DNA of 64,000 nt from Trichosphaerium sp. ATCC 40318 (lineage: Eukaryota; Protista; Tubulinea): the NCBI GenBank assembly GCA_038496445.1, contig JALMLS010000316.1, positions 1 to 64,000 on the forward strand, in the 5' to 3' direction. Numbering within the stretch: position 1 is the stretch's first letter; the number at the start of each line of letters is the position of its first letter. Shown one piece after another: positions 1 to 64,000 of the stretch. Position numbers and translations under genes: made by a program. Below the pieces are notes generated by a model. It saw only the letters and a list, made by a program, of their open reading frames with translations. It was not told the DNA's origin and did not search any database.

Positions 1-246
1 CAACAGAGAAAACGAAAACGGTGGAATACGCTGAAAAGCTATGCCAACGTTATTTTGGTATTGGACCATCTAATACTGTCCCATCTTAAACGTAACAGCG
101 GAACTACGCGTTGTAATCAATGAAAAGTATCACGCACAAAACTGGGATGCGGAGTCGTTCGATAGGGTTCGCATTGACATTGACAAGATACTGAAAACCA
201 GTTATTCAAGTTTGCAACGTACCTTGAGAAGTTGGAGATAAACTAG
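1..246 (+). pseudogene. 3' end of the duplicated RGS gene, frameshifted relative to the 14334-15190 copy
   Basis: Same sequence as the RGS C-terminus but with two 1-nt deletions (near 80, gtcccatc vs gtcctcatc; near 200, accagtt vs accaagtt). May be consensus error. Confidence 0.65.
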
Positions 247-610
247 TGTTTCAACTAAAAAAACCAACAGCAGGAGTTACACCCTTACCCTTCACTTATC
301 TCTTTACAACACACAAACCATGGGAAGGAGGTATACAACACCATAATCCAGTTTACTCTTTTGTTTGATCTATTGTACCGTAGAATAAAAATATCCAAAA
401 TTTTTTTAAATTAGATTCATGAAAAGAAATCCAGCCGGATTAAAAAACAATACTTGGTGCAAGTACAACTCACTAAGTACCTTGTTTATACAGTAAAAAC
501 AGTCTTGTGAGGTATCGCTTTGTGAGGAGTTTTTATTGACTTTAGGCAGTCAAATCAACTTTCAAAATTAGCATAAAAGTCCACATAACCTCCTGTAAGC
601 AACAACAAAA

Positions 611-2298
611 ATGGGAATGTGTGCAGGCAAGACTGCGGAGCCTAATTTAGCGCAAACACCAGAGAAGAAACTTATGCGCATTCTAATGCTTGGTAAGAGC
701 CTTGAGTAACTAATATGAGTATAACGGGGTTATTGCTAACGTTGTGGTAGGTATTGGTGGAAGTGGTAAATCAACTGTAACTCAACAGCTCAGAATTCTT
801 CATAACCCAAAGAGTAAAGACCGTGCGTTCACAGCAGAAGAAATATCAAACTATGCTGAAGTAATCGTTAAGAACCTCTACCAAGGTATTACAGCATCTG
901 ACGTAGTCCCACTTTTGTTATACTAACGCAATTACTAGCTTTTGAAGTATTACTTCGCGACTTTGAAGGAGAAGACGAAGGCGAAGCGCACGACTTCTTC
1001 AGAAACTACAGGTACGCAAGTTACCTAGCGGTGGGGCGTCTGTGTGGCGGTTTGAAAGCTAAATGCTGTATTTTAGAGAACAAAAAAGCGAAAAAGATCA
1101 CAAAGAGCAAATGGACGCGGCCAAAGAAATTCTAGAAGATGAAGCATTCAAAAACCTATGTCTCACACCGGGCATTTATCCCGAGATTCCAACCCTTAAC
1201 CACTACATTGCGCAATTCGAAACTGTTCTAGACACCAACTATGTGCCTACAGATGAAGATATTGTAAAGTGCAAACAACGAACGGTTGGTATTTCAAGGT
1301 AAATACAACAATCGACTGTTTTCGTTTGTTTTTTTGTTCGCCGTAACCACAAAGTTTTTCGAAAATCACAAAATAGGACAACCTTTAGTTCTTTGTTTCG
1401 GCTTCTCGCTAATGCGTTTGCCTTTTAGGAGTCGATTTAAACGAGATAAACTTGTATGGGAAGTCATTGACGCCGGTGGTCAGCCTGTAGAGCGTAAAAA
1501 GTGGTATGTATCCGGAAATATTTTTTTAAAGGCGCCAGATGATTCCTTGTTTGGTTGGCGTAACATAACGTTGTTTTTTTTGCGTTTTTGGAGTACAAAA
1601 CTTATTGCTATCTAAATTTGGAATGTGGTCTTCTGAAGCTTTAGAGATGTTGTTGATGTCAACACTTTTCGTATTCTCTGTGTTCTCCTAACTCTATTTT
1701 TCAAGGGATCGTATTTTGGAGGAAGAAATTCGGGCTGTTATCTACGTAGTAGCTGTCAACGAGTTCGATGTACCGGATAAATGGCTAGGTACGACTATTA
1801 TCTATTATTCAGTGCGTGTATGTACTGACAATTGCGTTAGGAAGCGCAGAGGACGAACAAAAGAAAATGCGTGTTGAAACTGCACTTGAGACCTGGAAAA
1901 AGGTTATCACAGACAATGGTGACCACTTAGAGTACGTGGGGGAGAGAATCGCTTGCTTTGATGGAGAATCTTATTTTTTCTTTCTTTGTAGCAACGTCAT
2001 CTTGTTCATCAACAAAATCGATATTCTAAAGGAAAAATTGAGCAAGACTGAAGGCCGTAAGGCTTTCAAGGCTCAGTTTAGTGACTTTGAAGGTGATATG
2101 AAGGATAAGGAACAAACTGAAGCTATTGAGTATCTAAAACAAAAGTTTTTGTCATGTGTCGATGATGAGAAGGTCAGGGAGGATATTACTGTTCATCCTA
2201 CCGTTGCAGTAAATGCAGAAAATATTAAAATCATCACTGATACAGTGTTTGATAGGCTATTTGCCAACCGTATGCGCAATTCTGGCGTAACAATCTAA
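611..2298 (+). CDS. Heterotrimeric G-protein alpha subunit, atypical (copy 1, multi-exon)
   Basis: MGMCAG N-terminus (myristoyl/palmitoyl-type), RILMLGIGGSGKST P-loop, YVPTDEDI..RTVG switch I, DAGGQ..ERKKW switch II, ILFINKID G4, HPTVAVN G5. Exons join through GT-AG introns. Confidence 0.93.
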
Positions 2299-3070
2299 GC
2301 GCTAGAACTCAATCTCCTTTTTTGGCGTTTTTCTTTGCAAACTTTTTGGTAGCTTGACATAATTGTCAAGCTGATATTAAGAAGGAAGAGAGCACGGCTA
2401 AAGAAAAACATAACCAATTCAATGGCGTTTAGTATTTTAATGTACTAAAATACACAACTTATTTATAAAAATACCAATCATTGTCTATGTTATAGTTAGG
2501 TGTCACGACATGTATGTTCTACTTGAAATTGTTACTTTGCAACTAGTGATAGCCACGCTCATCACTAATGCGTTAAATCGGAAAATGCGACTTCATAATG
2601 TCAGTTCTTGTAGTGACCATTTTAAGGACTTGATCATTTTTTCCTTTTTTGGCTAACCTTATTATTGTAGCAAGAAGTAGCGGTCACATGTGAATATTAT
2701 AAACGCATTCTAGATTTATGGTAGGGGTACGGAAAGAAAGATTAAGACGCGATAAAACACTCCTGAGCCTTTAATAATGATACAAAACAATTGATAATTA
2801 TCTCTAGTGGTAGCGCTGAAGCGATGTGTATCTAGTTGTATTAGTTCGTGTTGTTTCGCTTCGTTAAGGTTAGCCAGTACCCTTTATTATTAATATGATC
2901 CTCTCAAACCAGGTTTGGCGGTTTTAATAAAGTGTGCACCATCAAGCCACGTGATATTCGACCCATATTTCTTTACAATCTACATCTTATCATACATTCA
3001 TATTTTTTTTTTTTTATCGTTTTACTATTACATTTCGTTCGGACATGCAACTGAGTACATCAGCCTTTGA

Positions 3071-4644
3071 CTAAACGTTAGTCAGCCAAATCACTGTAGT
3101 TCCTTCTTGGCTCTCCACGTGCCCTATACTTGCGCCAGACATATTTATCAAGTCGCTAGTGAGACTTGGCATACTCCTACTTCTTCGTTTTCTAAAGTCT
3201 TCTCTCATCACTGCCTCGTTATGCAGTAACTGCCTCCTCACAGAGAAATCTGTTCGACTTCTCGTATGTCCCTCATGAGGCTCTGCGATGCGAACACGTG
3301 GTTGTGCTCTCGCCCTTACCTGAAGGGCGCCTATGTCTTGTGGCAAAGAGCGTTGACGCCAAGGATAGGTGAAGGCCGTGATGCTGGTTTCTTAGGCGAA
3401 GTAGGTTGCGGTCGCTTTGGCGGACGTCTAGGAGAACTTTTTCTTTTGTTTCTCTGTGCCTTTGACGCATGGTTTGGACCTGAAGATTTTCTCTTTTTCA
3501 ATTTCTTCAAGCCAGCTTTGTCCACAGTTATCCACCTGTGTACTCATGTTAACACTAATATGTGAATTGAATAAATACCTTGATCTTATCTCCTCACGCT
3601 GCTTCATAACGACATCTTTCCATTCTCTGTTCATGATTGCACCTAACCAAAACGTGGGGACTACATCAACAAAGTAGAGTTTTTATTTTACCCGTATTAT
3701 TAGAAAAGGATGGCCTTGGTTCGCTCAGTATCAATCTCGTTGATGATATAGCAGAGCTGTAGGATGTGAATTGATACTTTAGCATCGTGGCCCTTAACGT
3801 TGATTTTTCCCAAAGAAAGAATTTGCTGGAAACTGTTCATAATACCGTGGATACCTAAACAAACAAAGTTAATAACCCCTCCAAAAAAAAAAACCTCAAA
3901 AAACCACCCGACATACCATTTCCCTACCGTCAAGTTGACAATAAAGATAGTGTGTATGATCCAGGCTTGCTTCGGACTATTTGTGATTTTCTACATGAAA
4001 AAAAAAGTGAATCGTCATGTTGCGAACAAAAACCGAAAGATATTCACGTGAATGAAAAAAACGTGAAAACAAACAAGTTATAACTTCTATGTACCTCGAG
4101 GAATGTATTCTTTACATCTCCGGGGAAAAGTGGGTACGCAAAAGCATTTTCTCCAACTACTGGGAACTTCCTCTTTATGTCGTATTCCCATTTCCCTTCC
4201 TTCAACAGCGTAGTATACCTATTTATAAATTTTAGGTAACAAAGTTTTATTGCCGTTATTTGGATGTACCAATCTGCCAGCTGATTGCATGTCAAAATTT
4301 TGCGTTCTCCACAATTAAAAAATAAAACACTTTGTGCTGTCTTTTGGCGCTTGACACCTTCACAAACAAGTAAATATAAGAGATCACAACAAAATCAAAA
4401 CAAAAAAAAAATATGTTATTGTTCACCATCAAGTTACATGACGTACCATATGTGTGCGCCATGAAATCCTAGTGCAGATGCGTAATTGAGATACGCATTT
4501 ACTACCAGTCTTTTTACGGATCCTTTGAATACGCCAGCATTGTAAAAGCTAAATGAAATATAAGCCCGAAAAATTTCATGCAGATTTAAAGATAACACGT
4601 AGGGTTGAGTCGAGATATGCAATGTACACCCTACCATCATTTCT
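3071..4644 (-). pseudogene. 5'-truncated, frameshifted copy of the p300/CBP-like HAT gene
   Basis: Mirror of 9934-11512. It starts mid-HAT domain at the duplication junction, has a lost splice donor near 4600, and has 1-nt deletions (the 11057-11512 ORF is split into 3331-3525 and 3071-3346). Confidence 0.8.
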
Positions 4645-4649
4645 TACCG

Positions 4650-6290
4650 TGGGGCTGTACCTTTGACAGACGAACTTCATGGAGAAGATAGAAAGGCTAT
4701 ATGCACCGCCGAAATAAAAAGACCACTTCAGGCTGCATTTGCTGCTCTGGCGTGTACGTCTTTTCTCGTTTTTTTTTTTGTTTTGCTACACTTTTTTTGA
4801 CACATTGCGGCTTACCTGTCATGTGTAGAGACGATTTTTTAAACCTCATGTACCAGTTGATAAAGAGCAAAAGTAAATTCGAATACGTTCTCGTTGAAAC
4901 AACAGGCATGGCAGATCCCTCGTTTGTGAAGCTTTTTTACACCAATGCACGTGCCCCAATAACAAAAAACTAAACGAGACAATCAAATTGCTCACGGCCG
5001 CTGTAGAAACTAATTAGAGAAAACTTTTACCTCGATGGCATTGTGTGCGTGGTGGACGCGCTCAACGGTCTGAAACGCCTGAAAGAGAAAAAGGTTAAAA
5101 TAAAAAAAAAACCTGCAAAAAATAACCGCACTAATATTGCTCTAACGCTTACTCAATAGATTAGTTACAGCACAGATGTGACTGTTATCAACGAGGCAGT
5201 GGAACAAGTTATTTTCGCTGACAGAATTATAATTAATAAGGTTCATCATTTATTTTTGTTTTCGTTTACCATTGCTTACACCAACCAATACAGATGGATT
5301 TAGCCAAAAAATCAGGTGTTAAAAAATTGAAGGCAGCTATCAAATCACTCAATGCTATGGCACCTATCTACGAAGCTGAGCGCGCCAAAGTTAACTTGGA
5401 AAACCTTATAGAAATTAAAGCTTTCAGGGTTGATGCTGCCACACAAAGGGACACCTCATTTTTAGATATTCGGTGCGTCTCCATCAGTAAAAATTGTTGG
5501 CTTTTGCATATTTATTAACTTGTACAATACATAGGCCCAACAGGAAACACGATGGCGAAGTTTCTAGCACAACGTTTGGCGTTGATGGTAACACCTTTCC
5601 TTCTCTTATCTTATTATGTTGATTAAAACCTAGGCAATTTGGAACAAATAGCGTTCCGCATGTGGCTGAAAACAATGTTGGCAAGCTTAAAAAATCTCGA
5701 TGCACTACCTCTAAGGATAAAGGGCATTGTGCACTTTGCAGACGAAAGGTGCAATTAGCTTCAAGTCACCCTTCAAAAAAACCACGCAGTGTACTTACAA
5801 GCACATCTTTAAGGTTTGTTTTACAAGGAGTTGAGGATGCATTTACGCTTGAAAATACACGTGTCAAAGAAACAGGCACTAAAAAGAACACAATTGTGTT
5901 CATAGCTAAAGCGCTTCCAACAAATTACATAAAAAAGAGCTTCAGTATGTTACACAAGGGCAAGCAGCTGTATATACAAGGTACGTGACATCAATTCTTA
6001 CTCAGCTAATTTCTTGCAAAGGCCCCTCTTTCTGGACGGGAATGAGTACGTACCTTTTTTTTATTGTTGTTGTAGCGCATTACTTACTTTTAACTCTTTG
6101 CAAATGTTCATTAACAACTTTTTTTTTTCAAGTGCCTGTGTTCGGTATTTTAGCGATTATCTTCTGGGTGGCGTTCCCTTGGGCAGATTACGCGCCAAGT
6201 TGGGTGCTAGAGAACAACACCGCCATTGTCTTTACTTTTGCCATTGCATTTTATACCGTTCGTACATACCTGTCCAGACGGAATAAATAG
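4650..6290 (+). CDS. COG0523/CobW-family (ZNG1/CBWD-like) metallochaperone GTPase; 5' end missing; C-terminal hydrophobic helices
   Basis: GCICC metal motif, VLVETTGMADP Walker B, FYLDGIVCVVDA, EAVEQVIFADRIIINKMDL, and CobW_C-like LRIKGIV..FVLQGV..NTIVFIA. No Walker A exon before the 4644 junction. Probable 1-nt homopolymer frameshift near 4718. Confidence 0.88.
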
Positions 6291-6426
6291 CCTGCACCCG
6301 CATTTTGTAGATTGTTGAGTTTTGGGGCGTTGTCGACGCCTCAAGAAGTAAACCCAAAGCGAAGTAGCACAAATATTTTTTTTTATTTGCTTCCTTAGCG
6401 ACAAAAAGCACCAATTTTCAGTTCAT

Positions 6427-7004
6427 TCAAGCTTTTTTGAGGTCGTTCAATGAGTCTTCAAGTTTTTTTGAGTTGGCGCCTAATAACAAAAAGTCAGTAG
6501 AGGTGAATACTAAATTTACCCCATGTATTAACAGTGTGTTAACGTACCGCTGAAAGTGGATACTTGTTCGCCATTCTAAACGAAGTATAAGACTTTTTAG
6601 ATTGTTGAAACGCAGCACGTACGTTCAAGAATACGAAGGTAGGTACTCCACGGACTTTTTTGACAGCCTCGAGCTTTCCTAACTCATCAATATCGACGTG
6701 CAAGAATTTAACGTCAGGGTTCTTTGTGGCGAGCTCTTCGTATACAGGGGCGATCTTTTTGCAAGGTCCGCACCTTGTGGTGAAGGTTTAGTGACTCGGC
6801 ACGTTGAAGGTGAAAAAAAAAAAAAAAGAGCTAGCTATTTGCCATCAATCTACGTACCATGTAGCAGAATAATCGATAATGACCTACAGCAAAAAAAATA
6901 AGCCAAACACCTTTTTGTTAGGTAGTATGAGCTACGGAACGTACTTTGCCGCTGGCAGCGAGTGTTGCGTATTCTTCCTCTGTTTTTACGTGTACGACGG
7001 CCAT
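6427..7004 (-). CDS. trx: Thioredoxin
   Basis: Spliced translation MAVVHVKTEEEY..VIIDYSATW|CGPCKKIAPVYEELA..VKFLHVDIDE..VRGVPTFVF..GANSKKLEDSL. Canonical WCGPC active site, split by an intron. Confidence 0.93.
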
Positions 7005-7128
7005 TTGTTGTTTTGTTTGTGTGAAAGTTCTTGAAAAATAACGGAGCACTGACTTAAACATACTGTCGTTTGGCGTCGTTATCAACGTACATGGTGAGAA
7101 ACAACTGATATGGTTTATTTTGGTGTAA

Positions 7129-8263
7129 CTACGGAATCATGTCTTCCACGAGATTGTCCGCCTAATAATCTGCGTGGTGGCGCCCGTGGCCATAGTTTAT
7201 ATTGTGTATGTACGCATCCGCCCAGTCTTCGTCAGTTTCGTCATCGCTGTCACTTTCCTCGGTTCTGCATTGGCGTAAGCAATAGAGCAAGTACCTATTC
7301 TTTTGGCGTACTTATAAAATTTTGTTGGTTGCAACATGTGATCGTTGTATTCAAAGTTTGAAAGGTTGTCCAGTCCTAAACCAGCAGTAATGAGTCTCAG
7401 CTACATGGTAGTACTCTTACCTCTTAGCACACAAACAACGCCATCGTACGTGATTTGCTTACAACCCTATGTTGGTATATTTAGCCAAAATAAGATTTTC
7501 TTTTTAGTTTTAATTACGAACTTTGACGTTAAGATCACGCAAGTTTGACAGCGCTACAAGTTGACGTTAGGTGGCTAGAGTGGTGATGTATGTGTCAAAG
7601 ACGCAAAAGGGTACCAGTTAGTTCCATGAGACAATCGTTAGATATAGTAGACGCTAGCGGGTAAACGTTAGAAAAAATTTCGAGTTGGAAACTGACACGT
7701 TCTTACCAGAAAGATTCAGCGTTAACAAGTTTGGTAAATCTTCGATCTTTGTTAAGCAGGTTTGTTCAACAGTAAAATAACGTACTTGTTAACTGTGTGT
7801 AACCTACACTTGTAACGCCTGTACATTTACTGAGGTTCAGCGCTCGTAGTGAGGTACCTACCCTACTAACCAGCATTTCAATACAAGCATCATTTATTTT
7901 TTGGCATTGTTTAAAGTGTAATTGCGCAATCGGTTCTAGGCGCCCAAAGTTAGCGCAACGAGAGGAAATTAGGCAAAACAACCACAAGAAAACCAAAATA
8001 TTGTACCATCATTTCTAATGAGCAATGAAAGCCAACTATGGTCAATTTTATGCGTATGGCACAAGTATGCCAGTATTTTGTGACGCAACACATCAGGTAA
8101 AACTGAATAATATTAATTTGATTATATTAGCATTCGTACTGGCAATTTGGGTACTGCTTGCTGTTGTTTGAGAGGAGAACGAATTTTTAGCTACTGCTGA
8201 TACACAAAGTGACTCTAGCGTTTGAACCAACTTGGTCATAGGTTTTGACGGCGTATCAGCCAT
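7129..8263 (-). CDS. Leucine-rich repeat protein (cysteine-containing/AMN1-FBXL-like LRRs), multi-exon
   Basis: N-terminal TLESLCVSAVA motif; LHFKQCQKINDACIEML and LRALNLSKCTGVTS LRR-CC repeats; acidic tail ESDSDDETDEDW. 3' end approximate. Confidence 0.65.
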
Positions 8264-8455
8264 GCTAACAGCAAATTAAGCAAATCAATGAAACGAATCT
8301 AAGCCCGAGTCCTATTCTAATCGCAGTGATCCGTCAAAGAGGGTTGAACCATACCCAAGCTCTGTGTACTATTTTAAGGAATACTCAACCAAACAAGTTT
8401 ATTCGCACGTGTTCCAAATAGAATATAGGAATCCGTGGTCTGCACTGACGGACAA

Positions 8456-11400
8456 GAAAGCGGAATGACAAACACAAGGTCATAAAATGCGCTGGCAGTT
8501 TTTGTTTCAAAGCCCGAAATTTCGGAAAAGCAAGCGCATTGGTACAGGTAGTACTGCTTGCTGGCAACCTTTTTCCTTTCAAGCTGTAACGGAACTACTG
8601 CTAAAAAACAAAACAGCACGGGGGCTTGCTGTCGCTAATCCCGTTGAGTACACAACGAATACAACTTAACAAATCGGTTTCATAAACTAAGATCGCTCTG
8701 TGTGAACACAACCAAATGGATGATCGCCCTTATGAGCGGTTGAAATCATCTCCGCAGAGCAAGAATAAGCCTAAGTCTGGTGGTGTCTTTTGGAACACCA
8801 TTGCCAGCGAAGCTGGTTACACGCTACAAAGTACGTCGAATTCATATATTTTACTATCACGAAGTTTCCTACGCGTATTATACCTGGTTTAATGCCAAAT
8901 CTCCAACGAATGGATATTTTTAGAAAAAAATCACGTCATCACGTGACATTTATTGGTTCCTACCTAATACTACAAGGTTTGGAATTCACCTACCTTTTTT
9001 TCAAAAGGGAACTTCTTGATTTTCATGTGTTTTATTAAAAACTTTCCGCACAGGATACAAAGGAGGGAACCTACGCTTGGTGGGCAGACTGTGGGACGCG
9101 CAAGTGCACAAATACCGAGTAATAGATGAAGCAGCCAAAGGTGCAGAGATTGCAGGCGCTAACGATTTTTATGCGTGTCAGAGTTCCTTCAACTCTCTGG
9201 TACGGTTCAAGTTGGTTATTTTTTTTCTTCTTTACAAAAATGAACGTGTCACCTTTTTATACTGATATTGCCAAACGTAGGTTGCCCAGCGACGCAAGCT
9301 TTTGCGCCCAAAAATACCAAAGCGTCTATTGAAAAAAGCTACAGGGTTCTGGAACACTCGTGATCCACATTTTTCGCTCCCTAATGCTCCATCAAACATA
9401 CACTTTAAGAAAAAAGTTGCATCCGTACGCTAGTTGAAAGTAGAAATAAAACGTGTACCAATACTCGTTTTTCTGACTGCATTTTAATTATAGAAGAAGA
9501 AAGGCAAGAAAGGTGGGCGTATGGTAGAAGCTGATTACATAAGACGAGGCTCTGGAACTACAAAAACATCATTAGCTGATTACATAGGTGATAACACATG
9601 CGTCAACATATTCGGTACTTACTATCACGTGAAATAGAGTATGCAATCCGTGAGAAAATGGGAGGTCAGTTAAATGGCTTATCAGTTCATGTACTAGCAC
9701 AATACTATGATACAATGTCATCTATGGGTGAAGGCTACAAACTTCAGGCGACATACTTCAAACGAGTAATATTCGTGGCTCAAGAATTGAAACCAGGTGC
9801 ACATCATAGCATAGCGCAGCATAGCATCTTGTACTTTTTTTTGTTACTTTTTTTCAGTCTAACAATTCAAGGTAACATTTGCTTTGTATTTGCCATGTAT
9901 GTATATGAATTTGAAAAGGATTGTGGGATAAGCAGAAATGATGGTAGGGTATACATTGCATATCTCGACTCAACGCGTACGTGTTATCTTTATAATCTGC
10001 ATGAAATTTTTCGGGCTTATATTTCATTTAGCATTTTACAATGCTGGCGTATTCAAAGGATCCGTGAAAAGACTGGTAGTAAATGCGTATCTCAATTACG
10101 CATCTGCACTAGGATTTCATGGTGCACACATATGGTACGTCATGTAACTTGATGGTGAACAATAACATATTTTTTTTTTTGTTTTGATTTTGTTGTGATC
10201 TCTTATTTACTTGTTTGTGAAGGTGTCAAGCGCCAAAAGACAGCACAAAGTGTTTTATTTTTAATTGTGGAGAACGCAAAATTTTGACATGCAATCAGCT
10301 GGCAGATTGGTACATCCAAATAACGGCAATAAAACTTTGTTACCTAAATTTATAAAATAGGTATACTACGCTGTTGAAGGAAGGGAAATGGGAATACGAC
10401 ATAAAGAGGAAGTTCCCAGTAGTTGGAGAAAATGCTTTTGCGTACCCACTTTTCCCCGGAGATGTAAAGAATACATTCCTCGAGGTACATAGAAGTTATA
10501 ACTTGTTTGTTTTCACGGTTTTTTTCATTCACGTGAATATCTTTCGGTTTTTGTTCGCAACATGACGATTCACTTTTTTTTTCATGTAGAAATTCACAAA
10601 TAGTCCGAAGCAAGCCTGGATCATACACACTATCTTTATTGTCAACTTGACGGTAGGGAAATGGTATGTCGGGGTGGTTTTTTGAGGTTTTTTTTTTTGG
10701 AGGGGTTATTAACTTTGTTTGTTTAGGTATCCACGGTATTATGAACAGTTTCCAGCAAATTCTTTCTTTGGGAAAAAATCAACGTTAAGGGCCACGATGC
10801 TAAAGTATCAATTCACATCCTACAGCTCTGCTATATCATCAACGAGATTGATACTGAGCGAACCAAGGCCATCCTTTTCTAATAATACGGGTAAAATAAA
10901 AACTCTACTTTGTTGATGTAGTCCCCACGTTTTGGTTAGGTGCAATCATGAACAGAGAATGGAAAGATGTCGTTATGAAGCAGCGTGAGGAGATAAGATC
11001 AAGGTATTTATTCAATTCACATATTAGTGTTAACATGAGTACACAGGTGGATAACTGTGGACAAAGCTGGCTTGAAGAAATTGAAAAAGAGAAAATCTTC
11101 AGGTCCAAACCATGCGTCAAAGGCACAGAGAAACAAAAGAAAAAGTTCTCCTAGACGTCCGCCAAAGCGACCGCAACCTACTTCGCCTAAGAAACCAGCA
11201 TCACGGCCTTCACCTATCCTTGGGCGTCAACGCTCTTTGCCACAAGACATAGGCGCCCTTCAGGTAAGGGCGAGAGCACAACCACGTGTTCGCATCGCAG
11301 AGCCTCATGAGGGACATACGAGAAGTCGAACAGATTTCTCTGTGAGGAGGCAGTTACTGCATAACGAGGCAGTGATGAGAGAAGACTTTAGAAAACGAAG

Positions 11401-11512
11401 AAGTAGGAGTATGCCAAGTCTCACTAGCGACTTGATAAATATGTCTGGCGCAAGTATAGGGCACGTGGAGAGCCAAGAAGGAACTACAGTGATTTGGCTG
11501 ACTAACGTTTAG
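8456..11512 (+). CDS. Divergent p300/CBP-type (KAT11) histone acetyltransferase-domain protein, multi-exon; 5' end uncertain
   Basis: CFVFAMYVYEFEKDC..GRVYIAYLDS matches p300 CFFGMHVQEYGSDC..RRVYISYLDS. AYLNYASALGFHGAHIW matches GYLEYVKKLGYTTGHIW. QLADWY matches RLQEWY, PLFPGD matches PYFEGD, YQFTSYSSAISST matches LEFSSLRRAQWST. Basic low-complexity tail. Confidence 0.82.
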
Positions 11513-14500
11513 TCAAAGGCTGATGTACTCAGTTGCATGTCCGAACGAAATGTAATAGTAAAACGATAAAAAAAAAAAATATGAATGTATGATAAGATGT
11601 AGATTGTAAAGAAATATGGGTCGAATATCACGTGGCTTGATGGTGCACACTTTATTAAAACCGCCAAACCTGGTTTGAGAGGATCATATTAATAATAAAG
11701 GGTACTGGCTAACCTTAACGAAGCGAAACAACACGAACTAATACAACTAGATACACATCGCTTCAGCGCTACCACTAGAGATAATTATCAATTGTTTTGT
11801 ATCATTATTAAAGGCTCAGGAGTGTTTTATCGCGTCTTAATCTTTCTTTCCGTACCCCTACCATAAATCTAGAATGCGTTTATAATATTCACATGTGACC
11901 GCTACTTCTTGCTACAATAATAAGGTTAGCCAAAAAAGGAAAAAATGATCAAGTCCTTAAAATGGTCACTACAAGAACTGACATTATGAAGTCGCATTTT
12001 CCGATTTAACGCATTAGTGATGAGCGTGGCTATCACTAGTTGCAAAGTAACAATTTCAAGTAGAACATACATGTCGTGACACCTAACTATAACATAGACA
12101 ATGATTGGTATTTTTATAAATAAGTTGTGTATTTTAGTACATTAAAATACTAAACGCCATTGAATTGGTTATGTTTTTCTTTAGCCGTGCTCTCTTCCTT
12201 CTTAATATCAGCTTGACAATTATGTCAAGCTACCAAAAAGTTTGCAAAGAAAAACGCCAAAAAAGGAGATTGAGTTCTAGCGCTTAGATTGTTACGCCAG
12301 AATTGCGCATACGGTTGGCAAATAGCCTATCAAACACTGTATCAGTGATGATTTTAATATTTTCTGCATTTACTGCAACGGTAGGATGAACAGTAATATC
12401 CTCCCTGACCTTCTCATCATCGACACATGACAAAAACTTTTGTTTTAGATACTCAATAGCTTCAGTTTGTTCCTTATCCTTCATATCACCTTCAAAGTCA
12501 CTAAACTGAGCCTTGAAAGCCTTACGGCCTTCAGTCTTGCTCAATTTTTCCTTTAGAATATCGATTTTGTTGATGAACAAGATGACGTTGCTACAAAGAA
12601 AGAAAAAATAAGATTCTCCATAAAAGCAAGTTATTCTCTCCCCACGTACTCTAAGTGGTCACCATTGTCTGTGATAACCTTTTTCCAGGTCTCAAGTGCA
12701 GTTTCAACACGCATTTTCTTTTGTTCGTCCTCTGCGCTTCCTAACGCAATTGTCAGTACATACACGCACTGAATAATAGATAATAGTCGTACCTAGCCAT
12801 TTATCCGGTACATCGAACTCGTTGACAGCTACTACGTAGATAACAGCCCGAATTTCTTCCTCCAAAATACGATCCCTTGAAAAATAGAGTCAGGAGGACA
12901 CAGAGAACACGAAAAGTGTTGACATCAACAACATCTCTAAAGCTTCAGAAGACCACATTCCAAATTTAGATAGCAATAAGTTTTATACTCCAAAAACGCA
13001 AAAAAAACAACGTTATGTTACGCCAACCAAACAAGGAATCATCTGGCGCCTTTTTCAAAATATTTCCGGATACATACCACTTTTTACGCTCTACAGGCTG
13101 ACCACCGGCGTCAATGACTTCCCATACAAGTTTATCTCGTTTAAATCGACTCCTAAAAGGCAAACGCATTAGCGAGAAGCCGAAACAAAGAACTAAAGGT
13201 TGTACTATTTTGTGATTTTCGAAAAACTTTGTGGTTACGGCGAACAAAAAAAACAAACGAAAACACTCGATTGTTGTATTTACCTTGAAATACCAACCGT
13301 TCGTTGTTTGCACTTTACAATATCTTCATCTGTAGGCACATAGTTGGTGTCTAGAACAGTTTCGAATTGCGCAATGTAGTGGTTAAGGGTTGGAATCTCG
13401 GGATAAATGCCCGGTGTGAGACATAGGTTTTTGAATGCTTCATCTTCTAGAATTTCTTTGGCCGCGTCCATTTGCTCTTTGTGATCTTTTTCGCTTTTTT
13501 GTTCTCTAAAATACAGCATTTAGCTTTCAAACCGCCACACAGACGCCCCACCGCTAGGTAACTTGCGTACCTGTAGTTTCTGAAGAAGTCGTGCGCTTCG
13601 CCTTCGTCTTCTCCTTCAAAGTCGCGAAGTAATACTTCAAAAGCTAGTAATTGCGTTAGTATAACAAAAGTGGGACTACGTCAGATGCTGTAATACCTTG
13701 GTAGAGGTTCTTAACGATTACTTCAGCATAGTTTGATATTTCTTCTGCTGTGAACGCACGGTCTTTACTCTTTGGGTTATGAAGAATTCTGAGCTGTTGA
13801 GTTACAGTTGATTTACCACTTCCACCAATACCTACCACAACGTTAGCAATAACCCCGTTATACTCATATTAGTTACTCAAGGCTCTTACCAAGCATTAGA
13901 ATGCGCATAAGTTTCTTCTCTGGTGTTTGCGCTAAATTAGGCTCCGCAGTCTTGCCTGCACACATTCCCATTTTTGTTGTTGCTTACAGGAGGTTATGTG
14001 GACTTTTATGCTAATTTTGAAAGTTGATTTGACTGCCTAAAGTCAATAAAAACTCCTCACAAAGCGATACCTCACAAGACTGTTTTTACTGTATAAACAA
14101 GGTACTTAGTGAGTTGTACTTGCACCAAGTATTGTTTTTTAATCCGGCTGGATTTCTTTTTCATGAATCTAATTTAAAAAAATTTTGGATATTTTTATTC
14201 TACGGTACAATAGATCAAACAAAAGAGTAAACTGGATTATGGTGTTGTATACCTCCTTCCCATGGTTTGTGTGTTGTAAAGAGATAAGTGAAGGGTAAGG
14301 GTGTAACTCCTGCTGTTGGTTTTTTAGTTGAAACTAGTTTATCTCCAACTTCTCAAGGTACGTTGCAAACTTGAATAACTTGGTTTTCAGTATCTTGTCA
14401 ATGTCAATGCGAACCCTATCGAACGACTCCGCATCCCAGTTTTGTGCGTGATACTTTTCATTGATTACAACGCGTAGTTCCGCTGTTACGTTTAAGATGA

Positions 14501-14581
14501 GGACAGTATTAGATGGTCCAATACCAAAATAACGTTGGCATAGCTTTTCAGCGTATTCCACCGTTTTCGTTTTCTCTGTTG
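9934..14581. repeat. Right arm of the inverted duplication
   Basis: Reverse complement of 1-4644 with scattered substitutions and 1-nt indels. This arm holds the intact reading frames. Confidence 0.97.
12284..13971 (-). CDS. Heterotrimeric G-protein alpha subunit, atypical (copy 2)
   Basis: Inverted duplicate of 611-2298 with the same G1-G5 motifs. The differences I found are in introns. Confidence 0.93.
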
Positions 14582-15190
14582 AGCCCGTTGACAGTTTTTC
14601 TTTGTTGCTAGGGCGTGGACTAGTACTTTTTGATCCTCTTGGACTTGTAGCCTTTTGTGTACTCTTTGTACTGACCTTCTCGGTTATTTCGCTGGCTGTC
14701 TCTCCAGCTTCTTCTGTAGCTCCAGCTGTTGTATTGTGCGTTTTTGTTTCTTTTGCGGAACTATCTGACGTGCTTGTGGTTTCGGTAGCTGCTAAAGGCT
14801 CTACTTCTACTGTTTTTGTGCTTAAAGGTTCCAAGCTGACAGGGTTTGTGCGGTTAGACACGATAGGTAAGCCACCAACCTGCTTTTTCGCCAGATCCCT
14901 ATACTTGAGAGAGTCTAAGTAGAACTGTAGGTTTTCCTCCGCGTATTCCTCTTTGAGGAAATCTTCGAACAAGCCACAGAGCGTTGTTTCTGTAGTAAGT
15001 AGCTCTTCCAAGGATCCTTCTTGCATTGTTTGCATGTAGCTTCGTAAGATGGCCAATTCTGGTGCCTCTTTGGTTTTGCACGCGAAACATCCTCTAAACG
15101 AATGATTAGCCGAGGAATTGTACACAAGAGGTTTCCTCAGGCGGATAAACTGCCTAATTTACTAAAGAGAGTGTTGTACCCCAAACTCAT
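14334..15190 (-). CDS. RGS (regulator of G-protein signalling) domain protein with a long low-complexity insert
   Basis: LEELL..GLFEDFLKEEYAEENLQFYLDSLKYR (RGS helices 2-4), then AEKLCQRYF..LNVTAELR..SFDRVRIDIDKIL..LFKF (helices 5-9). ATG at 15190 assumes a 26-nt first intron. Confidence 0.9.
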
Positions 15191-15557
15191 TGTTGCAAAG
15201 GTACGCAAGACGTAGTTTTAAGAATTATTGACTTTGAAAAAATAAAACCTCGTACAAGTTAGACGTAAAAAAGGTCCAATCACGTCTTTTTTGGGCAGCA
15301 ATAACCAACACAAACAAATTCTGAGCGTACGTGTTTTTTGGTACAAGTTGGAGTTACAGTTATCTACAACAAAGTGTTTTCTAGCGTAGAAATTTATTTA
15401 CGATTTTTTTACATCCAATTCGTTTTGGCCTAGGTTACAATCATAAAGTATGTCATTTTTTTTTTGTTTTCTATACTACTCATAGCTGGTTTTTCAACAA
15501 AAGAACAAACAATTTGTGTTTTTAGAAGACAATTAAACCAAAAAAAAAACTTTTCGT

Positions 15558-17760
15558 TTAAAAAATCCAACTCTTATTACGTTTTTGGATTATCTTCAAC
15601 AAAGGTACTATCATATCCACTTGGTATCGCTCACTGGTAGGTTGCTTAGGCTTATCCAAACCCAATCGCACTATGACAACCTAAAAAAAGAAATATATTA
15701 GCAAATTTGGCTAGTACAAGTACAAAGTTTCTTGTACCTTTTGTGTAGGGAATATCCACACGCGTTGTCCAGTAAATCCTAAAATGATTTCGTAAATATA
15801 ACGACTTCATGTAGTAGACAGAAATGGGATAGTACCAGCACACCAAAAAGCATCCTCTGGAAGATCATCGTACTTTAAAGTACCATTAAATCGTTTGTTT
15901 AACCAAAAATGAGCACCATAGCCTAGTTTTTGTTACTATCAGTGATTGATGAAGACCTTCTTTACCTGAGCGCTCTGTTGTATCTGCGGGTTGTTCAGTT
16001 GGTGTTGTTGTGTAGTCCACCCAACCTTTTGGAAGAATTTGTTTTCCAGCCCATACACCATTCTAGAAAGAGATCAACAAAACAAAGATAAACAGTAATC
16101 AAATTACGTAGGCGTAAAGTAGTCCAAATCGAGCCCAATCACGGGCTGTTGCTGACGCATATGATGAGCCAACGGGCGTGCCTATCGAGATGAGATTAGC
16201 AGTTGTCAATACACTAATAACTAAGGGTGATCTAATGCATTGTACCTGAAGCATCTGGTTCAAGTACAAGGGAATACATGGTGATTTTATTCACCAACTC
16301 AGTTTGCACAAACTCAAGATATGATTTCAAAGTACCACCAGTGTTGTGTTTAATTATGCGTGAAAGAATGTTTGTGGCTCCACTTGAGTACTGCCAATAT
16401 GTGCCAGGTTCTAAAAATTTACGATAAGCACAATGTTGCAACTTATCACGTACTCGATTCCATTCTCATGGTTGCTGCAAAATTTCCTGAAGACGCCTTA
16501 AAGGTAGTGTAAGAGATTGTACTTGCAAGTGTCATTCCTTGAAAATTAAAAAGTACAAACGTACTTTCCTAAATAACATTTCTGTAGCTGGAGAGTATGG
16601 TGTGTAGGCTTCCTTCCATTTTAACCCAGGAGACATGCGAAGCAAATGATCAATAGTAATGTTTTCATGACCATCAGCTAAATGGGGAGGTAAGCATTGG
16701 AAAGAATAACGATCCCGTGTGTAAACTTGTTCGTACTCATATCTTTCCATTCATCAATACCAACATCACAAGCCTTGTCAGTGATAGATAAGTTTCCCTT
16801 ATGGACAAGGATACCAATCAAAGCATTTGTAATACTCTTTGTCATTGACCAACCGAGTAGCGGCATATTTTTATCATATCCCTTGAGGTACGACTCACTC
16901 AACATGCGTCCTTAGGTAGTGTCAACAAACTCTTGTCAATACTCTTTTTTTTTGATTACCTTTATTCACCACAACGACAGCACGTGCTGAAATATTTGTA
17001 GAGTTTGTTGACTTGTTTCCTGGCTGTGCCATGTATTCGTCTATTACCTACATGCGAAAGTCATCAGAAAAGGGTTTTGACTCCAATCAATATTCCTATT
17101 CACCTCTGCCATTGCTGATATTTTCGGAGCAGCAAATGCGCCACCGTTTGGCCATAGTGATTTTTCTCGTACAGAAATTCTGCCGTATTCAATAACTTGC
17201 TTTGACACATTTTTAGGAAGGTGTAGCGTACACCCAAGGCCTTCGCGGTATGTTGCAACGCTCGTGAAAGCTAAAGTGACGTTTTAAATGACGTGATTAA
17301 GGCGTATAGCAGCGACAATTTTTTCCAAAGCGGCTTTACATTTACCCGTTTTACATAGGCAAGAAAAGGCGTGCTACAGTATTTTTGGTGTTGTAGGTAT
17401 ATTAATTGTTTTGGGAAAGAGGGTTGGAATAATAATTATAACTGGCTATTGTACTGTACCTCCGTAAACGCTCACTGATACAGCCTTTCGCTCTGGAGTG
17501 TTATAGATGGTTGTATTTAGTAAATAAACAGGGCCTATAACAGGCGCTACATCATTGTCCATGATGTCTTCTAGACTTCTCTACAGTGCAAGTTAGGCGA
17601 ACTCAGCTTGAATAGAAAGCCAAAACAAGCGTACTTGTGCCACGAACACTCCTGTACATACGTACTTCGCTGTATAGGTAGTACCGAGCATAAGTGCTTC
17701 ATCTGCAACATAGTAACCAATTGCTACCACCACTATCGCTACTATCATCCAAATACGCAT
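15558..17760 (-). CDS. Serine hydrolase, beta-lactamase class C / penicillin-binding-protein-like family, with signal/anchor peptide; multi-exon
   Basis: GWSMTKS (SxxK), ITIDHLLRMSPGL, PGTYWQYSSGATNILS, GSSYASATARDWARFGLLY, VVIVRLG. N-terminal YTAKYVCTGVFV and ATYREGLGCTL are typical of the bacterial subfamily. Confidence 0.9.
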
Positions 17761-17891
17761 AGTAAGTGTAAGAAGTGTCTTTTAACGGTAACTGGACAAG
17801 CCAGAAAAAGAAAAGCTTAAACTACTTTAAGTGCGCTCTGATTGTGCAACGTTGACAGCGTATAATCTGTATGATAGCCAGGCGCGGTCAC

Positions 17892-18542
17892 ATGTCCAAC
17901 AAGTACATTCTCTAGCTATTATAGTTTATTTTAACAATTTTACAGACGCAGGGAGTTATTTGGTAATGCCAGTGGCACGAATGGAGCTAAGAGGCAACAC
18001 GGGCCAAGGTTTGGAAAATAATAAATTAAAATTAACGCTAATACATAAACAGGGACTACCAACAGAATCAAGCGGATATAATAAGGCGTCAGAATGACGC
18101 AAATGTGGATATTCTGGATGAACGCGTTGCAGCAATTCACCGAGTACGAAAATCGCTTCGTTGGTGTAGTGTTATTAATATTTTATCGTTTTAGCAAGCC
18201 CAAGAAATCAGCATTTTAATTGGGGACACAACACAAGATACACAAGCCTTGGTACGATTTTGCTACACATAACGTCGTGCGAGCCTAACCCTCTTGTAGT
18301 CTGGTAGTGTTGTTAACGCGAAAGATATAGTAAAAAGTCTGTTGGGTAAGAAATAATGAACTGTCAGTTTTTTTTTTGGACAAAAGTATTATCTTTTTAC
18401 TTTTGGAATAACACGTTTTACAGGTAAACTTGAGGATCTTTCACAGTCTGGTAGTAACAAATTAATGCTTTATATGGTCCTCTTTGTAGTTGGTGTTTTC
18501 TTGCTGATCTATTTCTTAATGACGTACACCTCTAGATCATAA
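17892..18542 (+). CDS. BET1: Bet1-like Qc-SNARE
   Basis: Spliced: RRELFG..IIRRQNDANVDILDERVAAIHRQAQEISILIGDTTQDTQAL..SLLGKLEDLSQSGSNKLMLYMVLFVVGVFLLIYFLM. SNARE coil plus C-terminal transmembrane helix in a small protein. Confidence 0.78.
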
Positions 18543-19073
18543 AGAAAAAAAAGAGTCTGGATTTTTTTTTTTCATTTCAAATAAAGTTGTATAATAATTC
18601 ACAAACATCGCGTAAGGTCATCACCATGAACTACACTGGTACTACGCGAATCGCAATCTATACTTTGATTTACAGTCGCTTGTGACATCGGTTAAGAATG
18701 AACTTTTTTTTTTTTTTTTACCATTGTCGGCAGAATAGGTACGGACTGACATTTACTGTGAGACTTCATATGATTATCATGGGTTCAGGTCTAAATACTG
18801 ATGCCTTCTCAGAGCTAACATTGATTACGTGTAACGTGGTTTAACTAAACAAAAGTAAATCAAAGAAACAATTGTGAAGCGTCGCACATTTTTGAATCCC
18901 ATGCGTTTCCTGTAACTGTGGTACTCTTGCGTAGCACAGTTGTCTGAGAATTGTCCACAGTAGAACGAGTTTCATCCCATGGCGTTAATATCATTACATC
19001 AAAACGTAAGATCAAGCTACGGTAGATTCACTTAAGTCAACACTAATCAGAATGAGACAGTACCTCGAATAAA

Positions 19074-20349
19074 ATGCCTCTAAAGCGTGTAATCATAAAA
19101 AAGCGTAAGCGAACAGCAGACGCAATGGATCCTGAAGCTGAGACTTCAACCAAGCGCCAAAAACTCAAGATGCTTAATATAAACCCCAAGCGCTTCCCGA
19201 CTGTGATGGTAACAGGTGATGACACAATCGCTAACATAATAGCAAACAAAGTGTGTCTAGTCTACCAAAACAATATATTAACGCTTGCTAGTGTACAGAG
19301 GCGAAGCCAGCGCTATTCTACCAACTGTCAAAGAAAGAAAATGTAATGTATGCCGTCAAAAATGACAAAAAATCAAATAATTTCTGACTTGTTTTTTGCT
19401 TAGTGCTAAAAAACTGATTCTGGTCTTTGCCAACGGACTCGCATACTATGGCTTAAGTGCTAGAAAATACCTGGGCATCTCAGCAACAGCAAAACTGTCA
19501 TTGACACCAACTCAGTTCCCTGATAAATTAGTATTTATACAAACAACATCTAGCAATCGTAAAGTTAAATCAGGCACATTGTAAACACGTGACATTCTTC
19601 TTTTTTGGGAAGCGAACTAAAAGAATATTTAGCGTAGCTTGGGAAGATACAACACAGCCTATGGAGTGCCCTGTTGTTGATATTAAATCAAACAAAGTAT
19701 CCGCTGAGCCATCAGAGGAGCCATCTGCAGAGGCAACTCCAGTACAGATGAATGCTTCGAAGAAGAGTTCCCTCCTCCTGGAGAAGCACGTGACAAAATA
19801 CCAGGCTACGTTGATAATGAAGTGAACAATCACCCTGAGGAAGATATTGAAAAGTATAAGAAGGAACTAGCTGCTGCGTATAAAAGAATAAAAGGATGGA
19901 AAAGATGGAATTATTCTGAGAATAAGGGATATCCAAAGATTCCAAGTAGTAGATGTTTTGTTTGCTTTGTAGATGACACAGGAGAAAATAAGATTGCTTA
20001 TTTTTCAACTGAAGATGACATTGGAGGGTTCTCTATAGTCATGCAGATGGGAGGTTTTGTCAATGATTCTTGGTACGTGAGCTATTGCTTTTTCTTTTCC
20101 AATCTTTGCTGAGTGACATACTTGTAAGGTGTATTTGGTGGCCATCCTTTCATTGTTTGTAACGCTCTCACGTTTGGCAATAGTGATGGGTCTGGTGACG
20201 AAGAATTTTTAGAAGAAGATGAGATAAAACCAAGAAAACTATTTGATACAGCGTTAAAATGCTTTGATTTGTATGTTTTTGAATTTATTGATATGTATAA
20301 ATTATTGAATTGGACTCAATCCGAACAATTTAAACTCGTTTCCAGTTAG
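19074..20349 (+). CDS. Hypothetical protein, multi-exon, basic NLS-like N-terminus
   Basis: ATG 19074 (MPLKRVIIKKRKR) and successive exons with GT-AG boundaries. No recognisable domain. Confidence 0.5.
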
Positions 20350-20626
20350 CGCACGATGGACATAGTGAGCGTCACGCAACACTAGTTTTCTAACTCTAAT
20401 TTTGTGCAACTTTGGACTTAATAAAAAAGTAAGAAAAATTGAATAAGTTGGATCTATACAGATTGATGATCAATAATCTAAGAACCAAGAAATGTTATCA
20501 CAAGGTCAACGTTTAATTACTGAAACTGGTACTGCTCAAGCGAAACAGAGGTTGTAATCAAACACAATAAACCAGGCTTGCTCGTTGAGTAAACAAAGGA
20601 TAGTTAGACTATTTAGTTACTTGGTT

Positions 20627-21832
20627 TTAATGTTGTGTTGGGTATCCAGGTGCAACAACATGTTCTTGAACAACAACGACATGTTGTTGTTGAGGAGGAG
20701 GTTTTTGTACTGGTTTTGGTGGAGGTACATAGCGATCGTTCTTTTTGTGAATCAACTTTCCAAGCTTTCCAATGCCCTTCAAAGCACCTTTTGTACTTGC
20801 ATGAATCACGTTTTCTACACTTTGACCAGTATTACCAACAGCTAATGATATCAAGTAAGAAATAGAGAATACTTCACCTGAAAAAAAAACCAAAGGTGAC
20901 ACGTGCCTGCTCTCGACCAAAAATTAGTGCATTTCATTAAAGTCCCATTATTGTTCACTGCAAACACATTGCCATTAGAAGCGACTGAAGCTGCTTTTAC
21001 AAGGCTTCCTTGTTTCATAGACCAGTCCATACCACTCCACGAGAATATCTAGTACAGAGTTAACATCAAAAGGGCTGGTAAGTCGAAAAAACAACAGAAA
21101 AATAATAAAAAAAGCGTGCATTGCCTTTTGATCATGTGATACGCATATAACTCGTCCTGAATATCCTACAGATAGTTGCATACATGAACCAATTTTCTTT
21201 TGCCATAAATTAGATCGTGGGTCCCATTGGTAAATAGCATGACCTCTATCAATACACCTTGGCAAGTGTCAAAAGAGAAACTCCATCCACGATCCAAAAA
21301 AAAATCCAAAATCCTAACGAACCACAAATCACCATCACTACCAACAGACACGTGCACGGCTTGACCTGGTACTGCAGCCCATACACCTGCTTGCAGCTTT
21401 AGAATGTTTCCTAGCTTATCTACGCCCTATGGAAGTTTTTAGCAATTACTTTTACGAATCCTATTTTGGTTGTTTAGGCGTTACACATACAACAATATGG
21501 TTGGCAGATCCAACTGAAATCTGTGAAAATAAATGAGGGCAAGGGATCTTTTGCCAATTAGTCCCGTTGAAGAGAAAAAGTGACCCTTGAGCGTCTACGC
21601 TATACGTTGTACCGTCTACGCCACTATCAAGGCAAACGCATAAACCCGGTACGTTTTGCCACTGCCCGAGCTGTTGACGCCATACGGTGCCGTTTTGGAG
21701 CAATATCCAAGTGTTTTTACCGCCTGCAGCTACCTAAACAAGAGTCATTGGTGTATAGTACATAAAAAACATTACCGTTGCCACCCCAGCAGGCGCATTG
21801 CTTACTAATGTCCAAGTGACTGCTTGTGCCAT
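20627..21832 (-). CDS. Tectonin-like beta-propeller lectin with a Pro/Gln-rich tail
   Basis: About six repeats of W-x2-(V/I)PG..(Q/H)(I/V)SVG-S-x-G: WQNVPG..LDSGVDG, WQKIP..QISVGSA, WAAVPGQAVHVSVGSDGDLW, WQKKIGSCMQLSVG, WSMKQGSLVKAASVASNG. Confidence 0.85.
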
Positions 21833-22069
21833 TGTTTTGAATGTTTATTTTACAATTTGTTCAGAATGACTTAAAGCGTAGCTGAGAATTCGTGAGAGAA
21901 GTGTCAAAGGTAAAGTATACCACATGCTTGTCAAATACTGGTATAAACAGACACTTGTCTTGTACTATTTGGAGAAATGCTTTACAAGTTAATTAAACGC
22001 TCTTGTATGGCATGCCTTGGCGTTTTGGAATGCAAAGTGCTGTAAATTCAGGGTTTTACTTGTTTGTAC

Positions 22070-24847
22070 ATTTATATTAATCATCTGTGCGATGAAGCCT
22101 GTCGTATTGCTCATTCACCCATTCTCTGTGTTGTTTTTCCAAAACTCTCATGTGTGGCGTATTTCTTATTTCTTCAGGTGGTGCAAAGAGTATAGCTGGT
22201 TGTGACTTCGGCGTCATGATTTTACCATCAACTTCTACTGCTTGCTTCTCCCTCCACTAATCACGATATTAGTATTGCGGTGCGTATTTGTACGCATACG
22301 TAAGCTGGGTCATTGTAAGTGAGCGCTCCTAGGCTAATTTGTCCCATGGGTTCATTTGTTTATCTAACGAACTATTACTTTTTTTGACTTTTTTTTTTTT
22401 TGCTAAAGTTGGTAGTTACCAAGGTTGAGTGCTCAAGTCAAAACAGCAACTGTTTGCCAAACTATTCAGTGTAAGCGCTTACAAGGAAGGTACCAAACTA
22501 TAAACACGTGTGGGAAGGGTGTAAACTGCCCAAAACAGGTCGTATTATTATTTTGGTTTTTTTTTGGTTGTTGTTATTTTTTTTTTAATGTCGAGATCAT
22601 ATACTGCCTATTACATGATTGCTCACATTTGTGTCTGTATCAACATCCATATCTGTAGGGCCATTTTCTTGGACACGTTCACCCATTTTTTTACTATGAC
22701 AAGGGACAATCTCTCGAAGGCAAGTACGCAAAATTGACAATGCAAATAATTGCAATGCGTGCGTTCGGAAACTAAAAATGACCTCTTCAAAGTCTTTATA
22801 ATCCAACCGCGATTTAGAAAATTGACGTTCTAGTTTAGCGTCTATAATAGAAAAAGAACCATTAGAATTTCCATTTTATTACTTGAAAGTACAACTGCAT
22901 TTTTGTCAAGAACTCAAAAACCAATTTTCTGAAAAAAAAAATTATGATAAAAAGAAAAACTCGTACCTTCGCTTCGTAGTCGAATTATTTCACCTTCTAG
23001 TTCCCACTCTAGGAAGACAAAAGGGTGTAGCAAAGGAAAATAATGTTGCCTATTGCTATACAAAAATTCAAGAATGTCACTAGGGCCATCTTGTGTAGTC
23101 TATGATTTTAAATCAGTTCACTCGTGTTGCAAGAATAACCAAGTTGTTGAAGGATAGATAAACATTTAACGTACATCAGGTTGTCTTTCCCTAGATATTG
23201 CTTCCTTCAAACCATTCATTGCATTAATCTCCGTAACAGAATCCATTGAGTTCTCCTTTCCTTGTCCAAGCTTTATCATTATTTCAAATAAATTATTCGC
23301 ATCATCAGCCACCAAAGTATGCGTATCAACAAGTTCTGGTATTGCCATCCACTATTTTATATTTTTTTTAGGAACAAGTACACAAAGCAAGAAATAGTTT
23401 TCAAACACATTGTTTTAATTTTTATGCAAATAACAAAGAGTTTGCTTTCTTTCTTTTTAACTTGTAGGTTCTTTTGTGTAAAAAAAAATCACATGATTGA
23501 TATACTGTACCATTTGAAAACAAGATAACAAGGGCCGGAACAACGTTGAATTAAAAAGTCCTTCCTTAGCCTCATCAACAAGTCGAATATGATCTGCATC
23601 TGAAATAAAGTGCCACCAGTTCAAAAATTTCTTCATCCCACCTTTCTTGAAAAAAGAATTGATTAATTTTCTCCTCTCTCGCTGGTTTACACCCAACACT
23701 GCCGTCACCTAAATAAAAAATGTGAATTCACAATCGTACAAGTTGTCAAAAAAAATTCCAAAAAAAAACAAAATAAAAATCAAAAGCAAAAAAAAAAGTT
23801 CTGCATAAAACTCCTTTCCACGACAACTTTCCATTTTGTGACTATTCAAAAAAAACCCTTCTGTACGAGTTTGTGCATAATGAAAATATCATAACCACGT
23901 GCCTGTTGTTTGTAAACCAATAAATGATTTTCGCTGTACTTCTCCCGAATAAAACCCCAAAGTTTGTCAACCGTCATCATTGGTTGACATGTGTCATTGG
24001 CAGCCATACGCGTCCTTGCGTGCTGGAGAGTAGAACCTTCAAAGTATTGCTTCAAAAGAGACTCGTAATAATCACCTGTTGTACCAGGGGGTGTACCAAG
24101 CCTACAATACGTCAAAAGAAGGTCATCACATTTAGAAAAAAAAACAAACTTTTTTTTTGGTTGTAAAGTGTACGGAATAAGTAGGAAAAGTGATCCAGAG
24201 TAATGTGTAATATGTTTTAATAACGTTATTAGTAGTTTTGTAAATTCAAAAACTCACCCAAAGTAGTTTTTTACACCATGGCATTGATTTTTGGAACGCG
24301 CTCAATGCAAACATGGTTTTGGGGGCGAAATAACGCGTGAAGACAAATTTGGTAGAATGTTTTAAAAGCAAAATTGGCAAACTGTTATGTAAAACAAAAA
24401 AATAAATTTATAAACAAGCTGTAACGTTTTGTTGGTTGTATTATTGGCGCCAGGTGAAATGTCGCCAATAACTACATTCTCGACAAAATCTCTGTTGTAA
24501 AGTTGTTATTACCTTTCAAAAAAGTTATTCCCGGGCCTTTGACGATCAATCAAACTGTAAAATCCTTCTACACTTCCCTGTGCAATAATTCGTAACATCT
24601 CCGCCTTTCTATGCAGAAAAAACGCCAAAGCTGCCTTGTTGTCGCGGTTTGCGACAGCTGCGGATGTTTGTATAACTTTCCATTGTTTACAAATGTCTCT
24701 GTTTTCAAGGAGATATTGGTACTCACTGGTGCTCAGAACCAGTCGACAAAACTCTGTTAACCGGTTTGCTGCTTCTTCGTTTAGTTCATTGCAGGTTGTG
24801 GCTAGTACGGCTTGTAGTTCTGCGTCAATGGTGCTGGCACCCGTCAT
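22070..24847 (-). CDS. Hypothetical multi-exon protein, possibly disrupted
   Basis: Chain of co-oriented protein-like ORFs (24509-24847, 23846-24115, 23457-23708, 23166-23348, 22597-22806) separated by T-rich intron-like tracts. I could not splice it cleanly or assign a domain. Confidence 0.45.
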
Positions 24848-25342
24848 ACGTGTTGAATAGGAGGATGGAAACGGGGAAACGTATTTTCCTAATGTTTTTG
24901 TGTGAAAATAACATGCATAATAGAATTCACCGCATTCATGAGCCCAACGGCATGACGTACGTTCCGCGATGTTTTTCAGGCGTAAAATAAACTAAACGCT
25001 TTTTCTCCTTTTGACCCTTTTCGCCGTTTACTGCTTAAAGAGGCATGCCTGTATACTGGTACGTATGACAAATGGGTCTCCTTATCGTTATTTACTAAAA
25101 ACTGCAACTTCTACAATTAAACTGATTAAAAACAACTACAAGGGTTTGTTGAAGTTATTGCAAAAATGTCAAAACGGAGATAACATTTTATTTCCTCGTG
25201 CTCATAATTTATTCCTCAATAAAACTATCGATAGAATCATGCCTCACGTTGCAGAGATATTAACATTTGTTCAACAAATGACATGTGTCATAAATTAAAC
25301 GAGATATGGTGAGCTCCCAGTCTTATTAGCACTTATCTTTGT

Positions 25343-26444
25343 CTAGCATGACCTCTTTTCCCAATATTCAACGTCTAAACGTGAGCAGTAGCTTTGAAAA
25401 GGGAGAACGTTGATTACAACTGTTAGAAACAATGGAGTGCAGTGTAGCTTAATTTTTTTTTTATGTTACATTATTCATTAATTGGTCTGTTTTTTTTGAG
25501 TTTGCTTTCCTCTTCGCTTTTCCACGAGCCTATTGATAGTGGTGGAAAGTAACCTATTATATAATGTGAGTTGAAGATAAATTTAAAGATAAAATAGCAC
25601 CTTTGATTACAACTATTTTTACCCAAACGTCTTCTCCAATTATTCCATCGAAACTCGTAATTTGGTTCAATAAGAGACAAAGCACTAGGCCAGTACTGTT
25701 CTAGCCTTCGACCACCTCTTTGTGCAACCTGTGTAAATGATACTTTATACCTTTGATATCACGTTAATAACTATGCAAAGGTAGGCGTAAACATAAAAAA
25801 AAAGGAGCCATACCACTGTTCCGGTCTAGTGACATTTAGTGACTGTTTGACAGATTGCAAAAATTCTCTCTGGAACTGTTCCTGACGCCACCGTGACTCC
25901 CAGTGGAAGTTTCTGTCCTTCCATGGATACTCTGGGTACAGTACCTTAAGCGTTCTCTTCAGTGACTGATCATAGCTGGATTTTGTTAGTGAAAATGAAC
26001 AATGTCTGTTGAACGTGACACGCACCGATTGATAAATTGCTTCTTTATACGTAAGTTGTCACACACGGAGGTGTACCATCCGTCAAGAGTTTTAATGTCA
26101 TTTTCTTGTGCTGCGTCATTTAATGCCGCTTTTTGGTTTCGGATGTCATCCCAATAGTTGCTAGGTAGTCTTGCACTAGCTTGCGTGTTAGAACAATGTG
26201 TCAGTGGGGGAAAAAAGCCAAACGAACGTAAGCAACACGACATGTACCAGAAGTTAGATACAACCCATCTGTGATCAGGGAAAGTGGTCTTGAGCGTGGA
26301 TGGCAGGTTTTGTAGTCGTTTCGATACTTCGTGCGGTACATCAGAGAGCTTTACGCTGTACCAATCATCTAGCTCCCTCACGCCTAGTTTTACAGCGATG
26401 CAATCCAATAAAGTCGTTGTACATGCTACGTTGGCTAAACGCAT
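25343..26444 (-). CDS. Trp-rich repeat protein (xxDWY / LxxxYPxxxW repeats) of unknown function
   Basis: Three units: KLGVRELDDWYSV..LKTTFPDHRW; YWDDIRNQKA..DIKTLDGWY..LKVLYPEYPW; RWRQEQFQREFLQ..LNVTRPEQWY..LSLIEPNYEF. 3' end approximate. Confidence 0.65.
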
Positions 26445-26556
26445 TTAAGAAGCCATTTTGTGGCAAATGCGCACAATCACCACTGTTTGAATAGTTTACA
26501 ATTAATATTGCTGGCATAATCGTGTTGACTTACACAAGAAACTCCCAGCTCCACTG

Positions 26557-28496
26557 ATGGTGTGGTCGGTTGTTGTAAATCCTGGTGAATATTTTGGGCC
26601 GTTCAGTTTGGGTACTATGGAATTCTATGCCCTTTTGTCTTTATATTTAACTCCTGTTGTATTTTTGACACTCTTATACAATAATAGGTGATAATATACG
26701 ACATGTATTGCAAAAAGTTAGAAATGACTCCACACGCTTTCAACAAGTAAATTTTAGGTACAACGAAAAGGTACGTTATATTGTGTACTCTTTTGGCGTT
26801 ACATTAAATTATCTCGTTTAAGGATCCTTTATCGATGGGATTATGCGTTGATTTGGTTAGCGTTGGCGTAAGCTTGCGTTTCAGTGCTATTACACAACGG
26901 CTAGAATCAATTGGTACTATTTATTTTAATTGTTTGTTATTTACCTTTCATGTAGCTGTATTGAGCCTAGAGAGATTAGAATTAACGTACATGGGTAATG
27001 TTTTCAGGTAAGCCTCATTGTTGACGTCAAAACATTTCCTTTTGCTGAACTCCCTGTCAAAGTACACCAAGCATGCCACCTACTGTGCTTTTACTTCACA
27101 AACGTTTTGGACCAACGGCTCCTGGTTTTGTCGACAAAGTCGATAAGACGTTTGTTGTGTCTTATCCAGGTATTTCCTTCTCATTTACTGTACCAGACTC
27201 TAAAATAGATGACGTACGTCAACAATCAGAGAAGTTCTATTCTTTATTCTCACGTCACATTCTCCATGTCTCATGAATCTTTTTCAGGCCAACTTGGACA
27301 CAACACAACTTGTTTTATCGAAACTACATATATTCAAAAAAGAGTCTCTATCAGCATCATCTATTCGCGCAAAACAAAGCCACCCAACAGTTCTAGTAAA
27401 CCCAGGCCAAGGCGTTACAGTATTTGGTCTTCAATTATTGGACAACAAGGACGAATTTGAAAATCAACGTAGTAAACGACGTGGCACTCTCACGTTTCAA
27501 TCTCGTCCTCAAGACGTTCTATCACTGTTTGGAGCACCAGATTCTATATTTCCAAAAGCAAAGGATCTACTACAAATTCACAGACGGTAAGTGATGTTAA
27601 GGGCGTTATAGTCTTCTGTATTACGTTTTTTTTCTCAAAAATGATGGCAAAATAGTAACCAGTAGTTTTCTCATAATACCGCTTTATAACACGTGTTTTT
27701 AATCCGACATGTGGTTCTTGAGAATCTTATAATGTTAGGCAACATAAAGGGCAGAATAGACACCCTAATTACAGGGACTACTTTTATAACTTTTTCGAGC
27801 TTGGTATTGATATTTTATTTGATGGGCAATCTCAGAAGATAAAGAAGATTATTCTACATACTAATCTTCCTACACATCCTACTTTTAATCAATACAGTAA
27901 ATGCTTTTATAATATAGTACCTCCAAACGCACAAAATGTACGTTAACCATGGAACAAACCAACACATTATTTCGAACATTTGCATCCTTCAGAACGAAAA
28001 GTTTAAACTTGAAGAACAACTCTTTACAGTTCCTTCATTCAAATTATTACTTTTCACCCTGACCTCTCATGGAAATACCATATGGTATATTCTTTTGATA
28101 CAATGGTATTTTAGTAGGTGGATAGCATAATTTGAATGATTTGAACAGTAATTATTTCGTGATATTTCTTTTTTATTTTAGTGTTTTTCTTCTCATAACG
28201 TACTGCATAGGCCGACGCTGAAGGACCTCCTGTTTATGTAACACCAGACATGAAGGTACTACTTTCTCTTTCCTACTTTTTATCACCTTCACGTGATTCT
28301 CACGTGATCTCTATAGTGGGATAAAGTAACACAAGTTTTTGGACCTGCTGGTCAACCTTTTGTTTCTCCTGGAGCAGATGATAACCCTTTCGGAGGATCT
28401 CATTATTACGCTTATAAAGATATAATTTTCGAAGTTATGGACAATGACATGTATACTGCTAACATTACACTTTTCAATTCAGAATTTTACCGATGA
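26557..28496 (+). CDS. PHAF1: UPF0183 family protein (PHAF1/C16orf70-like)
   Basis: PGEYFGPFSLG, RFGPTAPG, SYPGISFSF, PQDVLSLFGAPDSIFPK..LQIH, DYFYNFFELGIDILFDG..KIKKIILHTNLPTHPTFNQYSKC, NPFGGSHYYAYKDIIFEVM. Confidence 0.9.
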
Positions 28497-28943
28497 TACT
28501 ACACGTGTAAACGTGTGTGGAGCGTGACAATGTACAAAAGAAAAACACTCGAATAAAAAAAATTCTATTGTGTCCTTTTTTGTTAGTACCAAGTGCTAAA
28601 GTACTTGCATATCTCACTCCACGTGTTCTTTTCTTAGCCAGAGAATCTCGAGTTAATGTTTCGTCTCAGAACAACAAGCATTCATGGAAACCAAACGCAT
28701 CAGTCTGATTCTGGTAGCTCCGTGATGACACAGCAAAGACACGTGAGGGAAAAATAGCACCAGGCAAACTGTCAGATGTGTATGTTGCCAAAGATCAAAC
28801 ACCAGATTGGTGTAAGAGCAGAAAGGCACGTGCAATCGAGAGTTACGCTGTTTCTCACAGGAACAGCAGGTTTTCAGCTTTGTTTTCTACTAGCTAGTAG
28901 CAACGCAGATGTATAAAATACAATGTTATTTTATTAATAGCTT

Positions 28944-31900
28944 CTACACCACAGGTGTAATATTTACAGGCTTATCAACTTTGCGTGAATTGGCAGATTT
29001 ACCTCTTTTGGACCTTTTAGAAGATGAAAAACTCCTAGTCATTGATTCTAAAGAGTCATCTTCTTTCACATTATCTCTTGAGACGACAGATGATTGGGAT
29101 CGTGAGTGCTTTTTTTTCTTTTTTCTTCCCTTTGAGGACTTGCTAGATAAAGACAGCGATTCATCAAGTAATACTTGTTGTTTATCTTTAGATGATTTCT
29201 TTGAACCAGTTTTGTCATTATCACGTGACTTTGAATCTCTTTTTTTTGATACTGAACGATTTCTCTTTGATCTCTTTGTACTTCTTCTCTCATCTCCAGA
29301 ATGTTTAAGACCTCTTGATCTACCTCTTGATTTTTTAGCTACAATAGTGTTCATCACATCATTCAGATGTTCCTTATGCTTTTGGTCCATGTCTTGTCTC
29401 TCTTGTAATTGATTATGCATTAGCTCTAGTAATAGTAAAGAATCTCCATCTGCGACATCTTTGAGCACATTCAAGTCTATTCCCATCGTGTTTTGTTGTT
29501 TTACTTTTCTTGAAGACTGAGGTATAATAGAGATTGGTCCAATACGTTCAGGAGGTGCCAGTTCCGGTACATGTTTTGGCTGTGGTTCCACTATGAGTTT
29601 TGGGTCATCTTGTGGTAGTTCAAAAATCACGTGATATCGAGGAAGTGCTTGAGATTCTACACAGTTCATGAGTATATGAATTTTTAAGACAACGATTGTC
29701 TTCGTAAAGAAAAGAGCTTAAAACTACCTTGGTTGATTACTAACTCATCAAAAATGTTTTCTTTCGGTTGGTTTTCTTCAGGAATAAGACCTTCCTTATC
29801 AACTATAGAGAAGGGTATAAGCACGATAATCCTTTCTACTTTACACTTTTTTAAACTCACCAAGCACATAATGACTTTGATATCCACACTGGAGACCTTT
29901 TCCACCTAAAGAATCCTTTCCACTTGGTGATTCGATAACCTGTTATTCAAAGGAGTTAGAAGTAATTACTTCTTAATGAGGTGAATCAAGAAAATCGTAC
30001 AGGATAAACATTGCCAGGGAACACCAATGAGAGGATTACATGAACTCGTTTTTGGCCTTTTGTCTTTCCATACTCACATGCGTATGGCACGTGTGAGGTA
30101 AAGTACATACCTAGTAGCAAGTTAATATCGGCCTTATGCGCTATTAATGACGATTAAAAACACACCTGTGCCATAGTATCCTAGAAATAAGATTAGAAAG
30201 TCAACATGAAGCAGGAAAAAAAAACCGTGCCATGATCAGTTGTCCCGACAACGCTGAACCCAGCCTGACAAATACTCGAAACTGCACTTTCCCTTGTACC
30301 ATGAGCCATTATCAAAATGGGTGTCTAAACAGGCCTTTAGAGAACACGCAAGAAAAACACTAATGATAAAATCGACAGATGTACCTCGTTGTAGTCATAG
30401 CGTTGTGCAGTCATTATACTATCACCGTTTGTATCATCGTTGAACATGAAGCTATTCTTCTGTTCCCATAACGCATCACATTTTCGGAGTCGCTCTCTGT
30501 AAGCACTTTGAACGCACATCCGCTTCTTTCCTGTCCAGTCTCTTCGTCTGAAAACATGTGGTTGACTCCTAAGCTCAAAACATAAGGGTTTTTTTTTGTC
30601 TTAACAGCTTCGTACTTATGCCTGTGCGTCATTAAAATAGCGTTTTCTCCAAAACGTCTTGACTGAGCCTCATTGTGAATCATTGATGCACCAACAAGTT
30701 TATAACTATCGCCTACGTTGTGTAAATCACGTGATTTCATTTCATTTCACTTGGCTCAAAAATGGTAAAAAAAATGTACCTCCAAGCAATGTGATGTATT
30801 TCTTTAGAAGTTTCAGTTCTCTTCTTGCAACTCGATCATCGTTATTAAGAAGATCCAATGTCCTTGTTCGCTCTTAGATATGCGCAAGTAATGATTGAAA
30901 AATACCGTACCTGTAGTCAATGGTACCATGTGTAGTACGTGGGTGTGGGTAGAACCACTTGGGTGAGAAATCAAGACGGAAAGATAGTTGCCATCTATCA
31001 GGGAACTCTTTCTTGTCTGTTTTACTCTGATGCATACTACCCATGTCATCTATAGCATTGATATTACTATCCCATTCATCAGAAAGTAATGCAGCCTGCA
31101 TTTTGATAAACAGTAAGAACAAAAAAAAAAATAGTAAGAGATCACTTACCATTTTCCTATCGAGGATGTAGTTTCCTTTACTCCATTCCTCGTATGAGAT
31201 ATTACTTGTCAAAAGCGACAAACCACCATTGCGCAATGCGGAGGCCCAATAATCGCGGGTAAGCTACAGGTAATCAAAAAAATCAAATGGGCAAAAAAAA
31301 ACACGTGATAATCAGTTCTCTTTGAGGTGAAATACGCAAAAGACTTTCAGACTTAATTCTTGTAATAACGCACCAATTGACTTATCCATTCCTCAGTAAC
31401 GTATTTGGACCATGCAGGGTAGTTCTTTGTGTCTATGTGCCAACTTTTTTCTGTTTCGAGAATGACTGATATCAAATCATCTCTTGCCAAGAAAGAAGGA
31501 TGCAGTTTACATGATACCTAAAATTAGTTAAACAACGTCATTTCAGAAGTTTCTCCTTGGATGGAGCTCAAGTTTCAAATAGCGTACTGCAATCAACTCA
31601 CTCGGAAATGATAGTCCGAGTCGCTCTGTTAGTGCAACCAATCTAATTCTGAAACTTCTTGTGGATTGTTGCCAATTTACAAGTTCATTAACTAGTACAA
31701 TTATAAGGACCTTCATGTGTAAGACTAAGAGGACTCACTATTAATAACCTTCAGCGAGTTTAATTTTGACTGAGCGTAATCACCTATGATAAACCATTAA
31801 TAATTGGCAAGAGGAGCAATTAAAACTTGTCAGTTGAAAAGAGAAAAAACGGATAAGGCTTACTCTCCAAAAACTCTAGCTTTTGACGGATGTGTTCGCC

Positions 31901-34448
31901 TCTTATTAAAGCCTGACAGAGCAATAAACTTTTCTTCTCTTCATCGTTAAGTGTTCGCTTTATCGTTTGTCTAGCTAACTCCGAACGTGTTGCGTTCTTG
32001 TTAGACTGGTGAAACTCAGATTTTTTGATTATCTCTAAAAACACGTGATAAGCACACAAAAGAAAGAAACACTCGAAAAAAAAAAGCTCTTGAATGGCTT
32101 ATATCAAACTTACTGTTCCAATTGGCGAGTTTAAAAAGTGACTTGGCGCCCTTGTCTACGACTTCTCTTTCCCTTCGTGATAGCACGTGCGAGGAGTTCG
32201 CTCTTCTCATAGGCAATTTTGGTGAAGCCACAGCTGGTTTAGGCGATTTCGGAACTCTTTTTATCTCTGGGCTTTGTCTGTGTTGTCTTCTTGGACTTTG
32301 TCTTCTAGGACTTGGAGTACGAGTGTTGCCTATTGTAATTAACCACGATCTTTGATCCGCTACAAAGAACGGGAAGTAATCTTCACCCTGCAGTTCCTTG
32401 AGTAGTTTAAGGATCACTTTGAATCTTGGTCTGTTCGAAGGCTTTTCGCTCCAGCATTTCTTCATGAGAGCTTTATAGTACTGAGGTATCCCTGTTACTG
32501 GAGGACGCTTTCTCTTTGCGATCTACAAAAAAACAATCAATGAAAAAAAATCTTGGGAATTCACTGTCTTCTTTTGCTTTTCATCGGTCTTGGTTTCTTT
32601 CAACTAAGCTATATTACGCACCAAGCTCATCCATGCTAATGGGTTAGAATACTGATCTGGTGAGAATATCTCACACATAATCATAGCAAAGGAATAAACA
32701 TCAGCTTCTTCAGTGAACTTAAATGTTGAACCGGCAGTTTTTACATTTAAGATCTCTGGCGGCATGTACGCAATGTGGCCATGGCTTTTAGAATACCTAC
32801 AATAAAATAGTAAGAATATAATCAATGCCTCTTTGAAAACATCAAAGAACGCACCACGCTTCGCTACTGCGCTTAGAAAATCTACTCAAACCAAAGTCTG
32901 AAATACAAAGATTAAGTTTCCCTTTCACTTTGAACTACGGAGTACCACGTGAGTAAAAAATGAAAGTAAACCAAAAGAATTTCTTACCAGAACATTGCCG
33001 CTATTTAAATCTCTATGCAAGATACCTCGCTCATGCAAGTACGCCATACCACTTGCAATTTGAATGCAAATCTAAAAATCTATGAACCAAGAAAAAAAAA
33101 GAAGAAGACTACACTTGTATGCTATATAGCTTCTCATACAAGTCCTCTAGTTTTCTCATAAAGTCACCAACAATACCAAGCAGCCAATAAGCTACGATTT
33201 CCATATTTAAATGGAGATAAGTACGAACGTTGGCTGGTGACTTTGTGAAACCACATGTGAAATAATGCGGATTAGATAACTGTTTCGAAATTGTACCTTC
33301 AAGGCTGTATCTAAATCCATTGACTTTTTTCTATTATTCAGGTACTCTTTAAGATCTCCACCTTTGTAATATGTCATTACAATGAATAGATTGTCATCCC
33401 CAGACCGACAAAAACCCCGCAACCTTACTATATTTTTATGTTGAACGGAGCTACAAAAAAACCGAATTAACAAAATAGTCACTGAACACGTGGTTTAAAT
33501 AATCAAAGTCCGCACCTCAATACAGCTAATTCCTTCTCTAAAGCATCTTTTTGCTCATTTTCAAAGTCATCATTTGAGTCCTTGACTGATTTAACGGCAA
33601 CCCAAGTTCCTACAGAAAACACGTCACATAAACCAAGCTTATTTACGTTTAACTAACCCCTGTGCTTGATTTTGAATACTATACCATAACCACCTATGCG
33701 CTGGATGAGGGATGGTGCATTAATTCCTTTGGTACAATCACTCCGTACCTCGCCCAATATCCTCTTTAGAACTCACGTCAAACTCCGATGGGTCTATTCT
33801 CCTTACACTACCATGTTGCTCACGGTTTTTTGTCACTAGAACTGTGCCGATCAAATTGAATTTTCCGTCATGTATTCCACAGTACTTCTTGCATGTTTCC
33901 CAATCTAAAATGGATATCAGCAAGGCATTACACATTATTTGGATCGAGTGTAGCTATATTTGGCTTGTTCAAAAAACTGTGAAGGAAGTGGACCGTGTAG
34001 TTTTGTTTGATATGTACAATTGTCAGGAGCCAGTGCAAAAAAACCGTTTAATTAACACGTGACTACCATTGGGCTATTTATCGGGATGAAAAGTTGAACC
34101 GAAATTCCGACAACTCCCTAACACTGACGTCCCAATTTCCCCCTCTTCGAAAAAAAAAAGTACAAATTCTTTTTGAGTGTACCTGCTTCAGTTTCTATCG
34201 GAATTGGATCTCCGTCTACATCCTTATAGCTGAGCTTATGTATATTCTTCTCGTTAAACGTTTTCCTTGTTTCCTCAAACAGTTCTTCCAAAGTCGCTTT
34301 TTCTGGTAAATAATACCTCTTTATCAACCGTGAAGCATCGCTAGACGTTTTAAATATTAAATCACGTGATAATTGTTTATTTCGTTTAAACGTACCTCAA
34401 ACTACGTACAAGAGCGCATTTTATTTCTATTGTCGCGCTCTCCGCCAT
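28944..34448 (-). CDS. Multidomain PB1 - tyrosine-kinase-like kinase - IQ - PARP-like ADP-ribosyltransferase with a Lys/Ser/Arg-rich tail
   Basis: PB1: IEIKC..LSYKDVDGDPIPI. Kinase: IGRGGYG, VAVKS, HKNIVRLRG, HRDLNSGN, SDFGLS, YMPPE, ADVYSFAM, CWSEKPSNRP. IQ: CQALIRGEHIRQK. ART: MAHGT, GYYGTGMYFTSHVPYA, YQSHY, IFDELVI..QALPRYHV. Exons from the kinase end to the ART splice in frame. A further 3' exon near 28700-28890 is possible. Confidence 0.88.
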
Positions 34449-35428
34449 TAGATGACGAACACTGTCTAAACAAACAACTTAACTGCACGCGTTTAAGTTC
34501 AAGAATGTGCTAGAACTGGTGCAGTTCGGGGCTTCAAAACTTGTGTTTTATGAAATTAAAAGGTTGTTGTCTAGTCAACAGTGTCAGTAAGGCGAAAATG
34601 TCTTCTGTAACTTTAAGAATTTCATCATGTGCACGCAACAAAATTAGCAGTGCATCACACGCTCCACGTTGACGCTACTCCAATAAAATAAGACCGCAAT
34701 ACTGATGTTGTGTCCACCAAGCAATGTTCTGGTCAGTGTAGGTGCGTCTGCACTGTAGCGAGCCTCTACTTTCGGCCCAAAAATCTACTTGTACGTTTCG
34801 CATTGATTTGTGTTTATCAAACCTATGAACCAAAAAAGTCGTTCCTACCAAAGACAGATTTTTCAGCGCTTTTTACAACCAATTTGGTTTTTCTTACCAT
34901 CCCATGAAATCGCATTATTAGATAGTTTTTATGAACTCTACGAACAAGCAGCAGCCTTGATATACGTAGGCATCACATGTATACCACGTGGTGGGCACAT
35001 TCTCAGTTATACAGGGTCTTCGAGAAAGCTACAAGTTGATTTGACTTTGTTGTCGCGATGGCAATTAAGGTTCGGTTCAGGCAGAGCAACGCAATGTCAC
35101 ATATGACATACAAACCGCATTGCCAAAACCGTGTTCCATTTGTCTGCATTGACAATTAAACAAACATACAGCCAGCTTTGAGATCTTGCTTCTGTAATAA
35201 TTTCTGAAGTACTTCTGAATTGAGATTGCTGTGGCATTACCAAAGAACAAGAAACGCATAATTTTCGCAGAAGTAGTATTGTATACACAACACTGCTTCT
35301 TTCTTACGTCATTTCAATATGGGCCGTTCAAACCAAGTTCTGTGAAACAATACCGATTCGTTCCCTTTGTAATTATTTGTTAGTTTTCTGTCCATCCATT
35401 CGAACGATAACTACGTACAAAAGGCAAT

Positions 35429-36831
35429 ATGGGTAGTAGTTTATCTAGAACGTCACCAAGTGAACAGGTGCCCAAACGCCGACGAGAAGTGTCAGCCAAT
35501 CATACAAAAAAACAACGTCGACCATCAGAAAACCGGTCTAGACGCGTTGTAAACAATCGTAGAAGGCACAAAAAATATAACGGACCAAACAAAAGCCTAA
35601 ACGATTACGACCCTTACAACGCACGCTATATTAAGTCCAGAGACCTTGGAAACGGCGTCAAATCAGTTTTCGTTGTAAGCCCAGATGGTAGGAACTGCAG
35701 CTTTTATCTACAATCGCCTGTGGCGCCTCGCGTATACCCTCAAGGATACGTATATTCACCAACAGTACGACGAACCAGCTCTTTGACTTTTACTGTAAAC
35801 TGCAAAGAAGTTGGTCAGTCTGACAAACTTTTAGGTACAGCCAATACAATATATTGCTATGGCTCCACATCCACGACAAGGGTGGCTTCCTCATTCACCT
35901 CAAATGTACCACTATCAACCACAAGCGCCTGGTTACTATCCTTACCAGTACCAGCAATTTTACCAACCACAACACCAACAATCATCTTCGTCAACGTCGA
36001 CGCTGAGGACTCAAAATGTACGAATCCGTTTAACTAATGAAAGCGCTACTAGCGCTTTGAGATATTGTGTTACCTACATGGATACTTATGGCTACTGTAG
36101 ATTGAGTTAGACGGTGTAAGTATTGATAATATTTCAATACAAGTTCAACAAAGAAGCAGCGCTGCTGCTCTTGAAAGAGCCCTGAAACCAATACCTGGAG
36201 GAAATTTACTATCCACCAATGTTCTAGAGCCAGAAAATCTTGATCTTGTAACCATTTGCAAACAGAATATGGAGGTAACAAACGAACTAAACTAAAAATA
36301 GAAATAATCTTATTTTTTGTAAAAGGAACTTGACAGACAAGTTGCTATATCACTTTTGGAAGAAGATGAGTATTGTAGATACCCAGATAACACTCCAGGT
36401 AAGTATCTTGGTTTTTTTTATTGAATAAAGACACTCACGTGATCACTAGGATGGATTATTGCTCAAAACGACTTCCAACTTGCGATGCAACTAGAGCTTG
36501 GTGAGGATGACAATATGTCTGAAGAAGATATTTACAACGAAATTGAGGAGAAGGTTTTCAAATTGTCAATGGAAACACTACAACAAGATGAAGAAAATCG
36601 TAGTGCCAAAGAGTTTATGAAATCCTGCCAAGACTTCATGAATCAGAAACAAGTAGAAAAAGAGGAGGAACTAGAAGGTAAGAGTTTTGTGAAAAAAAAA
36701 TTGAAGTTTTGTGTCATTATTCTGATTTATTGCTAGAATATGATGAAGGCGAGTACATATGTTTTTATAGTGATAGTGACAGTGACAGTGATAGTGACAA
36801 TGACAGTGATAGTGACGACTACTACTATTGA
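35429..36831 (+). CDS. Hypothetical protein: MGSSLS myristoylation-type start, basic and Y/P/Q-rich regions, UIM-like helices, acidic SD tail
   Basis: Exons 35429-, 35837-, 36325-, 36450-, 36737-. ELDRQVAISLLEE and NDFQLAMQLEL resemble ubiquitin-interacting helices. Ends SDSDSDSDSDNDSDSDDYYY. Confidence 0.55.
36769..36819 (+). repeat. Coding hexamer microsatellite (AGTGAY)n encoding Ser-Asp
   Basis: agtgatagtgacagtgacagtgatagtgacaatgacagtgatagtgacgac. Confidence 0.85.
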
Positions 36832-37058
36832 ATTTAACCACGCCAACCCAAATGTAAAAAAAAAACGTGTTTTGAAAAAAACAAAAAATTACTTATTTCT
36901 CGGTTTTTTGCTAAGCTACCGGCTCGTAGTTAACTTCTAAACTTAATCTGATTATTGCTCACTTATGGTTTGTATCAATAAGACTTGTTTTGAAGAATGA
37001 GCAAAGATTTTTTTTTGGCGCGTTTTTTTTGAAAATTGCCATCTTTTCACTTTAAACA

Positions 37059-37652
37059 ATGAGCACAGAGCCTCTATCGAAACAACGAGCAAATAGGGAG
37101 GCATCAGAAATTGTGCGAGCGTATAAGCTCGATCCTTTCCCACAGGCACGTACGAAAGCGAAAAACTGCACTGGAAGCCTACTTGCTCTGCGACTGGTAT
37201 CTAGGTTGCGTTAAGGACCGAGTTAGAAGAAAAGTGTTAATGTTTTGATTCTACTGGCGCGAAGGAGCTATGCTCTGCGACTGGGATCTAGGTTGCGTTA
37301 AGGACCACTCTTTCGTGCCAATAGGAGTCGCAATCTTTTGTTTTGGGAGTATATAATGTATACTTTGCTAATTCGTGCCTAGGAAAGCTATGATGCAGCT
37401 CTAAAAGATCTAGCAGAGCGTCTAGTACAATCAAAACAGAAAACAACGTCATTAGTTGGCATAAAACGAAAGTACGATCGTTTAAAGCAAGCATTCGATG
37501 AATCACAAGTACAAGTTAAGAAACTGAGGGCCGCGCTAACGTTGGTACACGACACAGCAAAACCGTTTGTAAAGCCACAAGTCCCTTCTGACGATGATGC
37601 TGATGATGTAGTTTTAATTGCATCACCACCGCCTGTACGCCAAGACGAATAG
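37059..37652 (+). CDS. Small hypothetical coiled-coil protein; splicing unresolved
   Basis: First exon MSTEPLSKQRANREASEIVRAYKLDPFPQ; last exon ESYDAALKDLAERLVQSKQ..SPPPVRQDE-stop. The middle is confused by a 36-bp duplication. Confidence 0.4.
37184..37306 (+). repeat. 36-bp direct repeat, two copies (37184-37219, 37271-37306)
   Basis: tgctctgcgactgg(t/g)atctaggttgcgttaaggacc, one mismatch, 51 nt apart. Confidence 0.9.
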
Positions 37653-39461
37653 AACACTCACTAAGCGTGTAACAAACGTAGTTTTGGAGTTGTATTTTAG
37701 ACGCCACTTGTAAAAAAAAAAACCAATAAATGTACAAAGACCCAACATAATATAGCTACAATTTTCTTAATTATGTTATACCTCTAATCTATCATTACGT
37801 GTGTATAAGCGACGTGCATAGAAGCTATGATGGGCGATCTCATTGGTAATTTGAGTGGAAGAGCTGAATTTGTTTGCGCATTACGCACTCGTTCTTGTTC
37901 TTCTTATTTTCTTACTTGAAGATCTTACTCAACGACGAGATTATTGCTGTTGATCAAATCCTACAAAGGGATACTACTCACAGATTAGTGTATACGGCAC
38001 CTCAAGGTGCCAACTGATTGACAATCACTTCAAATATTGTAGAATGTTTTGCACCTCATCATCTATTTAATAGATTTTTATCCCGTTAAAATTATTGTAG
38101 AATGTTTTATCCCTAGCTCAATTACACCTTTATCAGAATCTGGCAAATACAAGAGACTTGTACAATCCAAAGACCAATCATTTGTAGGTGTATTCTAATC
38201 TTCAGGTTAACTTGGTATTGCATATTCCGTGTACATCATTGTAAAAATAACTACTTTTCACCTACCAAAAGCACAAACTTGTAAATCAACAAGAGATTAC
38301 ACTAGTATGCAGTAGCCGTTTTATCACAATATAACGTTAGCCAAATTAAGCAGTAGTTTGTGCGTGTCACGAGGTTTATCTAGAGTGACCCAGTTAACCA
38401 TGTTCTACAATACTTGTTTTAATATTCAAATGTTCTTTGTACTTGAGAGACTACCTACAATTTATTTCCTTTATATATGGGCATGTAGGTGAACCCATCT
38501 GTGCCAGGCTGGAATAACTATTATTTTACTAACCACAAAGTTGTCTATTCGTTAGCTGCTTTGTTTTTCCTTCGCTAGCGCTTTGTGATAAATTTGTTTG
38601 TTGTACAACAAGAGCATTGCACTCTCAATTTAATGACACGTGAACTTACATAACATCCATATTTCGCAATACTTGGACAGAAAGTTTTCACGAAAGCAAG
38701 TTGTTCTTTCACAAAAATCCAAACGTTTGAGTTTGTTGATAGTTTAGCAAGTTTATTTTTACCCAAAAATGATTTACCCAAAGCCCAACAAGTGACTTGT
38801 TCTCTAGTTGGAAACGAAATCCATAAACCCACTTGTCACCCAATATTTTTGAAGCAAGAGAACTACTTTATCACGTGTTGTCGGGTCAATTTTTTGTATT
38901 TTTATCTCAAATATTGTCGAGATTTCCACAATTCAGAACTTGTACAATATGCAGTTTTGTTCACTGTCACGACCCAACACCCATGTGCACCTTACCCAAA
39001 TAGTTAATTTTCGGTTTTCGTTTCCAAACTGCTATTTTACATGTTAGACATCAATTTAGAACTGTGTACACATTACCCAGTTGGATACCCGAATCCTGCA
39101 TTTTTTTTCACAAAAAACTCGAACCATACCCAATAAGTGCTCAACGTTTTCAGCGGCCAAAAGATAAGAAATACATTTCTTGATGTATTGCATACATGTT
39201 TCCATTTCACAACCCAACAAAATGGTTGGAAAACAAAGACAAGTATTCACATATCTCCTTCGTCTTATTCAAACTAAAGCTCCTTAGCCTGTACATTTAT
39301 AGGTTAATGTGTAAAGTTATTTTTAGCTAAATACCAACCCTCACTACGTGGCAAGATGAGAAACAAGTTACGCACAAGGACAAATTTTTGTTGTGATAGT
39401 GTTTTTTTTATTTGTTTTTTTTTCTTTTGTGTACATGTAAGACTGCCAAGTCTCACGTTAT

Positions 39462-40457
39462 TTAAAATTGAGGTGCATGCGCAATAGCGTTAAAATTTTG
39501 CACAAAAGCACCAGCATTGTACATACAATGAGATTGGAGGTTACCTGTCTTGCTCCAGGTCTTATATTCACCAACAATCTTACCATCTTGATAATTACAT
39601 TGCATAATAATCTGACCATTCTCGTTCCAGATACGAAACTCACCGCTCTCTTTTCCGTTTTTATGTGCACCAACAAGCCTAGGTTGACCACCCAAATACC
39701 ATTCTCTCCTCTCACCATTAAGTTCATTGTTTTTATAAATATAATGTTGAGCTAGACGACCATTTGTATGCCATAATTTGAAGTCACCGGTTTTGTTTCC
39801 ATTCTCGAAATGACAAACTTTTGCCAACTGACCGTTACCTCCAGGACCAAAATATTGCTTGAAATCACCGTGTTTAAGACCAAATAGATAATTACACTCC
39901 TTATAGAGAGTGCCATCTTGGAACCAAGCCTTAAACGATCCACTACGTTGACCTTTTCGGTAAAAGCAATGTCTCGCTAATTGACCATTACAGTGCCATT
40001 GCTTATACTCGCCATGGAATACACCGTTTCTTTGGCTACTTTCAATAGATAATTGTCCGTTTAGTAACCATGTTTTTACTTGTCCTTGTAGCTTTCCGCG
40101 CTTGTTAAAGTGACAATGACGCATTACTTGGCCGGATTTGTCGTATAGTTTGAATTCTCCGTATCTCTTTCCTTGACGGTATAATCCTTCTTGTACTACG
40201 ACTTTTACGCCTTTTTCGTTACGCCAGTACTTCCTAAACTCGCCGTGCTTGCGACCATTCTTGATTTCTTGAGTGATAGTTGTACGCCCGTTTTGAAGCT
40301 TCCATAGACCATGACGACGCATTTTCTCGTTATATCTAGAGTTTGTAGCGGCGTATTTAGAAAGTACAGGCCATTTAACGAATACTTCATAATCGAGGTT
40401 GTAAATGATTGATTGTAGTTCCAGAGGCAGTGAAAGGAGTTTAACTAAACGATTCAT
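39462..40457 (-). CDS. F-box-like motif plus MORN-variant (YwqK-like) repeat protein, intronless
   Basis: LLSLPLELQSIIY N-terminal motif, then about ten ~24-aa repeats (NG..HGE(F/Y)K.W..NGQL...C.(F/Y)). Single ~1 kb ORF, ATG at 40457. Confidence 0.85.
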   Translation of the reverse strand: MNRLVKLLSLPLELQSIIYNLDYEVFVKWPVLSKYAATNSRYNEKMRRHGLWKLQNGRTTITQEIKNGRKHGEFRKYWRNEKGVKVVVQEGLYRQGKRYGEFKLYDKSGQVMRHCHFNKRGKLQGQVKTWLLNGQLSIESSQRNGVFHGEYKQWHCNGQLARHCFYRKGQRSGSFKAWFQDGTLYKECNYLFGLKHGDFKQYFGPGGNGQLAKVCHFENGNKTGDFKLWHTNGRLAQHYIYKNNELNGERREWYLGGQPRLVGAHKNGKESGEFRIWNENGQIIMQCNYQDGKIVGEYKTWSKTGNLQSHCMYNAGAFVQNFNAIAHAPQF

Positions 40458-42007
40458 CAAAAACAGAGAATATAGAGCGGTACAAAGGCATTTTAAGTTG
40501 AAATGGTAAAGTCCTTTTCTTTTTGTAAAGTAAACTTACGTTCGCTCAATGGATACCCACGATATTGTGTAGTGCTTGGAGTGATGTTTTCTACGCATTT
40601 TCGCTTCTCTACAAAAAGGGTTAGTGAACCAATTTTAACGAAAAAAAGGTATTCGGAGATGATCAAAAAGTCAAAAAAAGGTAGTATTTGTAAAATGAAT
40701 GAAAGTGCCGACGATTGTGTTGTGTACGGTTGAAGTCTTTGATTAAAAATTCACGAATTTTTTTTTGAATCCTAGTTTTTTACGCTAAACAGCATTGAAG
40801 TGCTGAAATAATGTTTAGGAGTGCTAGACGAGTATAGTCGTATGCAACTTGCAACTTTTTGTAAGCCTTGAAATTTCCTTTTTTGCAGCGAACTGAACGG
40901 ATGAGTGCCGGAACAGAATAGAGTTGCAGAAAAGGTAGGAACTCGATGCAAAAATAGTTGTTCATGTGAAAAACGTTTGAACTACAAAAAATCCAAAACA
41001 CTGAAGATTTATTGAATCTACAGCGCCCAGATACATCAATTAGATGATGGAAGAAACGCAGGTGATCAACTTGAGCGTTTGAGGGATTATCATCAAAAAC
41101 TCCCGCAATTAACGGGTAAAAGCCCCATATGGATTGTAATGATGTTGGTATTCTATTTTCTTCGGTTTTGCATTTAAAAAGCGCCGGCACAGTTTTTTCT
41201 ATTTTTTTTTTTGTGTTTCTCCTTTTAAATGCGCAAAATTCTTATTCAATAGGATAATGTGCGTACCATTAGACATTTTTTAGGAATCTTTGGTGACGTT
41301 GCTACACTCAGAAAAGGAACCGGGTTTGACCCAATTTTCGGTTTTTACAACCAAATCCCGTTACACATGAACTATTTGAACCGAGATTACTACAAAGGAA
41401 CTATCATTTCTAGCCGCGAATAGAACACCCTTTACAAAAAGCTTTTTTTATCTCCTGAAGTTTTCTTTTTTTTACATTAGTTTCACGCGATTAATCGTCA
41501 TCCCAACTATAAGGATCATCCGCCTACGTCAAAAACAAAGTTAATTGTGTACGTGTCAATGTGGTAAAAGTCAAAAAATTCCTTTTGACCATGATGGGTC
41601 CACAATAGCGTTTATAGCGTTTATAAACGCGTCTAGTGCGTTACACATTGACAGTTTCGGGTATATTGGCTTAATGGGCGGTTTGGAGGCCGAAACGGCT
41701 TTGTTACAACTTTTAGTCAATAACTAGCGTAGTAAAAGTGCACGTTGAGATAATTGCAACCCAGTAATGCACTTTTACACCAACGCGTTCAAAAACCCCG
41801 ACTCCTGTGTGCGACACAAAACAACGCTCACGCCATTGATTGGTGAATAAAAGTAGAACAAATCGATGTAGAATGCTTTAGTGAGTAATTGGGTAACGCG
41901 ATTGGCAACGCAAAAAGAAGTTCCGGGTTGTTTCGTGCAGATAACAAAAAAATTTCACAAAAAAAATTTCGAACATTTCAAAAAAAAAAAAAAAAAGAAA
42001 TGACGAA

Positions 42008-45000
42008 TTACATTCTCTGTATGTTTTTTCGTACCAGATAATGATCATCTACATCACCTAGGATGTCTTGTAACTCGAAATCAACATCCATCATAGCATC
42101 GTCGTCATCTAAACCTGATACAGACTGGAAAAAAAAAAAGTTAGCGCTATATAACGTATAAATAACGTATAAAAAACTACAAGCGCGAAAACGTCATTAA
42201 ATATTCCTAGACCGTGATTGTGAAACAATATCGGTTTTCGGCCTCAATGGTAACCCCAAAAACGTGTGAACGATAATTTTTACGCGTTGTCGACCCGAAC
42301 ACCATCAAGCGAGCGTAATAAAAAAAGATCAAAAAAAAAAAACTGCAAAGCTTCAAAGTTTGTCCTTAATCCGTACATCATCGTCGTCTTCGTATGTTTG
42401 AGTAGTACAATCCCATAGGCGTAGAATACGTTGTAATCTGCCATATTGCTAACACGTGTTCGGTTAACTTGAAGTTTCTTTGTAAAAAGATCTGGCGTAC
42501 CTCAAGCAACATTGCTGACATGTTGTTTTCTAATACTACCAAGTCTAGTAAATCTCTACCTGGTTTGTATATCTGAGCAACAGGTTCAAATTGTCTTGTA
42601 TCTGAAACACTGATTCCAGATTCATTACCATCAGTAGAGCGAACTAAAACAAAAAGTTTGTGAATGACATTTTAGCTAAACAAAATTCACGAAAATATTT
42701 TCGTTCTAAAAATATCTACGTACTTGCAAATACAACGTCACTGCTTCTGTCAAATTTAAATCTAGCCTGGTCGAACTGTGGACCTATAAATATGTCATAT
42801 AAAAGAGATAAAACCATTTCAATGCGTACATGTTTTGATTAACTTGTATGTCCTTACATCCCATAGTTCACTATTAATTAAACACTCATTTCCGCTTGGA
42901 GTGAATGCATCTATTTATTACAAACTGTTACTTCCCACTGTGGGATATTTCAGAAAATATTTTACAACAAAGCAACAAAAAACCCTCAACAGGCAACAAA
43001 AGCATGAAAAAACCAACTTGGAAGGAAAAAAGAACATGTATGTTACGTGTTAACTTACCATGACCGTATTCCGTAAATCTATCAAAAGAGTGTATCAATG
43101 ACTTTGACCTTGGGATAATGTGTGAGCAATGTTTGATGGAAGAAATCGTAAGTCTTTTTTGTTTCTCAAACTTTTTTTTCCCGTGATCAACTGTGATAGC
43201 ATAGTGACTTTCTTGCTTTTTTTTGCCAAAAAAATGGTAACTTTAAATGTTCACAGATGTTTGCACTTACCGAATATCCCATAGCAGACCTTTAAAAAGT
43301 ATAGTACGATCATCAACACTGATTTGTGGAATTGCATCGTCGTGGTCGTCCAAACCATTTCGAGATGTCTGCCATACAACAGTACCACTTGATACATCAA
43401 CATAATTTATAGCTCCATGCTCAGTAAGACCAACAATACCCGAATTGTCGCGGGTTAACTTGGCTAAAGAAAAGTTAAAAAAAAATCACAAGCAGAACAC
43501 GTTTCGATATGAAGTCCTAACATTATCACAAAATCAACGTACCATAGGCAGCACTGAGGTCTATTATAGGTTCTGTCATATTATCAATAGTCCAAAGGCA
43601 AGTGTCATTTTGCAAACCACTAAAGAAGGAAAAATTAATATTTACAGTAAAAAATCTTAAAATAGGCTTCTTTGAATGAAATTCTCAGCGTGCGACAAAC
43701 TTCGTACCTGTACACTAAAAACCTTTTACCATCATTTGCAGCTTCAATACCGAGAACAGATTCATGTTTTGTCTCCCAAGTATGCTATACAAAGATCAAT
43801 AAAAGAAAACAAAGCATAGTTGTTTTGTCCAACAAAATCGTTTTTAAGTTCATACCTTTGCTTCACCACCATCAAGTCCATATAACATAATCTCTCCTGT
43901 AGGTGTACCTGCAATTAAATTATTTGCACCCAATACAGACATTGTGGAGTATCCATATTCCTGCTCCTCGTATAACAATGGAGTAGGCTGTAATTTATTC
44001 CATTTTAAAGATGCATCATGCTTTACACCACCAAACATGCCACCATGCTTCTTTCCTACTTGTGATGCAAAGAAACGTGATGCAAAATTTGTTGGTGCAC
44101 AATCAGCACGTATTGTTTTAATCTTCTCAGGACACTACAAAGAGTAAGACACTAAAGAAAAAAAAGAAAATTGTAATTAAAAAAATATCTTTGTACCTTA
44201 TGAGGCCGTAGTAATGATAATTCCGGAAGGGTTGCTATAGGGTGTCGACAGTGTCGGTGTTGATTGTGTAGGTATCTAAGAATGGTAAGAAATTAGAAGT
44301 TTTTGTCTGTTTTTTTAAAACGTACTCTGTGATTATCTTATTTAACATGGTACCCTGTAATCATAACTGTGAATATAGAAAACAAACAACATGAAATTCG
44401 CATATTAATTTTTTTTCAAAAACCTAGATGGCTATGGAGAAGTGTACGTACCTTTTCTCTTGCTATTTTCTCTTTTTTTTCTTTTTTTTCAGTATTAGCT
44501 TGTTCATTTATTTTGTAAGCTTTTACTCTGTATTCCTTCGTATTTGTATTAGTATTTGTATCTTTCAAGCTGTCTTGAGATGATTTCAAATCCTTTACAG
44601 GTTTATCCTTAGGCGTATTGGTATCAACTGGCTTTTTAGGTGCTAGTGACTTGGGAACTATTAATTTTTGCCTTTTCCGACTTAAAAATGTTTCCCCGTC
44701 AGGTTTTCTCTTTCCCAAGCTAAATGATCGCTTATTAAGGTTTAATTTACCCTCTCTAGCAAGCATATCGGCTGTTCTCTGATAGAAACTTAGCAAAACC
44801 TTCGCGTAGATGAAGAATAAAGTCGAAAACCTCAAACTTTTTGTAAAAGAAAAATCGGAATCCGACTGGACTTACTGTTAACCCTTGAGATGCCAGGTGA
44901 GCATGAATCACTTGTAATAGTTCTTTTTGAGAGTATGTAATAGTTGTAGCATTAACAATCCTGTTTGTCTCAAGTCTAGCAAGTGCGATATTGCTCTGAT

Positions 45001-48000
45001 CTCCCATTTTAAAGTCAAACTTTTGATTATCCTTACCATCTTTTCCAGTCAGACTTATCCTACTTAAAAGTCTATTCGCAGCTTCTGCAAAGTCTTTTCT
45101 TTGTTTTTGTCCAGTATGTATTGGATACTCCTGTATTTGTAGAATATCTTGAAGAATCCTAAATAGCTTCTTACTGAGCACTTGACTGATCATTGGATCT
45201 TTTGCCAAATATCTCAATACTCGACAAGCGAGTGTCTTTGCTTCAACAACACCTTCACTATTCAATCTTGCCTTGACGACATCTACAAGAACACTAACAC
45301 CATTTGCTGCTCTTAATTGTTTGACAGCGTTTGCGATAGGAGAATTATCTTGATTGTCGCTTGGCACTCCTTTCAGAAAATTTATTATAATCTAAGAAAA
45401 AATTGTATCGTTAATAGATTATCGTGACTTGAAGAAGATTTTTTGAAAAATAAACAGTACCTGAAGAGCATTGACGATCAAATACATATTCTCAAATTGT
45501 AAGAAATCGTGAACAATATCAACAATACAGATAAGACCTAATTTTGTTACAAATGTGGAAGCCCAAAACAACACGTTTTTTTAACGGCATACCTGATTTG
45601 TCACCATTCTGTACTTTTAAAAACTCGTCCCTCACAGCTGGTATAAGTGTCATAACAGCTACTATTGACAAAAGCTGAATGAGTGAGTCTTCACCCAACT
45701 GAAAGTGGTCCATATCTCCTGCGAGAAAAGCATACATTACAGGAAGATGTTGAACAAGCGAAGGTAGTGGCGTTGCAGGATAAGTGTTCACTAAACCCTT
45801 ACTAAAAGCTCTTACATATCCCAAGCAATGTGTAAAGACTTTTTTTTCACAAACCTCAATACACTTGTATCCAGGTATAGCTTGCTAAGTAAAAACAAAT
45901 AAGTTATTTCAAGCAATATGGTATCTTTTTGTTTGATGAAATTATATGTGTGACGTACTAGTACTAAACCTTTTCGCTTAAAGTGCTCTTCATTCAAGCG
46001 GAGAGTAACAACAAAGTATGTATGCAATGCATTGACACTGTGCTTGAGTACTGTCATGGCAAGAGTTGTTTGATCATTACTAGCAGCAACTTGTATACGT
46101 TCAACTGCCTTGAATATCTTTTCTATACCATGCTGTTCCCCAAAAATCTTCATTACAGTACCATACTTTAAAGCAATACCAAAAAAACTCATTATGGACT
46201 TTATACGATGTTGTGCAGTGGCACCTTCAACGAAAAAAGTTAGGAAACAGAATGTAAACACGTATGACGTTTACCTTCTATATCTTGATCAAGCACCCAC
46301 AATGCACGTGAAACTATCGTTTCAAGGTCAGCTCTGTTACGCTTGAGTGGCGTTAGGATCATTCAAGAGGTTAGATGCGTGTGGCGACGTACTAGACATA
46401 TTTGTTCCATAACAGAGGATGCTAGATAGTATAAGGCATTGCAAACCTCTACTGATAGATACAATGCTTCTGAGGACGTCTGGCGAGCTTTTTTGGTTGT
46501 TAGAAAAAGCTGTCGGAGATCAAGGTTAAGTCATACCGATAGCCTGTTCGAGAGCCATTAAGCCACCTCTATCCACGAAAACAGAACATAATTTCTTATG
46601 CATCGTCATACTTGTAACAAGTGTTATGGTTGCCTTTAAAATAGCGATATTATCTAGTAATGTGAGTCAATGTAAACACTTCCAATGTCCACTTGCTACA
46701 AATTGCCAAAAAAGAACAAAATGAAGAAGTTGCTTCATCGCAACCAACAAAGAGAAAATGGTTGTCAACGTTCTCCAAATGTATTTTACTTACCACTTTT
46801 GAGGTAGCTGAGTATGATATCAAGACCTCCTCCCATAAGTACGGGTCTAATTGACATTTAATACTTGACACATTTGGTGACACATGTCAACAAAAAATTC
46901 ATTGAAAATGACTTTGCCAGTTATTGTTGACTTGTACCCTATAGCGTTGTGGTAAGAACCACAAACCGTCCAAAAACACTCAAGAATATACTGTTGCTCC
47001 ATTTTAGCAAGGTTATCAGCGGACACATGCAGAGAGGAAAGCGGTGGCTAACGACGTTAGATATTTAGTTGATTTGATTCAGTGAAAGTACTTTTACAAC
47101 GTCCATATCAGGTGTCGTATTCTTCACTACAAGGCCTTCTCCCTTTGAAGAAAATTATTTAGGATGCTCCAGGATTATATTAAGGTTAAAAGAAGGTGAA
47201 TACGCACAAAGGAGTTCCCATCAATTTTTTTGTCAATGTACATTCTCAATCGTTTTAACAAGACCTCTCGGAACTATCCATCAAAAATGAGCCGTGAATA
47301 ACTTAAAAAAAAATAAGAGTACCTCCAGAGATACTTGTTCGCTTTCTTCGTCCATTGCATCCTACCATATTATAAATTTGGTTTTTTTTTATTATGTAAC
47401 TCGAAAATGTATATTTTGCATTTCGTAGCGCACCAAATACGACGCTAGAGTTCCAGTGGCATAAACGCGTATAGGAGAAGCCTTTTCTTCGAGCACCAGT
47501 TTGATAAGTTTGACTGTGTCAAGTTAGTGTAACGGGGAAGCGAGGATAAGTACGTACCAAGTATAAGCTCTTCTTGAGTATCTGAAATGAAGTAAAAAGC
47601 GCCTCTACTTGCGGCTACAATGATCTAAACGCAAATAAGCGAATAAAAAAAATCAAAGAAGTTTCACAAGATAGTTTCTCTAAAATACCCTGCAAGCTGC
47701 TAGTGTGGCGTCAGGGTCATCGGATATGAGTTCGTTTGTTATGAGAAGTATTAGATCTTCGTCACCTTGTAGACATTAATTAAAAACGTAGTTTGCGTTC
47801 TTTTAACCTTCAAATGCACTCAATAGTTGTCCTAAGCATGGTTACTACGCGAAACATGTCATTATGTCTTACCGATTGGCGTTCCTTCTCGTACTTCATC
47901 TGAGCCTTCAATAGACTTGTTGCGCTCAATGAAAGCGGTTTCTTCCTGTTCTAAGAGCGCGGCAAGTCTGTAAAATGTAAGTCTGTTTTAAATACTGGCC

Positions 48001-48248
48001 AAACAGCGTACCGATGCAAATTTTGTATTTTTTGGGCTTGGCTGGTATGTTCAAAACCGACAGAATTTAAATGTTCGAGAAACGTTTGCAGAAGAGGGTC
48101 TCCATACATATCAAACGCATCGCCGCCATCATCGTCCATTAACTAGTATACTTTAGGGCGCCTTACATTGTTTTATTCCAACTTGGTCGTATATTGATTC
48201 CCCATCAAGTTGCTCGAACGAATCAGAGGCGTCACTATCATCAGACAT
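42008..48248 (-). CDS. DCAF1: DCAF1/VprBP homologue (CRL4 substrate receptor: ARM-like, LisH, WD40, acidic tail)
   Basis: KTLACRVLRYLAKDPMISQVLSK, LARLETNRIVNATTITYSQKELLQVIHAHLASQGL..TADMLARE (LisH), and CRHPIATLPELSLLRPH..CPE match the characteristic DCAF1 segments. WD40-like exons and a D-rich C-terminus follow. Confidence 0.88.
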
Positions 48249-48514
48249 CAGTTTTAATCATTTTCTGAGAAGCCACACAGAGTCAATGCAATTCTGTGAC
48301 AAGCTGACCGGTTTTTGCCTTGTAAAAAGCTGTACAAGCGAACATTGCACCAAAATGCCGTTGATGTTCACTAAAAAGTCCTCGACTCGTCGTGCATGTA
48401 TAACCTCTATTCAGTCGTCTTGGAGTATACTTCCTTGCTAGAGGAACGTTCCCTTAAGCACAGAAAACTGATACAAATTCAATTTGTGATATAATACTGC
48501 TGTCTGACATAGCA

Positions 48515-49636
48515 ATGCGTATAAACGATACTCTGGTACTACTATCCTTCTTTATTGCATGCGTAGTCGCAATTTCACTTGACAGATCAGTTCAATGCCC
48601 ACATAGTAGTTGTACGAGCTTGTACAAGCGTTTTAAATGCGACTCAAAAACTGTCGTTTCATTTTTCTCGTCCAAAAAGTCTGCTAGTCTTTTTCTTCTC
48701 TCAAACAGCATGAATATCATGTAGTACTCTTTTGGACCTGTTTGGATAGAAACGGACAAATTCTTTATTGAACAAAACCAATACGGCTTGGGTTGCATCT
48801 CATTTTTCTAGTGGATTTGCGAGACGACACATCTTCTTTTTATTTCCACAGCTCGGGATCAGAAAACTCAGATCGCGTTTCATACCTTCCCACTAACTCT
48901 ACTGTGCGCTCTACAATTCCAACAAGGTATAACAAATTATACCTAATAGTTTTGCTAGGGTTGGATAAGCATTACACCTAACACTAAGACTGTACATCTG
49001 GAGTATAGCAACAGTACGCTCTAGAGAAGCTCAAGATGTTTATGTATTTCCTTTAGAAGCAAGTACAGCTACCGTTTTGGTGGCTGTTATCTCAACAAGT
49101 GATGGTAATAGTGTTACACACAGTATCATGTACGCAAGGAAAATCAAAACAATCACGTGCCAGTACAAAAATTTACTTGTTTTCTCTGGCCTCTGACGCA
49201 ACATTTCACGTCTTTTTTCTAGTTTCGTTAATGATGTATAAGGACGGAGTCGTTTGAAAATATGTTATCCATTCCAATTCCATTTGACGTCAACAAAGTC
49301 AAAATAGACTGGACAAGATGTACTGCAATTACGCTACAAGAGGCTGAAAGCAAGAGTACGAGAACATCAGAATCACCAAGTACTCCTGTAGTAGAGGCAC
49401 CTATTGACCCACCATCGACTAGTTTAAAGGAAAACACAGTACGTACTTTGTTAAGACTTATTTTTGTCTCCAGCTAATTTTTTCCGTTCTAGCCTTTATT
49501 GGTTTTCCTTTGCTTGGGAGTTGCAATAATCGCTGTTGCAATAACAATATTTTTATTTATTGCATTAAAACGCATGTTTGGGTGTGACAAGAAGTCGCAC
49601 AGTATCATCGCTCAAGATAGCGTTGCTTTGGTGTAG
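48515..49636 (+). CDS. Hypothetical type I membrane protein
   Basis: Signal peptide MRINDTLVLLSFFIACVVA, Cys-containing ectodomain exons, S/T/P stalk (STRTSESPSTPVVEAP), TM LLVFLCLGVAIIAVAITIFLFIAL followed by KR. Confidence 0.65.
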
Positions 49637-50009
49637 TGGTATTTTTGTTTTGAACGGTATAAAAGCACTGTTGTTTGCTGGACCTCCGAAAGATTAGCCT
49701 GTACTAAGATATATACTCTGTAATAAAAAATATAAAGTAGTTGCCTTGCAGAATGTAGATAGGCATAAGTAGAATAGTTTGATGGTAGCCGGAATCTTGT
49801 GATTGTTGTGATAGAAATTATCTTACACTGAGGCAACTGCAATGTGCTCTGATAATACGAGGCGGTTTCTTGTGCTTTGAAAAAGCAACAAGAGGTTTTT
49901 GACATTATAGCACGCCAGATTTATTTTGGGTAGCATTTAATCGGAAAATATCGAGTTTGACAAATGCACGTGACTTTATGAAGTTCATATCACTAAGACG
50001 TTAACGCTA

Positions 50010-50870
50010 ATGTCAATTCCAAGCATAAAACAAATAATACTACTTCAAGAGCTACCACCAGAGTCGTTGACACATATTCTAAGTTATTTAAACAAAATAC
50101 AACGCATTAGCGCTACTACAGTCTCTCATCTTTTTAACAACATCATTCGTCACAATATTGGCTTCGTCGAGATCTATTTAGAGCATTCGTCAGACTGCGA
50201 CGTTCTGAAAGGAAATCCTTTGCTTAAAAACACTCGAATTAGTATTGATTGTAGCCTTTCTGAGGCTGCATTACACTGCCTATCACGTGCTCATATCTTA
50301 GATCTATCAGAAACGACAATAAAAGATAAAGATATCCTTATTTTAACACAAGAAGGAAAGCATACCATTCATAAAATTAACTTGGCTTCAACAAATATAA
50401 CTGATGTTTCATTAAAGGCACTTAGAGCTGTACACACAATTGACATTAGTGAATGTCTTAATATTACTGTTGAAGGAATAAAAGCGCTTAAAGATGTGCA
50501 CTCAATCACACTTATACATCCTCAAAAAGAGTGGCTTAAATATCTCGGCAATGTGCATTCAGTCCGTATGCAGGAAGCCTATGCAATATCAGATGACGAT
50601 ATTAAATCATTGGTAAATGTTAGAAGTCTTTCTTTGGAAGACTGCCTCATTACAGACTCAGGGTTGAAGCACTTGGTAAATCTTGAACACCTCGAGCTTA
50701 TGCTTTGTCCTAACTTAACAAACTCATGTTTGAAACACTTAAAGTCGCTTAAATCTATTCACATTAGGGATGTAAATATAAACAAGATTACAAAACAAGC
50801 TGTTGAGGCTTTAGGTATAACTTGGGATCATGGCGAATATATGCCTGCGTACGAGTACTTTTTAGAATAA
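50010..50870 (+). CDS. F-box plus leucine-rich repeat protein, intronless
   Basis: LQELPPESLTHILSYL..RISATTVSHLFN F-box; LRRs INLASTNITDVSLKAL, IDISECLNITVEGIKAL, LSLEDCLITDSGLKHL, LELMLCPNLTNSCLKHL. Confidence 0.9.
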   Translation: MSIPSIKQIILLQELPPESLTHILSYLNKIQRISATTVSHLFNNIIRHNIGFVEIYLEHSSDCDVLKGNPLLKNTRISIDCSLSEAALHCLSRAHILDLSETTIKDKDILILTQEGKHTIHKINLASTNITDVSLKALRAVHTIDISECLNITVEGIKALKDVHSITLIHPQKEWLKYLGNVHSVRMQEAYAISDDDIKSLVNVRSLSLEDCLITDSGLKHLVNLEHLELMLCPNLTNSCLKHLKSLKSIHIRDVNINKITKQAVEALGITWDHGEYMPAYEYFLE

Positions 50871-51196
50871 TTAAAGAAAAAGATACTGCTGGTTTCTTTA
50901 CTACCTTTCACTTCCTAATCGGCAACTGTACCTACTGTCATTTATTAATAAATATTCATTTTCATCAGACGTAGTTGGTGCACGTGGTGACTTTACTACA
51001 CGCATAATTTAGTAATTAATGTAAAGACATTTCTTGGAACCAGTACGAAATAAATGTTGGTTTTATTGGTTTCTCGAGCTTTGTCAAAGACAAACGCGTT
51101 AAGTATTTACTCAAGCAAAATGTTTACAAGCCAAACGGCCCTAAGCTCTATTAATTAGGTGAGAAGAATACTGTGTTCTATTAAAATGAATGATAC

Positions 51197-53729
51197 TTAG
51201 TAGTATTTTTTTATTTTATGCTGACAAAGACCTTTTGAATTACATTCACAGTGAGTAATCTCTTGTTTACAAAAACGATCAGATATCTGCTTTATCAAAC
51301 CACCATAATCTGTCTTATAAACACACACAAAGCATGATGCCCAACACTGTTCATCAAGGTATGATGCCCATGTATCGATAAAATGTTGCTTTGCATTTTT
51401 TTCCTCAACACTATTATACATGTGTGTCTTCAATCTGTCTACCCATTTTCCGTACGCTATGTCTATTTGATTTTGCTCCGTTGGGCAGAGTCTCAAGTAA
51501 ATCATGACATGAAGAAAAGAGAAAAGGTCATGTGTGCGGTCATACAACCGTTCAGCATGTGGGTCAAAAATTTCTAAAGTTTGGATGGAAACATATTTGT
51601 GTCCACCACCAGTTAACGCTGACTCATTTAAAGTCACAGCACATCCAAAATCTATTATTAATGCGTTTCCCTCAGCTGTCAATAGTATATTGGACAGTGA
51701 TATATCCCTGAAATAAAAGTGGTTAGATGTTATAACCACTGCGCAATCAAAAAAAGAAAACTTACCTGTGGCAAATACCATGGTCATGTATTGCTCTTAT
51801 AGTTTGTACAGATTGATCAATAAACTTCAAAATATAAGCAATGCTCTCTCTACTCCTTATTTTTAAGCCTAATGGCTGCATCATTATTGTGGTTGCTGTG
51901 CTGTGCAGCTAACGAGAAATCAGCAAGTTGATATTATTGTGTAAATTACAGCCGAAATAAATTGTTTCGACTTTGCCAGTTGTCAGCTCTTAATGTATAG
52001 TTTGTAAGAAGTTGCTTAGTTTGGAATATTTTGTCTTTGTAGATTGGATAATTGGCTTATTGATTGATTGGTTGTAATGCACCAGGTCAAAGATCCGTAC
52101 TATTTTAGGTATGTGGTTGACATTGCGGAGTTTACGCATGAAGGCTACCTCACGCTTGACATGATTTGTTGTATCTTGACCCTCTTCATTGAACTCCTTA
52201 ACAGCAACAAGTTCCACTTCTTTGGTATTAACAAACATTGGTACGCTGTACACTGTTGCAGAAGCACCAACACCGCAGCATCTCTCAGGTGAATACAACT
52301 TGTTTTTGTAGCTGAAAACCTTAGCGACATATCCAAGATCCTCAGGCGTTTGATGGAGAATCTGAAAGAGTCTAGTGATGCCTCCATTTGCGAAGGGAAT
52401 GCACTCTGATTTAAAGAACAATGGTTTGTTACCATTTTGCTCCATTGTAATTTTAAGGATCTTAATCTCCGTAAAATTCATGAGTACAACATAAACCTTA
52501 TTGCGCAACTTCTGTTCCCGTAGTTGACAAAGACCATAGAGAACAGCTTGCCCAATATCCTCGTTACTAAATCCAGCTGGAGTATGACTTAGAAGGAATA
52601 AAACTAAACTTGTAAATGCGTACTAGGTCTCTTTTTAAGTTCTATCACAAAAACCATGTGATACAGTTGAATGCGCCGGTTTGCAAGTATTTTTGTATCT
52701 ATAGGCAGAATGCTAAAATCAGGTTTTCGTCTAAGATCACCAGTCTTTGTTTTCGAAGACGTGGGTTTCTCATGTGTATCATGCACTGCGAGGTTTGGGA
52801 AAAGTGTGATACCGAAACATTTTGCCAAGTACACATTAAACTCCTCTTCCGAATCCCACGTGGTTATTAACTCACCCTCCTCGTTTTTTAAAAAATCGTC
52901 ATGGTTTGTTATCTCTGTATCCGCGAATTCGTTCTTCAGAGGTTTTGCGCGGGATTCAAATATCTTACCGACATTCATTTGTTCTGTTTCAAAAAAAAAA
53001 AGTTACTTGATTGAAAAACATGACGAAAAAATACTTTTACAAAAAGCCAGCGTACTGTTGTTTATGTGCGTTGTTAACGTTTTTTGGCGGTCTGAAGAAT
53101 GGATAAGAGCTTCTTGTTGTGTAACGATCAATTCAGTTCGAACTGTTTCAATCTCTCGTTTGTTTTTTTTTATCTCTCTTTTGCTTTCTAGAGCAGTAGC
53201 TTTACGCTTACGTTCGTTTTCGTCGATTTGTTTCTGCTGTGCTGCTTGTTTGGCGTCTTGTTCCGCTTGTTTGGCTTGAATGGTTCTGAGAGTTGCAGCG
53301 ATAGTGTCACTACCACCTGTCTCTTCCTTAGGATCCTACAATCGGTTTAGACCAAACATGGTACTTTTCAATCTTGAAAAAGAAGACACACCTGTTTTGA
53401 TCCTTCTTCAGCGTGATAAATCTTCGTTTTCATTGTCTCTCGGTATTGAGCAGTGTTTTCACGTGCTTTCTGCTCGCTGGAGCAGCTTTTACGTTCTATT
53501 ACGAAAGTTAGTGATTGAGATATGAGTGTAAGGTTGATGTGATAACGCAATCCAAAAGCTTTTACTTACGGCTAGCTTTACAAATTTCAGAAATAAGTTT
53601 AACCCTGCCCATTGACGAAGTTTTAAGTTCATACTGCTTCGCTATCTTCTGCAATTCCTCTACACCTTTATCTTTGAGGTCTTTTTTGGTGTACGGCACT
53701 GGAAGTAAGGAAGCGTTGTTGTCAGCCAT
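51197..53729 (-). CDS. Crinkler (CR)-type protein: HeH/SAP-like header - coiled coil - PD-(D/E)xK restriction-endonuclease-like domain - CR/fungal-type protein kinase
   Basis: Header DLKDKGVEELQKIAKQYELKTSSMGRVKLISEI. REase SEEE..DTH..RKPDFS..VIELKK..IGQAVLY. Kinase GVGASATVY, VAVKEF, REVAFM, HIPKI, MQPLG, CHRDISLSNIL, IIDFG, HDLFS. Exons splice in frame. Confidence 0.85.
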
Positions 53730-54532
53730 AGTGTTGATAAATTTATGTTATATTTTGAATGGTATTGACCAAATAAAGTAAAAGTAGAATTTGAAATGGT
53801 GTTGATTGAAAAGCGTACAATGTTTCTGTGTACGAGATTTTTTAGCTGCAGCTCTTGTCTTTGATCGAGTCATCATCTACACCCTGAGTCAACAGAAAGA
53901 AATTTCATAATAAACGCAAAAAACAAGAAAGAATTCTTTGGGGAAAAAAAAATGCATCAATCACGTGATTGAAAAAATATGAACTGGAAAATCATACAAA
54001 TCCTTCCTTTGTAGTTCAAAAGATGGCAAAAGGCAAGCTCTAAAATCAGCATGAAAGTAGACAATAGTGGTTTTTAAAGTCATCAAATTAAATTTGTAAT
54101 ACGTAATTAGAAGGCAAAGAAGGGTAAATACGATATTAGTGCAGCACGAAATAGTCAAAAAACGTTACAAACTACTGGAACTACGTACGGTGATTGTGTG
54201 AAAACCATAAACGGACGTTTCGAGTCTTATTAACGTAAAACCGAACTATTTTGGCGGTAAATACTGTTATCGGTAAATAATAGCCTATCAACGCGTCTGT
54301 GCTGGTTTACGAAGAGTTAGTTACCAATAATACCAAAAGCGACACTAGCTTCTCTCCCACAGCTGTGTTACGTACCACTACAACGTGTAAGCTTCCCCTC
54401 GTGTCATGTAGCTTGTTTTATTAGTCAACTGTATTATTTTAGCGGCTGGTACAGTGAGCTATACGCATACATAGCACTAAGCACATGTGTTGCGCGGTGG
54501 CAAAGTACAAAGTACATGCGAAGATCTAAACA

Positions 54533-57500
54533 ATGCTGTTGAAGCAAAGCTTTTCACTGAATACTGGTTTGGATCTTTGGAAGTCTACACTAACGTCTGC
54601 AATGTTTCTTTGCAGATACAAGTGTGTACCTACAACCGGAGTGCGGAAAGCCAACAGCATACGCCATAAACCACTGCGAAGTTATAACACTCCTACAACG
54701 CCGTATTTACAGTAAAATTGCGTACAACCACGTATTAGCTGCTTACAGCCTGTAGGCGCGGAGTACGATATTCAACAACAGCTACCAGCACTAATTCAGC
54801 GCATCACGCCGGTTATTTAGCGTTGTGGTACGTAGTAGCGTTAAATAACGCCAACAAATTACCTTTTAGGAAAAAACACTTCCAAGTAGCTCCAGAAAGC
54901 AACACTGTGCCTAAACAAACTGTACTGGACGTATGACTTTGACACGGTGTCAAGTATCATTAACAAATCATCTAACGCACAACAAGGTTATTGAACACCA
55001 TGGCGTATCAACAAAGGATAATAGAATCTCAAACGACATAGCTAACTTGTCAGACAGTATTGATTTTTCAACGTTCGAAAAGCTTCTCAATGAACACCTC
55101 CTCATATCTAGGACTCTCAAACGTATGCAGATATTACTACCACTAATAACTTTTACATAATAAACTGCATTTAGAGGAGCTTGCTATCGCTGACTTCCCA
55201 GGATTTGCTTCAAAGGTGAGATACCAAAATTAGTAAAACAAATACTTAAACACTCATTAAAGACAAGACAATTGTTTAAACAAACTATGCAAGATAAACG
55301 TGGAGAACCCGCCGCTTATATACCACAATTGGCAAGAGTTAACCCTGATCTCTTCGGTACAAGCACTGCTTCTTTTATTCTTGCAATGTTTACGGTTTAC
55401 CAGGCGTGTCTGTTTGTTCAGTTGATGGACAACGATTGAACTTGGGTGATTACAACGAAGAATTTTCTGTAAGCAAGATAGACGATATTCAAACTAGATC
55501 AAGTCTTATTGTTATAGGTCCAATCTACTTGCAAGACAATCAACTATTGCATGGCATTACAAGAAAACGGTGAGAACTATGTACACAAGCATGTAGGGTG
55601 AGTACTTGTAGTTACGTTCTTTGATTCCATACCTTACTTTCTATTGATTACAGGCGTGAAGCATCTGGGAGAAACTTTAACGAGCGAGTGTTGAATGCCG
55701 ATGGTCTACCACATAATCCACTTATAAACAGTGGCGCTATCATGACTTGCTCCCTTCTTAAACAGAAAGATGAAGCACTCACTGATGTTCGTTCATTGTA
55801 TTGCACTGACACTTATTTTGGATAATTAGAGGTGGGATAAAGTGGAGGACACGTGGAGTAAATTAATAGGCGGTGGACGTGTAGGATTTGCTAATTCTGT
55901 GTATCTTTCAGAGAAAGAGACAGCTGACAGGAACTGGTGTCTAGCATACATGATGGTAAGGTGGTTTTTTTTTGTTTTAGGATTTTTATGAACGAAGTAT
56001 TTTTAGAAAGAACGAAAAGCCTTCCCAGATGCTGCAGCAAAAACACCTCAAATGCTTCAACAATTATTGGAATTTTATTTCATGTGTTGTTCTATTGAAC
56101 TAGATTGTGAGCGCATGTCTCTTGTGCGTCATCTATTATCTTAGATTTTCTCTTAGAGTTATCTAGGTAGCCGCTACTCTTGCTAACGGTGGTGTATGCC
56201 CAGTATCAGAGAGAGTACGTTTATTATTAATACTTATACTTTACTTGATTTCTTATACTGGTAGCGTGTCTTTGAACCAGAAGTTGTTAAGTCTTGCCTG
56301 GCTGTGATGGCAACATGTGGTATGTACGATTACTCAGGAGAGTTTTGCTTTGAAATTGGATTACCCGCAAAGTCTGGAGTTTCTGGTGCTCTTCTTGTTA
56401 TAGTACCAGGTGTATTGGTACGACAGTCCTTTAATCAGGTTACTGGTAACATTATTTGTTCCAGGGTTTTTGCGTGTTCTCTCCACGCTTGGATCGCCTT
56501 GGCAACTCAGTTCGTGGTATAAACTTTTGTCGTGAGTTTGTAAAGTATTATTCACTTCATCGCATGGACATAGTGTCACGTGTGTACGTAATACAACTAT
56601 TAATAGTACTTCGTTTATCTGACATAAACGTGACATTAGTTTGGGGCAAGGACACTTGGAGCGTACAAACGATTACAATACTCTAGACAGAGAAGAGAAC
56701 AAGGTATGTAAACCGTATTCGTGATAAAACTCAAATACACAAAAGACTGGGGAGAGTGCTGATAAATACTTGCATATACTATGGTTTGCTTCAGCTTGTG
56801 GTGATCTTTCAAGAGTAAGGCAAATAGCAGCTAGAGGCACTTCATTGAATATGGTACTGGTACTTCAATATTGGCACTTGTATTTACGTCATTAGGGCGA
56901 TTATGATGGCCGCACGGCACTTCATTTGGCCGCCTCTGAAGGACATGAAGATGTTGTAGCGTTCTTGATTGCAATGGGAGTTGATAAGACTATTACTGAT
57001 CGCATTGGTAAGCACTACTCTTAATTCTATGTGGGGAGTACTTAGTTTGAATAGGAAACACGCCTCTTGATGATGCCAGTAGAGGAGGTCACAAGAAAGT
57101 TGAAGCACTACTACAAGATGAATCTAGAGATGAATATGACTTATCTACGATGGATATTCCTCTACGTAGTTTCTTTGCTGCAGAAGGCAAAGAGTTGGAT
57201 TCTAGCCAGCTCAATAAGTTCATGGAGGGTGTTGGTATAAAAGACAATGATCCTCGGCTTCAGGTATTGTATGAGCAACTTAAAGAGAGCAATGACATTA
57301 AAGAACATGCAAACTACATGTCTGTACGTCTTTGAAACACTTTTCTCTTTAGTTCCAAATGAGTAATGAATGTCTTTTAGCAAAACTTGCTTGCCAAGAG
57401 TGCCATTACTGGTAGAATGATTGTACCAAACTGGAAAATGTACGTGATAACAATTTTAACCATGTTAATCCATTTGGATAGGTTTGTTGAAGAAATCACA

Positions 57501-59314
57501 AAGTGCTATGAAAAGTCAAAACAAACAATTGGAGGAGAAAACTCAACGTTTGTAAATTCATTTGCAAATGCAGACACAGATGAGGTAAAATAGTCTTAAC
57601 AGCACAATCAGTTTGGGTGTTAATCTTACTTGCTAGTTTGGTGTTGCTGTGTGCACTATTGATGGACAGAGATGTACCATTGGCGATTCACGTCCTATAC
57701 CTTTAGCTGAGTGTGCTCAGCCTTTCATTTATTGTATTGCACAAGTACGTGATTATAAGCTGTAGGTTTATCTAATTATCTGCATTAGGCTTTACATGGT
57801 GAAGACGGTGTACACGCTTATGTAGGACGTGAAGCTAGTGGAAGACTAAATCATGAGATGGAGTTGAACTGGGAAAACAAACCACACAACCCTTACGTGA
57901 CATCAGGTACGGAGATAGACGAGTCAGTGACTTAGTACCTCTTAACAGCCTGCTATGTTAACCGTTTTGGCTTATCTGACATTAGGAGCTATAACTGTTA
58001 CTAGTTTAATAAGACCAGACTTACAAGATAGTGATGTATGATTGATTCTTTGTTTTATTTGAGAAGAGTTGTGACTTAACTGTTCTTAGAGATTTGCGTA
58101 CATCAATGACATGTTTAAGAAAATGACAGCAGGGAAAGCCCCAACGTTTGCTAACACAACATACCTTGAAGTTCGTGATGCAGCATTACATGAACACGCT
58201 GTTGGTTACATGTTGGTACGTTACTTGTCGAAGAAAAGCAGAGTACTAAAGTCTTGTATTAAGAAAGAAGAGAAAGTGTTGATGCCTGATTCAGATCTAC
58301 GTAAAGATCTAGATTTATATTTCCAGACACTATGCATGGAGTGGGATGGCGATAATTTATCTATTGCAGCTGCCACACTAGCAAACGGAGGTGTATGCCC
58401 AATTACAGGTAAACACTTTTTTTTCTTCTTTTTTTCCCAAGTTATTGCATCTTTGCTTAAGGCTCAATGCATAATTTTAATAATTGTAGGTGAGCGTGTG
58501 TTTTCTGCAACGCATGTTCGGAACTGCTTGTCGATGATGGCAACTTGTGGTATGAAGGGTCAATCGGGAGAATTTGTCTTTTCTGCTGGATTCCCTGCAA
58601 AATGTAGCAAAACGGGAATAGTTTGTATTGTTATACCTGGCGTACTTGGCATGGCTATACAAGCACCTCCACTTGTGGATAATGTTAGTGCTAGAGGATT
58701 AGAGTTTTGTAAGAATTTTGCAAAACAGTTTAACTTCCACGCTTATGCTGAAGCATCTTCAGGTATGACACAGTTGTTGTGGGTTTTTTTTTCCGCAATG
58801 TGTGATGCTTGTGTCTTGTCATTAATTTTTTTATATATAGCTGTCGATAAAATAGATCCTAGACAGTATAAAGGTACTGCGCACTCTAATATATCTGAAT
58901 TATTGTATGCAGCAAGTACAGGTATGATGGACTTTATTTTTTTCTTCCTTTTTTTGTTGTTGTTTGTTTTGAGTTGACATCATATGGTTTTCTTTGTTAA
59001 TGTTGTTTGGTTTTAGGTGATATTTCAACTGTGAAACATGCACTTATTTATCAAAAGTTGGATGTTAATGTATCTGATTACGATAATAGAACAGCGTTAC
59101 ATTTAGGTACGTCACCATGCAACCCATGTTACTTTGTTTTTCGAGTTCTTTGAAACTAAAACACATTGCAGCTGCAGCTGAAGGCAAGGTCGATATGGTT
59201 AAGTTCTTGCTTGATGTAGGCGCATCATGTGATAAAAAAGATAGATGGGGTAATACACCAAAGGATGACGCTTTACGGCACAAACATTCTGCTGTAGTAT
59301 CCGTACTTAACTAA
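54533..59314 (+). CDS. GLS: Tandem (double) glutaminase: [EF-like - glutaminase - ankyrin] x2, probable mitochondrial presequence; second catalytic domain degenerate
   Basis: Half 1: [78 protein letters not shown]. The frame runs on ([34 protein letters not shown]) into half 2: [42 protein letters not shown]. Confidence 0.92.
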
Positions 59315-59799
59315 TGTATTTAAAAAAATAATCCAATTGAAAAAAAGCTCAGTGTACAGCACACCAACGTTTGTTAATACTAATGAAGTGAAACTTGTCG
59401 CTGTTGATAGTTCTACTAGGAATATCAAGCAAGAAGTAGCATTCATATACTTCTGTACATGATCGTAGCTTAACAACTAACATATAATGCTGGATTGGTT
59501 GCATGTTGACAAAGTCAAATACTAACCCTTAACACTTCACTTTTGCATTGAGAGAGCGTTGCTACAAAAGAGAGTTGCTTTACTATCAATAGAGTTTGAT
59601 ATGTGTTGACGATTCAATGAACAGTTACTAAAGTTGGCTAATAGTTGAGATTTCAGGCGATACCTATGCACCATGTACAGTAAGCTATGTAGGGCAAGAT
59701 ACAAGAAGTGTTCTAGACACCGTCCCAGTGAGTGTTATATTGAACTTAATTGAATTACATGATGAGGGATGTAGTGCACTGCTATCTTTATTAAAGAGT

Positions 59800-60765
59800 T
59801 TACACACTTATAGTTTGTTTTTTACCATCAACCCATATTGATTGATACTTTAGTTTTCCGTCTTCATACCAGCCTTTACTATGTCCATGTTTTTTACCAT
59901 CAACCCACATGGACTGGTCCTTAAGTTGTCCATTTTCATACCATCCTTTATATTCACCATGTCGCTTACCATCAACCCACATGGACTGGTTCTTAAGTTG
60001 TCCATTTTCAAACCATAATTTACATTCACCGTGTCGTTTACCATCAACCCACATGGAATGGTCCTCAAGCTGTCCATTTTGGTACCACATTTTACCTTCG
60101 CCATGCAATTTATCATTGACCCACATGGATTGTGCGTTAAGTTGTCCATTTTCATACCAATCTCTACGTTCACCATTTTGTTTATCATTGACCCACATGA
60201 ATAGATACTTTAATTGGCCATTCTTAAACCATCCCTTACTTTCGCCATTCTTTTTAGCATCAGCCCAAAAGTACTGGAGCTCTCTTGTCCCATCTGAATA
60301 CCAAGTGCTATGCTCACCATGTTGTTTACCATCAACCCACATGCAATAGTCCTCAAGCTGTCCATTTTGATACCATAGTTTATTTTCGCCATGCAATTTA
60401 TCATTGACCCACATGGATTGCTCACAAACTTGTCCGCTTTCATACCATGACAACCATTCACCTTCTTTTTTACCATTGACTTGTATGTACTGCTCCTTGA
60501 GTGATCCATTTGGATACCATTCTTTAATCAACCCATTTACTGTGTATTGATGAGACTTCACCTTTCCACTTTTATACCATCTTATCCATATCCCTTTTCT
60601 TTGTAGTACCTCATTAAAATGTGTATTTGTTGCAGCTCTCTTTGATAGAGTGTGGAATTTCGTGAATGTTTCAATGTTGAAAGTACAAATATAGGTTTGA
60701 AGTTCACATGGAATATCCAATAAAGTCAAAGCATCCAATTCATTGCACAATTTTCTTTTACACAA
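59800..60765 (-). CDS. F-box-like motif plus MORN-variant repeat protein (paralogue of 39462-40457); start codon unresolved
   Basis: LLDIPCELQTYICTF, then 24-aa repeats GQL..QSMWVDGK.HGE.K.WYEN. No intron within the ORF and no in-frame ATG at its 5' end (upstream micro-exon or 1-nt error). Confidence 0.85.
   Translation of the reverse strand: MCKRKLCNELDALTLLDIPCELQTYICTFNIETFTKFHTLSKRAATNTHFNEVLQRKGIWIRWYKSGKVKSHQYTVNGLIKEWYPNGSLKEQYIQVNGKKEGEWLSWYESGQVCEQSMWVNDKLHGENKLWYQNGQLEDYCMWVDGKQHGEHSTWYSDGTRELQYFWADAKKNGESKGWFKNGQLKYLFMWVNDKQNGERRDWYENGQLNAQSMWVNDKLHGEGKMWYQNGQLEDHSMWVDGKRHGECKLWFENGQLKNQSMWVDGKRHGEYKGWYENGQLKDQSMWVDGKKHGHSKGWYEDGKLKYQSIWVDGKKQTISV
59824..60543. repeat. 72-nt coding tandem repeat, about 10 units
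   Basis: Units start at 59824, 59896, 59968, 60040, 60112, 60184, 60256, 60328, 60400 and 60472 (accatcaacccacat / atcattgacccacat). Confidence 0.93.
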
Positions 60766-61577
60766 GGGACGAGAATACTACGAAGAAAAAAAACGTTAAA
60801 TAATAGTACAAAAATATTATCTTGTGTCAGTCAAGCTAGGCGGCCGGTTTGTTAGCCTTCACTGTTGTAAGAACTACAAATAAGTAGTTTTGTACTGAGT
60901 AAACAACTGGCGATTGACTGGTTCGCACTAGTTTTCAAGAAATTTGGCACCTGACGCGCGATATGTCCTATTTCTAAGAAATCACGCGTTTTTGTGCCGT
61001 TTTGTTCTTACAGCATAATCAAATTAAAAAAAAAACTAGCATAGCCTCAAAAAACAAAGCTAAAGCGCAGTATGTACATCGTACGTACCATAGTGAATTA
61101 AAATATTACAAATCCTATTACAACGCGATCCCTAAGTTTGCCGCTACCTTGGAGACTTGTTGCGCCTTCGGAGAAATGTTTTACTGGTAGCTTACTAGGA
61201 ACGACTTTTTTTTACAACACGTCTTTAGAAAACTGTCAGCTAGTGTCTTAGTACAAAGTGCAAACGTACGTAAGTATCGTGAGTACTATGAAAGGTTACC
61301 ACATGACGGGAAAGCGACCTAATTGTCACTGACTTGCATTACAAATTGACATTTAGAATCACAACAGTTGGTAATCCTTAAAGTCTCCAGGCTATTCATA
61401 GCAAATTCATTGCACTCACTTGTATAAGTAACTGGTAGAAATGTAATATGCATGTAAGACTTGACCGAATTCTAACACATCGTAAAGGAGTTTTATTTTG
61501 GAGTAAAAGTGAGAACAATACACATTATGTAGCAACATAGTTTTATTTTATTAATAGAGTGAAGGTCTGCAATAACA

Positions 61578-63890
61578 TTAAAAAAGAATGTATACCGAGG
61601 TGACAGATGACAGGTCACGTTCGCTTGAATTATGATTTTATTTGACTTTTTTTGGGCTTCATTTTCTTTAGTGTACTCTCTACGAGGTTTTTTTTATTGA
61701 AACAAGGTGCATTTATGTACAAGTTAGCTTTTTTCCATAACTCTATGAAGCTAAATTGCGATGTCGACTAGTTCCAGTTGAGAACTTTTTGGCATTGTAT
61801 ATTTGGAAGCTAACCAATCGTAAATAAAAACTATACGAAGTAAGTAAGTAAGAAAAAAGAACATTGTTCATTTGTTTTGATAGCATACCAAGAAAAATTA
61901 TAAACACAGAAATTAGTACTGGCCCCGCTACAGCCAGTAATAAAATATCCATTATGGGCACTAAACGAAGTTAGTATCGTATCTGAGAAGAATCTTATAC
62001 TTGCCACTGGTTTCAATAACACAGCTTTGAGAACCTCTAAATAATTACTTAGTAAAAAACAGTGCTAATAACTGTAAAAAAAATTGGAGTCATTTTGTGA
62101 GGTCATCACGTGATTTAGGTTGTTTTCAAATAATCTTACGGTTTTGAAACTTGTCCAGGCGGACAGTCCATACAAGTTAAACTTCCTAATTGCCCAGCGT
62201 AGGTTCCTATTTGGCAAAATAAATCAAACAAAAGACAAAAAAAAACTTTGTTATTTCAAAAGCAGGTACCTGCAGGACAAATATGACAAGTGTTGTCATT
62301 GGGTAACGCATGATATCCATAATCACATTTTCTACAGTTAAATACAAGGCCCATATGTTCGAAACCACCAGTAGAAGGACAAACACCTGAAAAGTTAAAA
62401 ACATATAATCTTCAAATAGGTTTTTCCTCTGTTCTTTATACGTACTTGTAACATTCTCTGGTATTGTTTGATTCTTATACATGGACAAAATGTGTTGATA
62501 TGATAAATCATCTCTGGTCCAGTGGACATATATAAGCGAATGAGGTTCTGTTTTGGATAGAGGTTCCTTTGAGTCCATAAGGTGAAGCAAAAAGAAAAAA
62601 AAGTGAAGTCATATCAAAAAAAGTGTAAGAGTCTACCTTTAAAATGAATTTGTTTCGCTCTAAGAATAGACTAGCATCACGTTGGTATATCGTCATAAAT
62701 GCGGACTTAGAAACATAGATTGTGCAACCACGGACAATGAACAAAAAGAATACTTGTTGACCTAAACTTTGTTTTTTCTTAGTTCTTGTTTCATCCCACG
62801 AGAATGGAGCAAGTGTAGCAGTAGTTGATGTCATCGACCCATCGTTAGCTTTATTATCTACTTGCTTATTTGGGTTCTTGTATATCAAAGTATTATTAAT
62901 CACAGACGAAATAGTAGATTCATAAAGCCCTAGTTTAGCAACTAAAGGAAAACGTCATTTAAAAAAAAAAAGAAAAAAAAAGAAGGTACCTTCAACTTGA
63001 AGTGGTGCTTCTACTGTACAGTTTGCTATTTCCAATGATGCTTTAATACCAGATCTTACGTATCCTTGAGATTCGAAGCCAATATGAGAGTCGTAGATTG
63101 AAAGAGAACCATAAGCACCACGAAAGGCAAAATCGAGAGAAGTCAGTGTAACATTTCTCAATGTAATCATCACAGACAGGAACTCTTCAAACCCTTTTTT
63201 ACGAAACACACCTCCTCCAAGGCCAGTAGAAACGCCTAACATTGGATATTTAAATAACAGGCTGTGGCATCGTTAGACAGTACCATCGTATATCACCATA
63301 GGCTCTGTCTTCGAAGAAATGAAGTGCTTCGTTAGTGTTAGTTGGTAAAAATGGAAAAGACGATATAAAAACTGTACTCCACAAAACCCCAGTAATCACG
63401 TGATTGTTACGTACCATATTAATCACAGGTCTTCTTACTTGAGAAGTCTTCCAGTAGACAGCTTTAAAAGTCAAACTGAGGAAGTGATCCCAATAAACTG
63501 ACACAAGGTGTTTAGGTTCGAATACAACATTCCCTTTGACACGTTTAACAACCCGTTATATCCCAATGGATATTCGCACCCCCAACGCATACAACGTAAT
63601 CAACCTCTGTATCATTCTTTGTGGCCTGTTCGATACTGAAATATGGATACTCGCGCGTGCCAAGGTCCTAAAATGAGTTACAAAACAAGTTGAAATGGGT
63701 TTTTATCTTTTTCTTCTAGTTGTAACTTACAGCATCGTGCCCATGCTCATCTATGTATACATCACACCCTTTACAATAAAAATTAGAATAAAACTGTAAA
63801 TCGACAATTATTCGTACCGTAAGCATCCATAGAAGAAACAAGAGGAGCAAAAATGGATAAATAGAAAAGTGTTAAAGGTATCAAAGCCAT
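61578..63890 (-). CDS. Hypothetical surface/membrane protein with a pectin-lyase-like (DUF1565-type) N-terminal motif and C-terminal TM helices
   Basis: Signal peptide MALIPLTLFYLSIFAPLVSS; VYIDEHGHDADLGTREYPYFSIEQA fits the YV..G.D...GT...P..TI..A cap motif; hydrophobic segments at 62250-62400 and 61880-61960. Internal splicing not fully resolved. Confidence 0.55.
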
Positions 63891-64000
63891 TGCAGATGAG
63901 TTTAAATGAAATTTCTGTGATTAAGCGAAAGCATCGCTAATACGACTTTTCGGAACACGTGATCAAAAGCTATATCTAAAGCAAATGCTGTGGGTGCGTT

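Follow-up and report, generated by a model that had tools for sequence, protein, structure and literature searches.

Plant B4-type proteins, in which a PB1 domain is combined with a TKL kinase, end after the kinase. Among the PARP-type ADP-ribosyltransferases (ARTs), PARP1, PARP2 and the tankyrases have an H-Y-E catalytic triad and PARP10 has H-Y-I, and the activity of tankyrase is boosted by polymerisation of its SAM domain. Crosstalk between phosphorylation and ADP-ribosylation is usually studied between separate enzymes. Neither text searches of the literature nor two surveys of PARPs across the eukaryotes describe a kinase-PARP fusion, and the initial annotation of the locus reported here likewise knew of no characterised protein with this architecture.

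The locus lies in a window of 64,000 nt, the whole stretch of DNA that was analysed, on contig JALMLS010000316.1 of the Trichosphaerium sp. ATCC 40318 assembly GCA_038496445.1. The gene is on the minus strand and contains 25 exons, which, when checked junction by junction, add up to 3612 nt of a single frame that is free of internal stops. The coding span, 34448-28944, starts with ATG at 34448-34446 and closes with the stop codon TAG at 28946-28944, and the predicted product has 1203 residues, or 1184 residues without an optional 57 nt. All 24 junctions preserve the frame; 23 introns are GT-AG, and the one directly before a micro-exon is GC-AG, with a donor that reads GCACGG at 30230-30225. 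We believe that this is probably a real, expressed and single-copy nuclear gene, that its full-length chain runs PB1, TKL/TK kinase, linker, IQ-like helix, ~200 residues, H-Y-E ART and Lys/Arg/Ser-rich tail, and that it originated by domain shuffling and would work as proposed below. The features of the gene are as follows.

28944..34463, minus strand: whole transcription unit (gene model and contig ends)
33830..34448, minus strand: PB1 domain, exons 1-3, i.e. 34448-34396, 34340-34183 and the start of 33904-33749 (PF00564)
32387..33790, minus strand: TKL/TK-type kinase, end of exon 3 to exon 10 (PF07714)
33072..33296, minus strand: intron 6, 225 nt, GT-AG, within the kinase domain (continuous X4 piece 32988-33452)
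32330..32386, minus strand: optional in-frame intron of 57 nt (GTGAAG...ATAG) in exon 10 (record positions, bin depths and sequence)
32114..32329, minus strand: Pro/Arg/Ser-rich linker after the kinase (translation; no Pfam family)
31877..31918, minus strand: IQ-like motif CQALIRGEHIRQKL in exon 11, 32034-31864 (consensus pattern)
30911..31783, minus strand: middle region of ~200 residues, exons 12-16 (no Pfam family)
29615..30862, minus strand: PARP-type ADP-ribosyltransferase domain, nine exons, namely 17-24 and the first part of 25 (PF00644 and paralogues)
30166..30180, minus strand: micro-exon (exon 21) of 15 nt, located between the H and Y motifs, which encodes the YYGT part of G-x-G-x-YF
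28947..29614, minus strand: C-terminal tail, a short helical-looking stretch followed by ~125 residues, of which Lys+Arg make up 32% and Ser+Thr 28% (composition)

The gene model is matched by cDNA contigs from three studies, in which at least 16 exon junctions are spliced, among those listed. The loose end at the 5' end of the mRNA, near 34463, reads as the SMART template-switch oligo, and the contigs are therefore cDNA; their 3' ends lie at 28914-28921. In run X4, a single contig of 3324 nt reaches from the tail and the ART through the middle region and the IQ exon into the kinase (exons 10-6), and a second X4 contig holds exons 5-1. The exon 2/3 junction is present in a spliced contig, and all junctions of the ART domain are found in spliced contigs as well. 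The GC-donor joint and the micro-exon both occur in spliced contigs from three runs (X1, X4 and X5), where 12 letters separate the two sides of the micro-exon joint. The initial annotation had spliced one frame by hand from the kinase through an IQ motif into the ART and had placed the ART on short exons, one of them with a GC donor, and both claims are borne out by the stop-free model and the spliced contigs. The long X4 contig lacks the optional 57-nt intron, whereas an X2 contig contains it. Its removal takes away 19 residues directly after the kinase, and it would likely make a 26th exon. This intron, the micro-exon and the presence of the ART family at more than 100 places, described below, were absent from the first reading of the sequence.

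Exon 2 alone matches PF00564 marginally, at 23.7 bits (cut-off 23.6; E 4.8e-5; profile positions 15-59 of 84), and the same PB1 scores 22.9 bits in the genome-wide scan. At the motif level, the beta-1 lysine can be read in exon 1 (IEIKCAL), and exons 2/3 contain an acidic stretch that resembles OPCA, YKDVDGD...ETEAD (YKDVDGDPIPIETEAD). The basic Lys and acidic OPCA assigned to this domain earlier are thus both found, and, judging from these motifs, the PB1 is of the type with both basic and acidic faces (type I/II features). No close paralogue of the PB1 was found in the genome.

Five exons of the kinase domain, forming four open stretches, match PF07714 collinearly (profile positions 56-108, 107-137, 162-200 and 225-257, at 37.2, 36.1, 25.1 and 20.3 bits, respectively), and PF07714 outscores PF00069 in every one of the four. 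The genome kinase scan, in which 133 of 1037 candidates were scored, gives 40.8 bits for this kinase. The motifs GRGGYG, VAVK, HRDLNSGN, DFG, PPE and CW...RP can be read from the sequence, and the catalytic residues in exons 3-8 are all kept, including the Gly-loop, the beta-3 Lys, the alphaC Glu (EKELAVL), the HRD Asp, the loop Asn and the DFG Asp. The solved chains closest to exon 6 are the JAK, FGFR and BRI1 kinases. For exon 9, no close paralogue was found in the genome, the best match being 44% identical over 46 residues. We note that the catalytic loop HRDLNSGN has Asn two residues past HRD, a position that is Lys in Ser/Thr and TKL kinases and Ala or Arg in Tyr kinases.

The IQ-like motif CQALIRGEHIRQKL fits the pattern Q-x3-[RK]-G-x3-[RK]-x2-hydrophobic and is its sole match when the window is translated in six frames (127,996 residues). 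Compared with the consensus [FILV]Q-x3-[RK]G-x3-[RK]-x2-[FILVWY], it departs at the first position only, which is Cys, and Pfam, with hits of E up to 1 considered, does not report PF00612 in the open frame of exon 11. The IQ motif proposed earlier therefore stands as a near-consensus site, but not as a Pfam match. For the middle region that follows, a HMMER search of 1.84 billion representative proteins, with exon 15, the in-frame intron and exon 16 as the query, gave just three repeat proteins, all spurious, and we therefore find no relative in this library; the gene's own product is absent from it. The protein atlas contained no usable match for the exon 15-16 stretch, the metagenome contigs no relative of exon 16, and the genome no paralogue of the middle region. 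Profiles of the regions that precede the ART in its paralogues do not match exons 13-16, and therefore the middle region is not common to the ART family. A real Pfam family was not found for the C-terminal tail, where a Macoilin match is sub-threshold (E 0.37, 9.8 bits, cut-off 32).

The three motifs of the ART domain lie at the places claimed for them, HGT at 30303-30295, GMYFTSHVPYA at 30110-30078 and IFDELVI at 29757-29737 on the minus strand. The triad codons are His 30303-30301, Tyr 30105-30103 and Glu 29746-29744, with the putative catalytic Glu assigned by motif position. AHGT is in exon 20, HGYYGTGMYFTS extends across exons 20-22, which are joined in cDNA, and FDELVI, followed by SQALPRYHVIF, is in exons 24/25. 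The ending DELVI...Q..P.Y.VI parallels EEYVIFD...QQYLVEF of the canonical PARP open frames of the genome. As single exons, two adjacent ART exons are collinear with PF00644 but weak (profile positions 54-83, E 0.02, 14.8 bits; positions 86-122, E 0.11, 12.4 bits; cut-off 26.7). The Pfam check suggested with the initial annotation thus came out in favour of PF07714 and, marginally, of PF00564; PF00612 is unreported, and PF00644 matches single exons collinearly but below its cut-off. Searches of the PDB with single ART exons reached PARP10 at E 0.7 only, and TAL-effector repeats that also appeared were noise, as their scores added up over the repeats and no one stretch was significant. The profile of the E-block matched no PARP in the PDB or Pfam, and hhalign found nothing between it and a canonical PARP open frame; for the H-block, the same comparison aligned the G-x-G-x-YF piece only. 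The PARP regulatory helical domain was not detected by Pfam, and none of the exons that separate the IQ exon from the ART has a Pfam match to ankyrin plus SAM or to WGR plus the PARP regulatory domain.

The identity of the ART is firmly backed because it shows clear homology to the ART family of the genome. It is a diverged member of this family, which occupies more than 100 places; exon 20 hits 112 places in the genome and exon 22 hits 106, with identity of up to 67% and a median of ~50%. At the 20 nearest ART loci, counterparts of exons 17, 18, 20, 22 and 23 follow one another in the same order, and HGT, G-x-YFT and DELV are kept in 20 of 20 paralogues and in the kinase-ART gene. Profiles built from the paralogues match exon 17 (E 8e-8), exon 18 (5e-6) and exon 19 (1e-4). 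All 16 paralogue H-blocks hit PF00644 and no other Pfam family, and several loci of the family exceed the PF00644 cut-off in the genome scan. When the H-block profile of the family was compared with the PDB, PARP10 residues 69-104 were the sole single-stretch match (E 1.3e-4). The ankyrin-ART copies of this family are homologous to the ART from exon 17 to the end and share the motifs HGT, G-x-G-x-YFT, P-G-Y-Q-S, DELV and SQA..RY, several intron positions and a Lys-rich tail after the ART. The kinase-ART gene differs from the family in that its G-x-G-x-YF is split by the micro-exon. None of the 20 nearest ART copies has a PB1, a related kinase exon, an IQ exon or the middle region, and no PB1 match lies near any of the ~105 ART places in the genome. 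The most likely origin is that the expanded ART module of this genome was attached to a PB1-kinase gene by domain shuffling, and the gene thus appears to be a fusion, specific to this lineage, between a PB1-kinase and a mobile ART module.

The transcripts bear on whether the two enzymes are made as one chain. If intron 6 is retained or an internal start is used, the locus would mainly give separate products, namely a stub of the PB1 with half a kinase, a protein with the ART alone, or both, and the fusion would be minor or non-functional. The long X4 contig, the only contig shown to span exons 6/7, keeps intron 6 with its in-frame stop at 33212-33210, and an X2 contig (33280-33430) extends from exon 6 into this intron. 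Contig depth in X1 and X5 is 56 and 40 over the ART half but falls to 8 and 4 in the IQ/kinase part, a difference of 7-10x, and the exon 11/12 joint is not seen in X1 contigs. The skew may come from 3' bias or a shorter transcript, and low-input cDNA of the SMART type is commonly 3'-biased. X4 and X5 contain both the 10/11 and the 11/12 joint, eight more joints exist besides the 16 listed, and one frame across 24 junctions is unexpected for two independent genes. The expectation that transcripts do not end between kinase and ART is upheld by the X4 contig in that it spans both, but the same contig retains the intron with its stop. We consider separate products rather unlikely. It is far less probable, to the point of being negligible, that two adjacent genes or a chimeric contig were taken as one: nothing more than the general risk of manual splicing speaks for it, and against it are the identical junctions in contigs of three independent studies, at 99-100% identity, and the continuous frame without an intergenic gap.

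Another reading accepts the single chain and regards one of its enzymes as a pseudoenzyme, so that one mark is written: HRDLN may have weakened the kinase, or the ART may serve just to bind NAD+ or ADP-ribose. The replacement of the catalytic-loop Lys by Asn would fit this reading, and so would the sub-threshold Pfam scores of the ART exons and the divergence of this ART, the greatest in its family, with 43-48% identity in the H-block, whereas the paralogues are far more alike. However, haspin is active despite a His at the same catalytic-loop position, the Gly-loop, VAVK, alphaC Glu, HRD Asp, loop Asn and DFG of the kinase are all kept, and the ART retains its H, Y and E. Differences between runs are also mainly synonymous in the domain exons, where 8 leave the residue unchanged and 3 alter it; for the tail, these counts are 1 and 4. 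A pseudoenzyme in the chain is, in our judgement, unlikely.

We favour the full-length chain, in which both enzymes presumably work. The PB1 would gather copies of the protein, or dock it to one of ~20 other PB1 proteins of the genome, and the proximity driven by the PB1 would allow trans-activation of the kinase. The IQ-like helix, which lies between the two enzymes, is a possible docking site for calmodulin or an EF-hand protein. The ART would pass ADP-ribose from NAD+ to itself or to recruited substrates, with the tail as a plausible acceptor, and one signalling input would be turned into both phosphorylation and ADP-ribosylation. As read in the initial annotation, the protein may be an oligomerising, calmodulin-gated, dual-writing enzyme with a role in stress or anti-pathogen responses. 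More tentatively, and with considerable doubt, it may be the first natural single chain with an active kinase and an active PARP-type ART, switched on by PB1 polymerisation and possibly by Ca2+/calmodulin at the IQ-like helix, and part of an amoebal immune-like repertoire that wires one ART effector module to many sensor or signalling front ends (ankyrin; here PB1-kinase).

A natural single-chain kinase-ART, if true, would be a compact model for the coupling of both marks, and a polymerising PB1 ahead of an ART would test whether assembly-driven activation, as by the SAM of tankyrase, is a general form of ART control. The gene also shows free recombination of the expanded ART module of a protist with signalling domains, which is relevant to the question of whether families of this kind are effector sets resembling those of innate immunity. 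Should either enzyme be inactive or the full-length form scarce, the gene would be just another product of domain shuffling.

Compared with known systems, the kinase-ART protein shares an N-terminal PB1 followed by a TKL-type kinase with the PB1-TKL kinases, such as the plant B4 Raf-like MAPKKKs and a locus of the same genome (C42:48356-49651), and adds to this arrangement the IQ-like motif, the middle region of ~200 residues and the ART. PARP10/ARTD10 is the closest solved match of the family H-block profile, and the PARP regulatory helical domain is undetected here too; in contrast to PARP10, the kinase-ART protein has H-Y-E, ~60 residues inserted before the HGT strand and wholly different accessory domains. 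Tankyrase (ankyrin, SAM, PARP) resembles it in combining a domain of a head-to-tail polymerising type with an H-Y-E ART in one chain, and by analogy the tankyrase SAM may serve as a working model for the PB1. The kinase-ART protein is not an orthologue of tankyrase, as it has PB1 rather than SAM, no ankyrin repeats and an added kinase. Proteins of the Roco/LRRK2 type likewise hold two catalytic domains and interaction modules in one large chain, but the pair is GTPase and kinase there and kinase and ART here, where Roc-COR is absent.

At 38% G+C, this AT-rich eukaryotic window contains many short introns. A minus-strand gene rebuilt from the sequence contains 25 exons, with an ATG at 34448 and a TAG stop at 28946-28944, exactly the ends (28944-34448) that the initial annotation had given to a PB1-kinase-IQ-ART protein. 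The coding length in the 25-exon model is 3612 bases (1203 aa) with no internal stops, and the model was verified one junction at a time on unjoined exons. There are 23 GT-AG introns of 47-278 nt, and three further features are used below:

30230-30225, minus strand: donor GCACGG of the single GC-AG intron, from the sequence.
30180-30166, minus strand: 15-nt micro-exon, from the sequence, its letters also present in cDNA contigs of sequencing runs X1, X4 and X5.
Exons 12-16, minus strand: middle region of about 200 aa, matching no Pfam family.

The window contains 46 copies of TCACGTG where 6.0 would be expected, and CACGTG is present in seven of the gene's introns (for example at 34362, 34056, 32946, 32042, 31302 and 30727). 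Elsewhere in the window, a 332-aa uninterrupted open frame (39462-40460, minus strand) carries MORN-like G-x-F-K/R repeats after an F-box-like start and, unlike its neighbours, is without introns.

cDNA contigs from the runs of three studies align to the gene with 99-100% identity and lack its introns. A long X4 contig (record 10, 3324 nt, 3' end at 28921) covers the tail, every ART exon, the middle region, the IQ exon (31862-32034) and kinase exons 10, 9, 8, 7 and 6, and stops 16 nt inside exon 5. Exons 5 to 1 are covered by a second X4 contig, and the exon 2/3 joint is seen in X2 record 8. The second X4 contig has a loose end at 34463 that reads as GTATCAACGCAGAGTACGGGG in reverse complement, a sequence known as the SMART template-switch oligo; the contig is therefore cDNA, and the mRNA starts ~15 nt 5' of the ATG.

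Two segments vary in these contigs. Intron 6 (33296-33072), which at 225 nt ranks among the two longest introns, is kept in the long X4 contig, where it brings an in-frame stop, and its removal is not seen among the joints and pieces listed in the cDNA alignments; its retention may be regulated. Immediately downstream of the kinase, X4 lacks a 57-nt segment of exon 10 (32386-32330, GTGAAG...ATAG), as derived from record positions and bin depths, while an X2 contig contains it; the segment is in frame and stop-free. It is probably a 25th, optional intron whose removal gives a 1184-aa form, and its presence in X2 could reflect simple retention or else an insert of 19 residues that is used optionally. 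Contig depth in X1 and X5 is 7-10 times higher across the ART half than across the IQ/kinase part, which fits the 3' bias of low-input cDNA but could also reflect a shorter transcript.

The three ART motifs of the initial annotation, HGT (near 30300), GMYFTSHVPYA (near 30080-30112) and IFDELVI (near 29745), were found at these positions. Compared with PF00644, the gene's own ART exons give weak, collinear matches (profile 54-83, E 0.02; profile 86-122, E 0.11). The decisive support for this predicted ART is indirect and comes via paralogues in the genome. ART exon 20 has 112 genomic matches and exon 22 has 106, with identities up to 67% (median about 50%); they come as pairs ~170 nt apart, and several of these places exceed the PARP cut-off. 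The 20 nearest loci carry exons 17, 18, 20, 22 and 23 in collinear order, and profiles built from the paralogues match this gene in exon 17 (E 8e-8), exon 18 (5e-6) and exon 19 (1e-4). The motifs HGT, G-x-G-x-YFT, P-G-Y-Q-S and DELV are kept in this gene and all copies compared. For the 41-residue segments around HGT from 16 paralogues, PF00644 is the sole Pfam match, and the only single-stretch match of the family profile in the PDB is PARP10 (E 1.3e-4).

With the splicing seen in the cDNA, the site becomes AHGT...HGYYGTGMYFTS...FDELVINQ-ESQALPRYHVIF, and the layout of its last part is the same as that of EEYVIFD...QQYLVEF in the genome's canonical PARP open frames. The putative catalytic Glu is assigned by motif position only, and the profile of the segment around DELV gave no PARP match in the PDB, in Pfam or by hhalign against a canonical PARP open frame. 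Two intron-free canonical PARP catalytic domains (G000:C138:28285-28866 and G000:C17:203323-203844; 104 and 100 bits) are separate from the expanded ART family.

Domain searches for the remainder were run on single exons or open stretches. Exon 2 matches the PB1 family PF00564 narrowly above the cut-off (E 4.8e-5), and its beta-1 Lys and acidic stretch can be read from the sequence. The kinase matches PF07714 collinearly on four open stretches spanning five exons; its core residues are complete but for the catalytic-loop Lys (HRDLNSGN), and the closest solved chains for exon 6 are JAK, FGFR and BRI1 kinases. The IQ core pattern fits CQALIRGEHIRQKL and no other site in the six reading frames of the window; the motif begins with Cys, and Pfam IQ makes no call on it. 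The middle region has no paralogue in the genome and no relative in 1.84 billion representative proteins, the protein atlas or metagenome contigs.

The nearest ART copies have ankyrin repeats in front and Lys-rich tails and coiled coils behind. One of these loci (L005) also has, ~1.3 kb upstream of its ankyrin-ART copy and on the same strand, an open frame of 513 aa (G000:C93:147168-148706; 2115-3653 of the locus) that contains F-box-like and LRR_6 repeats and may belong to the same gene or to a neighbour. The PB1, kinase, IQ and middle exons of the present gene have zero matches in the 20 paralogue loci, no close paralogue of kinase exon 9 was found, and among 20 PB1 places in the genome this gene is the only one near an ART place. 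The simplest history would be fusion of a PB1-kinase gene with the mobile ART module. At G000:C42:48356-49651, a PB1 match is followed directly by a kinase (PF07714, 84 and 65 bits); PB1-kinase genes without an ART are therefore present in the genome. Differences between runs are 8 synonymous and 3 non-synonymous in the domain exons versus 1 and 4 in the tail; these counts are small but fit selection acting on the domains.

Two pan-eukaryotic PARP surveys (PMC2964712 and PMC4245714, the latter of >1900 PARPs) and several text searches yielded no mention of a kinase-PARP or PB1-PARP protein. We propose that PB1 contacts would join copies of the protein to one another or to other PB1 proteins, and that the kinase would then be activated in trans. 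A calmodulin-type protein is a possible partner of the IQ-like helix, and the H-Y-E ART may act on bound substrates or on the basic, Ser-rich tail. Tankyrase, in which SAM polymerisation boosts the ART of the enzyme, is the nearest working analogy for a putative assembly-driven ART here.
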